64,000 nt of DNA from Mobula hypostoma. Taxonomy: Eukaryota. Every line of letters starts with the position of its first letter. Positions within the stretch are counted from its first letter, which is position 1. The notes beneath the pieces were generated by a model, which was not told where the DNA came from, did not search any database, and worked only from the letters and a program-made list of their open reading frames with translations. The position numbers were made by a program, and so were the translations under genes. The DNA is taken from NCBI RefSeq assembly GCF_963921235.1, contig NC_086099.1, positions 77,066,001 through 77,130,000 of the forward strand, written 5' to 3'. Of the stretch, positions 1-64,000 are shown piece after piece.

Positions 1-659
1 TCTATAACTTTACGGCTCTAATTAGCAGAATATGATACTAATCCTACAATTGTTATTGGATCCGAAATTTAATCCAGGTGCCCTTTGTAACTGAGAGTAA
101 ATATTTTTGTTTCAGCCTAAATATAGTCAGATGTCAATGATGCACATGGAAATCCAATTAACATTATTAACCTACAAACTTGCTCCTGAAGCAACTTCTG
201 GCCAATTTTCTGGTTGCACTTTCATCAGTTTAGCCTCAGCTTTAGGAACAGGCAATTGCTTACATCAGACATTTTTAGGACTTTGTACTAAATCACTTTT
301 CTTCTGATCGTGGTTTGACTCAACTTTGAATCCGCAAGAAGTCAAACGCATACCCAAGGTAAGAGCATTTAATTCATTACATAACTCACCAAAATAGGTA
401 ATTTCATGTGTTAATGTATAGTTAACTATTCAAAAAGTAATGAGCTCTAAGTTTAGATCATAAGATTAATTTTTAACTGAAGTTGCTGACTGAGCTGGTG
501 TCAAGTTGTACCACACTTGCCACCAGTTGACGAATACCGAAAGCTTTTTCCTGATACCCAACGGTACTTCAACATGCTTCTGAAATGCATTTTTCAAATT
601 CCTCTAGCTCTGTTTACTCTTCTTCTGATGAGAATAACCATTTTCATATAAGCGTCATA

Positions 660-835
660 AATGCAAGAGAGCCTGCAGATGCTAGAAATCCAGAAACAAC
701 ACACATAAAATGTTGGAATAATTCAGCATGCCAGTCCTAATAAAGGGTCTCAAACTAAAACATCCGCTTTCTGTTCTGTTTTAATGATGCTGTCTGACCT
801 GCTAAGTTACTCCAGCATTTTGTGTGCATTGCTCT
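660..835. mobile_element. Short Penelope-like (PLE) hairpin derivative with degenerate minimal hammerhead core
   Basis: Inverted arms (ACACAT-AAAATGTTGGA...TCCAGCATTTTGTGTG) match the PLE 3' ends at 54436-54560 and 56000-56095. The centre CCAGTCCTAATAAAGGGTCTCAAACTAAAACATC is a decayed CTGATGA..GAAAC GTC motif. Confidence 0.7.
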
Positions 836-924
836 GTAGATAAGTCTGCTGTATTAGAGGAGATAGTAGCTAAGATTCAAACTGAGAAAGGAAATTTAGG
901 AAACAGAAGTATGAGGAGAGCAGC

Positions 925-1112
925 TCCGTGGCCCATCAGGTAGTGCTGCTCCCTCTCAGTTCCAGTATCAAGGTTGAGTCCTGCTCCTTGGCCTTGGCGC
1001 TGTCTGTGAGGAGTTTACAAGCTTTCCCTCTGATTGTTTGGACTTCCTCTAGGCACTCAAGTTCCTTTCCACATACCATAAAAGGGTGCTGGTTAGGAAG
1101 ATGATTGACAGT
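925..1112 (+). mobile_element. tRNA-derived V-SINE (HE1-like), decayed
   Basis: tRNA-like head followed by a V-domain-like GCTGTCTGTGAGGAGTTT...TTCCTCTAGGCACTCAAGTTCCTTTCCACA. Confidence 0.6.
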
Positions 1113-2289
1113 TTGATGTCAATCATTCTGCTTTGAGTTACACGTGAGTAGTTCTCAAGAAACCACAGGAAGCAGGAGTTGGAAGGCAGTGAAGTGCAGC
1201 AAGACATTGGTTCATGGCAGGCAGCAACACACGTTTTAATGACCCAAACCAGCTGCATTTATCCTGGGAGTTTCAGAGTGAAGTGAGGGGGAGTGAAATG
1301 GGTGAGAGTGCAATACACACAGAGAAATCACAAATGGCTTGACAGTGCCAGAGAAGGAACAGAAAGAAACAGTTCAAAGAACCAGCTCACATCATCCTCA
1401 GATGATGTAGCCCTCAATAAGACAAAGAGACATAGCTGGAGCCATTACCACATCCTTTTAGAAAGGTGCTAAATGTTATTCTGAAATGCTTATTACTTAC
1501 CGTCTTTGTCAATGTACATTTTTTACAGCAAACATACTTCTTAAGAACTGCGAGCTCTGAGCAGAAAAGGTTCTGGTTAGTTACTAGAGATAATTACGTA
1601 CTTTCTAACAAGTGGTAATGAGAGTGAAGCAATCCATGGTTTTCTGTTGCACCATGGTGCATGGTTTTACCATGGAACACACAGCATTTCAATGATAATT
1701 ATAATGAAGCCCTTATAATATAAATCTTTGGAGGAAATCTTATTTTTGACCATTAAGGTCCTTACTCATTCTTGGATCCCTGTGTATAAAGGCTAAACTA
1801 TGCTGACCTTCACAACTTTCTCTGGGCAGGCCTATGTATATTTCTAGGGGAGAAGTATATACAGTACACATTAGATTAACGAATCACATTAGTAACACGT
1901 ATTGTTAGGCAAAAGCCTCATATAATTAATTTTGAACTTACTATTCATTCCATTTTTATAACATAACTTACATTTTAAGCCACAAAACTGTGATCAAAAT
2001 CCTTGGTGTATTATTTTTCTGATTATACTCTCGATGGTGGGAGAGTTTGCTGCTGATTTTCAAGCTGGAGAATCTTGGAATAAAAAGCAATGTGACAGAC
2101 TGTAATATCGTAACAGCAACTGTCAGTGTCCCCTTTCGCTGTAAAAATGGGTGATACCTCTCTGTCCCTTGTTAGTGTGACAGAGGGAGCCTGTGGCATG
2201 TCAAACTGTCAGGTAGCAATAGTTTTTGTTCACTGCAGAACATGGTCTCTCTCTGGGTGCTTGGCTATTCCTTGGTGGGTGATTATAGA

Positions 2290-3228
2290 CATCAGGAAGG
2301 GAAAGTCGTGAGAACATGAACCAGTCCTCATTGAGGGTCATCAGTGAAAAGGATTAGCATTTTTAAGTTCCTGGGCATCTATATTGCAGAGAAGGTACAG
2401 AATCCTGAAGGCACACACTCAGTTAATCACGGACAGATTCTTCCCCTCTGCCATCCAATTTCTAAATGGAGATTGAATCCATGAGAACGACATCACTTTA
2501 AAAAAAATTCTGCTTTTGCACTAACTTAAATGTAACAATTAAAATAAACTTATATTCTTACCATAATTCATTTATTTATTTTTTTCTATTTTTATCAGGT
2601 ATTTCATTTTACTGCTGCCGTTAAGTTAATAAATGTCACAACATATGCTGGTGATAATAAACCTAATTTTGAATCTTATTCTGATTTATCCTGGGTCCAA
2701 AATATTGATGCAATCATGAAGAAGACACATCGGTGGCTATATTTCATCACAAGTTTCAGGAGATAGAGTCACCAAAGACCTTAGTAAATTTATATAGATG
2801 TACCGTGGAGATCATTCTGACTGGTTACATCACAGTCCTGTATGGAGGCTCCACTGTACAGAATCAAAAGAGTTGCAGAAGGTTGTAGATGCATCTCGGG
2901 CACAAGCTTCCCTGCTATAGAGGATAGATTCAAGAGCTGGTGCCTTTTATTAAGGACCATTAAGTACCTGGAACATGCTCTCTCCTCATTTCTACCATCA
3001 GGGAGAAGGTACAGGAGGCTAAAGATACAACCTCAACTTTTGAGGAGCAGATTGTTCCCCTCCACTATCAGGTTTTTGAATAGAACATGAACCCATGAAG
3101 ACTACCTCACTATTCACATTTTGCACAATTGGTTTATTTTATTTTTTATTGTAACTTACAGTAACTTTTTATGTCTTGTACAGTATATATGCACATAATG
3201 TCAATGATAACAAACCTGAATTTGATTC
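2290..3228 (+). mobile_element. Rex1/Babar-type LINE 3' fragments (two pieces)
   Basis: Decayed RT C-terminal motifs (FKFLGI, ...LPSGRRYRRLK...RLFPSTIRFLN) and two 3' tails ending ATAA(C/T)AAACCT(G/A)A..T. Confidence 0.7.
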
Positions 3229-3524
3229 CTTTATTTCTTGATGTCAGAATGCAAGAGGCAATATTTCTACGGCAGCTTTACACTGACTACAACTCAGAGA
3301 CACAGAGATATATACAACACAAACAAGCCTTCAAGTATCATGAGTAGTTCTAAGCATATGAATTGTCAAATTAAAGGAACAAAATAAATGATCTACAATT
3401 ATATACCCTCAAATTAAAAGGACCGAGGAACTCTTTAATCAAAACTTAAGTAAGCCTGGAATTCCCAATAGCAATAAATTGCTCTCTATATTTCTATTCT
3501 GCTAAAAATAAATGTGTTAAAACA

Positions 3525-4912
3525 AAGTTCAAAGTAAATTGACTATCCAAGTATGTTACCCTTTGCAACCTGGAGATTCATTTTCTTGCAGGCTTTCACA
3601 GTAGAACAACGAAATACAATACAATCAATGAAAAAAAAACTGCACATAAATACTAACAAGTAACCAATGTGGAAAAGAAGACAAATTTTTTCAAACACAA
3701 AAAATAAATAAATAATACTGAGTTGCAGAGTCCTGAAGTTAAATCCATATGTTGTGGAATCAGTTCAAAGTTAAAGTTATTCATGCTGGTTCAGGAGCTT
3801 GACGGCTGAAAGGGTAATAACTGTACCTGAACCTGGTGGTGTGAGATGCAAGGCTTCTGCACCTCTTATCCAATGGCAGCAGTGAGAAGAGAGCATGACC
3901 TAGATGGTGGAGGTCCTTGATGATGCTGTTCTGAGATAGTACCTCTTGTTAATGTGCTCACTAGTAGGGAGGGCTTTTCCTGTGATGGACCGGGCTGTAT
4001 CCATCAATTTTTTTCTGGCTTTTCCATTCTTGGGCATTGTTGAATTGAATTAAATTGTGAAGTTGAACAGAGCTCGCAACACAGCTGCCTTACGTGATGC
4101 CACCTTGATCCTTGTGGTTTCCACACTAGGCCGTTATGCAACCATTCAGGATACTCCCCACTGTGCATCTGTAGACAATTGTTGAAGTTCAGATTGCATG
4201 CCGAATCTGCTCAAACAGCTAAGAAAGTAGAAGTGTTGTCATGCCTTTGTTGTAATGGCAGTTACGTATTCATCAGATGCTCTGATATTATAACGTCCAG
4301 TAATTTAAAGTTACTGATTCTCTCCACCCTGATCGCCTAATGAGGACTGTCTTGTGGATCTCCAGTTTCTTCCTTCTGTAGTCAAAAATCAGTCTTTGCT
4401 TTTGCTGACAGTGAGTGAGAGGTCGTTGTTGTAGCACCATTCAACCACATTTTCCATCTCCCTCCTATATGCCAAGTCACCACCACCTTTGATTCGACCA
4501 AGAGCAGTGGAGTCAATAAGCTTAAGTATTGCACTGGAGCTGCACTTTGCCTCCCAGTCATAGGTATAAAGTGAGTAGAGCAGGGGGCTAAGCACAAATC
4601 CTTGAGCTGCACTCATGCTCATGACAAATGTGGAGGAGATGTTGTTGCCAATCTGTAGTGACTGGGGTCTGTAAGAGAGGAAATTCAGGGTCCAGTTACA
4701 CAAGGAGGTATTGAGGCTGAGGTCTTGGAGCTTAGTGATTAGTTTTGAGGGGATGGTAGTGCTGAATGCTGCGCTGTAATCAATAAAGAGCATCCTGATG
4801 TATGCATTTTCATTCTCCAGGTGTTTCAGAGCTGAGTGAAGAGCCAATGAAAGAGCATCTGCTGTTGACCTGATGTGATGATGGGCAAATTGGAGCAGAC
4901 CCAAGTCTCTCC
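3525..4912 (-). mobile_element. Rex1/Babar-type LINE fragment (RT), 5'-truncated
   Basis: ORF 4389-4904 reads LQFA...RSTADAL...RMLFIDYSAAFSTTIP...QGFVLSPLLYSLYT. The TTTACTTTGAACTTTG tail lies at ~3525. Confidence 0.85.
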
Positions 4913-5486
4913 TTCGTAAAACAGTAAAAAGTATAAAAAGATCAAATACACTTACTGTGCATTAACTCAATTAATGGCAAAAAAGTAAACTAATTGAAGC
5001 TTCCTTTCTGGCTCACTGTCATTCCTCTCCATTGAAATGAAATGATTTGTTGAACCGACGACAAAGATAACGTTGGAAACTGGAAGATATTGGTATTGTA
5101 AACACAGTATGTAAATAACTACTTAAACATTACAAAGTTTGCAACTTCCATATTTGCATATAAGTGTCAAGTTTCCTGACACTTATAAAGGAAAATGCCG
5201 GTGGTTCTTGATAATTAAAAAAAAATTGCAGAGTTGCAAACTTGAATTAAAAGTGAAAATGCTTGAGGCAATCAGCAGGATTGTGGAAAAGAAATGGGGT
5301 GTATGGGGTGTATGGGAGGGGTAGCACTTCTGGTGGGGGAACATGTCGCGTCCTTTTCAGGGCAGTTAGTCCACCTTTGGTCCCCACCTGGCACTCAGCT
5401 CTCACCTGTGGCTCCCCGTAGCTGTTTGCATGCAGCAGCGGCCATACCCCGGCAACGGCTTCGACAAGCCGGCTAAACCAGGTGAG

Positions 5487-7934
5487 CAACACACATCAAA
5501 ATTGCTGGTGAACGCAGCAGGCCAGGCAGCATCTGTAGCATCCTGGGTCCTCAGAGGCTCCATCTTCTTCTCATCCCAACTCTCCCCTCTCCACTGACAC
5601 CCCCAGCCTCCTCCCTCCCTCCTCTGATCCCAGCTCTCAAGATTCCAGCCTTGAACTCCAGGCCGGGTCTTTATGTGCTGCTGTTGTGACTCCCGTCTCC
5701 CCTTCCCCCACCACTACTCCGCAGCCCCATCTTCCTCAGATCCCACCGTCAACTCCTGGGCCCTCAGAGGCTCCATCTTCCTCTCACCCCAACCCTCCCC
5801 TCTCCACTGACACCCCCAGCCTCCCCCTCCCCCCTCTGATCCCAGCTCTCATCCGTGCCGGGTCTTTACCATCCCCTCCGACCTTCAACTGTCGGAGGCA
5901 GAACGCTCTGTTCTCAGTAAGGGCCTCACGTTTGTCCCCCTTCGCCCACACCTCAGCAAGTTCCGTGTTCGCCATGATGCGGAACTTTTCTTCCGCCATC
6001 TCCGTCTCCGAGCCTACTTCTTCGGCAAGGACTCTTCCAACCCCACCGATGACCCCCTTCTCCCATCTTCAACCCTCCTCTTCTTCATGGACACCCCGCT
6101 CTGGTCTTCTGCCTGCTCTGGATCCCTTTATCGCTAATTGCCGACGGGACATCAACCGTCTCGACTTCACCGCACCTTGTCCCCATTCCAACCTCACTCC
6201 TTCGGAACGCTCTGCTCTCCACTCCCTCCGCACTAATCCTAACCTTATTATTAAACCCGCCGATAAGGGGGGTGCTGTTGTAGTCTGGCGCACTGACCTC
6301 TACCTTGCCGAGGCACAGCGACAACTCACGGATACCTCCTCTTATTTACCCCTCGATCGTGACCCCACTAAGGAGCACCAGGCCATTGTCTCCAACACCA
6401 TCACCGACTTTATCCGCTCAGGGGATCTCCCATCCACTGCTACCAACCTTATAGTTCCCACGCCCAGCACTTCCCGTTTCTACCTCCTACCCAAGATCCA
6501 CAAACCTGCCTGTCCTGGCCGACCTATTGTCTCAGCTTGCTCCTGCCCCACCGAACTCGTTTCTGCATACCTCGACACAGTTTTATCACCCCTTGTTCAA
6601 TCCCTTCCTACCTATGTTCGTGACACTTCTCACGCTCTTAAACTTTTCGATGATTTTAAGTTCCCTGGCCCCCACCGCTTTATTTTCACCATGGATGTCC
6701 AGTCCTTATATACTTCCATCCCCCATCAGGAAGGTCTCAAAGCTCTACGCTTCTTTTTGGATTCCAGACCTAATCAGTTCCCCTCTACCACCACTCTGCT
6801 CCGTCTAGCGGAATTAGTTCTTAATCTTAATAATTTCTCGTTTGGCTCCTCCCACTTCCTCCAAACTAAAGGTGTAGCTATGGGCACCCGTATGGGTCCT
6901 AGCTATGCCTGCCTTTTTGTTGGGTTTGTGGAACAATCTATGTTCCGTGCCTATTCTGGTATCTGTCCCCCACTTTTCCTTCGCTACATCGACGACTGCA
7001 TTGGCGCTGCTTCCTGCACGCATGCAGAACTCGTTGACTTTATTAACTTTGCCTCCAACTTTCACCCTGCCTTCAAGTTTACCTGGTCCATTTCCGACAC
7101 CTCCCTCCCCTTTCTAGATCTTTCTGTCTCTGTCTCTGGAGACAGCTTATCCACTGATGTCTACTATAAGCCTACTGACTCTCACAGCTATCTGGACTAT
7201 TCCTCTTCTCACCCTGTCTCTTGCAAAAGCGCCATCCCCTTCTCGCAATTCCTCCTTCTCCACCGCATCTGCTCTCAAGATGAGGCTTTTCATTCTAGGA
7301 CAAGGGAGATGTCTTCCTTTTTTAAAAAAAGGGGCTTCCCTTCCTCCACTATCAACTCTGCTCTTCAACGCATCTCCCCCATTTCACATACATCTGCTCT
7401 CACTCCATCCTCCCGCCACCCCACTAGGAATAGGGTTCCCCTGGTCCTCACCTACCACCCCACCAACCTCCGGGTCCAACATATTATTCTCCGTAACTTC
7501 CGCCACCTCCAACGGGATCCCACCACTAAGCACATCTTTCCCTCCCCGCCTCTCTCTGCATTCCGCAGGGATCGCTCCCTACACAACTCCCTTGTCCATT
7601 CGTCCCCCCCATCCCTCCCCACTGATCTCCCTCCTGGCACTTATCCGTGTAAGCAGAACAAGTGCTACACATGCCCTTACACTTCCTCCCTTACCACCAT
7701 TCAGGGCCCCAAACAGTCCTTCCAGGTGAGGCAACACTTCACCTGTGAGTCGACTGGGGTGATATACTGCGTCCGGTGCTCCCGATGTGGCCTTTAATAT
7801 ATAGGCGAGACCCGACGCAGACTGGGAGTCCGCTTTGCTGAACATCTACGCTCTGTCCACCAGAGAAAGCAGGATCTCCCAGTGGCCACACATTTTAATT
7901 CCACATCCCATTCCCATTCTGACATGTCTATCCA
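5487..7934 (+). mobile_element. Penelope-like retroelement (Neptune-type), 3'-truncated, with inverted pLTR piece at the 5' end
   Basis: RT plus GIY-YIG ORF. 5487-5537 is the reverse complement of the PLE 3' terminus, and 5538-5640 duplicates 5752-5850. Confidence 0.92.
5860..7934 (+). pseudogene. PLE reverse transcriptase / GIY-YIG endonuclease polyprotein (one frameshift, one stop, truncated)
   Basis: N-terminal LSEAERSVLSKGLTFVP in an alternative frame (shift at the C-run ~6053), then IIKPADKGGAVVV, FYLLPKIHK, GRPIVS, MDVQSLYTSIP, GVAMGTRMGPSYA, LRYIDD, linker CKQNKCYTC, and GVIYCVRCSRCGL*YIGET...RFAEH. Confidence 0.92.
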
Positions 7935-8640
7935 GCATGTGAAGACAGACTCCGGCGGATTGAATGGACGAGACCAGTGGAAGGTCCAACGGTCAAGAAG
8001 GCGGTCTCTGCAAACGTTGTGGAACGTGTAGAGCAGGACAAGACACAGAAGACGTCCTGGTCATCCACTGCGCCTAGTCCCACCTCCAGCCATCTAGACT
8101 CTGTCTTGCCACTGGATCCAGATGGGAATTGGGAAGAGAGAGTGAGGCTAGCGCTGCACAACTCTCCCTCACTTAAATCCAAATCACGCGCTAGTCTGGA
8201 CACCATCATTATGGTGTCGAGGTCCTCATCGATGCCAACGATGGACGAACAACCAACCAAAAGAAATAAAATCAACTTCTTAGGCTGAAAATGCTGTTTC
8301 CGTTCTAATAAAGAGTCTTCAGCCTGAAGTGTTAGCACTGCTTCTCTTTTCACAGATCCTTTCTGACCTGCTGACTGTTTCTGTATTTTCTGCTCTGTGC
8401 TGTTGATTTTAGTAGGTCTGATTTTATTTTCCAGGAACCTCTAAACCATTAAGGGAACTGGTAGCTGAGATAGGGAGAAAGTGTTTCATTTGTTTAGGGA
8501 GCCCTGGATTAGGATTCAGAGGAGCAGATATTCTTCTTTAGTTGCATGTTTAGTATAAACTTCATAATGTAGTAGCACATGTGCATTGTGTTCAATGCTT
8601 CTGCAAGCTATTCTATTCACCACACTAAAAAAAGTCCACC

Positions 8641-9169
8641 TACGAGGGGTGATTGATAAGTTTGTAGCCTAAGATAGAAAGAGTCAATATTAGAAAACCT
8701 AGCACATTTATTTTTCAACATTGTCCCCTCCTATATCTACACACTTAGTCCAGTGGTCGTGGAGCATACGGATCCCTTCTTTGTAGAATTCAACATCTTG
8801 GACCTCCAGAAAGTGGTCCACAGCAGGGGTGATTGATAAGTTTGTGGCCTAAGGTAGAAGGAGATGAGTTATTAACTTCAAACTTTCTGCATAATTACTC
8901 AAAGAGGTGAACTGCACGTGCATGTAACAAGAGCTGTATAACTTATCTCCTTCTACCTTAGGCCACAAACTTATCAATCACCCTTGCTGTGGACCACTTT
9001 CTGGAGGTCCAAGACGCCGACTTCTACAAAGAAGGGATCTGTATGCTCCACGACCACTGGACCCAGTGTGTAAATGTAGGAGGGGACTATGTTGAAAAAT
9101 GAATGTGCTAGGTTTTCTAAAGTTGACTCCTTCTACCTTAGGCCACAAACTTATAAATCATCCATCGTA
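8641..9169. mobile_element. Mariner-derived palindromic MITE with four TIR copies
   Basis: TA-flanked, with TIR CGAGGGGTGATTGATAAGTTTGTGGCCTAAGGTAGAAGGAG. The arms encode the mariner transposase C-terminus QDADFYKEGICMLHDHWTQCVNVGGDYVEK*. Confidence 0.9.
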
Positions 9170-11220
9170 CTGTGTGGGCAAATTTCCACCACATTGTCTA
9201 ATTTTGAAAGCTTGATTGTTTAAGGATTAAGGCAGAGAATCCACCTGCATAGAAAGACTGATAGTTTTGAAAATCTTTTCAACAAATTATAATCAATGTA
9301 AAGTGGTAAGTTATTTTTAAATTTGTGATTTATAGATTTTAGTTAAGCAAATATTCTAAGTGAAATATCACTCATTCACGTACATGGAGTTGAATCCCAG
9401 TTCAGCTATAATTTTATTGGATGGCCAACGAAACTCAGCCTTAAGGGCAATTCATCCACTCCTATTCCCATGTTTATGCATGCCTACCAAATCCTCCCAA
9501 AGTTTACAGCCCATTCCACTACAGCATGGTTCCTTGAGTATCTTCTCTAACCCATTAAATTACTCAGATGGTTCTCAGATCCCCTTGGTCCTGGCAAGCT
9601 AAATAAATTCTGTATTTTGAATTCCCTCAATTATTTCCACAAGTGGAATTCAATAGAGGAAGAGTCTCCGATGATAATCTCAGAATTGTGTCTTTACTTG
9701 ATCTGCACTGGCAGATTGAATGTGGAGAACCCTGGGACATGTATCACTAGACTATATATGACTGTGCTTCTTTAGTTCATTACAAATATCCCTTTTCCTA
9801 AGATCCCAATTTCAGAGCCAGTTTTAGAATTCAAAAAGCCCATCCCTTCAATGAGTACAGCCAGCACTCATATCATGAATATTGAAATTTGTTGTGTCCA
9901 CATCTTCCCAATTTGGGACTCCTCAGTTCCATCATTCAGCTGTTGGTCTCTTTGGAGGAGATCATGAAATTGGAAACTTCACCAAGCACAGCACTCTGAG
10001 CTAGCCTGTTGAAGGGTTTGTTCTTGATCTTACTGGAGGTTAAAAACAAAGATTGCAGATTGCATATTATTGTTCCGTTATCATTTGATAAAGCAGAGAT
10101 AAGGGTAGTACTTGTTGACAGTACCATTATATCCATGTATGGCACTAGAAAAACATCATGCATTCTAAATTAAGTCAAACCCAGGTGACTTTTGTCCAAC
10201 TTCCTCTCTGGAAGAACACCTACAGGAAAGAGGGACCATCTTATTAAAATGTGAATAGCAGCTATGATGCATAATCAACCCATAAAGTAGATATTGTAAA
10301 CTCAAATTTCCAGACTGTGATGTTAGTCTTGACTTTTCTCTTTACAGATAGTACTTGGTGTTTACACAGGAAATAGGTTAGATAATCAAACACCCAAATC
10401 ATAGTTGATTTTAATACTCAAAAACTAACCACAATTGCATGAAGACTTAAGCAAAAGGAAACCATAACTCCTTTAGTGGATAGCAATAATAATGAAATGT
10501 GATTGGGAATTCAGACTTCCTATCGATAGGTGCAGACTATTGAATTTTATGAAGTGCTTATTTAAAACAAATCACAAGAAAATTAAAACATGTGGTTTGG
10601 AAGACCTTTCAAGGAATAGTGCTGAGCATGTGGAACAAATGCATAACCAAGTCAGCAAGCTCCTAAATGGATTAACAAGCAAATTAAAAAGCAAAATAAA
10701 GAAACAAATAAAGACTTCAATAAATTTTGATATAAATAGGAAATGTGTTATATATACATATATATATATAAAAGAATAAACCAAAAGCTTGAGGTGAGAG
10801 AATAAAATAAATTGAATGTATTGCAATACTCAAAAGACTTTCAGATAGGAATAGTTTTGAAATTGAGGATGAGCAGTAGCTAACAAATTATTCTTTTCAC
10901 AAAGTTTGAACAACTTATACTTGATCCATGTATCAGGCATGTTTAAGGCCTCATCTGCAAGTTTTATCTACCCCAAGTCAGACATTACCAATTTGATTCA
11001 GATTGATGTCCAGTCGAAGATGCATTTGTAACGGGACAAGTGCAGACCATAGCAAGGTGGGTTTTAGGATTATAATTAGGTGAATATTGATTATGTTGTA
11101 TGCCTTAGTTCAAAGGAGGTCCTGCTATAGCTGATCTTCTTTCCAGCAGATGCTACATCCTGATACTTCAACTCACTAATACCTTTCTACGTAATCTCCA
11201 CTCCTTTCTCATGCACTACA

Positions 11221-11690
11221 AAGAAAAACATCAAGAACTCACTGACTTTATTTTTAAAAGTTGAAATTATTAATATTGAACAAATACACACCCTTCCCCC
11301 AACACGGACCTACCCCCATCCCAATCCTTCATTCAGCATTGAGATCTTGTTCCACTTATTGTTACCACAGTTCCAATATTGGGTCGACCTTAAACCCTGT
11401 GAGGAGCCAAAGTCAAGTTGTACCTGGATCTTTAGGCCAATGCCTTTGAAAAGATTGGTTATATTGTATATGTGTAGTGCAGGTTTAGACATTTAGGTTT
11501 AATTTAGCCATTTCAATTTGCAGTTTATTTCACTGATTCTCTTTAAATGATCCAAATCAGAAAACTGGGAATTTTTGTTCTGGTGCATTAATACTGTGAA
11601 ACAAGGTTTCAAGACGTTTCCATTAATTTTTTTGTAATTTGGGCTTTGAAAAATAAAATCAGTGACATGAGTCCTTGATGTTTTTTTTTT
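11221..11690. repeat. ~45-bp inverted repeat pair
   Basis: AAAAACATCAAGAACTCACTGACTTTATTTTTAAAAG (11224-11260) is the approximate reverse complement of 11644-11690. Confidence 0.6.
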
Positions 11691-12591
11691 GGTTATGAGC
11701 AGAATAAATGAATGTTATAATATTCTAGCAGAAAAAAGACTTGTCTCAGACAAAGCCTGAGCAGCTTATGATTTGAAGCTTTAGAGATCCCTGACTTGAT
11801 GCTAGATTTTGGCAGTGGGAGATTCCATTTGAATCCAGCAGCATATTTTTTAGCAATATGAGTTTTGTGCCAGTCAGCCCATATACCCTGAGGAAAACCT
11901 TCAAGAACAATAAAACAAAAAAGATTCTATGCAGCTTTTTATAAAGAATCTCTGAATAGCATTCCCATTAGATGCAGTTCTTTGTGTGTAACTTATTTTT
12001 ATAGTTATGAAAGAGTCCATAAAGATAACGATTTGAAAAAAAATCCATATAATTCTGATTTTGTTTCAAAAGTCTCTTTGTTATTAAAATGACAAGAAAA
12101 CTTCTAAAATAGAAATTCCATTTCAATTTAGCAAATGTATTTTTGATCCCATATGCACTATAAAAGTGTGCAATGCTCATATAATAGATATTGTATAACG
12201 CACTGAGTTCCAGTCCTCTTCACCACCACCAAGCGTAGCCTGTGGTACATTAATTTGCATATTTCACATGTTGTTACACATTTTCTGTTTTAATTAGATC
12301 TTGTTTAGAGGCAGTCACCCATATATCCTGACAGGAAGCAGTTGCTGATTACCCCTTCTTATTTACCCAGCTGAGTTGCTCATTTGGTGTAGCTGCTGAG
12401 GCCTAATCTTATCCATCTCCTTCCTGTTCACTTCATCCCTCCCTCAGTTGACCTGATCGATGATGCCCATGGATGAGCTATCATTACACCTTTGCAATCT
12501 CTCCCAAAATGTTTGCTGAAATGTGAATAATGGCTTTGCCCTCAAGAGACTGCTGTGGAGGAACTTGGCCTTGATGGGAACTTGGTGGTTG

Positions 12592-12860
12592 TAGTCTCAT
12601 AGAGTCATAAGCAATACTGCATGGATAGAGGCTCTTCAGCCCAACCTGTCCATGCTGACCATGATGCCCAGCCCTCCATGTAGTCACCCAAGTGCTCCTT
12701 AAACACTATTATTATACCTGCCTCAACCATTTTTTCTGGCAGCTCATCCCCTATATTTACTGCCCTCTTCATGAAAAAAGGTGCCCCTGAGGTTACATAT
12801 TTTGGCTTCTCACCCTAAATCTATGGCCCTTAGTTTTGGCGTCCTCTATCCTGAAAAAAT
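12592..12860 (-). mobile_element. CR1 LINE 3' end fragment
   Basis: CR1-type 3' UTR (GGCTGAAGAGCCT...TATGACTCTATGA tail) preceded by a decayed RT C-terminus. Confidence 0.65.
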
Positions 12861-13501
12861 ATCAAATCAAATCAAGTTCAATTGTCACTCAAACCATACA
12901 TAGATATATCTGAATGACAGAGGGTTGTTTTGGGGCCAAGGTGCAAAACATTCAAAATAGCAAGCAAATATTCAAAATTAGCGAGTAACATAATTCAGCA
13001 TATTGAGCGAAGAAGCATATTCACTCAGAAACAAGCAATCCAGCCTGTCATTCCACTGTTTGAACAGCACTGATGGGAGAACTCAGGCCCCATCTGAGCT
13101 CAACCATGCTGTACCACTTCCGTATCTCTCACCTGGTCTGCAGTAGCAGGCAAGCCCGAGGATCGAGGCTTAGTTGTCACTACAAATGAGGATACACAGC
13201 TTGCATGTTGACTGTCCCTCCAGCAGACAACGGAAACAGGCCTGCAGCAACTTGCATTATCACTGTCCCTCAGAGTCTTGTGATCGCAAGCGAAATGTCC
13301 GAGACAATCTCCCATAATTTTACTGTACTAATTCAGATGCATCCAAGTAGTGAGCAGCAACACAGTCTGCAACCAGCTCAGCTCCTCCGAACCCAAACCG
13401 GCTCCTTCAACGTTCCCATGGGCTCCTCAAATAGCCCAATGAGTTCTGTCGATAGCCCAACTGATTCCTCCGATAACCCGACCAGCTCCTCCGATATCCA
13501 T

Positions 13502-16500
13502 TAGACCATAAAAACGTAAGTCATAGGAGTAGTATTAGGCCATTTGGCCTGTCGAGTCTGCTGCACCATTGAACTATGGCTGATCCTTTTTTCCCTTCCT
13601 CAGCCCCAGTCCCTGGACTTCTCCCTGTAACAACTGATGCTGTATCCAATCAAGAAACTACCAAGCTCTAACTTAAATACATCCAATGACCTGGCATCCA
13701 CAGCTGCCTGTTGTAACAATTTCCATAGATTCACCAACCACCGACTGAAGAAATTTCTCCACATCTCTGTTTTAAATGGAAGTCTACCTATCCTGAGGTT
13801 ATGCCCTCATGTCCTCAAGTCCCCCACCATGGGAGTCATCCTTTCCATATCTACTCTGTCTAGGTCTTTCAACATTTGAAAGGTTTCAATGAGATTCCCC
13901 TTTATCCTTCTAAATTCTGGTAAGTACAGAGCCAGATCTATCAAACATTCCTCATATGGTAACACTTTCATTCCCGGATTCATCCTTGTGAATCTCCTCT
14001 GAACCTTCTCCAATGCCAGTACATCTTTTCTTAGATGAGGAGCCCAAAACTGTTCACAGTACTCAAGGTGAGGCCTCACCAGTGCCTTATAACACCTTAG
14101 CATCACATCCCTGCTCTTGTATTCTAGACCTCCTGAAATTAATGCCATCATTGCATTTTCCTTCCTCATCACTGACTCTCCCTGAAAATTAACCATTAGG
14201 GTGTTCTGCACAAGGGCTCCCAAGTCCCTTTGCATCTCAGATTTTTGGATTTTCTTCTAATTTAGCAAGTAGTCTGCACATTTATTTTTACTACCAAAGT
14301 GCATGACTATGCATTTTTCAAAGTTGTATTTTATTTGCCACTTTCTCGCTCATTATCCTAATCTGTCTAAGTCCTTCTGCATCCTACCTGTTTCCTCAAC
14401 ACTACCTGCCCCTCCACCAATCTTCATATCCTGTTATCCTTGTCCCCTGTTATTATTTCTCTGGCCTCATTTTCTAGTGGTCTTATTTCCATTCCCATCT
14501 CTTTTTTACTTCTAACATACTTAAAAAAGCTTTCACTATCCGTTTTGATATTGTTTGCTAGCTTGCTTTCATATTTCATCTTTTCCCTCCTAACGATTCT
14601 TTTAGTTGTTCTCTGTAGGTTTTTAAAACCTTCCCAATTCTCTATCTTCCCCTATTTTTTGCATTGTTGTTTTCCCTCTCTTTTGCTTTTATATTAGCTT
14701 TGACTTGTCTTGTCAGCCACAGATGTATTATTTTGCCTTTTGAGTATTTCTTCATTTTTGGAATACATCTATCATGCACCTTCCACATTTTTCCCAGAAA
14801 CTCACACCATTACTGTTCTACTGTCATCCCTGACAGGATCTCTTCAAATTAACTTTGGCTAAATCCTGTCTCATGACACTGTAATTTCCTTTACTGTACT
14901 GAAATACTGCGATGTCATACTTACTTTCTCCCTATCAAATTTCAAGTTGAACTCAATCATATTGAGATCACTGCTTCCTAAGGGTTATTTTACTTTAAGC
15001 TCACTAATCACCTCTGGTTCCTTACATAACACCCAATCCAGTATAGCTGACTCCCTAGTAGGCTCAATGACAAACTGCTCTAAAAAGTTATCTCTTAGGC
15101 ATTCAACAAACTCACTCTCTTGAGATCCATTACCAACCTGATTTTCCCAATCAACCTGCATGCTGAAATCTCCCAGTACTATCACAACATTGACCTTTTG
15201 ACACACCTTTTCAATTTCCCATTGTGATCTTTGGTCCGCATTCCAGCTATTGCTGGGAGGCCTGTATACTGCTCTCATCAGCGTCCTTTTACACTTGCAG
15301 TCTCTTAATTCAATCCACAGGGATTCAACGTCTTCCGAAACTATGTCTCATCTTTCTACTGATTTAATGCCATTCTTTACCAGCAGAGCCATGCCATCCC
15401 ATCTGCCTACCTTCCTATCCCTGCAATAAAATATGTAACCTTGGGCATTCAGCTCCCAAGTACAACCATCCATCAGCCATGACTCAGTGACGGCCACAAC
15501 ATCATACCTGTCAATCTGTAATAGTGCAACAAGATCATCCACCTTATTTGGATGATCCGTGCTTTGAGATACAGGTTTCCCCAGCCATCAGAAGGTAGAG
15601 CGTTCCTATGAAACGGTTCGTAAGCGGAAATGTTGTAAAGCGAAGAAGCAATTACCATTTATTTATATGGGAAAATTTTGTGAGCGTTTGCAGACCCAAA
15701 AGTAACCTACCAAATCATGCCAAATAACACATAAAACCTAAAATAACAGTAACATATAGTAAAAGCAGGAATGATATGATAAATACACAGCCTATATAAA
15801 GTAGAAATACTTCTCTACAATGATTGCCTGCACAGATCTCCATAGCAAAAATCTCACGCAAGCGCTCTTGGCATAAACACGCTCTCCAGTAACCTTTAAA
15901 CTATGAAGCTGCCAAATCTACCAAATAACACATAAAAATACACAGCCTATGTAAAGTAGAAATAATGTATGTACAGTGTAGTATCACTTACGGGAATCGA
16001 GCACACTGATGATGGTGTGTTAGACTGAGTCGTCGCAGGTTGGGGTGGTGCAGTGGCCCCCAACCTCCAGACCGCCAACTGATACATTGCTGTGAAGCAC
16101 GCAGGGGTAGCCGGGAGGCACACAGCACATCTTTAAGAAAAAAGCCGAAATAAACATGCTAATTAATTAGGTGCTGCCCGGCACGTAAATGTTGGCGCAG
16201 ATCAGAGGCGATTGCCGAATGCGTCGGCACTGATCTGGGCCGACAATTACATGCTAGGCAGCACCTAATTAATTAGCATGTTTATTTCGGCTTTTTTCTT
16301 AAAGATGTGCTGTGTGCCTCCCGGCTACCGCTGCATTCTCCGCGAATTGGTACAGTATCTGTCCGGGGCCTGGGTGGGGGTGGTGGGACACGGGGGTGTC
16401 ATCTCATCATCGATCAGGGCAGGCAGCTCATCTTCTCCTATGATTGCCTGTCTCAATGTCGAAGATCGAGGTTCGTCGTCTGCTGTGGCTAATGTGGAGG

Positions 16501-17440
16501 CTTGCTTGGCTGCTGAGCCTCGAGCATTTTTCTATCACACAGTTCCTTGTAAGAACTCAAGACATCCTGCAAATATCCCCTAAACCTACATACCCTTTCA
16601 AAATTAAAGTAGTACTTTATCATTGCAGCGAAAATCTCACGCAGTTGCTTCACGTTCAGTTCCTGGATGACTTCACTTTCGCTACTGCATTCGGTTTCGA
16701 TTGTTATCCTTTCCTCTTCCAATTGCATCAACTCTTCATCTATCAGTTCTTCGTCATGGGATGCCAAAACCTCTTCAACATCATCTTTGTCAGCTTCCAC
16801 AAGCCAAACTCACTTTGTCCTTGCTTAGTTCACCACGATTGAAACGCTTAATTATGTCTAGTTTTACACTAAGTGTAATACCCTTATGAGCTTAATCAGG
16901 CTTTTCCGACACCTTAGAACTCATCTTGCAAATGGCTGCTCACAGGCTCGTGATTAAGCAATGCTATTCCGAATCCGGAGGAGAGCGGCTGCTCAGGGTG
17001 CGCGCTGCTTTTCATCGCGTGCTGATTTTTTATCGCGAGCTGCCTTTCTTCGTAATAGTGAAAACACCTTCTGAAAGCGAAAACAAGGTACTAATGTAGG
17101 TCTTTCGTAACAGTGAGGTTTCGTAAAGCGAACGTTCGAAAAGCGGGGGACACCTGTATAACATTTTGAGTACTCTGTGTGCTACCCTTTTTAATTTTGC
17201 ATGCCTAATGCACTGATACTCGCCCTACCAGCTGTAATTTTGTCCTATCATCAGCCTGCCCTTCTTGACAGTCTGACTGCATGCTATCTTTGCTTTTTTA
17301 CCATCAATCCTATCCTGAGTCCCTTCACTCCAGTTCCCACACCCCTACCAAATTAATTTACACACTTGCCATCAGCTCTTACACACCTGCTTGTGAGAAT
17401 ATTGGTCCCCCTCGGGTTCCGGTGCAACCTGTCACTTTTC
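13502..17440 (-). mobile_element. CR1 LINE (ORF2 endonuclease/RT fragments), interrupted by a Tigger element
   Basis: ORFs YKALVRPHLEYCEQFWAP, VYRPPS..LGDF..LDWVL and DVVAVTESWL. The 3' tail is at ~13502. Confidence 0.9.
15570..17158 (-). mobile_element. Tigger/pogo DNA transposon, internally deleted
   Basis: TA target duplication and termini CAGGT(T/G)TCCCC. ORF 16489-16800 DDVEEVLASHDEELIDEELMQLE...YKEL resembles the Tigger/TIGD1 C-terminus. Confidence 0.85.
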
Positions 17441-17764
17441 TCAGCTGGCTCATCCAATATCACGACGTGCTCCTCCAATATCCAGACAGGCTCCTCTGAT
17501 ATTCCAATGAGCTCCTCTGATATTCCAATGGGCTCCTCTGATATCCCAAATGGATTACTCTAATACCCTGACCAGCTCCTTTGACATCTCAGCCCACCCT
17601 TTCGACGCCTCAGCTGGCCCCTTTGACACTTTGGCCGGTTCCACCGCTGACACCAGTCAAGCTACTCTGATCAATTAGCAGCTCACTGATGGAGTAGTCC
17701 TGTAGAACCCGATGTTCTTGGAGTAGAATTTTCTTTGGATCTTAAAAAAACAAACTTTACAAAG

Positions 17765-18520
17765 ATAGAAACACCCTTGGTTAGTCCCCGAGAGACTGCT
17801 ACGTTCACAAGGTCCCCTACACTTGGCAGATTTTCTATTCACCATAACAGGTACATGCTGCTCCTGGACACTTGATATCATGCTCTTAAAAGGCTCCCAC
17901 TCGCCATTCATTCCTTTTCCTTCATAAAGGCTCACCCAACTGACCTCTGCTAGATCCTGGGGAAATCCCCCAAAATTAGCCCAGCTCTAGATTAGGAGTT
18001 ATCCTTACCCATCACTATCTTAAAACTAACAGAATTATAGTCAGTAGAGCCAATGTGCTCTCTGACTGACTCCTCAGTTACTTATACTGCTCATTCCCCA
18101 AGAGGAGGTTCAGTTCTGTACCTCCCTGAGTAGGGCCTTCTATATATTGACTCAAGAAACTTCCCTGGACATATTTCATAAATTTCACCCTGTCCAATGC
18201 CTTAATACTCTGGGTAGCCCAGTCAAAACTGTAGAAATTAAAATCTCTCTCTGATACAACCCTATTATTCTTACAATGAGCAATTTGGCTACATACCTGT
18301 TCCTCAAGTTCCCATTTGAGGTTGGGGGAAGTTGGAGATCTATGACACGGTTCCACCAAAGTGACTCTCTCCTTCTTGTTTTGAAGTTCCACCCATATGG
18401 TCTCACTATAACATTCCTCAAGAATGTTACCTTGAAATACTGCTATTATATTACTGTATACTGAATTAAGAAGGCTACATTTCTTCCTCACTTACTTGTA
18501 TTTTTGTCATGCCTGCAGTT
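17765..18520 (-). mobile_element. CR1 LINE endonuclease fragment
   Basis: ORF ETIWVELQNKK...DFNF..DW...FLSQYIEGPT..LNLLLGNE. Confidence 0.75.
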
Positions 18521-18769
18521 TCTGTTTCCTGTAAAACAATAATTCCAGTATAGCTTACAGTATATATCACTCTGAATGAGTGTGTTGAACAATTGTGTTG
18601 GAAATTCATTAGCAGAACAGGCTAGTCTACAGAAAGACCTGGTTCCCTTTGCCTAAACTGTTCCTGAATTATTCTGAAATAACAGGACAACTCTTGCTTG
18701 GTGTCTCCACAACAAATCATATTAAAACCTTACATCTTTTTTACTCATATAGTACATCCAATTCAAGGA

Positions 18770-19170
18770 ACTTATGGTGAATGACAGAATGCATTCAGCC
18801 TCACTCCCTTACTGTTCAGTGACCGAATGGCCAGGTTGGAGTTCTTTAGCAAGATGAGGGTCCCATTTAGAACATTTGAAAATGATGTCAACTGAGTATG
18901 GGATGAGGAGGAGGTGGGAAAGGTGTGTCTATCTATCAGAGTGTTATGAGACTTTGGAACCTGTTTCCTCAAAGAATATAGAAGTAAAGTCTTTGAGTAC
19001 TTTTTCAGGCAGAAGTAGATAAAACTTGAAAAGCAAAGGAATCAAAGATTACTGTAGGTAGATTGGAATGCAAAATCAAGATTGCAATTCAATTGAATCA
19101 GACATTAAATGGTAGAGCAGGTTTTAAGTGTCATGTGGTAAACTCTTGCCCTTAATTCAATGTTTTCTAT
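18770..19170 (+). mobile_element. Old CR1-like 3' fragment
   Basis: Decayed RT C-terminus and a CR1-type 3' UTR (AATGGTAGAGCAGG...ACTCTTGC). Confidence 0.5.
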
Positions 19171-21281
19171 TATTTGAATGTTCACAATAATGAAATAACT
19201 GAAATTAAATGAAGCAGGATAGGAGAGCATTGGGCAGGTTAATATAAGGGAAAACATGAATGGCTGGGGGAAAATGAATGTTTATTGAAAGGGGTATATA
19301 AAAATAAACTGAGAGGAACAGCGATTAACAATCATTCACACTGGCTGTGCAGCGGCATATGCTGTGTGAATAGTAAAACAAAGGAACTACATTACTGATG
19401 CAAGAACCCACATTACAGGAGGAGGAGAAATAGAAGTCATGTGGATGAAGATAATGGCCCAAAATTTGAAGTAATTCTTGTGTTTATCTAGTGCAATTTT
19501 CACAGGAGGAATTTGGTTGATAACTGAATTTCTTCTGGCAAAGCCTTGAACAACATTAGGATTTTCCATGATGTAATGAGATTGCATAGGAGGGAAGATG
19601 CAGGCCTACCTACAAATAAACTAGAAAGCACTTTGACACCGGACTAAACCATAGCCCTAGTTTAGCAATGTATTTTTTCTGAATTGAACTGAATATGTAC
19701 TCTTTCATTTTTATGTTTTATATTCTGTGTTTTTGCTTTTTCTTTTATGTTGCTGTTTGCCTGATTTGTTTTTTTTTGAGTGTGGTTGGGGGGGGGGTAT
19801 ATTTCTTTGTACAGATTCCATGCTTTTCTTTGTTTCATGGCTGTCTGTGGGGAAGACGAATCTCGGAGTTGTATACTGTATCCATACTTTGATAATAGAC
19901 ATACTTTGAATCCTTTAAATATTTCTTGTTTTCATAGAATATGGATACTTTCAAAGATTAAAATAGTTTAAAAATCAGATATTAAAATCTTAGAAAACTT
20001 TAAAATTCAAAAATATTTTAAATAATGATATAATTAAAATTATTAAAATTAATACTTAATGTAATATCTCATAGTCATTCTACCTACTGCCCATCACACC
20101 GCTGGTGTTTAGGGCAGCAATGAAGGTCCATTTCTGGAGGTGTTCAGGGCTTCCTTCAATGTGAAATAGTACAGTTTTCACGACTGTCAATCACGCAAGT
20201 CCTGGGTGGAGGCTTGGGAATACCGTCACACTCAGAGGTAGAAAGATTCTTCATTACTGTTCCCGTAACATTATTCCCATTGAAATCAATGAGGAAGATG
20301 CCTTGCAGCTGGTCCAGCCTGGAGCAGGGTGGATGCACAGCTTCCCCACTGTGGATGTCTGACCATAGTTTTGGGAATTCTTTAATTGCCAAGAATTCTC
20401 CAACTTGCACATAGTTATATGGGAAAATATGCATATTTTTCTTCAAATCTGAACTATCACATTAGTAGGGCCTTATAGTCACTTAATAGCAAAAGGGAAT
20501 TCTGCTTCGCTTTATCAATTTCCTTGAATTCTTTGACCAAAAAGAGTACACAGAGGTTATCCAGTGTGTGAAATTTATCTAGATCTTCAGGCAGGATTCA
20601 CATAGCATACTGATGGATATGGGAAAAATATGTGGAGGCCAGGAATTAGTAGCTAGTTGACTTCATGGCAAATATCCAACTGTAAAAATTAGCTGTTTGT
20701 ATGGTAGAAGGTAGAAAGCTCTGGGTACAGTAGAACCTGTATAATATTAACAACTATGACATTGTAATAAATCAAAGTGGCCTGGACCTTGTGTAGCTTG
20801 CAGTCTAGATACAGCTGTCTTCCCTTTGATCACCTTATCCTGACTATGCTCCAACCCTAAGTTTCTCATGGAATGTCGCAGAGGAAGATAAGCTTGCATT
20901 AACTTGAGAAATTACAAATGGATTCAACTTAGCTCAGGAAAATTTGCTGCATTTATTTAAATAGAATAGGGTTGTTACAGAGGATAAATGGTAAACATTT
21001 GTTTTTTTCAGCAAATTAAACTTAGTTACTTCTTATATTGTTTTGATGTATTAAGTTTTTTTAATGCTTTGGTTCAAACTTTCATAAATTTTAAAATACT
21101 CTAATTGCTTGATTGCTTTTTTAATAGTTTTTAAATATTTCTGCATGTCAGAGATGTTTCAAAATATTTCAGTATTTTGGCCTGTTTGACAGATGACGTA
21201 TCCAGGAAACAGCTTAGACGGCTGGGCAGATTTTCCACAGCTGATTCCTAGGCAAGGATCTTTTTTGCATGTCTTACCATT

Positions 21282-21346
21282 TGATGATATGTGTGTGTAC
21301 AACACTGAAGATGATGAAGATCTGGTCAAAAGATTGATCTGGCTGA
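21282..21346 (+). ncRNA. Candidate box C/D snoRNA
   Basis: C TGATGA (21282), D' CTGA (21305), C' ATGATGA (21311) and D CTGA (21343). GTGTGTACAA before D' is complementary to the conserved 18S rRNA sequence TTGTACACAC. There is no clear terminal stem. Confidence 0.3.
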
Positions 21347-21767
21347 TATCTTAAAATGTAAGTTCATACTCAATACATACTGTAGATAATCTTCTGCAAC
21401 TCTTGGCTTATTGCAGGATTTAAAAATGGAAAATAAGGGCAATTTCTAAACTTACTGGTTGAAATAAATGTGGGTGGGTAAGGGATAGATAGAGAGTGGG
21501 GCATTGTTAATTCAGGAAAATTATAACAATTTATGATAAAGCACTAATTATCTTATGGAATGTGAATGTATTTGTAATACTGATGTGGGAGTGTATTATA
21601 TGTATTTGGATAAGAAAAGGGGACATGTATAATAGAAAATGATAAAAGATATGAGACAGAAAAATAAATCATCAATGTAAGGAATGTAGGTAACTATGGA
21701 CAAAATTAAGTAAACCAAACAGTAGAGTGTATAATTGTGATTAGAAAATAGAGATTTGTGCTAATAC

Positions 21768-22470
21768 CATAGAAATTAGAACAGGACAGCACAGGGACAA
21801 ACTCTCTGGTCCATGATGTTGTGCCAAAATAATTAAACTAGTAATGAAATGCCTAACTAAACTAATCCCTTCTGCCTACACAATGTTCATATCCTTCCAA
21901 TCTTTGTATATTCACGTGTCTTCCTAGGAGCCTCTTAAACACCTCGACAGTATTTGCCTCCACTACAATCCCTTGCAGTCTATTCCAGATACACACCACT
22001 CCATCTAAAAAACTTGTCCCACACATCTCCAGTGAATATACCCCCTCTCACCTTAAATGCTTCCCTTTAGTATCATACATTTCACCTCTAGGAGAGAGAA
22101 ATCAGCGGTTTACTTTACCTATGCCTCTCATAATCTTTTAGACTTCAATGAGGCCTTCACTCAGTGTCCACCTTTCCAGGAAAAAGCAACCGCATTTTGT
22201 CCTTATTGCACATGCCTTTTAATCCAGGCAACATCCTGGTCAACCTCTTCTGCACCTTCTCTTTTTTATAATGAGATAGTGAGAATTGAATGTATACTAC
22301 AGATGTGGTCTAACTCGAGTTTTATACATCTGCAAAATAAGGTGCTGACTTGCGTACTCAGTGCCTCAGCTAAAAAAGGCAGGCATACTATACATTTTCT
22401 TTACCATCCTAACAACCTGTGCAACAACTTTCAGAGAGCTATGGACTTGGGCCCCATTATCCCACTGCTG
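21768..22470 (-). mobile_element. CR1 LINE 3' fragment
   Basis: The CR1 3' UTR and tail plus a decayed RT C-terminus resemble the 59533-60096 region. Confidence 0.7.
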
Positions 22471-23281
22471 TTAACTATATACTGTTCATTTTTCTTTTTG
22501 CACTACTTCTTTGATTTATCTTTTATAATATAAATACTGTAATTTACAGTTTTTATTATGTATTTCAATTTACTGCTGATGCATAACAAGTTTCATGACA
22601 GATGCCAATGATATTAAACCTAATTTAGATTCTGATTCTGATTAATATTTAATCTCTCCAAGTGCATCAGCTCAGACATGATGAGATTAAACCCTCTCTG
22701 CTATAACTCCACCTATACCTCTGATTTTGTTTTTCGTCAGATCTTGTTAGACCTGCCGATATTGCAGAATAGGATTGCGCATAACAGTACGAAAGGTACC
22801 GGATGTCTTAAAAGTTATGAAGGTAAATCTTCAGGGCTGACCAAGTATATCTAAGAACATTGGGGAGGCTACTGAAGAAATTATGGCAGCCTTGGCACAT
22901 CAATATCCATGGGTGAGGTGGCAAAAGATTTGAGTGTAGTGAATGTTATACTTTTATTTAAGGATTGTAGCAAAGAGAAATCTATGAACTGTAGTGTAAT
23001 AAATATAACATTTGTGATAGTTCAAGGATTCTGAGCAATAAGATATAACTACATATGGAAATACAGTGGTTGATCAGTCAAGACAATTTTTGACGAGGTG
23101 ACAAGAATGATTGATGAAGGTAGAGCTGTGAGTGCTGTCTACATGGTGTTTGACAAGTTCCCGCATGGGAGGCTCATTTCGAAGATTAAGACGTATGGGA
23201 TCAATGGCCGTTTGGATTCTGAACTGGCTTGCCCGGTAAAGACAAAGGGTGCTGGTCAAAGGGGCTTTTTCTAATTGGAGG

Positions 23282-24522
23282 TATAGTGCCTATAAAAAGT
23301 ATTAACCTCCTTGGAAGTTTCCATGTTTTATTGTTTTACAACACTGCATCACAGTGGAGTTAATTTGGCTTTTCTGACACTGATCAACAGAAAAAAGCTC
23401 TTTCATGTCAAAGTGAAAACAGATCTCTAAAATGTGATCTAAATTAGCAACACATATAGAACACAAAATAATTGATTGCATAAGTATTCACCCCCTTTAA
23501 TATGACACACTAAATCATCACTGGTGCAGCTAGTCAGTTTTAAAAATCACATAATCAGTTACATGGAGATCACTAGCGCACAGACAATGTACTTCCATGG
23601 ATTGCAGTAAAAATACACCTGTATCTGGAAGGACCAACTGCTGGTGACTCGGCATCCTGGGAAAAGCTACACCACAAAGACAAAAGAGCAGTCCAAGCAA
23701 CTCTGTGAAAAGGTTATTGAAAGGTGCAAGTCAGGAGATGGATAGAAGAAAACATCCAAGTCACTGAATATCCCTTGGAGTACAGTTAAGTCACTCATCA
23801 AGTAATGGAAAGAATATGATACAACTGTAAATCTGCCTCGAGCAGGCTGTCCTCTAAAACTGAGTGACCATACAAGAAGGAGAATAGAACAGATCTATGA
23901 CAACAGCCAGGAAGGGCCAAAAGGCCTGGTTCTGTCCTGCAGTTTTTCTATGCTTTCTATGGTTTCTAACTCTGGAGGAGTTACAATTTTCAGTGGCTGA
24001 GATGGGAGAAAATGTATATACAATAACTGTTTCATCAGTCACAGCTTTATGGGAGGGTGGCAAAGACAAGCCCACTGTTGAATGAAACTTACATGAAATC
24101 TCAGCTAGAGTTTGCCAGAAGGCATGTAGAAGACTCTGAAGCAACTGGGAGAAGGTTCGATGGTCTGATCGCAAATTTATGGTTGGAATTGAAAAGCGCT
24201 GTTCATTCATGATCCCATTGCAATCTGACAGAGCTTGAAGAGTTTTGTAAAGAAAAATGGGGAAAATTGCAGTGTCCTGATGTACAAAACTACACTAAAT
24301 ACTGAGTTGAGAAAGCGGTGAATAATTAAGCGATCAATTATTTTCTGTTTAATAATTGTAATAAATTTAGACTAATTTGTCGAAATTCGTTTTCACTTTG
24401 TCACAAAAGAGTCTTTTCTGTTGATCACTGTAAAAAAAATAAAAGCACTGTGATTCAATGTTGCAAAACAACAAGACATGACAACTTCCAAGGGGAAGTG
24501 AATACTTTTTATCAGCACTGTA
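23282..24522 (+). mobile_element. Tc1-family DNA transposon (long IR/DR-type TIRs), internally deleted
   Basis: TA-flanked ~200-bp inverted repeats (AGTGCCTATAAAAAGTATT...AATACTTTTTATCAGCACTG). Transposase N-terminus KTKEQSKQLCEKVIERCKSGDG*KKTSKSLNIPWSTVKSLIK*WKEY...LPRAGCPLKLSD. Confidence 0.9.
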
Positions 24523-25015
24523 TGCGATTAATGGCTTTCTGCTGGGATCTGTATTGGGTTCTCTACTGTTTATGATGTGTATATGAATGAATTGCATGAA
24601 AATATAGATAGGTGAGTTTGTATGTTTGTGGATGATATTGTGGATAGCATAGGTAACTGGCAAAGTAGAGAGCAGAATAGAGATAAGTTGCAGATATAGG
24701 CAGAGAAATGGCAAATGGATTTCTTCCGCAGGGTTTTACACTTGAAGCCTTTCCTATGGATGGATTTGGCCGCAAGGCAGCGGAGGTTTAAATATCAAAG
24801 TTTTCCTTCTCTTAGGCGGGCTGCTGTCCAAGGCTGAAGAGCCCTGCCTACCTTAATTTACTTAGATATTTAATAAATAATTTAATTGGTTCAGCACAAT
24901 ACTGTAGGCTGAAGGTCCTACTTCTGTGCTGTACTGGTCTCTGTTTTATAGTTAGGGGCTGTCAGAATGGCTTTGTGCATGGGTGATCGTATCTTACAAA
25001 CTTGACAGAATTTTT

Positions 25016-25152
25016 AGTCCTGATGAAGGGTCTTGGTCTGAATTGTTGCCTGTTTATTTCTCTCCATAGATGCTATCTCCCATGCTGAGTTCCTCCTGCA
25101 TGTTGTGTGTGCTACTCTGGATTGCTGGCATCCACAGAATGTCTTGTGTTTT
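25016..25152 (+). mobile_element. PLE 3'-end fragment with hammerhead-like core
   Basis: AGTC-CTGATGA-AGGGTCTTGGTCT-GAA followed by the PLE terminal sequence ATAGATGCT...GCTGAGTTCCTCC.GCAT.TTGTGTGT. Confidence 0.7.
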
Positions 25153-25499
25153 TGAAATTTTTAGATGATATGACCAAGAAATTTGATGAGCGCAGGATGG
25201 TAGATGTGATGTTATCCATATGAATGATTTGGATAGGAATGTACAAGGCATAGTTAGTAAGTTTGCAGATGAAACTCAAATAGATGGCATGATAGACAAT
25301 TAAAACTTTATCTAAGATTACAGAGGGATCTTGATCAATTGGTTAAGTGGGCTGACGAATGGCAAGTGGAGTCTAATTTGGGTAAGAGTGCGGTTTTGCA
25401 TTTTGGAAAGTCAAATCCGGCCTGAGGGAGTGTTGTAGACATGATGGTGAAGAAGACGTCTGACACACTGGCCTTTATAAGTTAGGGCATTGAACGTAC

Positions 25500-26355
25500 T
25501 TTGGGTTTAAAATGGCTCTACTAAAGGCATGCAGCAGCTTACTGGTGATCCGAAAGGCAAGGAATTCAACTAAAAACATTACTTATAACACCTATTCTGA
25601 AGCAAATTTTGGTGAACTATTGCTGCAGACAGTGAGGAGGCAGGTGGAGTTGAGGCTGGTTTGGGCATGAGCCGTGCTGGGGCATTGCAAGGTGTAACGT
25701 GTTTGAGCCAGTGTCTCAGATGGTGTTTGTATCATTGTCAGAGATGGAGTGAGCTATTTGGAGAGGAATTATGTGGAAGGGTTTTGATGTCCGTCCACTT
25801 AAACGGGATGTGAGGTTGGATCATTCCAAACCGATTTGGTGAAATCGAGACCGGCTTCGGGATGTGTGGTACAGGTGTGTTGCTGCGCCGGAGTCCGGAT
25901 CCTAAAGCGACACACTACCTGGTGCATGGACAATTTAAGTGCCAGCCAAGATAGACTGAAAGCCTGTATGTCTGGACCAGAGGTGAGGGTATGGCTGATT
26001 TTGCTCGCTGTCCAGGAAAAGTTGATTCCTTTCTCCTGGCGCTGAGGCTATGAACTCATCCGGCTCCTGTGCGTTTTTGCCCCACTGGTATGATGAATGA
26101 GGCCCAAGGCTTGGGCCTCCTCCAGCTGCTCCGGGAGTGATCTGGGGGCTCAGTGTGGTTTGGAAAGCTGTTGACTTGCTTCTATTGTTTGAATGTCTTG
26201 AGATTCTTTTTCTCTCTTTGTCTGTGCAGTGGTTTTTGGTCTTTTTTAAAAATTAGGTTATTCAGGTTTCTTGCTTTTAGGCTGCTGATAAGCAGACAAA
26301 TCTCAAGGTGTAAGATTTATACATTCCTTGATAACAAATGTGCTTTGAATCTTTG
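25500..26355 (+). mobile_element. Non-autonomous LINE-derived element (family also at ~19690-19915, ~46495-47530 on minus, and ~48580-49243)
   Basis: Shared 3' tail AATCTCAAGGT..TA..TTTATA..TACTTTGATAATAAATGTACTTTGAA and shared internal blocks with 48580-49243. Confidence 0.6.
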
Positions 26356-26606
26356 TATATATGTTGGGAGGTCATGGTGTGATTGTATAGGGCACTGGTG
26401 AGATTGTACTTGGAGTATTGTGTTCAGTTTCGGTTCACCTGCTTGGAAAAATGTTATTAAACTAAAAAGAGTGCAGGAAAGATTACAAGGACTTCAAGGA
26501 TTGAATTATAGGGAGAGGTTGAATTGGCTAGGTCTTTATTCCATAGACCTTAGAAAACTAAATGCAATCTTATCGAGGTGTATAAAATCATGTGGGGAAT
26601 AGACAT

Positions 26607-28761
26607 AGTAACGCTCTGGGGGGGCGGGGGGTGTGGTTGACTGCCGGTCCCTGCATTTCTAATGACCAGCACTGTTTATTGTTCTTGTTCTAAAATGCTT
26701 TTGTGGGGTTATGGTGGGATTGTTATATTTTAACTTGGGTTATATAGTTATTTGCTTGTATATTTGTGGTTCACCCTAACTGTAACTGGGGTGTGTGATG
26801 GTATGAGACTGGTTGGATTCACTCTCTGGGTCATGGTGCCCGGTCTGTTTTGTGTTTATCACAATTAACTCAACAACTGTTTTATGAGTTTCCTCATCTG
26901 TCATCATGGACCAAATGCTCGCCACAATATGCTGAGAGTCAAATGTTGCCCCTCTTGGTGGGTTATTTGGATACTGTATGATGGAAGGCATCAGATGCCA
27001 TGCGTTGGTGGACACAGGGTCAACCATCACTATCCTCCATCCCAGTGTTCTCCCCAAAATGGACCAGCCATCCCGGCCTAGGTAGACGATGACAGCAGTC
27101 CAGTTGTCTACAGTCACCAGCGACTGTGCAGCGATGCGAGGGAAGAGGAGGCTGTGCTTCGCAGTGGGGGAAACACAGTGGAGCCCGAGGTGTGGCTAGC
27201 CGACATCTGGGAGTCCTGCATCACTGGGCTGGAACTGCTGTCCCTTTGGAGGTCCCGTGTGGATGTGTCAGGGACAACGCTCTACCTCAGTGCTGAAACT
27301 GTGGCTCTCCACAGCGGGGCAGCTCCAGGAAGTGGTACCAATGGGAGCAGCAACCGCCACCGGTTTCACAGCAGCCCACAGCATTACAGCACGTCCTACA
27401 GCTGAACCAGGAGCAGGTGTGGGACAATGGCCGGAGTGGCAGAGCTCTCTGCCCTGGACCCAGAGACCAAAGACCTATACTCGCCATGGGGAACTCTGGA
27501 GGTCCACGACGGGTTGCGGTTCTGGTGGTGGCAGTTGTCCGATGGTGACAGACATCTCTTGCATCTTGTGGTCCCCTGGGGGCTCCGTGCCACAATGCTG
27601 CGGTCCGTACACGGGCTGTTGGGGGCTGGCCATTTCAGAGTTGACAAGACTTTAGGCAGGCTGCGTGAATGCTTCTACTGGCCTAAGTACAGGCAGGATA
27701 GACAATAGACAATAGACAATAGGTGCAGGAGTAGGCCATTCAGCCCTTCAAGCCAGCACCGCCATTCACTGTGATCATGGTTGATCATCCACAATCAGTA
27801 CCCTTTTCCTGCCTTCTCCCCATATCCCTTGACTCTGCTATCTTTAAGAGCTCTATCTAACTCTTTCTTGAAAAAATCCAGAGAATTGGTCTCCACTGCC
27901 TTCTGAGGCAGAGCATTCCACAGAACCACAGCCCTCTGTGTGAAAAAGTTTTTCCTCAACTCCGTTCTAAATAGTCTACTCCTCATTCTAAACTTAATTT
28001 GAAATACTTAAAATTTCATGCAGTTTCTCTCCCACTATTATATCAGAAAAATCATTTGACTCTATTTCCCACTCACTTGTACGCATAGCTGAGAACGTGA
28101 AGATGACGTTTTATTTGAATTGGGAGTAATCGCCACAGAATGATGACGTAATTTACCCACTCCCTAATATTCAGGATGTGGAGCTATTCGTGCACTGCTG
28201 CGACACTTGCACATCCCAGAAGGGGCTGGGCCGCCAGTCTGGGGAGCCAATGCAGCAGTACATGGTGGGGGCCCCAGTATGGGTCTACTGCCCCTCCTGG
28301 AAGAAGGGACTATCCCCTAGGCTTGGAAGCCACTGGAAGAGGCCGGGAGAGGGGCTCGACTGCATCTCCAATGTGGTATACCGGATGTGGTTGCCTGAGC
28401 GTCAGAAGGCCGTCGTGCTGCACCGGGACCAGCTGGCACCGTGCTAGCCCTTGGCCATCACTAACGCAGCGAGGCTGAAGGAAGGTAGTGACACTCCGGG
28501 TGCCCTGCCTCTTGTCTCACACAAACAGGCAGCAGTGTCGACACCCACCAGGACATTTGGACTTTGCTATAGACTCTGGGGTTGCCGGGGATGGCTGACC
28601 CCTCGGGTGGGGGCAGGGTGATGCTCTGGGGGGGGCGGGTGGTGGTCAACAGCCCACCCCTGCATTTCTAATGCCCGGTCTGTTTTGTGTTTATCACAAT
28701 AAAACGGTTGTTAGGCTAACAAGCTTCCTCATCTGTCATTATGGACCAAATGCTTGCCACA
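26607..28761 (+). mobile_element. Gypsy LTR retrotransposon, internally deleted (LTRs ~26607-26926 and ~28617-28761)
   Basis: Two related LTRs ending GACCAAATGCT.GCCACA and a purine tract before the 3' LTR. Protease remnant CITGLELL, integrase HHCC (VHGLLGAGHF..KTLGRLRECFYWP..QDVELFVHCCDTC) and GPY/F-like tail (KKGLSPRLGSHWKRP..VVLHRDQLAP). Confidence 0.88.
27700..28171 (-). mobile_element. Young CR1 3' end with ~175 bp of unrelated 5' sequence, inserted in Gypsy integrase
   Basis: (TCTATTG)n tail, RTELRKNFFTQRAV RT end, and a CAGGAT duplication at 27694-27699 and 28172-28177. Confidence 0.8.
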
Positions 28762-29109
28762 ATATGGTGAGAGAAGAATGCTTCAAGAGGTATATCAGGG
28801 GCAACTGTTTTACACAAAAGATAGTATCTAACTGTATCTCAGCTGCCTGAGGCAGGTACACCAACAACTTTTAAAATTCAATCGGACAGGTTAATGGATT
28901 GGAGCGGTTCAGAGGCTATGGATCAAGTACTGGCAAATGTGACAAACTTGAAGAGGACATCTTGGTCAGCATTATCCAGTCGGGCTGAAGGGCCTGTTTC
29001 CCTACTGTATAACTTTATGACTATGACATGGACTTGAAAGTATAATTCTGACTACTATTTTATAAAGATACGGTGCAATCATAAAGTGAACAAACAAGGC
29101 TAGTGCTAA

Positions 29110-29918
29110 TCACTGCAGGAGTGCCTCAGGCCCAGCCATCTTTACCTCTTCATCAATAATCTCCTTCCATCCTAGAGCCAGTGTAGGTTGTATGATGCTC
29201 AATTCCATTTGCAACTACTCTGAAAATGAGATGACCCATGTCTAAAACTTGAAACAAAATTTTGGCAAACAATACTTATTCCATAAATGCGAGGCAATGA
29301 CCATCCCCAGCAAGGAAGAATCCACTTTTTTTATCCTTGGCACGCAATGAAATTACCTTCACTGAATCCATCAAGGTCCCAGGGATTACACCTGATACCT
29401 AAATCAATTCCCATCTCCTTAATAACATGCACATTAAAGGATGATTAAATCCTCTCCACTTTCCTGGATGAATGCAATTCCAGCAAAGCTCAGGTTTCAC
29501 AACAGCACTCACAAGAAAGATAGTCCTATGATTGGCAGCTAAATGTTTGTGCTACCCACCACTGACCCACAATGACTGCAGTATTTACCATCTACAAAAA
29601 GCACTTGCCAATCCAACAGTGTCTCATTATTTTGTAACCTGCAGAAGGATAGGGGAGAGCAATACCTTAAGACATTGTCTCAAGTAGATTCTTTTTTCAG
29701 ATGCACACAATTCTGACATTTAAATATATTGTTCAGCCTTCATCATTGCCGTATCTAAATCCTACAACCCCCTTGTTAACATCATGTGGGAGTATTTTCA
29801 GCAGAAAGACAGCAGCAAATCAAAATGATGGCTTATCATTCTTCCTCTAGGTTAATTACAGTTTAATGATAGGCACTTGCATTGTCGCTAATATTCAGAT
29901 CCCTAAACAAAAAAAAAA
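29110..29918 (+). mobile_element. Ancient CR1/L2-like LINE remnant
   Basis: Decayed GVPQG..P..F..FIN motif at ~29115. The 3' tail is related to 51820-51925 and 47880-47960 (minus) and is followed by an A-run. Confidence 0.45.
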
Positions 29919-30111
29919 GACATATAAAATTTCACCTTTCAGAAAAATGAGAAGGGGATGGTATTATTTTTTTTACTTCAAAACGTTAAATTAATTCAAA
30001 GGAAGTCATGGGGAGTCTGAAATACAGGTGTAAGTTAACCTTTACTTTAAGCGTGGCTTGCACGAATCATGTCGTAACGTGATGATGTATGCAGTTAACG
30101 TTTTTTACATA

Positions 30112-30670
30112 TGTAACCCTCAGGTTCAGCTAGTGGCTTAATCTGGGGGAGACAGCCTCCGGCCCGGCCAAACTTGAGAAATTTTGTCTGGGTGGATGCT
30201 GTGTGATGTGTTCCCCTGTTACAAATCAGTACCATGAAATAACAAACAGTACACAATGTGCAATTAAACGATTGACCTTTATAATACTTAATTTAACTAT
30301 AGGGTTAGTAAAGAAACAAAAAAAAAGAAAAAGGGCCCATTCTCATGAAATAATCTATTTCGTAACGTTGGAGCTCACGATTTTCCCATCAGTTCGCTTT
30401 CCCTCGATTTTCTCCCCGGCTGTTGATTCTCGACCCCATTCCAAGTCCACTCTCTCCTGCAGTCTACGATTTCCCCGTTCTGGCATCTTCTCTCTCCATC
30501 TTCCACCAAACAAAAGACGGCAAAACCTTCACTTAGGCGCACAAGAGAGGAAACATCTTCCCTCATTGGCCAGCGCATATTCCAAAATCCCCATTATCTC
30601 CAGTTATAACCCAAACACTGCAGCTGCAGGGAAACCATAACATTAGCATGAAACATTACAGCACATTACA
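30112..30670. mobile_element. Solo LTR inserted in the 3' LTR of the Gypsy element
   Basis: TGTAA...TTACA termini, and a 4-bp TSD CATA at 30108-30111 and 30671-30674. Removing it restores alignment to the 5' LTR. Confidence 0.85.
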
Positions 30671-31256
30671 CATATAACCCATAATTATTTATTTAAAGGA
30701 ACAAGAATGCTTAATCAATAAAAATATATATGCAAGATTACTCAAATTTTATTGAAATATTAAATACACAACACTCCTTTTTGGTTAGCTATAAACTTCA
30801 AATCAATAGAGAATGCATCTCAACTATGTACACAGCTTACTATACAAATACAGATATCCACAGCATCGTGAATTTTAAATTCTCCCATACGGGTATAAAC
30901 ATTTAATTACTGTGTGTGACTTCTTAAACTTGTGGGATAATGACTTTCCTCACAAGTGGAATGACTCTGCTTGGCAGGTGAGATATGTGTCTGTGAAATA
31001 ATCTCAAGTCTGGGGCCTCTATGTAGTGGTTGTAGGAGTTGACACTGAAAATGCAGTAACCACCTTTGTTCTTCTAGCTTGTGCATCTTAACCTTGGGAA
31101 GGTGTGTTTAGTTCACTGGAGTATTCTCTTATTGATCTCTCTATTGCTCTCTTTGCAATTCCATTTTTCCTTATGGTTTCCTCCTCCACATCATCCGATG
31201 AATCCTGTGCTTTCATATCTGCATTGACTCTGTTCATTCAGCTGCGCTTTGGCATC

Positions 31257-31586
31257 TACGAAGGGTGATTGATAAGTTCGTGGCCTAAGGCAGAAGGAGT
31301 CAATTTTAGAAAACCTAGCACATTTATTTTTCCTACATTACATTTAGTTCAGCGGTCATGGAGCACACAGATCCCTTTTTTGTAGAAGTCAGCGTCTTGG
31401 ACCTCCAGAAGTGGTCCACAGCAGGGGTGATTGCTAAGTTTGTGGCCTAAAGTAGAAGCAGATGAGGAGAAACTTCAAACTTTCTGCATTTTCATTCAAA
31501 GAGTTGAACTGCACGTGCATGTAATGAGAGCTGTATAACTCATCTCCTTCTACCGTAGGCCATGAACTTATCAATCACCCCTCGTA
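31257..31586. mobile_element. Mariner MITE (three-TIR form of the 8641-9169 family)
   Basis: TA-flanked, with the same TIR and internal sequence as 8641-8985. Confidence 0.9.
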
Positions 31587-31675
31587 TGTCTACTTTCACA
31601 AGCAGCTTTTTATCTCCCACTTGAAGCTCATGCAATAACCCTAATGCACGCAGAGTGGATTCTGGTTCTTTATAC

Positions 31676-32907
31676 CAGCGGCCCCAACCACCGGGCTGCG
31701 GACCGGTACCGAGCCGCAAAGCATGTGCTACTGGGCCGCGAGGAAACAATATGATTTGGCTATATGAGTCAGCTGCACCTTTCCTCATTCTCTGTCATGC
31801 ACTGTTGAGCCTGAACGCACGCGAGGTCATTACACACGCGTCATCCATGTCAACGCGGGAAGATCAACTCCTCGAGTTTGCAAATGATGGTGGGCTGAAA
31901 AATATGTTTGACATAACATCTCTGCCGGCATTGTGGATCAAAGTTAAGGCTGAATATCCTGAGATAGCCACGAAAGCACTGAAAACGTTGCTTCCATTTC
32001 CAACATCATATCTCTGCAATGAATGCAACAAAAACCAAATTGCGGAATAGACCGGACATAAGGAACCCCTTTCGAGTATTGCTGTCTCCCATCAACCCTC
32101 GATGGCACCGTCGTGTTGCAGGGAAACAAGTCCAGGGCTCCCACTGATTCAGTGATACTGGTGTGTGGCAATGATTTTATATGTTCATACGGGAAAAATA
32201 TGTGCTGTGTGTTTAATATCCAAACGTTACTTAAAATGTTATGATGCTATTGACTTATAAGTGACTTATATAACCATATAATAATTACAGCATGGAAACA
32301 GGCCATCCCTGCCCTTCTAGTCCGTGCCGAACGCTACTTTCACCTAGTCCCACCGATCTGCACTCAGCCCATAACCCTCCATTCCTTTCCTGTCCATATA
32401 CCTATCCAATTTTTTTTTAAGTGATAATATCGAACCTGCCTTTACCACTTCTACTGGAAGTTCGTTCAACACTTACTTCCAGCTCTCCTGTCCTCCCCTG
32501 ATAATTGACTTATCACTATATTCATGTGAGGAAAATATGCGCTGTGTGTTTAATATTAAATTTGTTAGATAAACACTTTTAGAAACAAAATTGTGTGTAT
32601 TAGCCAGTTATCACCTATATTCCGGTCGTGATTAACACCCCCTCCCCATACAGAATCGCCAAAAACCATTTGTAGAAAAAGATCGGCACGTACACACATG
32701 TGCAGGTCACACATGCACACTGGTGCTCGCGCAAGGCTTCATGATCATTGTAGTCTTTATGGGGTAAACACAACGTATTTGACTGCTACTCTTGTCCGTT
32801 GGCAACCCTACCACCGCGTCCCCCCCCCCACCCCCGGGTCGGCCAGTCTGCAAGAATATTGTCAATAATAAACGGGTCCACGTTGCGAAAAAGGTTGGGG
32901 ACCCCTG
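31676..32907 (+). mobile_element. hAT (Charlie/MER1-like) DNA transposon, internally deleted, containing a CR1 tail (~32270-32472)
   Basis: 8-bp TSD CTTTATAC (31668-31675, 32908-32915), TIR CAG(C/G)GG(T)CCCCAACC, and hAT dimerisation domain EDQLLEFANDGGLK..WIKVKAEYPEIATKALKTLLPFPTSYLC. Confidence 0.92.
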
Positions 32908-35900
32908 CTTTATACTCACAAATGCTGAATGCTTGAAAATTTCCTGAAGCTTGTTGAACTCTCTTCCAGCTTAAAACCAAGCTGCATTTTGCAAGTAACT
33001 GCCTGATGACATTTCAGAAGCTTTGTCAAATATGCTGCCTGCGAAAAATGTAGTTGGACCACTGCTTTCATCACTTTCAAACTTCTGAGCAGCGTTGTCC
33101 TTCCTTGGTTCAACATGCTTTCCAATCAGAGGCACAGATGTTGGTACCAACACCTGTTTGTCCTCTGTGTGGTAATGGTTCACTGTGTTTGGCATGAAGA
33201 CAGTTGTGGCATCATCAAGTACCTTTCTTAATTTACTTCCAGTTGTCTTCATTGTAGATGTTATGGCATGCAAATGTGGATGGATCTCCAATCAAGTTGT
33301 AGCTGTCTCAGCCAATCATGCCCTGATGATGCTGATCCTCCTGTTTTCACTCCATACAAGCATAATGATGCATGTTGAATGTTGGATTTCAGTGTTATGA
33401 ATGTCAATCCCACAAGAGTTATCTCTTGTCTGGTAGTTCTTAGTTGAATATCTCCAGGTTTCAATTTAATATCTTTGAAATGCCATTCAAGCTCATTTTG
33501 TGGAATGACTGAAACAGCAGAACTAGTGTCCAATTGCATTTTAATTAATTTGCTGTTCACTTCTGGTCTAAACCATAGTGCTTGTCTATTGCTAATTTTC
33601 ACACTGTAAATTTCAAAGCTGTTCAGCTCTGTGTCAATCTCATTATTAGATTTCTCACTGACAGCAGGCAAATTAATGCTCTTTTTGAAACTGAAACTTG
33701 ACTTTTTTGCTTTTTATCTTCTCTGTGCAGTCCATTTATTTTTTGTCTGCCCAACATGCTCTTTGTATGTGAAATACTTTGTTGAATTTTCTGCAAGATT
33801 CACTTTTAAATCTGCATTTGTTTTGATGTATTTCAGCCCCTGCCATAACGGTAACACAATTTGCTCACCAGGCTGTTTTCTGTTTAAACAATGCAATTTT
33901 GTTCACATTCACTTTCATTCCTGACAGCAACTCAATTGTGTCTTTCCGCAGTTTTTGTCGAAACAGTGATTTCCACTGCTCATTTGAATGTAAACTGTGC
34001 TTCAGTTAGGAGCCATTTTTGAATGCTCGCCTTAAGATTCTACAAACTAAATGATCTCTTTGTGCATCATTAAGGCCATCACTGAACTGGCAATGCTCAG
34101 ACAATCCCTTCAATTCAGCCACATCCGCTGAAACGGATTCTCCCTCCTTTTGATTCTGCTTTTGAAACCTAAAGCATTCTGAACTTAACAATGGCTTTGG
34201 TTTTAAGTTCTCCTGCATCACTTTTACAATAGCAGCAAAGCTAATATCTGATGCTTTGGTTGGAGCAGTCAAACTTTGAAGCAAACTATATGCCTTTGGA
34301 CCAAATGCATTTTGCAAAATTGGCACTTACTTCTTACCGGCTATTTCATTTGCTTCAAGACAGTGTTCCAATAGTTCAGTATACATGAGCTGATAACCCA
34401 TTGTGTAATCATTCTCGTCAATTATTCTGAGGTAGTCAGCCATTTCTGCACTGTTTTAATAATTATTATCACCTGGTACTCACTCTTTATGAATACTGAA
34501 TTCTTCCATTTATGGCCTCTTTACTCGATGTCTCTGCATGTGTTACTCTGTTTTGCCGTTCTGCGCAGTGTCTCTTTTTGATAGGTCGGTAGCCATGCCG
34601 GATTTGTTTTCAAAATACCTCATCACCGAAGTTATGTTTTGTAATTTCAAAACATTAAATTAATTCAAAGGATGACATGGGAAGTCCAAAATATAGGTGT
34701 AACTTTGTCTTTACTTCAAGCGAGGCAGGCACGTATCATGTGGTAGCATAATAACGTATGCAATCAATGTATTTTACATATAACCCATTATTAATTACTG
34801 TATTTAAATGAACAAGAATGCTTAATCAAGAAATATATATACATGATTATTCAGCATAAGAATTTACCTTGTGAAACATTCAAATCCAAAGGTCATCAAT
34901 GAGAGGCAATTATCACAAAATCAATTAGGGATTTTTAGAGAAAAAAAATTCTTTGCTGAGTATGTTTGGAACACACCACTGTAGAAAGTGGTTGAAATGA
35001 AACAATATGGAGGGATTTAAGAGGAGGCTAGATATGTAAGTGAGGGTGAACTGAGATGGATGGAAATGTGGATAGGGTTAGAAATAATGTGATGAAGTAG
35101 TTTGACTGAACTGTGAACATGAGCTTAGAATAGTTGGATATTTTTTGCTAATTCTATACCAGGTTTGTTTTATTCCAAATTACCTTTAGAAATATTAGCT
35201 TATTATTAGCCTATTTCTTCAGCAACATCTGTTGCTGTAATGGAGGCATTCATTTCTTAGTAGATTAATAGCTTCATTAAACAAGAAAATATTATATCAA
35301 CACACCACAAATCATTGTACTTGAATAGAACACCTAATTTTCTGTTACTAAATGTTTGAATAATTTTGTTTGGAAAAGACAAGTAAAGTACTTGCATATA
35401 TTAAATTACAAAAAAGCATTCACATTTGTAAATTCTGTAATGTTCATGGAAATCACCTTGAGGAGATTTTTAAAGTTTAGTAAATAATATATGGGTTAAT
35501 TAGAAGAATAGAATAACTCTGAGAATTGACATAGATTCCATGGGCCAGAATATTTCATTTGATGTTGTGAGAAATATGCATTAAGGGGACAACCAAACTC
35601 CAACATGATTGAAGTGGCTTTGGTGGCAGCTGGGGTAGGAAAAAAAAACATATGCCTTGAAGTTAGATCACACCAATTTTTGCTGCACTAAATTAAAGCT
35701 GTGTTTAGCATAAATAACCAATGAGGTTCCTTACAAAAATCAGAATTGCAAAAATTAGTTAAAAGCAATTGATATGATTTTCAGATGGTTTACGCACAGC
35801 AAGCCTGGTATGAGACTTGGATAGTTCCTAACTGGACCTCAAACAAATTTGCCTGTACCCTTACATTTCACAATGCAGTCTTCAAAAGCTGCATCCCCAT

Positions 35901-37056
35901 GACAACTATACAGCTGCATCACAGACTTTGGCTACCATGGAGCTGCAGAGAGGGAGACATATCCTACCTTCAATAAGGAAGTACCTGTGTACCGGAGAGC
36001 CAGGAGATATATTAGATCCTATATAAGAAGCACAAGGCAGGCGATAGCTGTAATTTTCTCCATTAGGGATCAACATCTGCACAAACTGAAGTAACACTTA
36101 AAAAAATGCTATACTGTTGAGATTATCTGCACTCTATAATTTACATCATAGAGTTTAAATAGTGAAATATCTTTAAAACAGATGTTTGAGTTCTTGTAAT
36201 GAAGCACCAGTCACCAGGAAATACAAAAATACTTCAGCAAACCAGTAACATAATCAGAATAGATATTCATTGATTCATGTTCTATATCCAGTGCAGGCAG
36301 ATCAGCAGTGCAGGATTTGGAAAGACTTGCATACTGTCTGGGCTCTCCTAGCTCATCATTGGTGTACTATCTTATAGTGTGGAGAGGGTCACTTGGTTTG
36401 GTTTGGGAAATGTTACTTTGCAGGCTGCTTGTGAAAACTTTTTGACCAATACATATACCTTTTGGTCAGGAAGGTGAGAGAATGGTGAGCAGTGCCATAC
36501 CCCACTAGCTCTCTTCTTTCTCCTCTCTCTTACTTCTGCTGTCTCTAGGATTCACCTCCTCATTTTCAGAGTCTCCCTGGCCTTTTCCTGCCAGCAGCTA
36601 CTACTTTCAGGTGGAAAGGTTAGAACATAGAAAAAATAGTGGCTTTATGTGACAAAAGATCATCTGGTACGTGCCTGATATTGGGAAAATATCAGTGACA
36701 CTAACATAGATTATGTATGGAAGTGGCTGGACTAATTTTGCATTCACCATGCATTTGTTTAGAAATCTTTTGGTAAACTTTAAAGTGGATTGCGTGTTGT
36801 CAAAAAAATGAACTAGATGATCCAGTTTAAGGTGATACAACCTTTACCAGTAAGGTCAAGCACAATCTCTGTGAACTATTATGAAAGTCACATTTTCAAC
36901 CTGCATGAAGCTCCATACGAATTATTTATTTCAGTCTTACTTTACGGGTCTATTCACATAGAACCTTTCCATCTGTTAATCATTTCACAGACACGGCATT
37001 CAAATTTCAGTGGATAACTTGTTCTAGTCTCTGAAAGCAAGCACGGTATCCTAGAG

Positions 37057-37136
37057 CAGAGCTTCCCTTCCGGGGCCTCATGGATCCCTCAGTTAATGGC
37101 AGGGGCCCGTGGCATAAAAATGGTTAAAAACCTCTG
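37057..37136. mobile_element. 80-bp hAT/Charlie-type MITE
   Basis: 8-bp TSD TCCTAGAG (37049-37056, 37137-37144) and termini CAGAG...CTCTG with a GGTT..AACC.CTG-like right end. Confidence 0.75.
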
Positions 37137-39334
37137 TCCTAGAGGAACAAAAGAATGATGCCTTATCTTGGTTCCTCTTTCTTATTTTCTGTTGACTACT
37201 CTTGATATTTCTCATTTAAGCTTACAATTTTTTTCTCTGCTCTGCCGAATAAATGTTTTTTTTTGGAACGAGTGTTAAATCAGAAATTAGCTTTGGGATT
37301 ATGAAGTTAAAATTGCATTTGTAATAAGATAATCTGATCCTCAAGCTTTACACCAAACTGGGAGTTCAAAATATATCCATTATATTGGCTATTTTAAAAT
37401 TGTATAGATATATTTTACAAATGCCAAAATCTGTTTTTAAGAAAAAGAAAACTGATAAAAAGCTAATTTTTATCAGTTTTACAGACCTATCTTTTTCAGT
37501 AATAGAATACAATATGATAGGCTGATGTGTGAGGTGGGAAATCTAACAGGTAAATGGACGTAGGGAAACAATTGAATCCTTTTAATGTGCAGGAAAAACA
37601 TTTCATAAAAACTGCGTCAGCAATCAATTTTCTCTTGAAATTCTTATAATGGAGTCTGGAAAAAACACACAGTAAGAATTAATAAAATAAATAGATGTGA
37701 AGAACATACTATATTTTAACATACGCATTCTGTTTTAAGTGTATATTATATTTCATTTGAGTTAATGGAGATTTGAGAATTAATTAGATAGAGTGAGAAT
37801 TGCTGAACTTTAAAACTGTACAAGATCTAATAGTCACCTTAAATAGATTCTCAGAAATTAATTTTGGTTTCTAAAAATGTTACTTCACAATTCAATTCAA
37901 CTTTCAATTATTATGGAATGTGAGCCAAGTTTAAAAGAGAAATAGATTTTAGTGTAAACAGATCTTTTAACCCCATTCTCTAAATGCTTTGTGGAAGTGC
38001 TCAAGAAGTCGGGTGGTTAGTTTAATCTGCCAGGAAGTGATACATTTCAGGAGGAATTTAATCATTTAAAAAGATTGGTGTTGATTAAATGAAAAGCAGA
38101 AAACTAAGAAGCCATGATAATTGCCATAGATTTTGAAATTTCCAGCTGGTTGTAAATCTGATGGATTAGTTTGGCCTCCAATTACAAAGACTGTCCACTT
38201 TTAATTTCCGTTTGAAGGATATATGTTTAAAAGATTTCCTATCACAATCTCCAAATTCAACTTTAATTACTGAACCAATAATTAAGGCTGCATTCAGTGG
38301 CAAGAAAGCTCAAGCTCAGAAGTATTCCCATCTCACAAGCTCATCGGTAAGTTATAATAACATTGGTTAGTTTCAACAATGAACTTTGATACAGAGGCAT
38401 TTTCATGAAGCTTTGGTTATTTTCTAAGTACCGTGTTATCCTGTACAATTGATTTCTGCCAGCTCTAGTTTGGCTGTATAATTATTTTCTGTATATTAAT
38501 TTGTCTTTATTGTTCTAAAATACTTGTTAATGCTACCTTTATCCCGCTGACTCTGGTAAGTTGCTTTTTCCCGGGGCCATCCACTTCCAGATGCTTTTAA
38601 CACACCGCAGCTAATAGGTTTGAAGTATTTATGTCTGAGAATGGTTCATAGGCAAGGAGACAAGCAAGAAACAGCTAATTATTGTAGAGAGGACAAATCC
38701 ACAATGAAAGAGATGAGGCTTTAAGATGTCTTTGAAAGAAAGAAAAAGAGTAATAAGTTGAGTTGACAAGAGTTATTCAAAGAACAGGGCACACTGACTG
38801 CATATTTATAAGTGGAAACCAGGTCACAGAAGTTGTTTTTTTAACTTTTCATAACTTGCAAAGGCTAATCATGCCTTAGCACATTTAAAGCAATAAGCAG
38901 GGCTTCATACAGTGGAGATAGGAAGGGTAGAGTTGGCAACAGGGACATAACACAGTCCAGACTCACTAATTTCAATTTATGTTTGCGTGCCTTTGTGTAT
39001 AATATCAGTTTTATGTGCCCTTTCGAAAGCATTCACATTTAAATTACTGCACATGACTCTAGTAAAAAAAAATGATCCCGTGAGATGGGAAAATGCATGA
39101 GTTAGACCTCTTCTGCTGGCACAGAATTCTTGATAGAAGCTGCCTCCGTATTGGTGTTGAACCCATCAAAGTCAGTGAATGTAGACTTGTACTTTGACTC
39201 ATAGGGAAAAACAACTTGGAAGCAGGTCTTTTATTCCACTGAGTCTGCACTAAGTACCTTACTCAAATCCTATACTGACCCATTTGATTCTCCCTTATAT
39301 TCCTAAAGTTTCTTCCTCCCAAATTCTAGCACTC

Positions 39335-39539
39335 AAGTACACACCAAGGACAATCTAGGGCAGCCAGTTAAATGACCAACCTGCATCTTTGAAATTTACA
39401 GTAGAGGAAGCTGGAGCATCTGGAGAAAGCCTGCAAGGAAAGCAGGCAAATTCCACATAAGCAGTACCAGAGATCCAGATCAAGCATGTGTCACTGAAAC
39501 TGTGAGACAGCAGCTCTGCTTGCAGCATCATGTGCCACC
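39335..39539 (-). mobile_element. V-SINE, decayed
   Basis: The reverse complement has a tRNA-like head GGTGGCACA..TGCTGTCTCACAG and a V-domain-like TGTGGAATTTGC..TTCTCCAGATGCTCCAG. Confidence 0.6.
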
Positions 39540-40109
39540 TTTCCCTTTGCTCCCATAAAGAGAATCTATTGAGAAACTGGCTACAGAACCATCTTCAAAC
39601 CTGGGATGCCACCTGGCTTTTTAAAGAGATAAATATAATAAGTACCTGAGTATCTTGAGTCAGGGGATTGGAATCTCTCTCCATGTTGCAAGGGCTGATT
39701 CTGGAGCTTTGGGCAATGTATTGGTCTATCTGTTTTCAACATGGCATCTCATTGCTTTGTAAAATTTATTTCTCTTAAATAGAATCTTAAGCAAAAGAAA
39801 AAAATATGACTGGAAAATTAAAACACAAAGATCTCAACATTTAAGCAATTTTAAAAATGGGTGCTAATGAAAGGCATGTGGGTACTTTATCAGCTTTGTG
39901 CTATTTTGACAACTTATGCAGGACTTCTGCATGGTTTTAATACTTCTTAATACCATTCTGAATGCTTCTTCTTCACTCTGCGCACTCATGGGCCAAAATC
40001 TCCCAGGAAGCTTTGAGTACATTTGCGAAACATTTCCTCTGTCCACATGATAATCTCCTCCCATTCCAGAGCTCAGAATAAAAGGCATGTTTGAGAGAAT
40101 GAAGTTTGA

Positions 40110-40760
40110 AGTTAGAATCACAATCAGAATCAAATTTATTTTTACTGATATAAATTGTGAAATTTATTGTTATGTGACGGGCATAACAAATTACTATTAG
40201 TTACAATAAAATATGTCAATAAATAGTGCAAAATAAGAATAGCAAGGTATTGTTCATAAGTTTCTGGACAGTTCAGAAATCTGAGGGCATGGGGGTGAAA
40301 CTGTTCCTAAAATGTGATTGAGTCTTTAGGCTCACATACATTACCTCCTCTTGTGGTAGAAATGAGAAGAGGACATGACCTGGATGGTGAGGGTCCTTTA
40401 CAATTGATGCCATCATTTTGAGACACCTCCTTTGGTAGATGTCCTTGATGGGGTTATGCTTGTGCACTTAGCTGAGTCTAAAACCCTTTAAAGATTCATA
40501 TAATGGTCCTTCCATACCACATAGTGATGCAGCCAATCAGAATATTCTCCACAGGATATCAAGGGAAATTTGCGGTAGTCTTCGGTGACATACCAAAAAC
40601 TCCTCAGATTCTTAATGAAGTATAACTGCTGATGTGCCTGGTATGATTGCATCAATGATCCTCTGAGATGTTGATGTCAAGGAACTTGAAACTGCCCATC
40701 CCTTCCACGGCTGATTCATCAACGAGAACTGGTGCATGTTCTCACCATTTCCACATGAAA
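40110..40760 (-). mobile_element. Rex1/Babar LINE 3' fragment
   Basis: ORF IKDIYQRRCLKMMASIVKDPHHPGHVLFSFLP...RNSF and a (GATTCT)n-like tail. Confidence 0.75.
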
Positions 40761-42530
40761 AGACAAGGTCCCAACACTGACCACTACAAAATGCCACTAG
40801 TCACCCTAATGCTCCCCTTATTCCCACTCTCTGATTCTTGCCAATCTTGTCAAAGGTTGTCAAGAACTTGTCAAAGGTCTTCTGAAAATCCAAATACACA
40901 ACATCCATTGCCTCTCTTTTATCTGTGCTGCTTGTTATTTCCTCAAAGAATTCCAACAATTTTGTCAGGCAAGATTTCCCCTTAAGGAAACCATGTTGAC
41001 TTTAGCCTATTTCATCACATTTCTCCAAGTACCCCAAACCTTATCCTTAATAATGGCCCCAAAATCTTCCCATCCAGAGTTCAAGCTAACTGGCCTATAA
41101 TTCCCTTTCTTCTGCATCTCTCCCTTCTTGAAGTGAGTGACATTTGCAATTTTCCAGTCCTCTGAAACCATGCCAGAAACTATCGATTCTTGAAAGTTTA
41201 TTACTAATGCCTCCACAATCTCTTCAGCTACCTCTTTTTGAACCCTGAGGTGTATTTCCTCAGGTCCAGGTGACTTATCTACCTTCAGACCTTTCAGTTT
41301 CTGATGCACCATCAACCGAGTAATCGCAATTGCACTGATTTCTGTCTCCTGACCTTCTCAAATGCACAACATATTGTCAATGTCTTCCACAGTAAAGAAA
41401 GATGCAAAATACTTATCTAGTTTGTTTGCCATTTCTTTGTCCCCATTGCTACCTCTTCAGCATCAATTTCCAGTGTCCAATGTCTACTCTTGCTTCCCTT
41501 TTCATATATCTGAAAAAACTTTGGTATCTTTTTTTTATTATTGGCAAGCTCATCTTCATACTTCATTTATCTCCTTATGGCTTATTTAGTTGCCTTCTGC
41601 TGGTTTTTAAAAGCTTCCCAATCCCCGAACTTCCCACTAATTTTTCCTCTATTATATGTATCTTTGTTCTGCCTCTAGAGGCACAGTTCCTTTTGTATGC
41701 AGTTTGTTTTATACAAATATTACTTCCTGTTCATAAACTATCTTTACGTCATTTCCAAGGTGTGTTAATTCTGATTTTGACTTGAAGCACTCACAGTAGA
41801 AAGACATCCATTTCCACCCACTCTTTATTTGGCCTTGAAACAGCAATACCTGTAAGTCTTGAGGTTCTTCATATTGGTAAACATTTAGTACATGTATTTG
41901 AAGCAAGTGTTATGTTAATTGTTCATCACTATTAAGCTATCGTTGTGTCATGAGATCATTCCTGTCAATGGCATAGCTATAGAATATTGCATATCTCACC
42001 TGATCGTGAGAATATTCAACAATATTAGCATATTCAGGCTTGCGATGATTCTGTATTGAATGTAATACATGTTTCACTTAACCTTCTGCAGTTTCACAAA
42101 GTTTTCTGATTAGAATCCCCGAAGAAAGCTTCCGGCTTGGGTGATTTTTGAGAAGGTGGTTAACTCCCTGCCTAGCTTTGTACGCAATACACCTGTCCCT
42201 TCTGTATGGGTCATATATTCCCCAGATGAGATGCCAATAATCTAGAAACCCAAAGCCCCACCCTCTGCACGAGTTCCTCAGCCACACACTCATCTGCCAA
42301 ATCATCTTATTTTTACCCTCAATGGAGCATGGCACAGCCAGTAATCCAGACATCACTACCCTGGAGGCCCTACTTTTTAGATTTCTATCTAACTCCCTAA
42401 ATTCTCTCTTCAGGACCTCCTCCCTTTTCATACTTATGTCATGGTGACAATAGGTACCAAAACTTCTACCTGCTCACCCTCCCCCTTTAGAATGCCATGG
42501 AATCGATCTGAAATGTCCCTGACCCTGGAA
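40760..42530 (-). mobile_element. CR1 fragments (ORF2 40760-41700; ORF1 esterase 42180-42530)
   Basis: LKVDKSPGPEEIH...EDWKIANVT...GNYRPVSL and EEVLKREFREL...SGLL...GFGFLDYW. Confidence 0.75.
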
Positions 42531-43212
42531 ATGGTGGGGTGTGTGTCTCTTTCATGTTCACACAACACCAAACATTTAGTAACGTTTCAAACTCAGTGGT
42601 TGCTTTATTAAGTGTCCCCAAGAGAATTACCTTATTAAATCTTACCTTCAAAACTAAACATCCAACAAACAGGTACTGAACTAAAAGAGCACCTGGGCTC
42701 TCCTATACCTGCAGCATGCTTTCACATTGGCTCTTCAACAATGGTCATAACCTCAGTATGAAGAGGAGCTCCTGGACACAAAGCAAAGCCAGTGCGTTTC
42801 TTAGAAGTGCTATCCTTATATCCTTAAGGCACCCAGAACCAGACTGCTGTGCTGTGGCACACAAGGCAACCAATGGGAAAGAGTTGTTCCATCTCTGAAA
42901 TGGCACAGCAGAAGTAGTGAGCTAACTCTTCACATTACGTTTCACCCCTTATTTCTGAGGGGAACAGCCATAGGGGTACTCTGCACTGGCTATCACAGAG
43001 TATGAGACATGCAGCAGCTAGCTGGTAACCGGCACTGTTGGAAAACTATACGTGCTCACTGCATTTGTTAAAAGTTTTGGAAAGGCTCTAGATCCAAGTA
43101 CAGTAATCATTTGCACATTTCCAAAACCTCTGGAAAATCAGTGCATTGTCTGTTAAATCCAATCAATTACCAAAATTTGAGGCATGCAGCTTAATTAACA
43201 AAACAATTTTGA

Positions 43213-46104
43213 TGTCATGGTCCGGTCTGTGAAGTCCGTATTCCGGTTCACAGTCCAGTCCATCGACCCTTGCTCCAGGTTTTCCTGTCTACCCTGTTTC
43301 TGTCTTGTTGAGATCTAATTGAGTCAGCTGATGCTCGTAGGGGCTGGCTGCATAAATACCTTCAGAGACCAGGGTGTGGCTGCTGGATTGTTCTTATCCT
43401 TACTCCTTGTATCCCTTCCTCTGCCTTCTGTTTCCTCACCTGAAGCCCTGCCTTGTCTTGCCGGTAACTCTTGCCTCAACTCAAGTGTCCTGCCTCCAGC
43501 CTTCAGCCCAGCCTCGCCTCAAGTCTCCAGCCTCCAGCCCAGTCTCGCCTCAAGTCTCCTGCCTCCAGCCTCCAGCCCAGCCTCACCTCAAGTCTCCTGC
43601 CTCCAGCCTCCAGCCCAGCCTCACCACAAGTCTCCTGCCTCTAGCCTCCAGCCCAGCCTCACCTCAAGTCTCCTGCCTCCAGCCTCCAGCCCAGCCTCGC
43701 CTCAAGTCTCCAGCCTCCAGCCCAGCCTCACATCGTCTCCAGCCTCCAGCCCAGTCTCACCTCAAGTCTCCTGGCTCCAGCCTCCAGCCCAGCCTCACCT
43801 CAAGTCTCCTGCCTCCAGCCTCCAGCCCAGCCTCACCTCAAGTCTCCTGCCTCTAGCCTCCAGCCCAGCCTCACCTCATCTCCTGCCTCCAGCCTCCAGC
43901 CCAGGCTCACCTCAAGTCTCCTGCCTCCAGCCTCCAGCCCAGCCTCACCTCAAGTCTCCTGCCTCCAGCCTCCAGCCTAGTCTTGCCTCAAGTCTCCTGC
44001 CTCCAGCCTCGCCTCACCTCAAGTCTCCTGCCTCTAGCCTCCAGCCCAGCCTCACCTTGTCTCCTGCCTCCAGCCTCCAGCCCAGCCTCACCTCAACTCT
44101 CCTGCCTCCAGCCTCCAGCCCAGCCTCACCTCGTCTCCAGCCTCCAGCCCAGCCTCACCTCAAGTCTCCTGCCTCTAGCCTCCAGCCCAGCCTCACCTTA
44201 TCTTCTGCCTCCAGCCTCCAGCCCAGCCTCACAAGTCTCCTGCCTCCAGCCTCCAGCCCAGCCTCACCTCAAGTCTCCTGCCTCCAGCCTCCAGCCCAGC
44301 CTCACCTCAAGTCTCCTGCCTCTAGCCTCCAGCCCAGCCTCACCTCAAGTCTCCTGCTTCCAGCCTCCAGCCCCCTCTCACCTCAAGTCTCCTGCCTCCA
44401 GCCTCCAGCCCAGCCTCACCTCGTCTCCAGCCTCCAGCCCAGCCTCACCTCAAGTCTCCCGCCTCTAGCCTCCAGCCCAGCCTCACCTCGTCTCCTGCCT
44501 CCAGCCTCCAGCCCAGCCTCACTTCGTCTCCTGCCTCTAGCCTCCAGCCCAGCCTCACCTCATCTCCTGCCTCCAGCCTCCAGCCCAGTCTCGCCTCAAG
44601 TCTCCTGCCTCCAGCCCAGCCTTGCCTCAAGTCTCCTGCCTCCAGCCTAGCCTCACCTCAAGTCTCCTGCCTCTAGCCTCCAGCCCAGCCTCACCTCATC
44701 TCCTGCCTCCAGCCCAGTCTCGCCTCAAGTCTCCTGCCTCCAGCCTCCAGCCCAGCCTCACCTCGTCTCCTGCCTCCAGCCTCCAGCCCAGCCTCACCTC
44801 AAGTCTCCTGCCTCTAGCCTCCAGCCCAGCCTCACCTCGTCTCCTACCTCCAGCCTCCAGCCCAGCCTCACCTCAAGTCTCCTGCCTCTAGCCTCCAGCC
44901 CAGCCTCACCTCATCTCCTGCCTCCAGCCTCCAGCCCAGTCTCACCTCAAGTCTCCTGCCTCCAGCCTCCAGCCCAGCCTTGCCTCAAGTCTCCTGCCTC
45001 CAGCCTCCAGCCTAGCCTCACCTCAAGTCTCCTGCCTCTAGCCTCCAGCCCAGCCTCACCTCATTTCCTGCCTCCAGCCCAGTCTCGCCTCAAGTCTCCT
45101 GCCTCCAGCCTCCAGCCCAGCCTCACCTGAAGTCTCCTGCCTCCAGCCTCCAGCCCAGCCTCACCTCGTCTCCTGCCTCCAGCCTCCAGCCCAGCCTCAC
45201 CTCAAGTCTCCTGCCTCCAGCCTCCAGCCCAGCCTCACCTCAAGTCTCCTGCCTCCAGCCTCCAGCCCAGCCTTGCCTCAAGTCTCCTGCCTTTAGCATC
45301 CAGCCCAGCCTCACCTCATCTCCTGCCTCCAGCCCAGCCTCGCTTCAAGTCTCCTGCCTCCAGCCTCCAACCCAGCCTCACCTCAAGTCTCCTGCCTCCA
45401 GCCCAGCCTTGTCTCAAGTCTCCTGCCTCCAGCCTCCAGCCCAGCCTCACCTCAAGTCTCCTGCCTCCAGCCTCGCCTCATGTCTCCTTCCTCCAGCCTC
45501 CAGCCTCGCCTCACCTCAAGACTCCAGTCTCCTGCCTAGCCTCAAACCTGAAGACTCCATCTTCTAGCCTCTAGCCTCTTGCCTAGCCAAGCCAAGTCTC
45601 TAGCCTCTAGCCTCAAGCCTGAAGACTCCAGCTTCGTCCTGTCTGCCTGCCAAGCCTCGTCCTTGCCAGGTTCTGGGGTCCGAGCCAGAGGCAAGACCCA
45701 GGTACTGGGTCCTTGTCCAGTCTCTGGCTCGAAGTCCGTCCTGCCTCCTGCCAAGCCTTGCCTCTAGCCTCAAGGTTCAAGCCTGAAGACTCCAGCCTCC
45801 TGCCTCCTGCCAACTCTCGCCTCTAGCCTCAGGCCTGAAGATTCCAGCCTCTTCCTGCCTGCCTGCCAAGCCTCGTCCTTGCCAGGTTCTGGGGTCTGAG
45901 CCAGAGGCAAGACCCAGGTACTGGGTCCTTGTCCAATCTCTGGGAGACCAATCCCAGGCTCCTAGCTCTTTTGTCCAGTCCTGGTCCAGGTTCCTGGTTT
46001 TCGTGTCCATGTCCTTGCCATCAGCCTGAATCCTAGTCCTGTCCCTAGTACTTCAGTGTCTGTGTCTTTCACTTGGGTCCGTTCCCAGCTACCACCTTAT
46101 GACA
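43213..46104 (+). mobile_element. Solo LTR (2.9 kb) containing a large internal minisatellite
   Basis: TGTCAT...ATGACA termini, 5-bp TSD TTTGA (43208-43212, 46105-46109), TATA-like CATAAATA at ~43351, and an internal direct duplication 45545-45760/45780-45940. Confidence 0.8.
43485..45545. repeat. ~2-kb C-rich minisatellite (variable ~30-40 bp unit CTCACCTCAAGTCTCCTGCCTCCAGCCTCCAGCCCAGC)
   Basis: Direct tandem repeats are visible, built from CCAGCCT/CCAGC sub-repeats. Confidence 0.97.
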
Positions 46105-46614
46105 TTTGACTGATTTCCTCCCAAGGACAATATCCTTTCCTAACTACAGTTTATACCTTTCAAATCAGAAACAAATATATATTCTGGGGAATTATGTTAA
46201 TTTTTTGGTTACCCTGGGTCTTCAAAATACATACCTTAGTGTTTTATTACATCCGAAGCTGTCAAAGATGAGAAAGAGTAGAACACACTAGCCAGTGAAG
46301 TATAGAATTTCATTCAGGCACTTTACATTCAATACTCGTAGTTCTAGATGAACACCTCAGGACTAATTTTTAACCACATGGAAAATAGTTCTGATTTGAA
46401 GATAATTAACCAAGATTTATAAATTGCAGGATTTAATATCCTGGAATTAATTTAAAGGGTTAAGTATTCTGAACTGGAAAAATGTTGCAAAGGTCTCAAG
46501 GTACATTTAATAACAGAGTATGTCTACAGGATACAAACTGAAATTTGTTCACAAAACAAAGAAACCCCATAATACATTAAAAGCATCAAAGCCAAAATGA
46601 TCCCCTCCCTTTGC

Positions 46615-47500
46615 ACAAGCAGCAGCAGAAGCATTGACCACCCTCCCCCCTCACCCCCAGCTGCACCAGCAGAAGTCCTGGAACCCACCCACATGGCCCA
46701 CCATCCAAGCACCAGCAGAAGCCCTGGAACCCACCCACATGGCCCACCATACAAGCAGCAGTAGCAGCCCTGGAACCCACCCACATGGCCCGCCATACAA
46801 ACAGCGGAAGCCCTGGACCCAGCCACACGGCCCGCCATACAAGCAGCAGCAGAAGCCCTGGAACCCAGCCACACGGCCCACCATACAAGCAGCAGCAGAA
46901 GCCCTGGAACCCAGCCACACGGCCCACCATACAAGCAGCAGAAGCCCTGGACCCAGCCACACGGCCCGCCATACAAGCAGCAGAAGCCCTGGAACCCAGC
47001 CACACGGCCCGCCATACAAGCAGCAGAAGCCCTGGAACCCAGCCACACGGCCCGCCATACAAGCAGCAGAAGCCCTGGAACCCAGCCACACGGCCCGCCA
47101 TACAAGCAGCAGAAGCCCTGGAACCCAGCCACACGGCCCGCCATACAAGCAGCAGAAGCCCTGGAACCCAGCCACACGGCCCGCCATACAAGCAGCAGAA
47201 GCCCGGGAATCCAGCCACACGGCCCGCCATACAAGCAGCAGAAGCCCTGGAACCCAGCCACACGGCCCGCCATACAAGCAGCAGAAGCCCTGGAACCCAG
47301 CCACACGGCCCGCCATACAAGCAGCAGAAGCCCTGGAACCCAGCCACACGGCCCGCCATACAAGCAGCAGAAGCCCTGGACCCAGCCACACGGCCCACCA
47401 TACAAGCAGCAGCAGAAGCCCTGGACCCAGCCACACAGCCCACCATACAAGCAGCAGAAGCCCTGGAACCCAGCCACACGGCCCACCATACAAGCAGCAG
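46615..47500. repeat. 43-bp minisatellite, ~20 copies (GGCCCGCCATACAAGCAGCAGAAGCCCTGGAACCCAGCCACAC)
   Basis: Near-identical tandem units that are more diverged at the left edge. The unit has no stop codon in any frame. Confidence 0.97.
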
Positions 47501-49250
47501 CGGAAGCACCATAGATCCATTGATCCAGAGTCCATCCAAATTAATATCCCTCTTCCAAAAATGGCTGGGTGGAATTGAACAAAACAGAACAAGACGTGCA
47601 TATTTGTTATGAGTATCAAGATTGTTCAGAAAGATGACAGGAAGATGAAACCTGTTTAGACTGAGCACTAGAATTTTCAAAGAAGGATAACCAAAGTAGA
47701 AGAGGGGAAGATGGAAATCAATGTTAATGTCACTTTGATGACATTATAAACGGAAACACTATTACCATGAAAGTTACATTATCTGAGTATTTCTGTAGAA
47801 TTGCAGGCAAGTGAATGAATCCATAGTAATAAGAGTATAATATTTAAACTTGGAAGAAAACATGTTATGTGGCTTGTTATTCTTTAATGAGATATGAGTG
47901 TTGTGGGCAAAGCTGGCATTTATTGCCAAACCCAAATTGTCCTTGAACTGAGTCGCTCCTGAGTGCATTCCAGAGAGCAATCTTAATTCTGTCATCACGA
48001 ATACATCGAACAAAGTAATGATGACAGACTTACATCCTTGAACAGTGTTGGTAACCCAGATGAACTTTTAAAATAAACTAGTTTTACAGTTACTACTACT
48101 GTTATTTATACACTTTCTTTTAAAATCTAGGTTTATTTATTTAACTTACTCCGCATTTATGAGTGTAAAATAAAACTTAATATCCACAAATTCTTGAAGT
48201 TTTTCTAGCAAGTAACTTTGCCAGAGAAATGTAGATTATACATTTATTCTAGAATAGTATACAATTAGTTCCAGAATAGTTTTAAAGGGAAACAAAAACA
48301 TGAATACAGGACAAGTAGAACAGAAGTCTGTGCATTTTATTACCTCACTGTCTTGCTCATCGTCTAAAACTGATGAAATATTCTTGCTGAAGATAGTGCT
48401 ACTGAAAAAGGGCGAGGATTTACTGGTGGTTCATAAAGCAAAAAATACAATTAACTACTTTATTAATAACAGTTTTGCTGTGGAAAATTGTGGTAAATGA
48501 TCACTGCAAACAATGAAGAGGTAATTGAAAGTGAGGCTAACTTGAGTGTTGAGGTGCACAGGTGCGATGCAAGGTAGGAACAAGGTTGAGGTATGTTCGA
48601 GGTGAAGTAATCAGAGCAACGTTGAGACATGGTCAAGAGGGATTTGGGGCGTGCAAAAATGGAGAAAGGTCATGAGGTTTGATCGAGCTAAGTGCCGGGC
48701 CAATTTGGAAAGATTGGGTATGGATCAGATTGTGGGGGCAGGGTCCAGGCCCAGAGAGTATCGATGCAACCAGGCCGGCTCTTAGTGTAAGGGATGACCT
48801 GATGTTTTAATGATTTTAATGCCAGGCCAGATGGATTGAAAAGGCAAGGTGTTGGGACCAGAGGCAGATCAGGCTGGTTTAGCTCGCTGCTCCGTGACAT
48901 TTATTCTGCTCTCAGGCTAATGTTGTGACCTGCTCCAAGCTTCATGACTTCAAGCCCCATGACGATTTGCTCCACTGTGTGATGAACTGAGGCTGAGGGT
49001 GTGGACCTGCTCCAGCTGCTCCAGGCTTCATGTCTATGGACTCACTTTCATTCTGAATGCTGTTACTTGCTTTTATAGTTTGCATGATTTGTGTTTATTT
49101 TCTCTCTCTTTGTGCATTGGATGTTAGTTAGTTTTTTTAATGGATACTTTTGGTTTCTTGTTTTGTAGCTACCTGTAATGAGAAGAATCTCAAGGTTCTA
49201 TAATTTATATCTACTTTTACAATAAATGTACTTTGAACTTTGAAAATATG

Positions 49251-49530
49251 GGCTGGCACAATAGCATAGTGGTCAGAACAATGCCTTACAGTATTAATGA
49301 CCTACGACTGTCTTTAAGGAGTTCATATTTCACAGTGTGATCACATAGATTTCCTCTAGGTACTCCGGGTACCTCCCCCAGTCCAGATACCTACCAGCCC
49401 AGATAGGTTAATTGATCATTGAAAATTATCCTGTGATTAGGCTAGGGTTAAATCTGGGGATTGCTGGGCTGTACAGCTCGAAGGTCTGGAAGGGACTACT
49501 CCACGCTGTATCTCAATAAATAAATAAATA
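49251..49530 (+). mobile_element. V-SINE (HE1-like) with (TAAA)n tail
   Basis: tRNA-like head GGCACAATAGCATAGTGG, V-domain-like TTTCCTCTAGGTACTCCGG, and tail CGCTGTATCTCAATAAATAAATAAA. Confidence 0.75.
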
Positions 49531-50627
49531 TGGTTGCCTTTATTGGCTAAAGTAGAGAATATGTGAGCACAAGTTTTGGTGAATGCATTAGAGGAAGGAC
49601 ACAATTGCAGTTGAGATTGTACAGAGTTGTTTTGTGAGGATACTGCCTGATCTAGAAAAAAACATAGTAATGAAGAATGGTTAAATTGTTTTCTTTGGAA
49701 CAGAGGAGACTGAGAAAACATTTAACTGAGGTTCATGAAGGGCTTGCAAGGGTCCATTTTTTACAGTGACATTAATTACTGGGGCTTACTAACTTAAAGC
49801 AAAAGGATGAAGGATTGGAAATGGAGGAGAAATGATTTCATGTAGGTTTGAGGTGGAGGAGGAACAGATGACAGCAGGGCAGAAAGCAGTAAACTTTCTC
49901 ATATTTTGAAAATGTAGGGATAGGTAGTTGAAATTCTAATATCTACAAACGCACAAACCAGAAGTTGGAAATTGGGAATAGGTCAGAATATTATTTTTTG
50001 TCAGGCAGTCATGATAGGCTGAATAGGCTCCTCCCATTCGTAAATTTCTGTGATCCTTAGCTTCTGCACCCTTCTGACCTGACTAAATCACTAATTTATG
50101 AAAGCAAGAGCAGGCTAAACAAAAATAAGTAATGGATTACAAGTTAGTAAAAGGCCAGTGCCTAGTAATTCCAATTACGAGCAGCCAGATATTACCAATG
50201 ATAAGTCCATCTGTAGAATTAATGATTTGCCTTTTGCCACTGCATTTCCACAGCTTCCGGCAGTCTCCACAATAGCTGATGCTGAGCCATAATAATTAAT
50301 TTGGCTACATGGGCATTCTGCATGGGCTGTGAGAGCTGACCAATTGACAATCTTATTTTTCAAGTACGTGGCTAAAGCTCTAAAATGGCTATGGTGTTTT
50401 AGCACAATGTTCACCAGATTAGGTGGGAAGCATTTAAAGCTGAACTATTGAATGATCATAAGCTGCACTGTCATGGTTTATAAGATCTTTTATCACTGTC
50501 TCAACAATAGCTGTAAAATTCAATGATAACGTAAACTGGAGAGTGTAGATCTTTGTCTATGTATATGAGAACAAATGTAACATACCGAGAAATACTATTA
50601 CTGACAACCTTAGCTATGTAATAAATT

Positions 50628-51120
50628 AATAGAAACATAGAAAACCTACAGCACAATACAGGCCCTTCAGCCCACAAAGCTGTGCCCAACATATCCCTAC
50701 CTTAGAACTACCTAGGTTTACCAATAGCCCTCTGTTTTTCTAAGCTCTGTGTAGCCATCTAGGAGTTTCTTAAAAGACCCTATCGTGTCCGCCTCCATCA
50801 CTGCTGCTGGCAGCCCATCCCACACACTCACCACTCTCTGTGTAAAAAACTTACCCCTGACATCTCCTCTGTACCTACTTCCAAGCACCTTAAAACTATG
50901 CCCTTCTCTTGCTAGCCACTTCAGCCCTGGGGAAAAGCCCCTGACTATCCACACGATCAATGCCTATCATTATCTAGGACACCTCTATCAGGTCACCTTT
51001 CATCCTCCATCGCACCAGGGAGAAAAGTCCGACTTCACTCAACCTGTTCTCATAAGGCATGCTCCCCAATCCAGGCAACATCCTTGTAAATCTCCTCTGC
51101 AGCCTTTCTATGGTTTCAAT
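50628..51120 (-). mobile_element. CR1 LINE 3' fragment
   Basis: ORF RYRGDVRGKFFTQRVVSVWDGLPAAVMEADTIGSFKKLLD and a (TTTCTAT)n tail. Confidence 0.85.
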
Positions 51121-52309
51121 GATTTTTGGCTCCTGCTTTCTCCCACAGAACAGACAGAAAAATAAAACAAGGGGCAGCTTTAACTCTACCCTGCCAGTGT
51201 AAGTGTGGTAGCAAATGGTTAAAATTATTTACCACTACTCTTGTTCCATTCTTGCCTTCCTTCAGTTTAACCTCTTTCAATTGGCAAATATTTGTTTAAA
51301 GTCAGCAGGCTCTTCCTTTAAGTATGCAGAGGAATATTTAATTTCAGTTTGAAATGGTGACTCAATTTTGTGGCTTTCCCAATAGCTGAAGTAAGGGAAA
51401 CGTGATCAGGTACTTCTCAAGGACTTCCGTTTTCAACTTTTCTCAAGGCTGAAATATTCTCTAATCTCAGCAGTGAATTTCAAGGCTTCTTTCTTGGTTT
51501 AACTTCCTCCACAATATGAGACTCGACCACAAGTCTTCTTCCACAATATCTGAGTTTTAGATGTTGTTCCTTCAATCTGGGCCAGTGGCCTCCTGACATC
51601 TGAAATAACACTTTGGCTCACTGGCTATCTTTTATTTTGCATTTTAGTGAGATCCTAATGCAGATGAAACCCTGGATTCAGAATCAGTTGTTTTTTTTTT
51701 AAACATTCACTATTTATGATAGAGAAATGATGAACAGTCTGAAAAATTGAGTATGAGCGCCTGGAAATCCTGAAACTTCTAATTAAACAATATTGTGGAG
51801 TATCTTTACTAGAGAATAGCCAGAGCTCAAGAAGTTAGCTCTTCACCAACTACACAAGGGAAATTAAGGATGGGGAGTAAGTGCTGGCCTTACTAGCAAT
51901 ACTCATATCCCTCAATATGAATAAATTTCTAACGAGAAAACTTATGTATGGGAATCCACAGTCTGTTTACTGTTTGATTATATTAACGCTTCTATGCCAC
52001 AATTTGATATTTTCAATATACAGGTAAAATGTAAGCAAATCAATGTCTGTAATTATTTATAAATACAATTATTTCATGAGAATTGAATAAACTTTTGCAG
52101 AAGCAGCAAAGAGCAGAAACATTAGTACCAAGACTGTGTATTACACACATCAATCAATGTGGGGTGAGATTAAAAATTCTTATAAGATCCAGATACTCTT
52201 GATTAGTTTCTGTCTTTGCTTAGAAAAATGTAGATATCTGCAGTTTTAATAACAAGTCAACAACTCAGATTTCAGGATGCTCTAATGCTATGCTGTTCAG
52301 TTTCATCAC

Positions 52310-52450
52310 AAACCAGAGAAAGTCAGCAGATGCTGGAAATCTAAGCAACACACACAAAATGTTGGAGGAACTGACATCCTAATGAAGGGTCTCGGCCCGA
52401 AACGTCAACTATACTCTTTTCCATAGATGTTGCCTGGCCTGCTGAGCTGC
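52310..52450. mobile_element. Short PLE hairpin derivative with near-intact minimal hammerhead core
   Basis: CTAATGA-AGGGTCTCGGCCC-GAAAC-GTC at 52379-52406, flanked by PLE terminal sequences in both orientations. Confidence 0.75.
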
Positions 52451-52695
52451 TTGGTTTGTTGGTTTGTTGGCTTTGGAGACATCAATATTTTTAAAAAGGC
52501 TACTTATCATTAGGGAGAAGATAAGTTTGCTCCATAGGAGCAATTTTGCAAGTTCTACGTCCCAAGTGGGAAAATATACAAAGTTAAACCGTACATTGCT
52601 TGATACACTTGCTTGATGAGAGAAACCTTTTCATCGCTAAAAAGCCATGTTACCTGTTGCTGTACTTAGGCTACTCAGTATCTTGATAACAGAAA

Positions 52696-53725
52696 TATTG
52701 AATTGAATTGACCTTATTACTTACATTCTTCATATACATGAGGAGTAAAAATCTTTACGTTATATCTCCGTCTAAATGTGCAATGTATAGTAATTTATAA
52801 TAAATAGTATGTATGATAGGATAGTCAAAATAACATAGAAATACAGTTGTATCAGCATGCATTAATCAGTCTGATGGCCTGGTGGAAGAAGCTGTCCCGG
52901 AGCCTGCTAGTCCTGGCTTTTATGCTGTGGTACCGTTTCCCGGATGGTAGCTGCTGGAACAGTTTGTGGTTGGGTTGACTCGGGTCCCCAATGATCCTTC
53001 AGGCCCTTTTAACACACCTGTCTTTGTACATGTCCTGAATAGTGGAAAATTCACATCTACAGATGCACTGGGCTGTCTGCATCACTCTCTGCAGAGACCT
53101 GCGATTGAAGGAAGTACAGTCCCCATACCAGGCAGTGATGCAACCAGTCAGGAAGCTCTCAGTTGGGCCCCTATAGAAAGTTCTTAGGATCTGGGGGCCC
53201 CACACCAAACTTCTTCAACTGTCTGAGATGAAGGAGGTGTTGTTGTGCCTTTTTCACTACATAGCCGGTATGTACAGACCACGTGAGATCCTCAGTGGTG
53301 TTTATGCCGAGGAATTTAAAGCTGTTCGCCCTCTTAATCCCAGATCCACTAATCTCAATAGGGGCTAGCCTGTCTCCATTCCTCCTGTAGTCCACAACCA
53401 GCTCCTTTGTTTTTGTGACATTGAGGGAAAGGTTACTACTCTCCCTTCCGCAATGCCTAAAAAGTGCTCCTTTGCCCCCTCCATTTGGAAAATCAGATCA
53501 CTCCTCCATCTTGCTGCTGCCAAAGTACAAGCAGAAGCTGAAAAATGAAGTGGCCATAGTTAAAACTGTCCATTGTTGGTCTGTCCAATCAGCTGGCATG
53601 CTACGGGACTGCTTTGATGACGTCGACTGGAACGTCTTCCATGATGAGGATGTCTCCGAGTTCACGGATGGGATCGCAAGTTTAATCCAGAAGTGCATTG
53701 AGGATGTTGTCCCCCGATTTCCCGG
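52696..53725 (-). mobile_element. Rex1/Babar LINE with inverted 5' segment (53436-53725 on +)
   Basis: Minus-strand RT end (SFKFLGI..VVKKAQQHL, ILRTFYRGPTESFLTGCITAWYG) abuts a plus-strand endonuclease end (PPFGKSDHSSILLLPKYKQKLK..LRDCFDDVDWNVF). Confidence 0.85.
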
Positions 53726-54435
53726 ATGATGTTATGAACTCTCAAACTCTTTCAAGAGACACTTTTAATGCTTTCTTAATGAAAGTTAGAATGTTAGCAG
53801 ATAATTCCATCACTCATTTATCATAGATTTGTTGATTTGTGGAATTAGGAGTCCAAGCTAAAGGAATGGCTACCCCATGACAGAGTTCATTTCAGAAATT
53901 TACACATTTACAAACCCGTAAAACTAACCCAAGTGAAACAATTTATATTGGATGGTGAATGCCAATAAGCTACAGGGTGGCACAGACACAATGGCTCAGA
54001 AGTTACAATTATTAGTGCTGAAAAAGAACTACCTTGCATTTGGGATAAAAAAGTATGTGCAACGTCAATTGAAAAATAATTTCTCCAAACAAGATACAAT
54101 GAAGAGCACAATAGTAGTCCAGAGAGTGGATGACAATAAGAAAGAGAGTCAAGGTTGCATTCAGATTGTCAGCTGAGACAAGTGCATGATGCCAAAATGA
54201 GCAAGTCCTGTGGAAGGATCACCTATCAAGAGGTATCTACACGTTGATGCGAGGGCAAGTGCAGACACCTCACAAATATAGGAAAAGAATAATAGATCAG
54301 TAGGCAAATTAAACTAACAAAAAAGTTTCACCCCAATAAGATTGTTGTTTTTCAAAGCAAGCAGCCACTTCAGCTGCATTGTTTTCAAATGAAGATACAA
54401 ATCCTTTTCATAGAACAGGGCAACAAAAGTACCAA

Positions 54436-56095
54436 ATGAGAAAATCTGCAGATACTGGAAATCCGAGCAACACTCACAAATGCTGGAGGAACTCAGCAGG
54501 TCAGGCAGCATCTGTGGGAAAAAAGTGCAGTCGATGTTTGGGGCCAAACCCTTCTGCAGGACTGGAGAAAAGAAGCTGACGAGTAGATTTAAAGGTGGGG
54601 GGAGGGGAGAGAGAAACACCAGGTGATAGGTGAAACCTGGAGGGGGATGGATGAGGAAAAGAGCTAGGAAGTTGATTGGTGTAAAAGACAGAAGGCCATA
54701 GAAGAAAGAAAATGGGGAAAGGAGCACCATAGGGAAGTGGTGGACTGGCAAAGAGATGAGATAAGAGAGGGAAAAGGGGATGGGAAATGGAGAAGGTGGG
54801 GGCAGGTTGAGGGGCATTACTGGAAGTTTGAGAAATTGATGTTCATTCCATCAGGTCGGAGGCTACACAAACGGAATACAAGGTGTTGTTCCTCCAACCT
54901 AAGAGTGGCCTCATCATGACAGTGATGGGGGCCATGGATGAATATGTCAGAATGGAAATAGGAAGTAGAATTAAAATGGGTGGATCTCAGGATGAGCTTT
55001 TCATTCTGGAACAAAGGATATGTCCTCCTTTTTCAAAGAAAAGGGCTTCACTTCCTCCACCATCAACACTGCCCTCAACCACATCTCTTCCATTTCACGC
55101 ATGTCTGCTTTTACCCCATCCTACCAGGTTCCTCTTGTCCTCACCTATCTATCACCCCACCAGATTCCACACTGAGCACATAATTCTCTGAAACTTCTGT
55201 CACCTCCAACAGAATCCCACCTCCAAGCACATCTTTCCCTGCCGCCCCCCGCCCCCCACTTTCTGCTTTCTACATGGATTGCTCCCTACACGACTCCCTT
55301 GTCCATTCGTCCCTCCCCACTGATCTCTCTCCTGGCACTTATCGTTTCAAGCAGAACAAGTGCTACACCTACCCTTAGACCTCCTCCCTCACTACCATCC
55401 AGGGCCCTAAATAGTCCTTCAAGGTGACATGACTCTTCACCTGTGAGTCTGTTAGGGTCATTCACTACGTGTGGTGCTCCTGGTGTGGCCTCCTGTACAA
55501 CAGTGAGACCCAACATAGATTGGGAGACTGCTTCACCGAGCATCTATGCTCCGTCCACCAGAACAAGTGGGATCTCCCAGTGTCCACCCATTTTAATTCC
55601 ACTTCCCATTCCCATTCCGATATCTCCATCCATGGCCTCCATGACTATCATGATAAGGCCACACTTACGTTGGAGGAACAACACCTTATATTCTGTTTGG
55701 GTAGCCTCTAACCTGATGGCATGAACATTGATTGCTCAAAATTCTGGTAATGCCCTCAATCCCCCCTCCTTCTCCATTTCCCATCTCATTTTTCCTCTCT
55801 CACCTCATCTCCTTGCCTGGCCATTGCCTCCCTCTGGTGATTTACCGACCTTATCTTTCTTCCATGGTCTTCTGTCTCTTTCACCAATCAACTTCCCAGC
55901 TCTTTACTTCATCCCTCTCCATCCAGGTTTCACCCATCACCTGGTGGTTCTCCACACCCTCCCCCCACCTTTTAAAGCTACTGCTCAGCTTTTTCTCTCC
56001 AGTGCTGCAAAAGGGTTTTGGGCAAAACGTCAACTGTACCTTTTTCAATAGGTGCTGCCTGGCCTCCAGAGTTCATTCAGCATTTTATGTGTGTT
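54436..56095. mobile_element. Penelope-like element remnant with inverted arrangement (54436-54985 minus; 54986-56095 plus)
   Basis: The GIY-YIG C-terminus (LEEQHL.F.L.SL.PDGMNI) and 3' pLTR are present on both arms in opposite orientation and are homologous to 7280-7934. Confidence 0.9.
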
Positions 56096-56104
56096 AAACG
56101 AAAA

Positions 56105-56912
56105 GATCAATGTCATATATTCATCATCAAATGGCAATGAGGAAGCATACAGGAGTGAAATAGATTAGCTAGGTGAGTGGTGTTACAACTGCAACCTTTC
56201 ATTCAGTGTCAGTGAGACCAAGGAAACATCAGGAAAGGGAAGTTGGGAAAACCTACACCAGTCCTCATTAAGAGGTCAGTGATGGCAAAAGTGAGCCACT
56301 TCAAATTCCTCATAGGATCTTTCCTAGGTCCAATTCACTGGTGCCATCACGAACAAGACATGTCAACATCTCTACTTTGTTAGAAGTTTTAGGATATTCA
56401 GTATGTCACCAAAGACTCCTGCAAGTTTCTACAAATTAGAGATGAGAGTAGAGAGCATTCTGATTGGTTGCATCACCATCTGGTACCAAGGATCAAGATT
56501 CAAGGATCACAAGAGGCTGCAGAGGGTTGCAGACCCAGTGAGCTCCACCATGGGCACAGTGCTCCCCACCATCAATGCCATCTTCAAGAGGCATTGCCTC
56601 ATGAAGGTGGCATCCACCACGAAGCACCCACACCATCTGGGAAATGTTCTCTTCTTGTTATTACCATCAAGGAGGAGGTAAAGGCGCCTGAAGACCTACA
56701 CGCAATGATTTAGAAACAGCTTCTTCCCATCCACTGTCAGGTTTTTGAATGTTTCATGAACCCATTAACACTACCTCATTAATTTTTTCATGCACTGTTT
56801 ATTTATTTTGTAATTTATAGTAGTTGTTATGTCTTTACAATACATTGCTGCTGCAAAATAACAAATTTCACATTACTCAAATCAGTGACAATAAACTAAT
56901 TCTAATTCTGAA
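56105..56912 (+). mobile_element. Rex1/Babar LINE 3' fragment
   Basis: VESILIGCITIWY...HKRLQRV...LPSRRR and an AATAAAC..ATTCT tail. Confidence 0.75.
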
Positions 56913-57719
56913 TCCTAACTGAGCAGAAATTTTCTTACTGAGGCAAATTCTAGTGTCTATTAAAGACAAACTGAAAGCTGAGTTGGAAAGGTTAACTAAG
57001 GCAAATATAGTATCCCAGTACAGATGTCTACTCTCTGGGTAGGTGTTGTGGAAATATAGCTCAATCTTGAGAATTTAGTTCAGCTTAAGGGAGTTTAATA
57101 AAGCTCTGAACAAAAGCTACCATCCTATGTAGACAAGAGAAGATTTTTTTTCCCCTGAGCAAAGGAACATTTTCATTGTGTTATGTGCAAAGAATGGATT
57201 TTAGCATGCAGTGACATATTGAGGGGATTTCATATTTTACATGTTTTAATATGCCAGGTAATTGGTACATCCTAGAAGGGTGGTAATTATTGACTCAACA
57301 GAGCTCTAGAAAAATTTGTAATGAAGGTTGTATGCAGTCATTGATGACCTCAGTGATGTAGAGAACACAGCAGCTTTCATATCATTCCTTGAAGAAGGCA
57401 CTTTGGTCAAATAGAGTGGGTAAGAGCATGACCAGAAATTAATTCCCTGATAAGCAGATACAGAGAAAACTAAAGCTAAATGAACAAAGGTTGACTTTTG
57501 GAATATAAGTAGATATTGAAAATATTCCACAGGTCAGAAAGTGGTTTACAGAGAGAGAAGGTATTTACTGGGCTGGGATGAATGCGATGTTATGCAACCT
57601 GAAACATTAATTCTGCTTTTCTCTCCCCAGAGATGCTGCCTGACCTATGGAACATATCTAATTTTGTCTGCTTTTATTTTATATTTCCTATATCCAGAGT
57701 TCTTATTTTGTTCTCCAAA

Positions 57720-58010
57720 AAAAATACTGGAATTCAAAATGAAGGAGTTCTCCTTCATGGGCTACCTGATAACCAGAGATTATTTGAAACTAGATCCTAC
57801 AAAAGTCATGCAATGAAGAAATCACCGAACATTCTGTATACCATGAATTTACAGTATTTTTCTGTGATTTATCCTTGACCCGAGCAACATTTTTCTCCAT
57901 CTGAGTGAGAAGGGTGAGCTATGCATACAGTAGCTCAGGAAGGATGTGGAATGTTGTTGTTTGGATGATCTTCATTAGGTGTTCAAATAGATACAAGGTA
58001 TGGTCAGAGC
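57720..58010 (+). pseudogene. Isolated Gypsy RT C-terminal fragment
   Basis: EFKMKEFSFMGYLITRDYLKLDPTKV resembles the Gypsy RT 'F..EV.YLGH.I..G...DP.KV' motif. Confidence 0.5.
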
Positions 58011-58099
58011 AAAGAAGAAACAGGTAAGAAGGAGGTGACACCACAGGCAGAGGGAAGTTCTGGAGAAGGGATGTTGCAGAATGGTCAGCTGGATGTGCA

Positions 58100-58600
58100 T
58101 CCTATAGATGTTCTGTGGAGAACACTAACTGTTTGCATCAACATCTGGTTTGGAGAGACCACTGCACAGGATCAAAACAGGTTGCAAAAAGCTGCAAACT
58201 CACCTGCTCCATCATGGGCACAAGCCTCCCTGGCATTGAGAACATTTTCAAAAGGTGATGCCTCAATATAGAGGTATCCATCAGTAAGGACCCCCCTCAC
58301 CCAGGACAGGCCCTCTTCTCATTGCTACTATCAAGGAAGAGGTACTGGAGCCTGAAGATAGACAGTTAACATTTTAAGAACAGCTCTTTCCCTTTGCTAT
58401 CAGATTTCTGAATGGACAATAAACCCATGTACACTAACTCAATACAGTTTTTCCCTTTTGCTCTCTTTTTGCACTACATATTTAATTTATTTTTATGTAT
58501 ATTCCTTACTGTAATTTATAGTTTTTATTATGTATTACAATGTACTGCTGCCACAAAACACATTTTATGGCATATGCCAATGATATTAAACCTGATTCTG
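58100..58600 (+). mobile_element. Rex1/Babar LINE 3' fragment
   Basis: LTVCINIWFGETTAQDQNRLQK and tail GATATTAAACCTGATTCTGA. Confidence 0.7.
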
Positions 58601-58689
58601 AGATGTTACATGGTAATTATAAGAGAGCTACTTGCTGTGAACACGGGTCAGCAGAGTTTTCACCAATACATACAGGTGAAAGTAATGAA

Positions 58690-59050
58690 TGGAGGTGCAA
58701 GAGACTGTGGCTGCTGGAATGTGGAACAAATAAAAACAAACTGTGGAAAAAAGCAGCAAATTTGGAGGAAAATGGATGGTCAAGGTGTTGGTTGAGACTC
58801 TGCATCGGGACTGAGAATGTAGAGGGAAGACTGAGAGGAAGGGTTGAGTCAGAGGTCGATAGGTGATAAGTAGAGACAGACGAAAGATGGATTATGGGCA
58901 GGTGGAAGCAGGTGAGGGCAAGGGGATGGGGTAGGAAAAATAAACCAAAGGAGAAGAAATCTGGGAAGATTGGTACATGCATGACTGGCAGATGAAACCA
59001 TTTGGTAGAGGGTAATGCGTCTAGGTAAGGGGGAGGTGGTGAGCAGGAGA
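58690..59050 (-). mobile_element. Old PLE 3'-end remnant
   Basis: Purine-rich pLTR-like tract with a decayed CAGTCCCGATGCAGAGTCTCAACC core on minus, resembling 54436-54800. Confidence 0.5.
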
Positions 59051-59427
59051 GGAAGGATGAGCATTAAGAGATAAGTAATGGTGACCTAATGAGACAGGCA
59101 CACAATTATAACTCATGTGCTAAAGAGCTGTTGCCACTAATAATTAGAGCCTTGGCTAAACTGGAGTCAATGGGATTCGGAGAGCAATTCTTCCACTGGT
59201 TGGAATCATACCTAACACAAAGCGATCTTTACAATGATCAATGCCATTTGTTAGGGCATTTTTGGGGTTAGGACACATAGCAAGATATTAACTATTAACT
59301 TCAGCAACTAACTTCAGCCACCAATCTTCAGATCAGAATATGGACTGTAGATTAAATTTAAAATGCAGAGCTGGACAATGGGTTCCAAAGAGGCATAAGC
59401 CACAGTTAATTGAAAAACTAGATAATG

Positions 59428-62400
59428 TAACCATATAATAACCAAATAACAATTACAGCACAGAAACAGGCCAACTTGGCCCTCCTAGTCCGTGCCGAAT
59501 GCTTACTTTCACCTAGTCCCACCGACCTGCACTCAGCCCATAACCTCCATTCCTTTCCTGTCCATATAGCTATCCAATTTTACTTTAAATGACAATATTG
59601 AGCCTGCCTCTACCACTTCTACTGGAAGCTTGTTCCACACAGCCACCACTCTCTGAGTAAAGAAGTTCCCCCTCGTGTTACCCCTAAACTTTTTCCCCCT
59701 AACTCTCAACTGATGTCCTCTCATTTGAATCTCTGGTACTCTCAATGGAAAAAGCCTATCCATGTCAACTCTATCAATCCCCCTCATAATTTTAAATACC
59801 TTTATCAAGTCCCCCCTCAACCTCCTATGCTCTAAAGAATAAAGACCCAACTTGCTCAACCTTTCTCTGTAACTTAGGTGAAGAAACACAGGTAAAATTC
59901 TAGTAAATCTTCTCTGTACTCTCTCTATTTTGTTGGCATCATTCCTATAATTCGGTGACCAGAACTGTACACAATACTCCAAATTTGGCCTTACCATTGC
60001 ATTGTACAATTTTAACATTACATCCCAACTCCTATACTCAATGCTCTGATTTATAAAGGCCAGCATACCAAAAGCTTTCTTAACCACCCTATCCACATGA
60101 GATTACACCTTCAGGGAACTACGCACCATTATTCCTAGATCTCTCTGTTCTACTGCATTCTTCAATGCCCTACCATTTACCATATATGTCCTATTTAGAT
60201 TAGTCCTACCAAAATGTAGCACCTCACACTTATCGGCATTAAACTCCATCTGCCATCTTTCAGCCCACTCTTCTAACTGGCCTAAATCTCTCTGCAAGCG
60301 TTGAAAGCCTTATCCACAATGCCACCTATCTTAGTATCATCTGCATACTTACTAATCCAATTTACCACCCCATCTTCCAGATCATTAATGTATATGACAA
60401 ACAACATTGGACCCAGTACAGATCCCTGAGGCACACCACTAGTCACCGGCCTCCAACCTGACAAACAGTTATCCACCACTATTCTCTGGTATCCCCCATC
60501 AAGCCACTGTTGAATCCATTTTACTACTTCAATATTAATACCTAACAATTGAACCTTCCTAACTAACCTTCCGTGTGGAACCTTGTCAAAGGCATTATTG
60601 AAGTCCATATAGACAACATCCACTGCTTTACCCTCGTCAACTTTCCTAGTAACCTCTTCAAAAAATTCAGTAAAGTTTGTCAAGCATGACCTTCCACGCA
60701 CAAATCCATGTTGACTGTTCCTGATCAGACCCTGTCTATCCAGATAATTATATATACCATTTCTAAGAGTACTTTCCATTAATTTACCCACCACTGACGT
60801 CAAACTTACAGGTTGATAATTGCTAGGTTTACTCTTAGAACTCTTTTTAGACAATGGATCAACATGAGCAATACACCAATCCTCCGGCACCATCCCGTTT
60901 CTAATGACATTTGAAATATCTCTGTCACAACCCCTGCTATTTCTACACTAACTACCCGCAAGGTCCTTGGGAATATCCTGTCAGGATCCGGAGACATATC
61001 CACTTTTATATTCCTTAAAAGCGCCAATACTTCCTTTTCTTTAACCATCATAGTTTCCATAACTTTTCTACCTGTTTCCCTTACCTTACACAATTCAATA
61101 TCCTTCTCTATAGTGAATACCGAAGAAAATAAATGGTTCAAAATCTCCCCCATCTCTTTTGATTCCACACATAGCTGTCCACTCTGATCCTCTAAGGGAC
61201 CAATTTTATCCCTCACTATCTTTTTGCTATTAATGTAACTGTAAAAACCCTTTGGATTTATTTTCACCTTACTTGTCAAAGTAACCTCATATCTTCTTTT
61301 AGCTTTTCTAATTTCTTTCTTAAGATTCTTCTTACATTCTTTATATTCCTCAAGCACCTCATTTACTCCATGCTGCCTATATTTATTGTAGATATCTCTC
61401 TTTTTCTGAACCAAGTTTCCAATATCCCTTGAAAACCATGGCTCTCTCAAACTTTTAACCTTTCCTTTCAACCTACTCGGAACATAAAGATACTGTACCC
61501 TCAAAATTTCACCTTTAAATGACCTTCATTTCTCTATTACATCCTTCCCATAAAACAATTTGTCCCAATCCACTCCTTCTAAATCCTTTCGCATCGCCTC
61601 AATGTTAGCCTTTCTCCAATCAAAAATCTCAACCCTGGGTCCAGACCTATCCTTCTCCATAATTATATTGAAACTAATGGCATTGTGATCACTGGACCTG
61701 AAGTGCTCCCCAACACATACCTCCGGCACCTGACCTATCTCATTCCCTAACACAAGATCCAACTCTGCCCCTTCTCTAGTTGGTACCTCTATGTATTGCT
61801 GCAAAAAATATCCTACAAATATTTTACAAATTCCAAACCATCCAGCCCTTTTACAGTATGGGCTTCCCAGTCTATGTGTGGAAAATTAAAATCTCCCACA
61901 ATGACAACCTTTAATGCTCCTAGCATTAAAATAAATGCATTTATGAAATTTTCCACCTCTTACTCTCTGTTTATCACTGACATTGCAAACAACTTTACTA
62001 TCTCCTTTTTCTTCCTTCTCCCCTACATCTGTGCCCACATACTGGTTCCCCTACCCCCTTGTATCTAGTTTAAATCCACTGGAGCCTCTCTAACAAACTT
62101 ACCTGCAAGAATATTTGTCCCCCTCCAGTTCAGATGTAAACCATCCTACCAGAACAGGTCCCACCTCCCCTGGAAAACTGCCCAATTATCTATAAATCTG
62201 AAGCCCTCCCTCCTGCACCATGTCTTCAGCCACATGTTGACCTGCGCTATCTTACTATTTCTAAACCCTCCTGCACATGGCACTGGTAACAATTCTGAGA
62301 TTGCTATCCTGGAGTTCTTGTCCTTTAACTTGGAGCCTAACTTCCTAAACTCACCTTTCAGGACCTCCTCACTCTTCCTACCTGTGTTATTGGTCCTTAC

Positions 62401-63245
62401 TTGGACCATGACATCTGGCTGCTCTCCCTCCCTCTTGAGAATACTGAGAACTCGATCCGAGATATCGTGGACCCTGGCACCAGGGAGGCAACAGACCATC
62501 TGGGATTCTCAATCTCTCCCACAGAACCTCTTATCTGTCCCCCTAACCACCGAATCCCCTATCACTATTGCACTCCTCTTTTCCTTCCTTCCCTTCTGAG
62601 CTGAGGGTCCAGTCTCGGTGCCAGAGACGCAACCAGTGCAACTTGTCCCTGGTAGGTCATCCCCATCAACAGTATTCAAAACTATATACTTATTATTGGG
62701 GGGAATGGCCACAGGGGTGCTCTGCTCATTCTGTCTATTCCCCTTCCCTCTCCTGACAGTCAAACACCTACCTGTCTCCTGACTCTTAGGGATGACTATC
62801 TCTCTGTAACTCCTGTTTTGTTTCCGCCTCTGCCTCCCAAATGATTCAAAGCTCATCCAGTTCCAGCTCCAGTTCCCTAACTTGGTTTGTCAGGAGCTGC
62901 AGCTGGATGCACCTTTTACAGGTGTAGTCATCAGGGACAATTGTGCTCGCCCTGACTTCCCACATATTGCAAATGGAGCACTCAACTGCCTTAACAGCTG
63001 CTACTATTACCTACTCCTCAGGTAATTAAATCAATTAAAGGAACTTACCCAGCCTTACTCATTTGGAGTGAAACTTGTCCTCAGCCTCTGCTCGCCAAAG
63101 CCTCTCGAGCTAAAGCCTTCCGACTCTGTCTCCCTCTACTCTGTCGCCCGCTCCATTTATCTGCTCACTTTTTAACTCTCCCGCTGCCTCACAGTCCGAC
63201 TTTCATGTGCTTGTGCAGTTGTGCCCCGTTCAATCGCTGAAGAAA
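59428..63245 (-). mobile_element. Near full-length CR1 LINE (ORF1 zinc-finger/esterase + ORF2 RT), frameshifted, with deletion in the endonuclease
   Basis: ORF1 CSICNMWEV..YTCKRC, IVIGDSVVRG, VCCLPGARV. ORF2 [60 protein letters not shown]. 3' tail at ~59430. Confidence 0.95.
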
Positions 63246-63298
63246 TCTGATTGAACATACTGATTTAATACTGATTTAACATTCACCTGTGTGTATTT

Positions 63299-63603
63299 GG
63301 TGGGCATGTGGCCAAGTGGTTAAGGCATTGGACTAGCTACCTGAAGGTCGTGAGTTCGAGCCCCAGCTGAGGGAATGTGTTGTGTCCCTGAGCAAGGCAC
63401 TTAATCATACATTGCTCTGTGACGACACTGGTGCCAAGCTGTATGGGTCCTAATGCCCTTCTCTTGGACAACATTGGTGTCGTGGAGAGGGGAGACTTGC
63501 AGCATGGGCAACTGCTGGTCTTCCATACAACCTTGCCCAGGCTTGCGCCCTGGAAAGTGAAGACTTTCCAGGCGCAGATCCATGGTCTCGCAAGACTAAC
63601 GGA
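63299..63603 (+). mobile_element. tRNA-derived SINE
   Basis: A-box TGGCCAAGTGG, B-box GAGTTCGAGCC, CORE-like TGTGTCCCTGAGCAAGGCACTTAA, and an 11-bp TSD TGTGTGTATTT (63288-63298, 63604-63614). Confidence 0.85.
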
Positions 63604-63856
63604 TGTGTGTATTTAATGTGGGTGCGAAGAAGGAGGTATGAAAATTTTATGTAATTCAAAGGAAGCATTGTGGATATATTGTAAATATAGAGTTGTCCTT
63701 TGATCTTTAGCATATGAAATGTCACGTTGGGTAAGGCAGGTCTCTTTCTCCGATAGGGTCTCAACGTGATGCTTGCTGTGTCTCACCTTGTCGAAATAAA
63801 GTCTCTTTCATATCTACCAGCAACATCTCTCCAGTGACTTTGTTCATGTTACAACA
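63604..63856 (+). mobile_element. Possible solo LTR
   Basis: TGTGTGTATTTAAT start resembling the 30773 LTR end, AATAAA, and an ...ACAACA end. No TSD was found. Confidence 0.4.
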
Positions 63857-64000
63857 TTTGGGGAATAATCTGGGATACCTTCTAATGACCCATCCTGTGG
63901 CCAGTCTAAGCGGGTGAATATTTTAAGAATTAATACTCATACTTGGACCTCTTTGGGTCGGTGGCTACACAAACACAGGGGAGAACTGTAATGGTAGATA

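Follow-up and report, generated by a model that had tools for sequence, protein, structure and literature searches.

The minus strand of the window, as we call the whole 64,000-nucleotide stretch of Mobula hypostoma DNA that was analysed, carries an LTR retrotransposon in which pol has been replaced by a piece of spliced mRNA from the host gene RBM25. The chimera belongs to a dispersed and decayed repeat family. The reading that we favour, with a probability of about 0.88, is that a Gypsy element captured the mRNA by template switching and was then amplified in trans with the cargo as a passenger.

The element runs on the minus strand in the order 5' LTR, primer-binding-site-like site, gag, protease, linker, RBM25 piece, pol tail, polypurine tract and 3' LTR. 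This is the order given in the preliminary description, and gag, protease, LTR and polypurine tract matches confirm it. The 5' LTR (34630..34893) has a decayed outer end and an approximate boundary; about 255 nt of it aligns to the 3' LTR, and the two are 80% identical over 145 nt without gaps. In one related copy the LTR is 242 nt long with TG...CA ends. The primer-binding-site-like motif (34618..34629) directly adjoins the 5' LTR, and its position and a similar sequence recur in 14 of the 15 copies compared. The gag region (33714..34443) is interrupted by frameshifts and stops; its stretch 34009-34326 is 59% identical (61/103, E 1e-41) to Gypsy polyprotein P0235. Next comes a decayed aspartic protease region (33264..33713), 45% identical (62/138, E 2e-34) to polyprotein P0236, the matching part of which hits RVP / gag-asp_proteas in Pfam. 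The protease-RT linker of the Gypsy parent (33212..33263) is common to pol-bearing copies, which run on into RT. Beyond the RBM25 piece, the parent contributes a C-terminal pol tail and a 3' untranslated stretch (30783..31063), assigned by DNA match to the pol-bearing copies L167 and L172 and by 195 exact pattern matches of the parent context; the tail peptide has no significant match to a teleost relative. The polypurine tract (AAAAAGGAG, 30774..30782) lies immediately 5' of the TG of the 3' LTR (29962..30773), which is interrupted by a 559-nt solo-LTR-like insertion (30670-30112) with TG...CA ends and a 4-bp duplication. No target-site duplication is readable for the window copy. The Pfam scan of seven window frames gave zero matches because these are too decayed, and the Rfam and tRNA scans gave none. 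LINEs are plentiful within the window.

The host RBM25 gene is located on C1, where its exons bear AG/GT ends. It was retrieved with the C-terminal part of RBM25; a full-length query gave element copies only, and a PWI family search recovered SRRM1 and PRPF3 and missed RBM25. The named matches among the best 120 for the cargo are RBM25, the others being unnamed RRM proteins, and three window segments are identical to the genome's own RBM25 at 259/306, 76/87 and 163/196 nt, so the identity first proposed for the cargo holds. The capture starts at 33211 rather than at 33153 as proposed earlier, and takes in 10 nt from the end of exon 3, then an in-frame cassette exon of 48 nt and exons 4-7. The 'ATTVF...' stretch that had been taken for Gypsy linker is in fact the end of exon 3 and the cassette. 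The cassette (16 codons, 33154..33201) is followed by exons 4, 5 and the start of exon 6 (32908..33153), within which the RRM begins, by the middle of exon 6 (31589..31675, the 87-nt segment) and by the end of exon 6, exon 7 and a shortened 3' end (31064..31256, the 196-nt segment). The window copy is not a single exon: introns are absent at five exon-exon junctions (33201, 33153, 32989, 32931 and 31219), as the preliminary description had predicted.

Two later insertions split this exon 6. The first (31676..32907) is DNA-transposon-like and presumably hAT-like, with terminal inverted repeats and an 8-bp target duplication (GTATAAAG, at 32915-32908 and 31675-31668); it is missing from other copies of the element and has no Pfam match. 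The second (31257..31586), which we take to be mariner-like, was recognised by its junctions and by 43-nt inverted repeats ending TA (inverted repeat I1, 91%).

Long copies extend 30 nt into exon 10, with eight junctions and 28,147 nt of introns absent, and both the 5' end (mRNA 162) and the 3' end (about 1235) are constant across copies. The shortened 3' end of the window copy recurs in many other copies. The longer capture extended to exon 10, and the window copy derives from it by shortening; the RBM25 piece of about 520 nt originally described is real, but it represents this shortened form and starts too late. Among 94 loci, junctions are retained at the cassette in 68, at E4 in 87, E5 in 90, E6 in 89, E7 in 87, E8 in 22, E9 in 21 and E10 in 19.

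The cassette exon is missing from 165 of the 168 RBM25 proteins compared, being present in two shark proteins and one further relative (P0121, P0237 and P0238). Such rarity would be expected if it were element DNA exonised in a host intron, but we consider this extremely improbable. The sequence sits in host intron 3 between AG and GT ends with a pyrimidine tract, the match between host intron and element is confined to these 44-50 nt, and none of 32 parent copies has the cassette at the junction. Additionally, an identical peptide occurs in Heptranchias perlo and one Logan contig has the cassette spliced in, with exon 3 before it and exon 4 after. Long copies more often have the host base at cassette sites (18/19) than shortened ones do (32/60; P 0.0008). 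The family preserves an old splice isoform, and the cassette was evidently expressed where the element was active, presumably the germ line.

The preliminary description had suggested looking for microhomology at the switch points, and it is present at both. At the 5' joint, read from an alignment of 13 chimeric and 32 parent copies with host RBM25, parent linker and host exon 3 share the 7 nt TGCCACA (33205..33211), and the fusion is in frame; at the 3' joint the match to the parent family is 9 nt (GAGAAGAAA). In 300,000 trials of random joints, 7 nt or more occurred in 0.075% and 9 nt in 0.005%. Parent copies run on into RT at the 5' joint and come from the integrase tail at the 3' joint, which shows that pol was replaced, not interrupted, and that RT, RNase H and integrase are gone, as had been claimed. 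Five pol-bearing copies delete to the same 3' site and the 3' microhomology is purine-rich, so this site may be a recombination hot spot that was reached in more than one step.

A host splice junction lies just 10 nt away from the 5' switch, and read-through followed by splicing is a textbook route of retroviral oncogene capture. An element in RBM25 intron 2 or 3 would then have spliced from its own donor to a host exon, with one 3' recombination completing the chimera. This model is already disfavoured and we think it very unlikely. The chimera retains host exon-3 letters past the shared 7-mer, which places the joint within exon 3 rather than at an acceptor. At the exon boundary, parent copies lack a GT donor with intron-like sequence behind it; the pol frame simply continues. 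No element copy was seen in the host introns; what matched were short LTR-like pieces some 44 kb away from the exons.

All 30 RT-bearing loci match the protease-linker DNA of the window and none carries RBM25, while 29 loci chosen by the protease-linker alone comprise 16 with RBM25, 12 with pol and 1 with neither. The chimera and the pol-bearing copies have protease-linker, LTR and tail DNA in common; all the pol-bearing copies seen are broken, and no intact parent was seen among the copies examined. Colinear matches to P0236 give the Ty3/Gypsy order gag-PR-RT-RH-IN, and by gene order and protein similarity the parent is a Ty3/Gypsy element. The 30 most intact Gypsy loci, from two queries, were rejected as the parent as they belong to another family. 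A search for other captured cargo in the pol-bearing copies examined gave later repeat insertions only. The Gypsy polyproteins P0233 (Metynnis), P0235 (Scleropages) and P0236 (Acipenser) are 44-53% identical to the gag-protease of one copy; they have a single gag-pol frame with two zinc knuckles, protease, RT, RNase H and integrase, and differ in this autonomous layout and in carrying no cargo.

Around the host piece, poly(A), 3' UTR and target duplication are all absent, and the cargo is in the sense orientation of the element, in agreement with the preliminary description. The poly(A) tail, intact 3' end and target duplication of a LINE processed pseudogene are not seen; what is seen is what marks LTR-mediated retrocopies, namely an intronless piece, replaced ORFs, microsimilarity at the joints and both LTRs. 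LINEs being abundant in the window, a processed pseudogene inserted into a previously deleted element was considered, as was multiplication by segmental duplication. Both are highly improbable: the host piece has microhomology at both ends, flanks and target duplications differ for each copy, and no pair of copies exceeds 90% identity. Each of the points tested supports the original proposal that spliced RBM25 mRNA was captured by an LTR element.

A genome-wide search with a junction 24-mer (up to 3 mismatches) found 1,407 chimera-type and 3,007 parent-type sites and 0 for the controls. The figure of 1,407 is a lower bound on chimeric copies, the probable total being about 2,500; the same 24-mer shifted by one base matched 35 of 62 chimeric loci and none of the 41 parent loci. 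The junction is therefore that of an amplified family and not a one-off, and by junction count the chimera makes up about one third of the whole. Flanking DNA differs from copy to copy. Perfect 5-bp target duplications, each different, flank 3 of 7 copies with both ends; the other 4 have no perfect duplication (one matches at 4/5). Many dispersed copies with their own duplications and without RT or integrase are what is expected of a non-autonomous LTR family. Junction-spanning contigs were found in three other organisms, in runs that are only guessed to be RNA.

Among 88 copies, out of about 1,400-2,500 and biased towards the best-scoring and well preserved, identity averages 86.7% to the host and 82.2% pairwise (0 of 3,828 pairs above 90%), and decay is about 10% per copy. 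The tree is star-like, with 2 of 86 inner branches supported (bootstrap not settled). The length classes form no clades (for the short class, 223 of 500 shuffles were as low), which could mean that the deletions recurred or were recombined. Short forms are commonest (11 of 14 classified copies in an unbiased sample), and the RE-rich half of the cargo was lost repeatedly. A published rate of 7e-10 per generation (excerpts of PMC10587355) would give years only with generation times.

The copies decayed neutrally. Private changes in the 88 copies have N/S of 1.05 for transitions and 0.87 for transversions, frameshift-free copies number 4 of 88 and the best copy is 90% identical to the host. The open frame under purifying selection that marks a domesticated retrogene was not found among these copies. 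Changes common to 15-50% of copies are 10 non-synonymous and 3 synonymous, near the neutral 2.8:1. Synonymous differences between host and family are in slight surplus, 19 against 12.5 private per copy (P 0.05-0.15), which leaves scope for a time when the element was under constraint at the protein level, and among differences at 30% or more there is no shared non-CpG amino-acid change in the RRM core.

These last two observations would suit a Gag-protease-RBM25 fusion that was useful to the element (in RNA binding, splicing control, export or packaging in cis) and so drove its amplification after the same capture. So would the in-frame 5' fusion, open across the joint in several copies (226 aa in L014), and a second Gypsy family in this genome with SUDS3 fused in frame at the same linker. 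We nevertheless consider a useful fusion unlikely. The private and shared changes are neutral or nearly so, the RE-rich half was lost repeatedly and short forms predominate, the chimera at one third of the family shows no takeover, and an in-frame join may be favoured merely by keeping gag-protease translated. It is similarly doubtful that Gypsy elements of these fishes acquired host mRNAs again and again through in-frame joins at the protease-RT linker and that cargo released from, or displayed on, the polyprotein aided spread. If true, the RBM25 RRM would act on element RNA or as a germ-line decoy for the host splicing factor, and the element would resemble an oncogene-transducing retrovirus, yet inherited and amplified a thousandfold. 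Acutely transforming retroviruses carry gag-fused host sequence in place of pol and depend on a helper. They are also somatic, infectious and selected for their cargo, none of which is shown for the RBM25 family.

Taken together, the data are best accommodated by capture followed by passive amplification. A Gypsy element would have co-packaged a spliced RBM25 mRNA containing the cassette exon in germ-line cells of an ancestral cartilaginous fish. During reverse transcription two template switches, just after protease and near the end of pol, probably occurred at short shared sequences, so that about 1.07 kb of RBM25 (exon 3 end to exon 10 start) replaced RT, RNase H and integrase. The product retained both LTRs, the primer-binding site, the polypurine tract and an open gag-protease-RBM25 frame. 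Copying in trans by the pol-bearing parent family would have spread it to 1,400 sites at least, and probably to about 2,500. Shorter forms, which also multiplied, probably arose during the burst through further deletions within the purine-rich RE-repeat region; the copies then decayed neutrally, the RBM25 piece being most likely a passenger.

The capture mechanism is already known (Tan et al., 2016); the scale is unusual. As described in excerpts of that study (PMC5131818), LTR-mediated retrocopies likewise have partial spliced mRNA replacing internal ORFs, without poly(A) or duplication and with both LTRs kept, show microsimilarity at joints (median 6 bp) and can retropose again as non-autonomous elements; the present family differs in its at least 1,407 old copies, alternative exon and serial internal deletions. 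The published captures compared have 1-9 copies (PMC5131818 and PMC4299795, in part). According to the former, maize Bs1 is also an LTR element with host exons and switch points identical in all copies, but has 1-5 copies per species, three donor genes and a reported function, whereas the RBM25 family has one donor, over a thousand copies and neutral decay. CrocERV29 (KIT-ligand) and CrocERV31 (nectin3), as outlined in PMC4299795, are germ-line vertebrate LTR elements with captured mRNA that multiplied and are shared between species; they differ as retroviruses with 9 and 6 copies, cargo beside or replacing env and reported purifying selection, in contrast with a Gypsy element with pol replaced and no selection found. 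The literature records listed for RBM25 with retrotransposon or processed pseudogene contain nothing on the element (Repbase/Dfam and bioRxiv supplements may hold the family), and the main texts of the Greenland shark and whale shark genome papers mention RBM25 0 times.

With at least 1,407 copies from a single event, host coding sequence has become bulk repeat (roughly 0.6-1 kb times thousands). So large a natural sample allows tests of whether a retroelement benefits from captured cargo, and the presence or absence of individual copies offers many markers for the phylogeny of rays and sharks. The family is also a warning that gene expansions or retrogenes called 'RBM25-like' in such genomes may be copies of a repeat. 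The RBM25 and SUDS3 families together suggest that mass amplification of captured mRNA is recurring in these genomes.

The element is a decayed LTR retrotransposon on the minus strand (window approximately 34893-29962), and its components are arranged in the order LTR, PBS-like site, gag, protease, short linker, host-derived piece, pol tail, polypurine tract and 3' LTR. The two LTRs share 145 nt at 80% identity, in addition to a full LTR-LTR alignment. On the same strand, gag has 59% identity to the Gypsy polyprotein of Scleropages (P0235) and the protease 45% identity to that of Acipenser (P0236). In P0236 the protease is followed by RT, RNase H and integrase, and on comparison with this layout none of the three is present within the window element. 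This order agrees with the preliminary description of an LTR element with a host piece in place of these domains. There are three later insertions: 32907-31676 is flanked by an 8-bp duplication, 31586-31257 carries inverted repeats of 43 nt, and 30670-30112, inside the 3' LTR, is a solo-LTR-like sequence from an unrelated element, with TG...CA ends and a duplication of 4 bp. The first two are missing at these sites in other copies. A 205-nt repeat (32472-32268) is nested in the insertion with the 8-bp duplication and has 89-90% identity to pieces in two other loci (L060 and L129).

The host piece is RBM25, as had been proposed; this is borne out by protein matches, by the RRM_1 profile (above cut-off in three of four copies scanned) and by alignment to the host message. 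An RBM25 C-terminal query gave three matches, all on one contig (G000:C1), and the host gene, read from 120 kb retrieved around them, is multi-exon with AG/GT exon ends. Against the spliced message, the three segments of the window copy match at 259/306, 76/87 and 163/196 nt; five exon-exon joins fall within the copy, confirming that introns are absent. Unexpectedly, element copies also match 44-50 nt within host intron 3. This match is a 48-nt in-frame cassette exon with its own ATG, a pyrimidine tract, AG and GT (G000:C1:99832633-99832586). The cassette peptide is present in three of 168 RBM25 proteins compared and absent from 165; the carriers are two RefSeq isoforms from a shark, Heptranchias perlo, in which the peptide is identical to that of the host, and one Logan contig, in which splicing joins exon 3 to the cassette and the cassette to exon 4. 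Judged from these homologues, the host is a cartilaginous fish. A related isoform has four extra residues before exon 4. The presence of this exon in the copies indicates that an alternative splice isoform of RBM25 was captured and that the capture starts ten bases short of the exon 3 end, at window 33211, rather than at 33153 as originally placed.

The parent family was sampled with a query running from the linker into RT, which found 30 loci. All 30 match the window protease-linker DNA (66-83%), none carries RBM25 and all are broken. At the 5' joint, comparison of 13 chimeras with 32 parent copies shows that TGCCACA is common to the parent and to exon 3 of the host; the chimeras have parent sequence before it and host sequence after it, and the join is in frame. 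Long copies extend approximately 30 nt into exon 10, where GAGAAGAAA is common to host and parent (two parent copies compared), and the 3' join, read from the sequences, does not keep the pol tail in frame. The 3' parent context has 195 exact matches in the genome (100 listed). Microhomology with pol-bearing copies, which the preliminary description had suggested looking for, is found at both switch points; when the mRNA was joined at random to five parent copies 300,000 times, 0.075% of the joints shared at least 7 nt and 0.005% at least 9 nt. Since the capture runs from the exon 3 end to exon 10, the original cargo was approximately 1.07 kb from nine exons and lacked 28,147 nt of intron. In five pol-bearing copies (L158, L160, L170, L174 and L184) a deletion runs from the zinc-finger region of integrase to the purine-rich site that the RBM25 3' joint also uses. 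These copies count against a clean two-step picture and may reflect either a hot spot for recombination or a subfamily with the deletion that was amplified.

The RBM25 chimera has many dispersed copies. Searched by DNA, the two ends of the RBM25 piece had 2,207 and 1,417 initial candidates, of which 40 were scored for each end, and the upstream Gypsy part was also matched (at least 30 nt) in 53 of 58 other loci. A genome-wide search with a 24-nt junction pattern (up to three mismatches) found 1,407 places for the chimera and 3,007 for the parent-type junction, with no matches for reversed controls. Moved by one base, the pattern matched 35/62 chimeric and 0/41 parent loci; the former figure makes 1,407 a lower bound, and we roughly estimate 2,500 chimeras. 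Among 29 loci picked by protease-linker DNA alone, 16 have RBM25, 12 pol and one neither, a split that may favour chimeras because a chimeric copy supplied the query. Seven copies with both ends gave perfect, differing 5-bp target duplications in three, a 4/5 match in one and no readable duplication in three. RBM25 chimeras are a family and not a single event.

Eleven loci were left out before counting: ten repeats of places already included, and L083, in which the RBM25 piece is tandemly duplicated internally. The message is matched by 94 loci, and 88 cover >60% of a 619-nt core. These have 86.7% identity to the host (82-90%) and 82.2% to one another, with none of 3,828 pairs >90%. The tree is star-like (2/86 inner branches supported, end branches approximately 0.1), and LTR-LTR divergence (K2P 0.20, 0.14-0.26, n=6) agrees with 0.10 per copy. 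The copies are one old burst. There are 23 long, 18 middle and 47 short forms, the window copy being short; the full-length RBM25 query over-sampled long forms, and an unbiased sample gave two, one and 11. The tree has no clades by length form. At cassette-exon sites chosen post hoc, after data inspection, the host base is found in 18/19 long vs 32/60 shortened copies and in 15/19 vs 20/60 (P ~0.001), which fits a long-then-short order.

With CpG sites and sites with the host base <70% left out, the non-synonymous/synonymous rate is 1.05 for transitions and 0.87 for transversions (88 copies). Stops accumulate freely in the RBM25 frame and only four of the 88 copies are frameshift-free. Decay after insertion is neutral. 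Differences present in most copies are 22 synonymous vs five non-synonymous and may lie on either the host or the element side; the ratio is as expected if the host gene has been under constraint since capture. The 19 clear shared synonymous differences are a marginal excess over 12.5 private per copy (P 0.05-0.15). Changes in 15-50% of copies (10 non-synonymous to three synonymous) are near neutral. That the cargo was useful during the burst is an unlikely alternative. Rate and frame analysis of the 88 copies gave no sign of function, and with near-neutral rates and decay the cargo is best read as a passenger.

The Gypsy-RBM25 joint is bridged by contigs from putative RNA runs of three other organisms: C (X9, record 25), D (X15, records 10 and 11) and F (X14, record 1, in which the Gypsy side is only 33 nt long). 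These are at least the bridging contigs among the matches listed for four of 20 runs. The three organisms share only 6-15% of the words of a host intron stretch, so the family is older than their separation.

The capture mechanism is already known. The element shares with the LTR-mediated retrocopies of Tan et al. 2016 (PMC5131818) an intronless piece of host mRNA, replacement of internal ORFs, microsimilarity at the joints, a host piece free of poly(A) and target duplication, and both LTRs. In that study secondary retroposition is also seen, but at a few sites. Maize Bs1 has 1-5 copies (PMC5131818) and the crocodilian KIT-ligand and nectin3 captures nine and six (PMC4299795); against such known cases the RBM25 copy number is two to three orders of magnitude higher. 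Further differences are an alternative exon as cargo, serial shortening and the lack of any sign of function. Our literature search, with repeat databases and closed supplements outside its scope, found no published description of an RBM25-carrying Gypsy family.

A second host gene is joined to gag-protease at the same linker: all six loci retrieved (L209-L214) run into SUDS3 (Sds3 profile, 119/150 scored places matching), in frame in all five loci readable in one frame. At the DNA level none of the six matches the window element or its LTR, and the SUDS3 carrier is a Gypsy family distinct from, but related to, that of RBM25. Other, better-kept Gypsy families (L119-L148), some with >1,000 codons without a stop, are unrelated in DNA to the RBM25 element. 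Elsewhere in the window, 43319-47743 holds long GC-rich tandem repeat arrays with spurious open frames on both strands, and 5539-7797 is a 752-codon plus-strand open frame with RT-like motifs and a Cys-rich C-terminal end, putatively Penelope-like.
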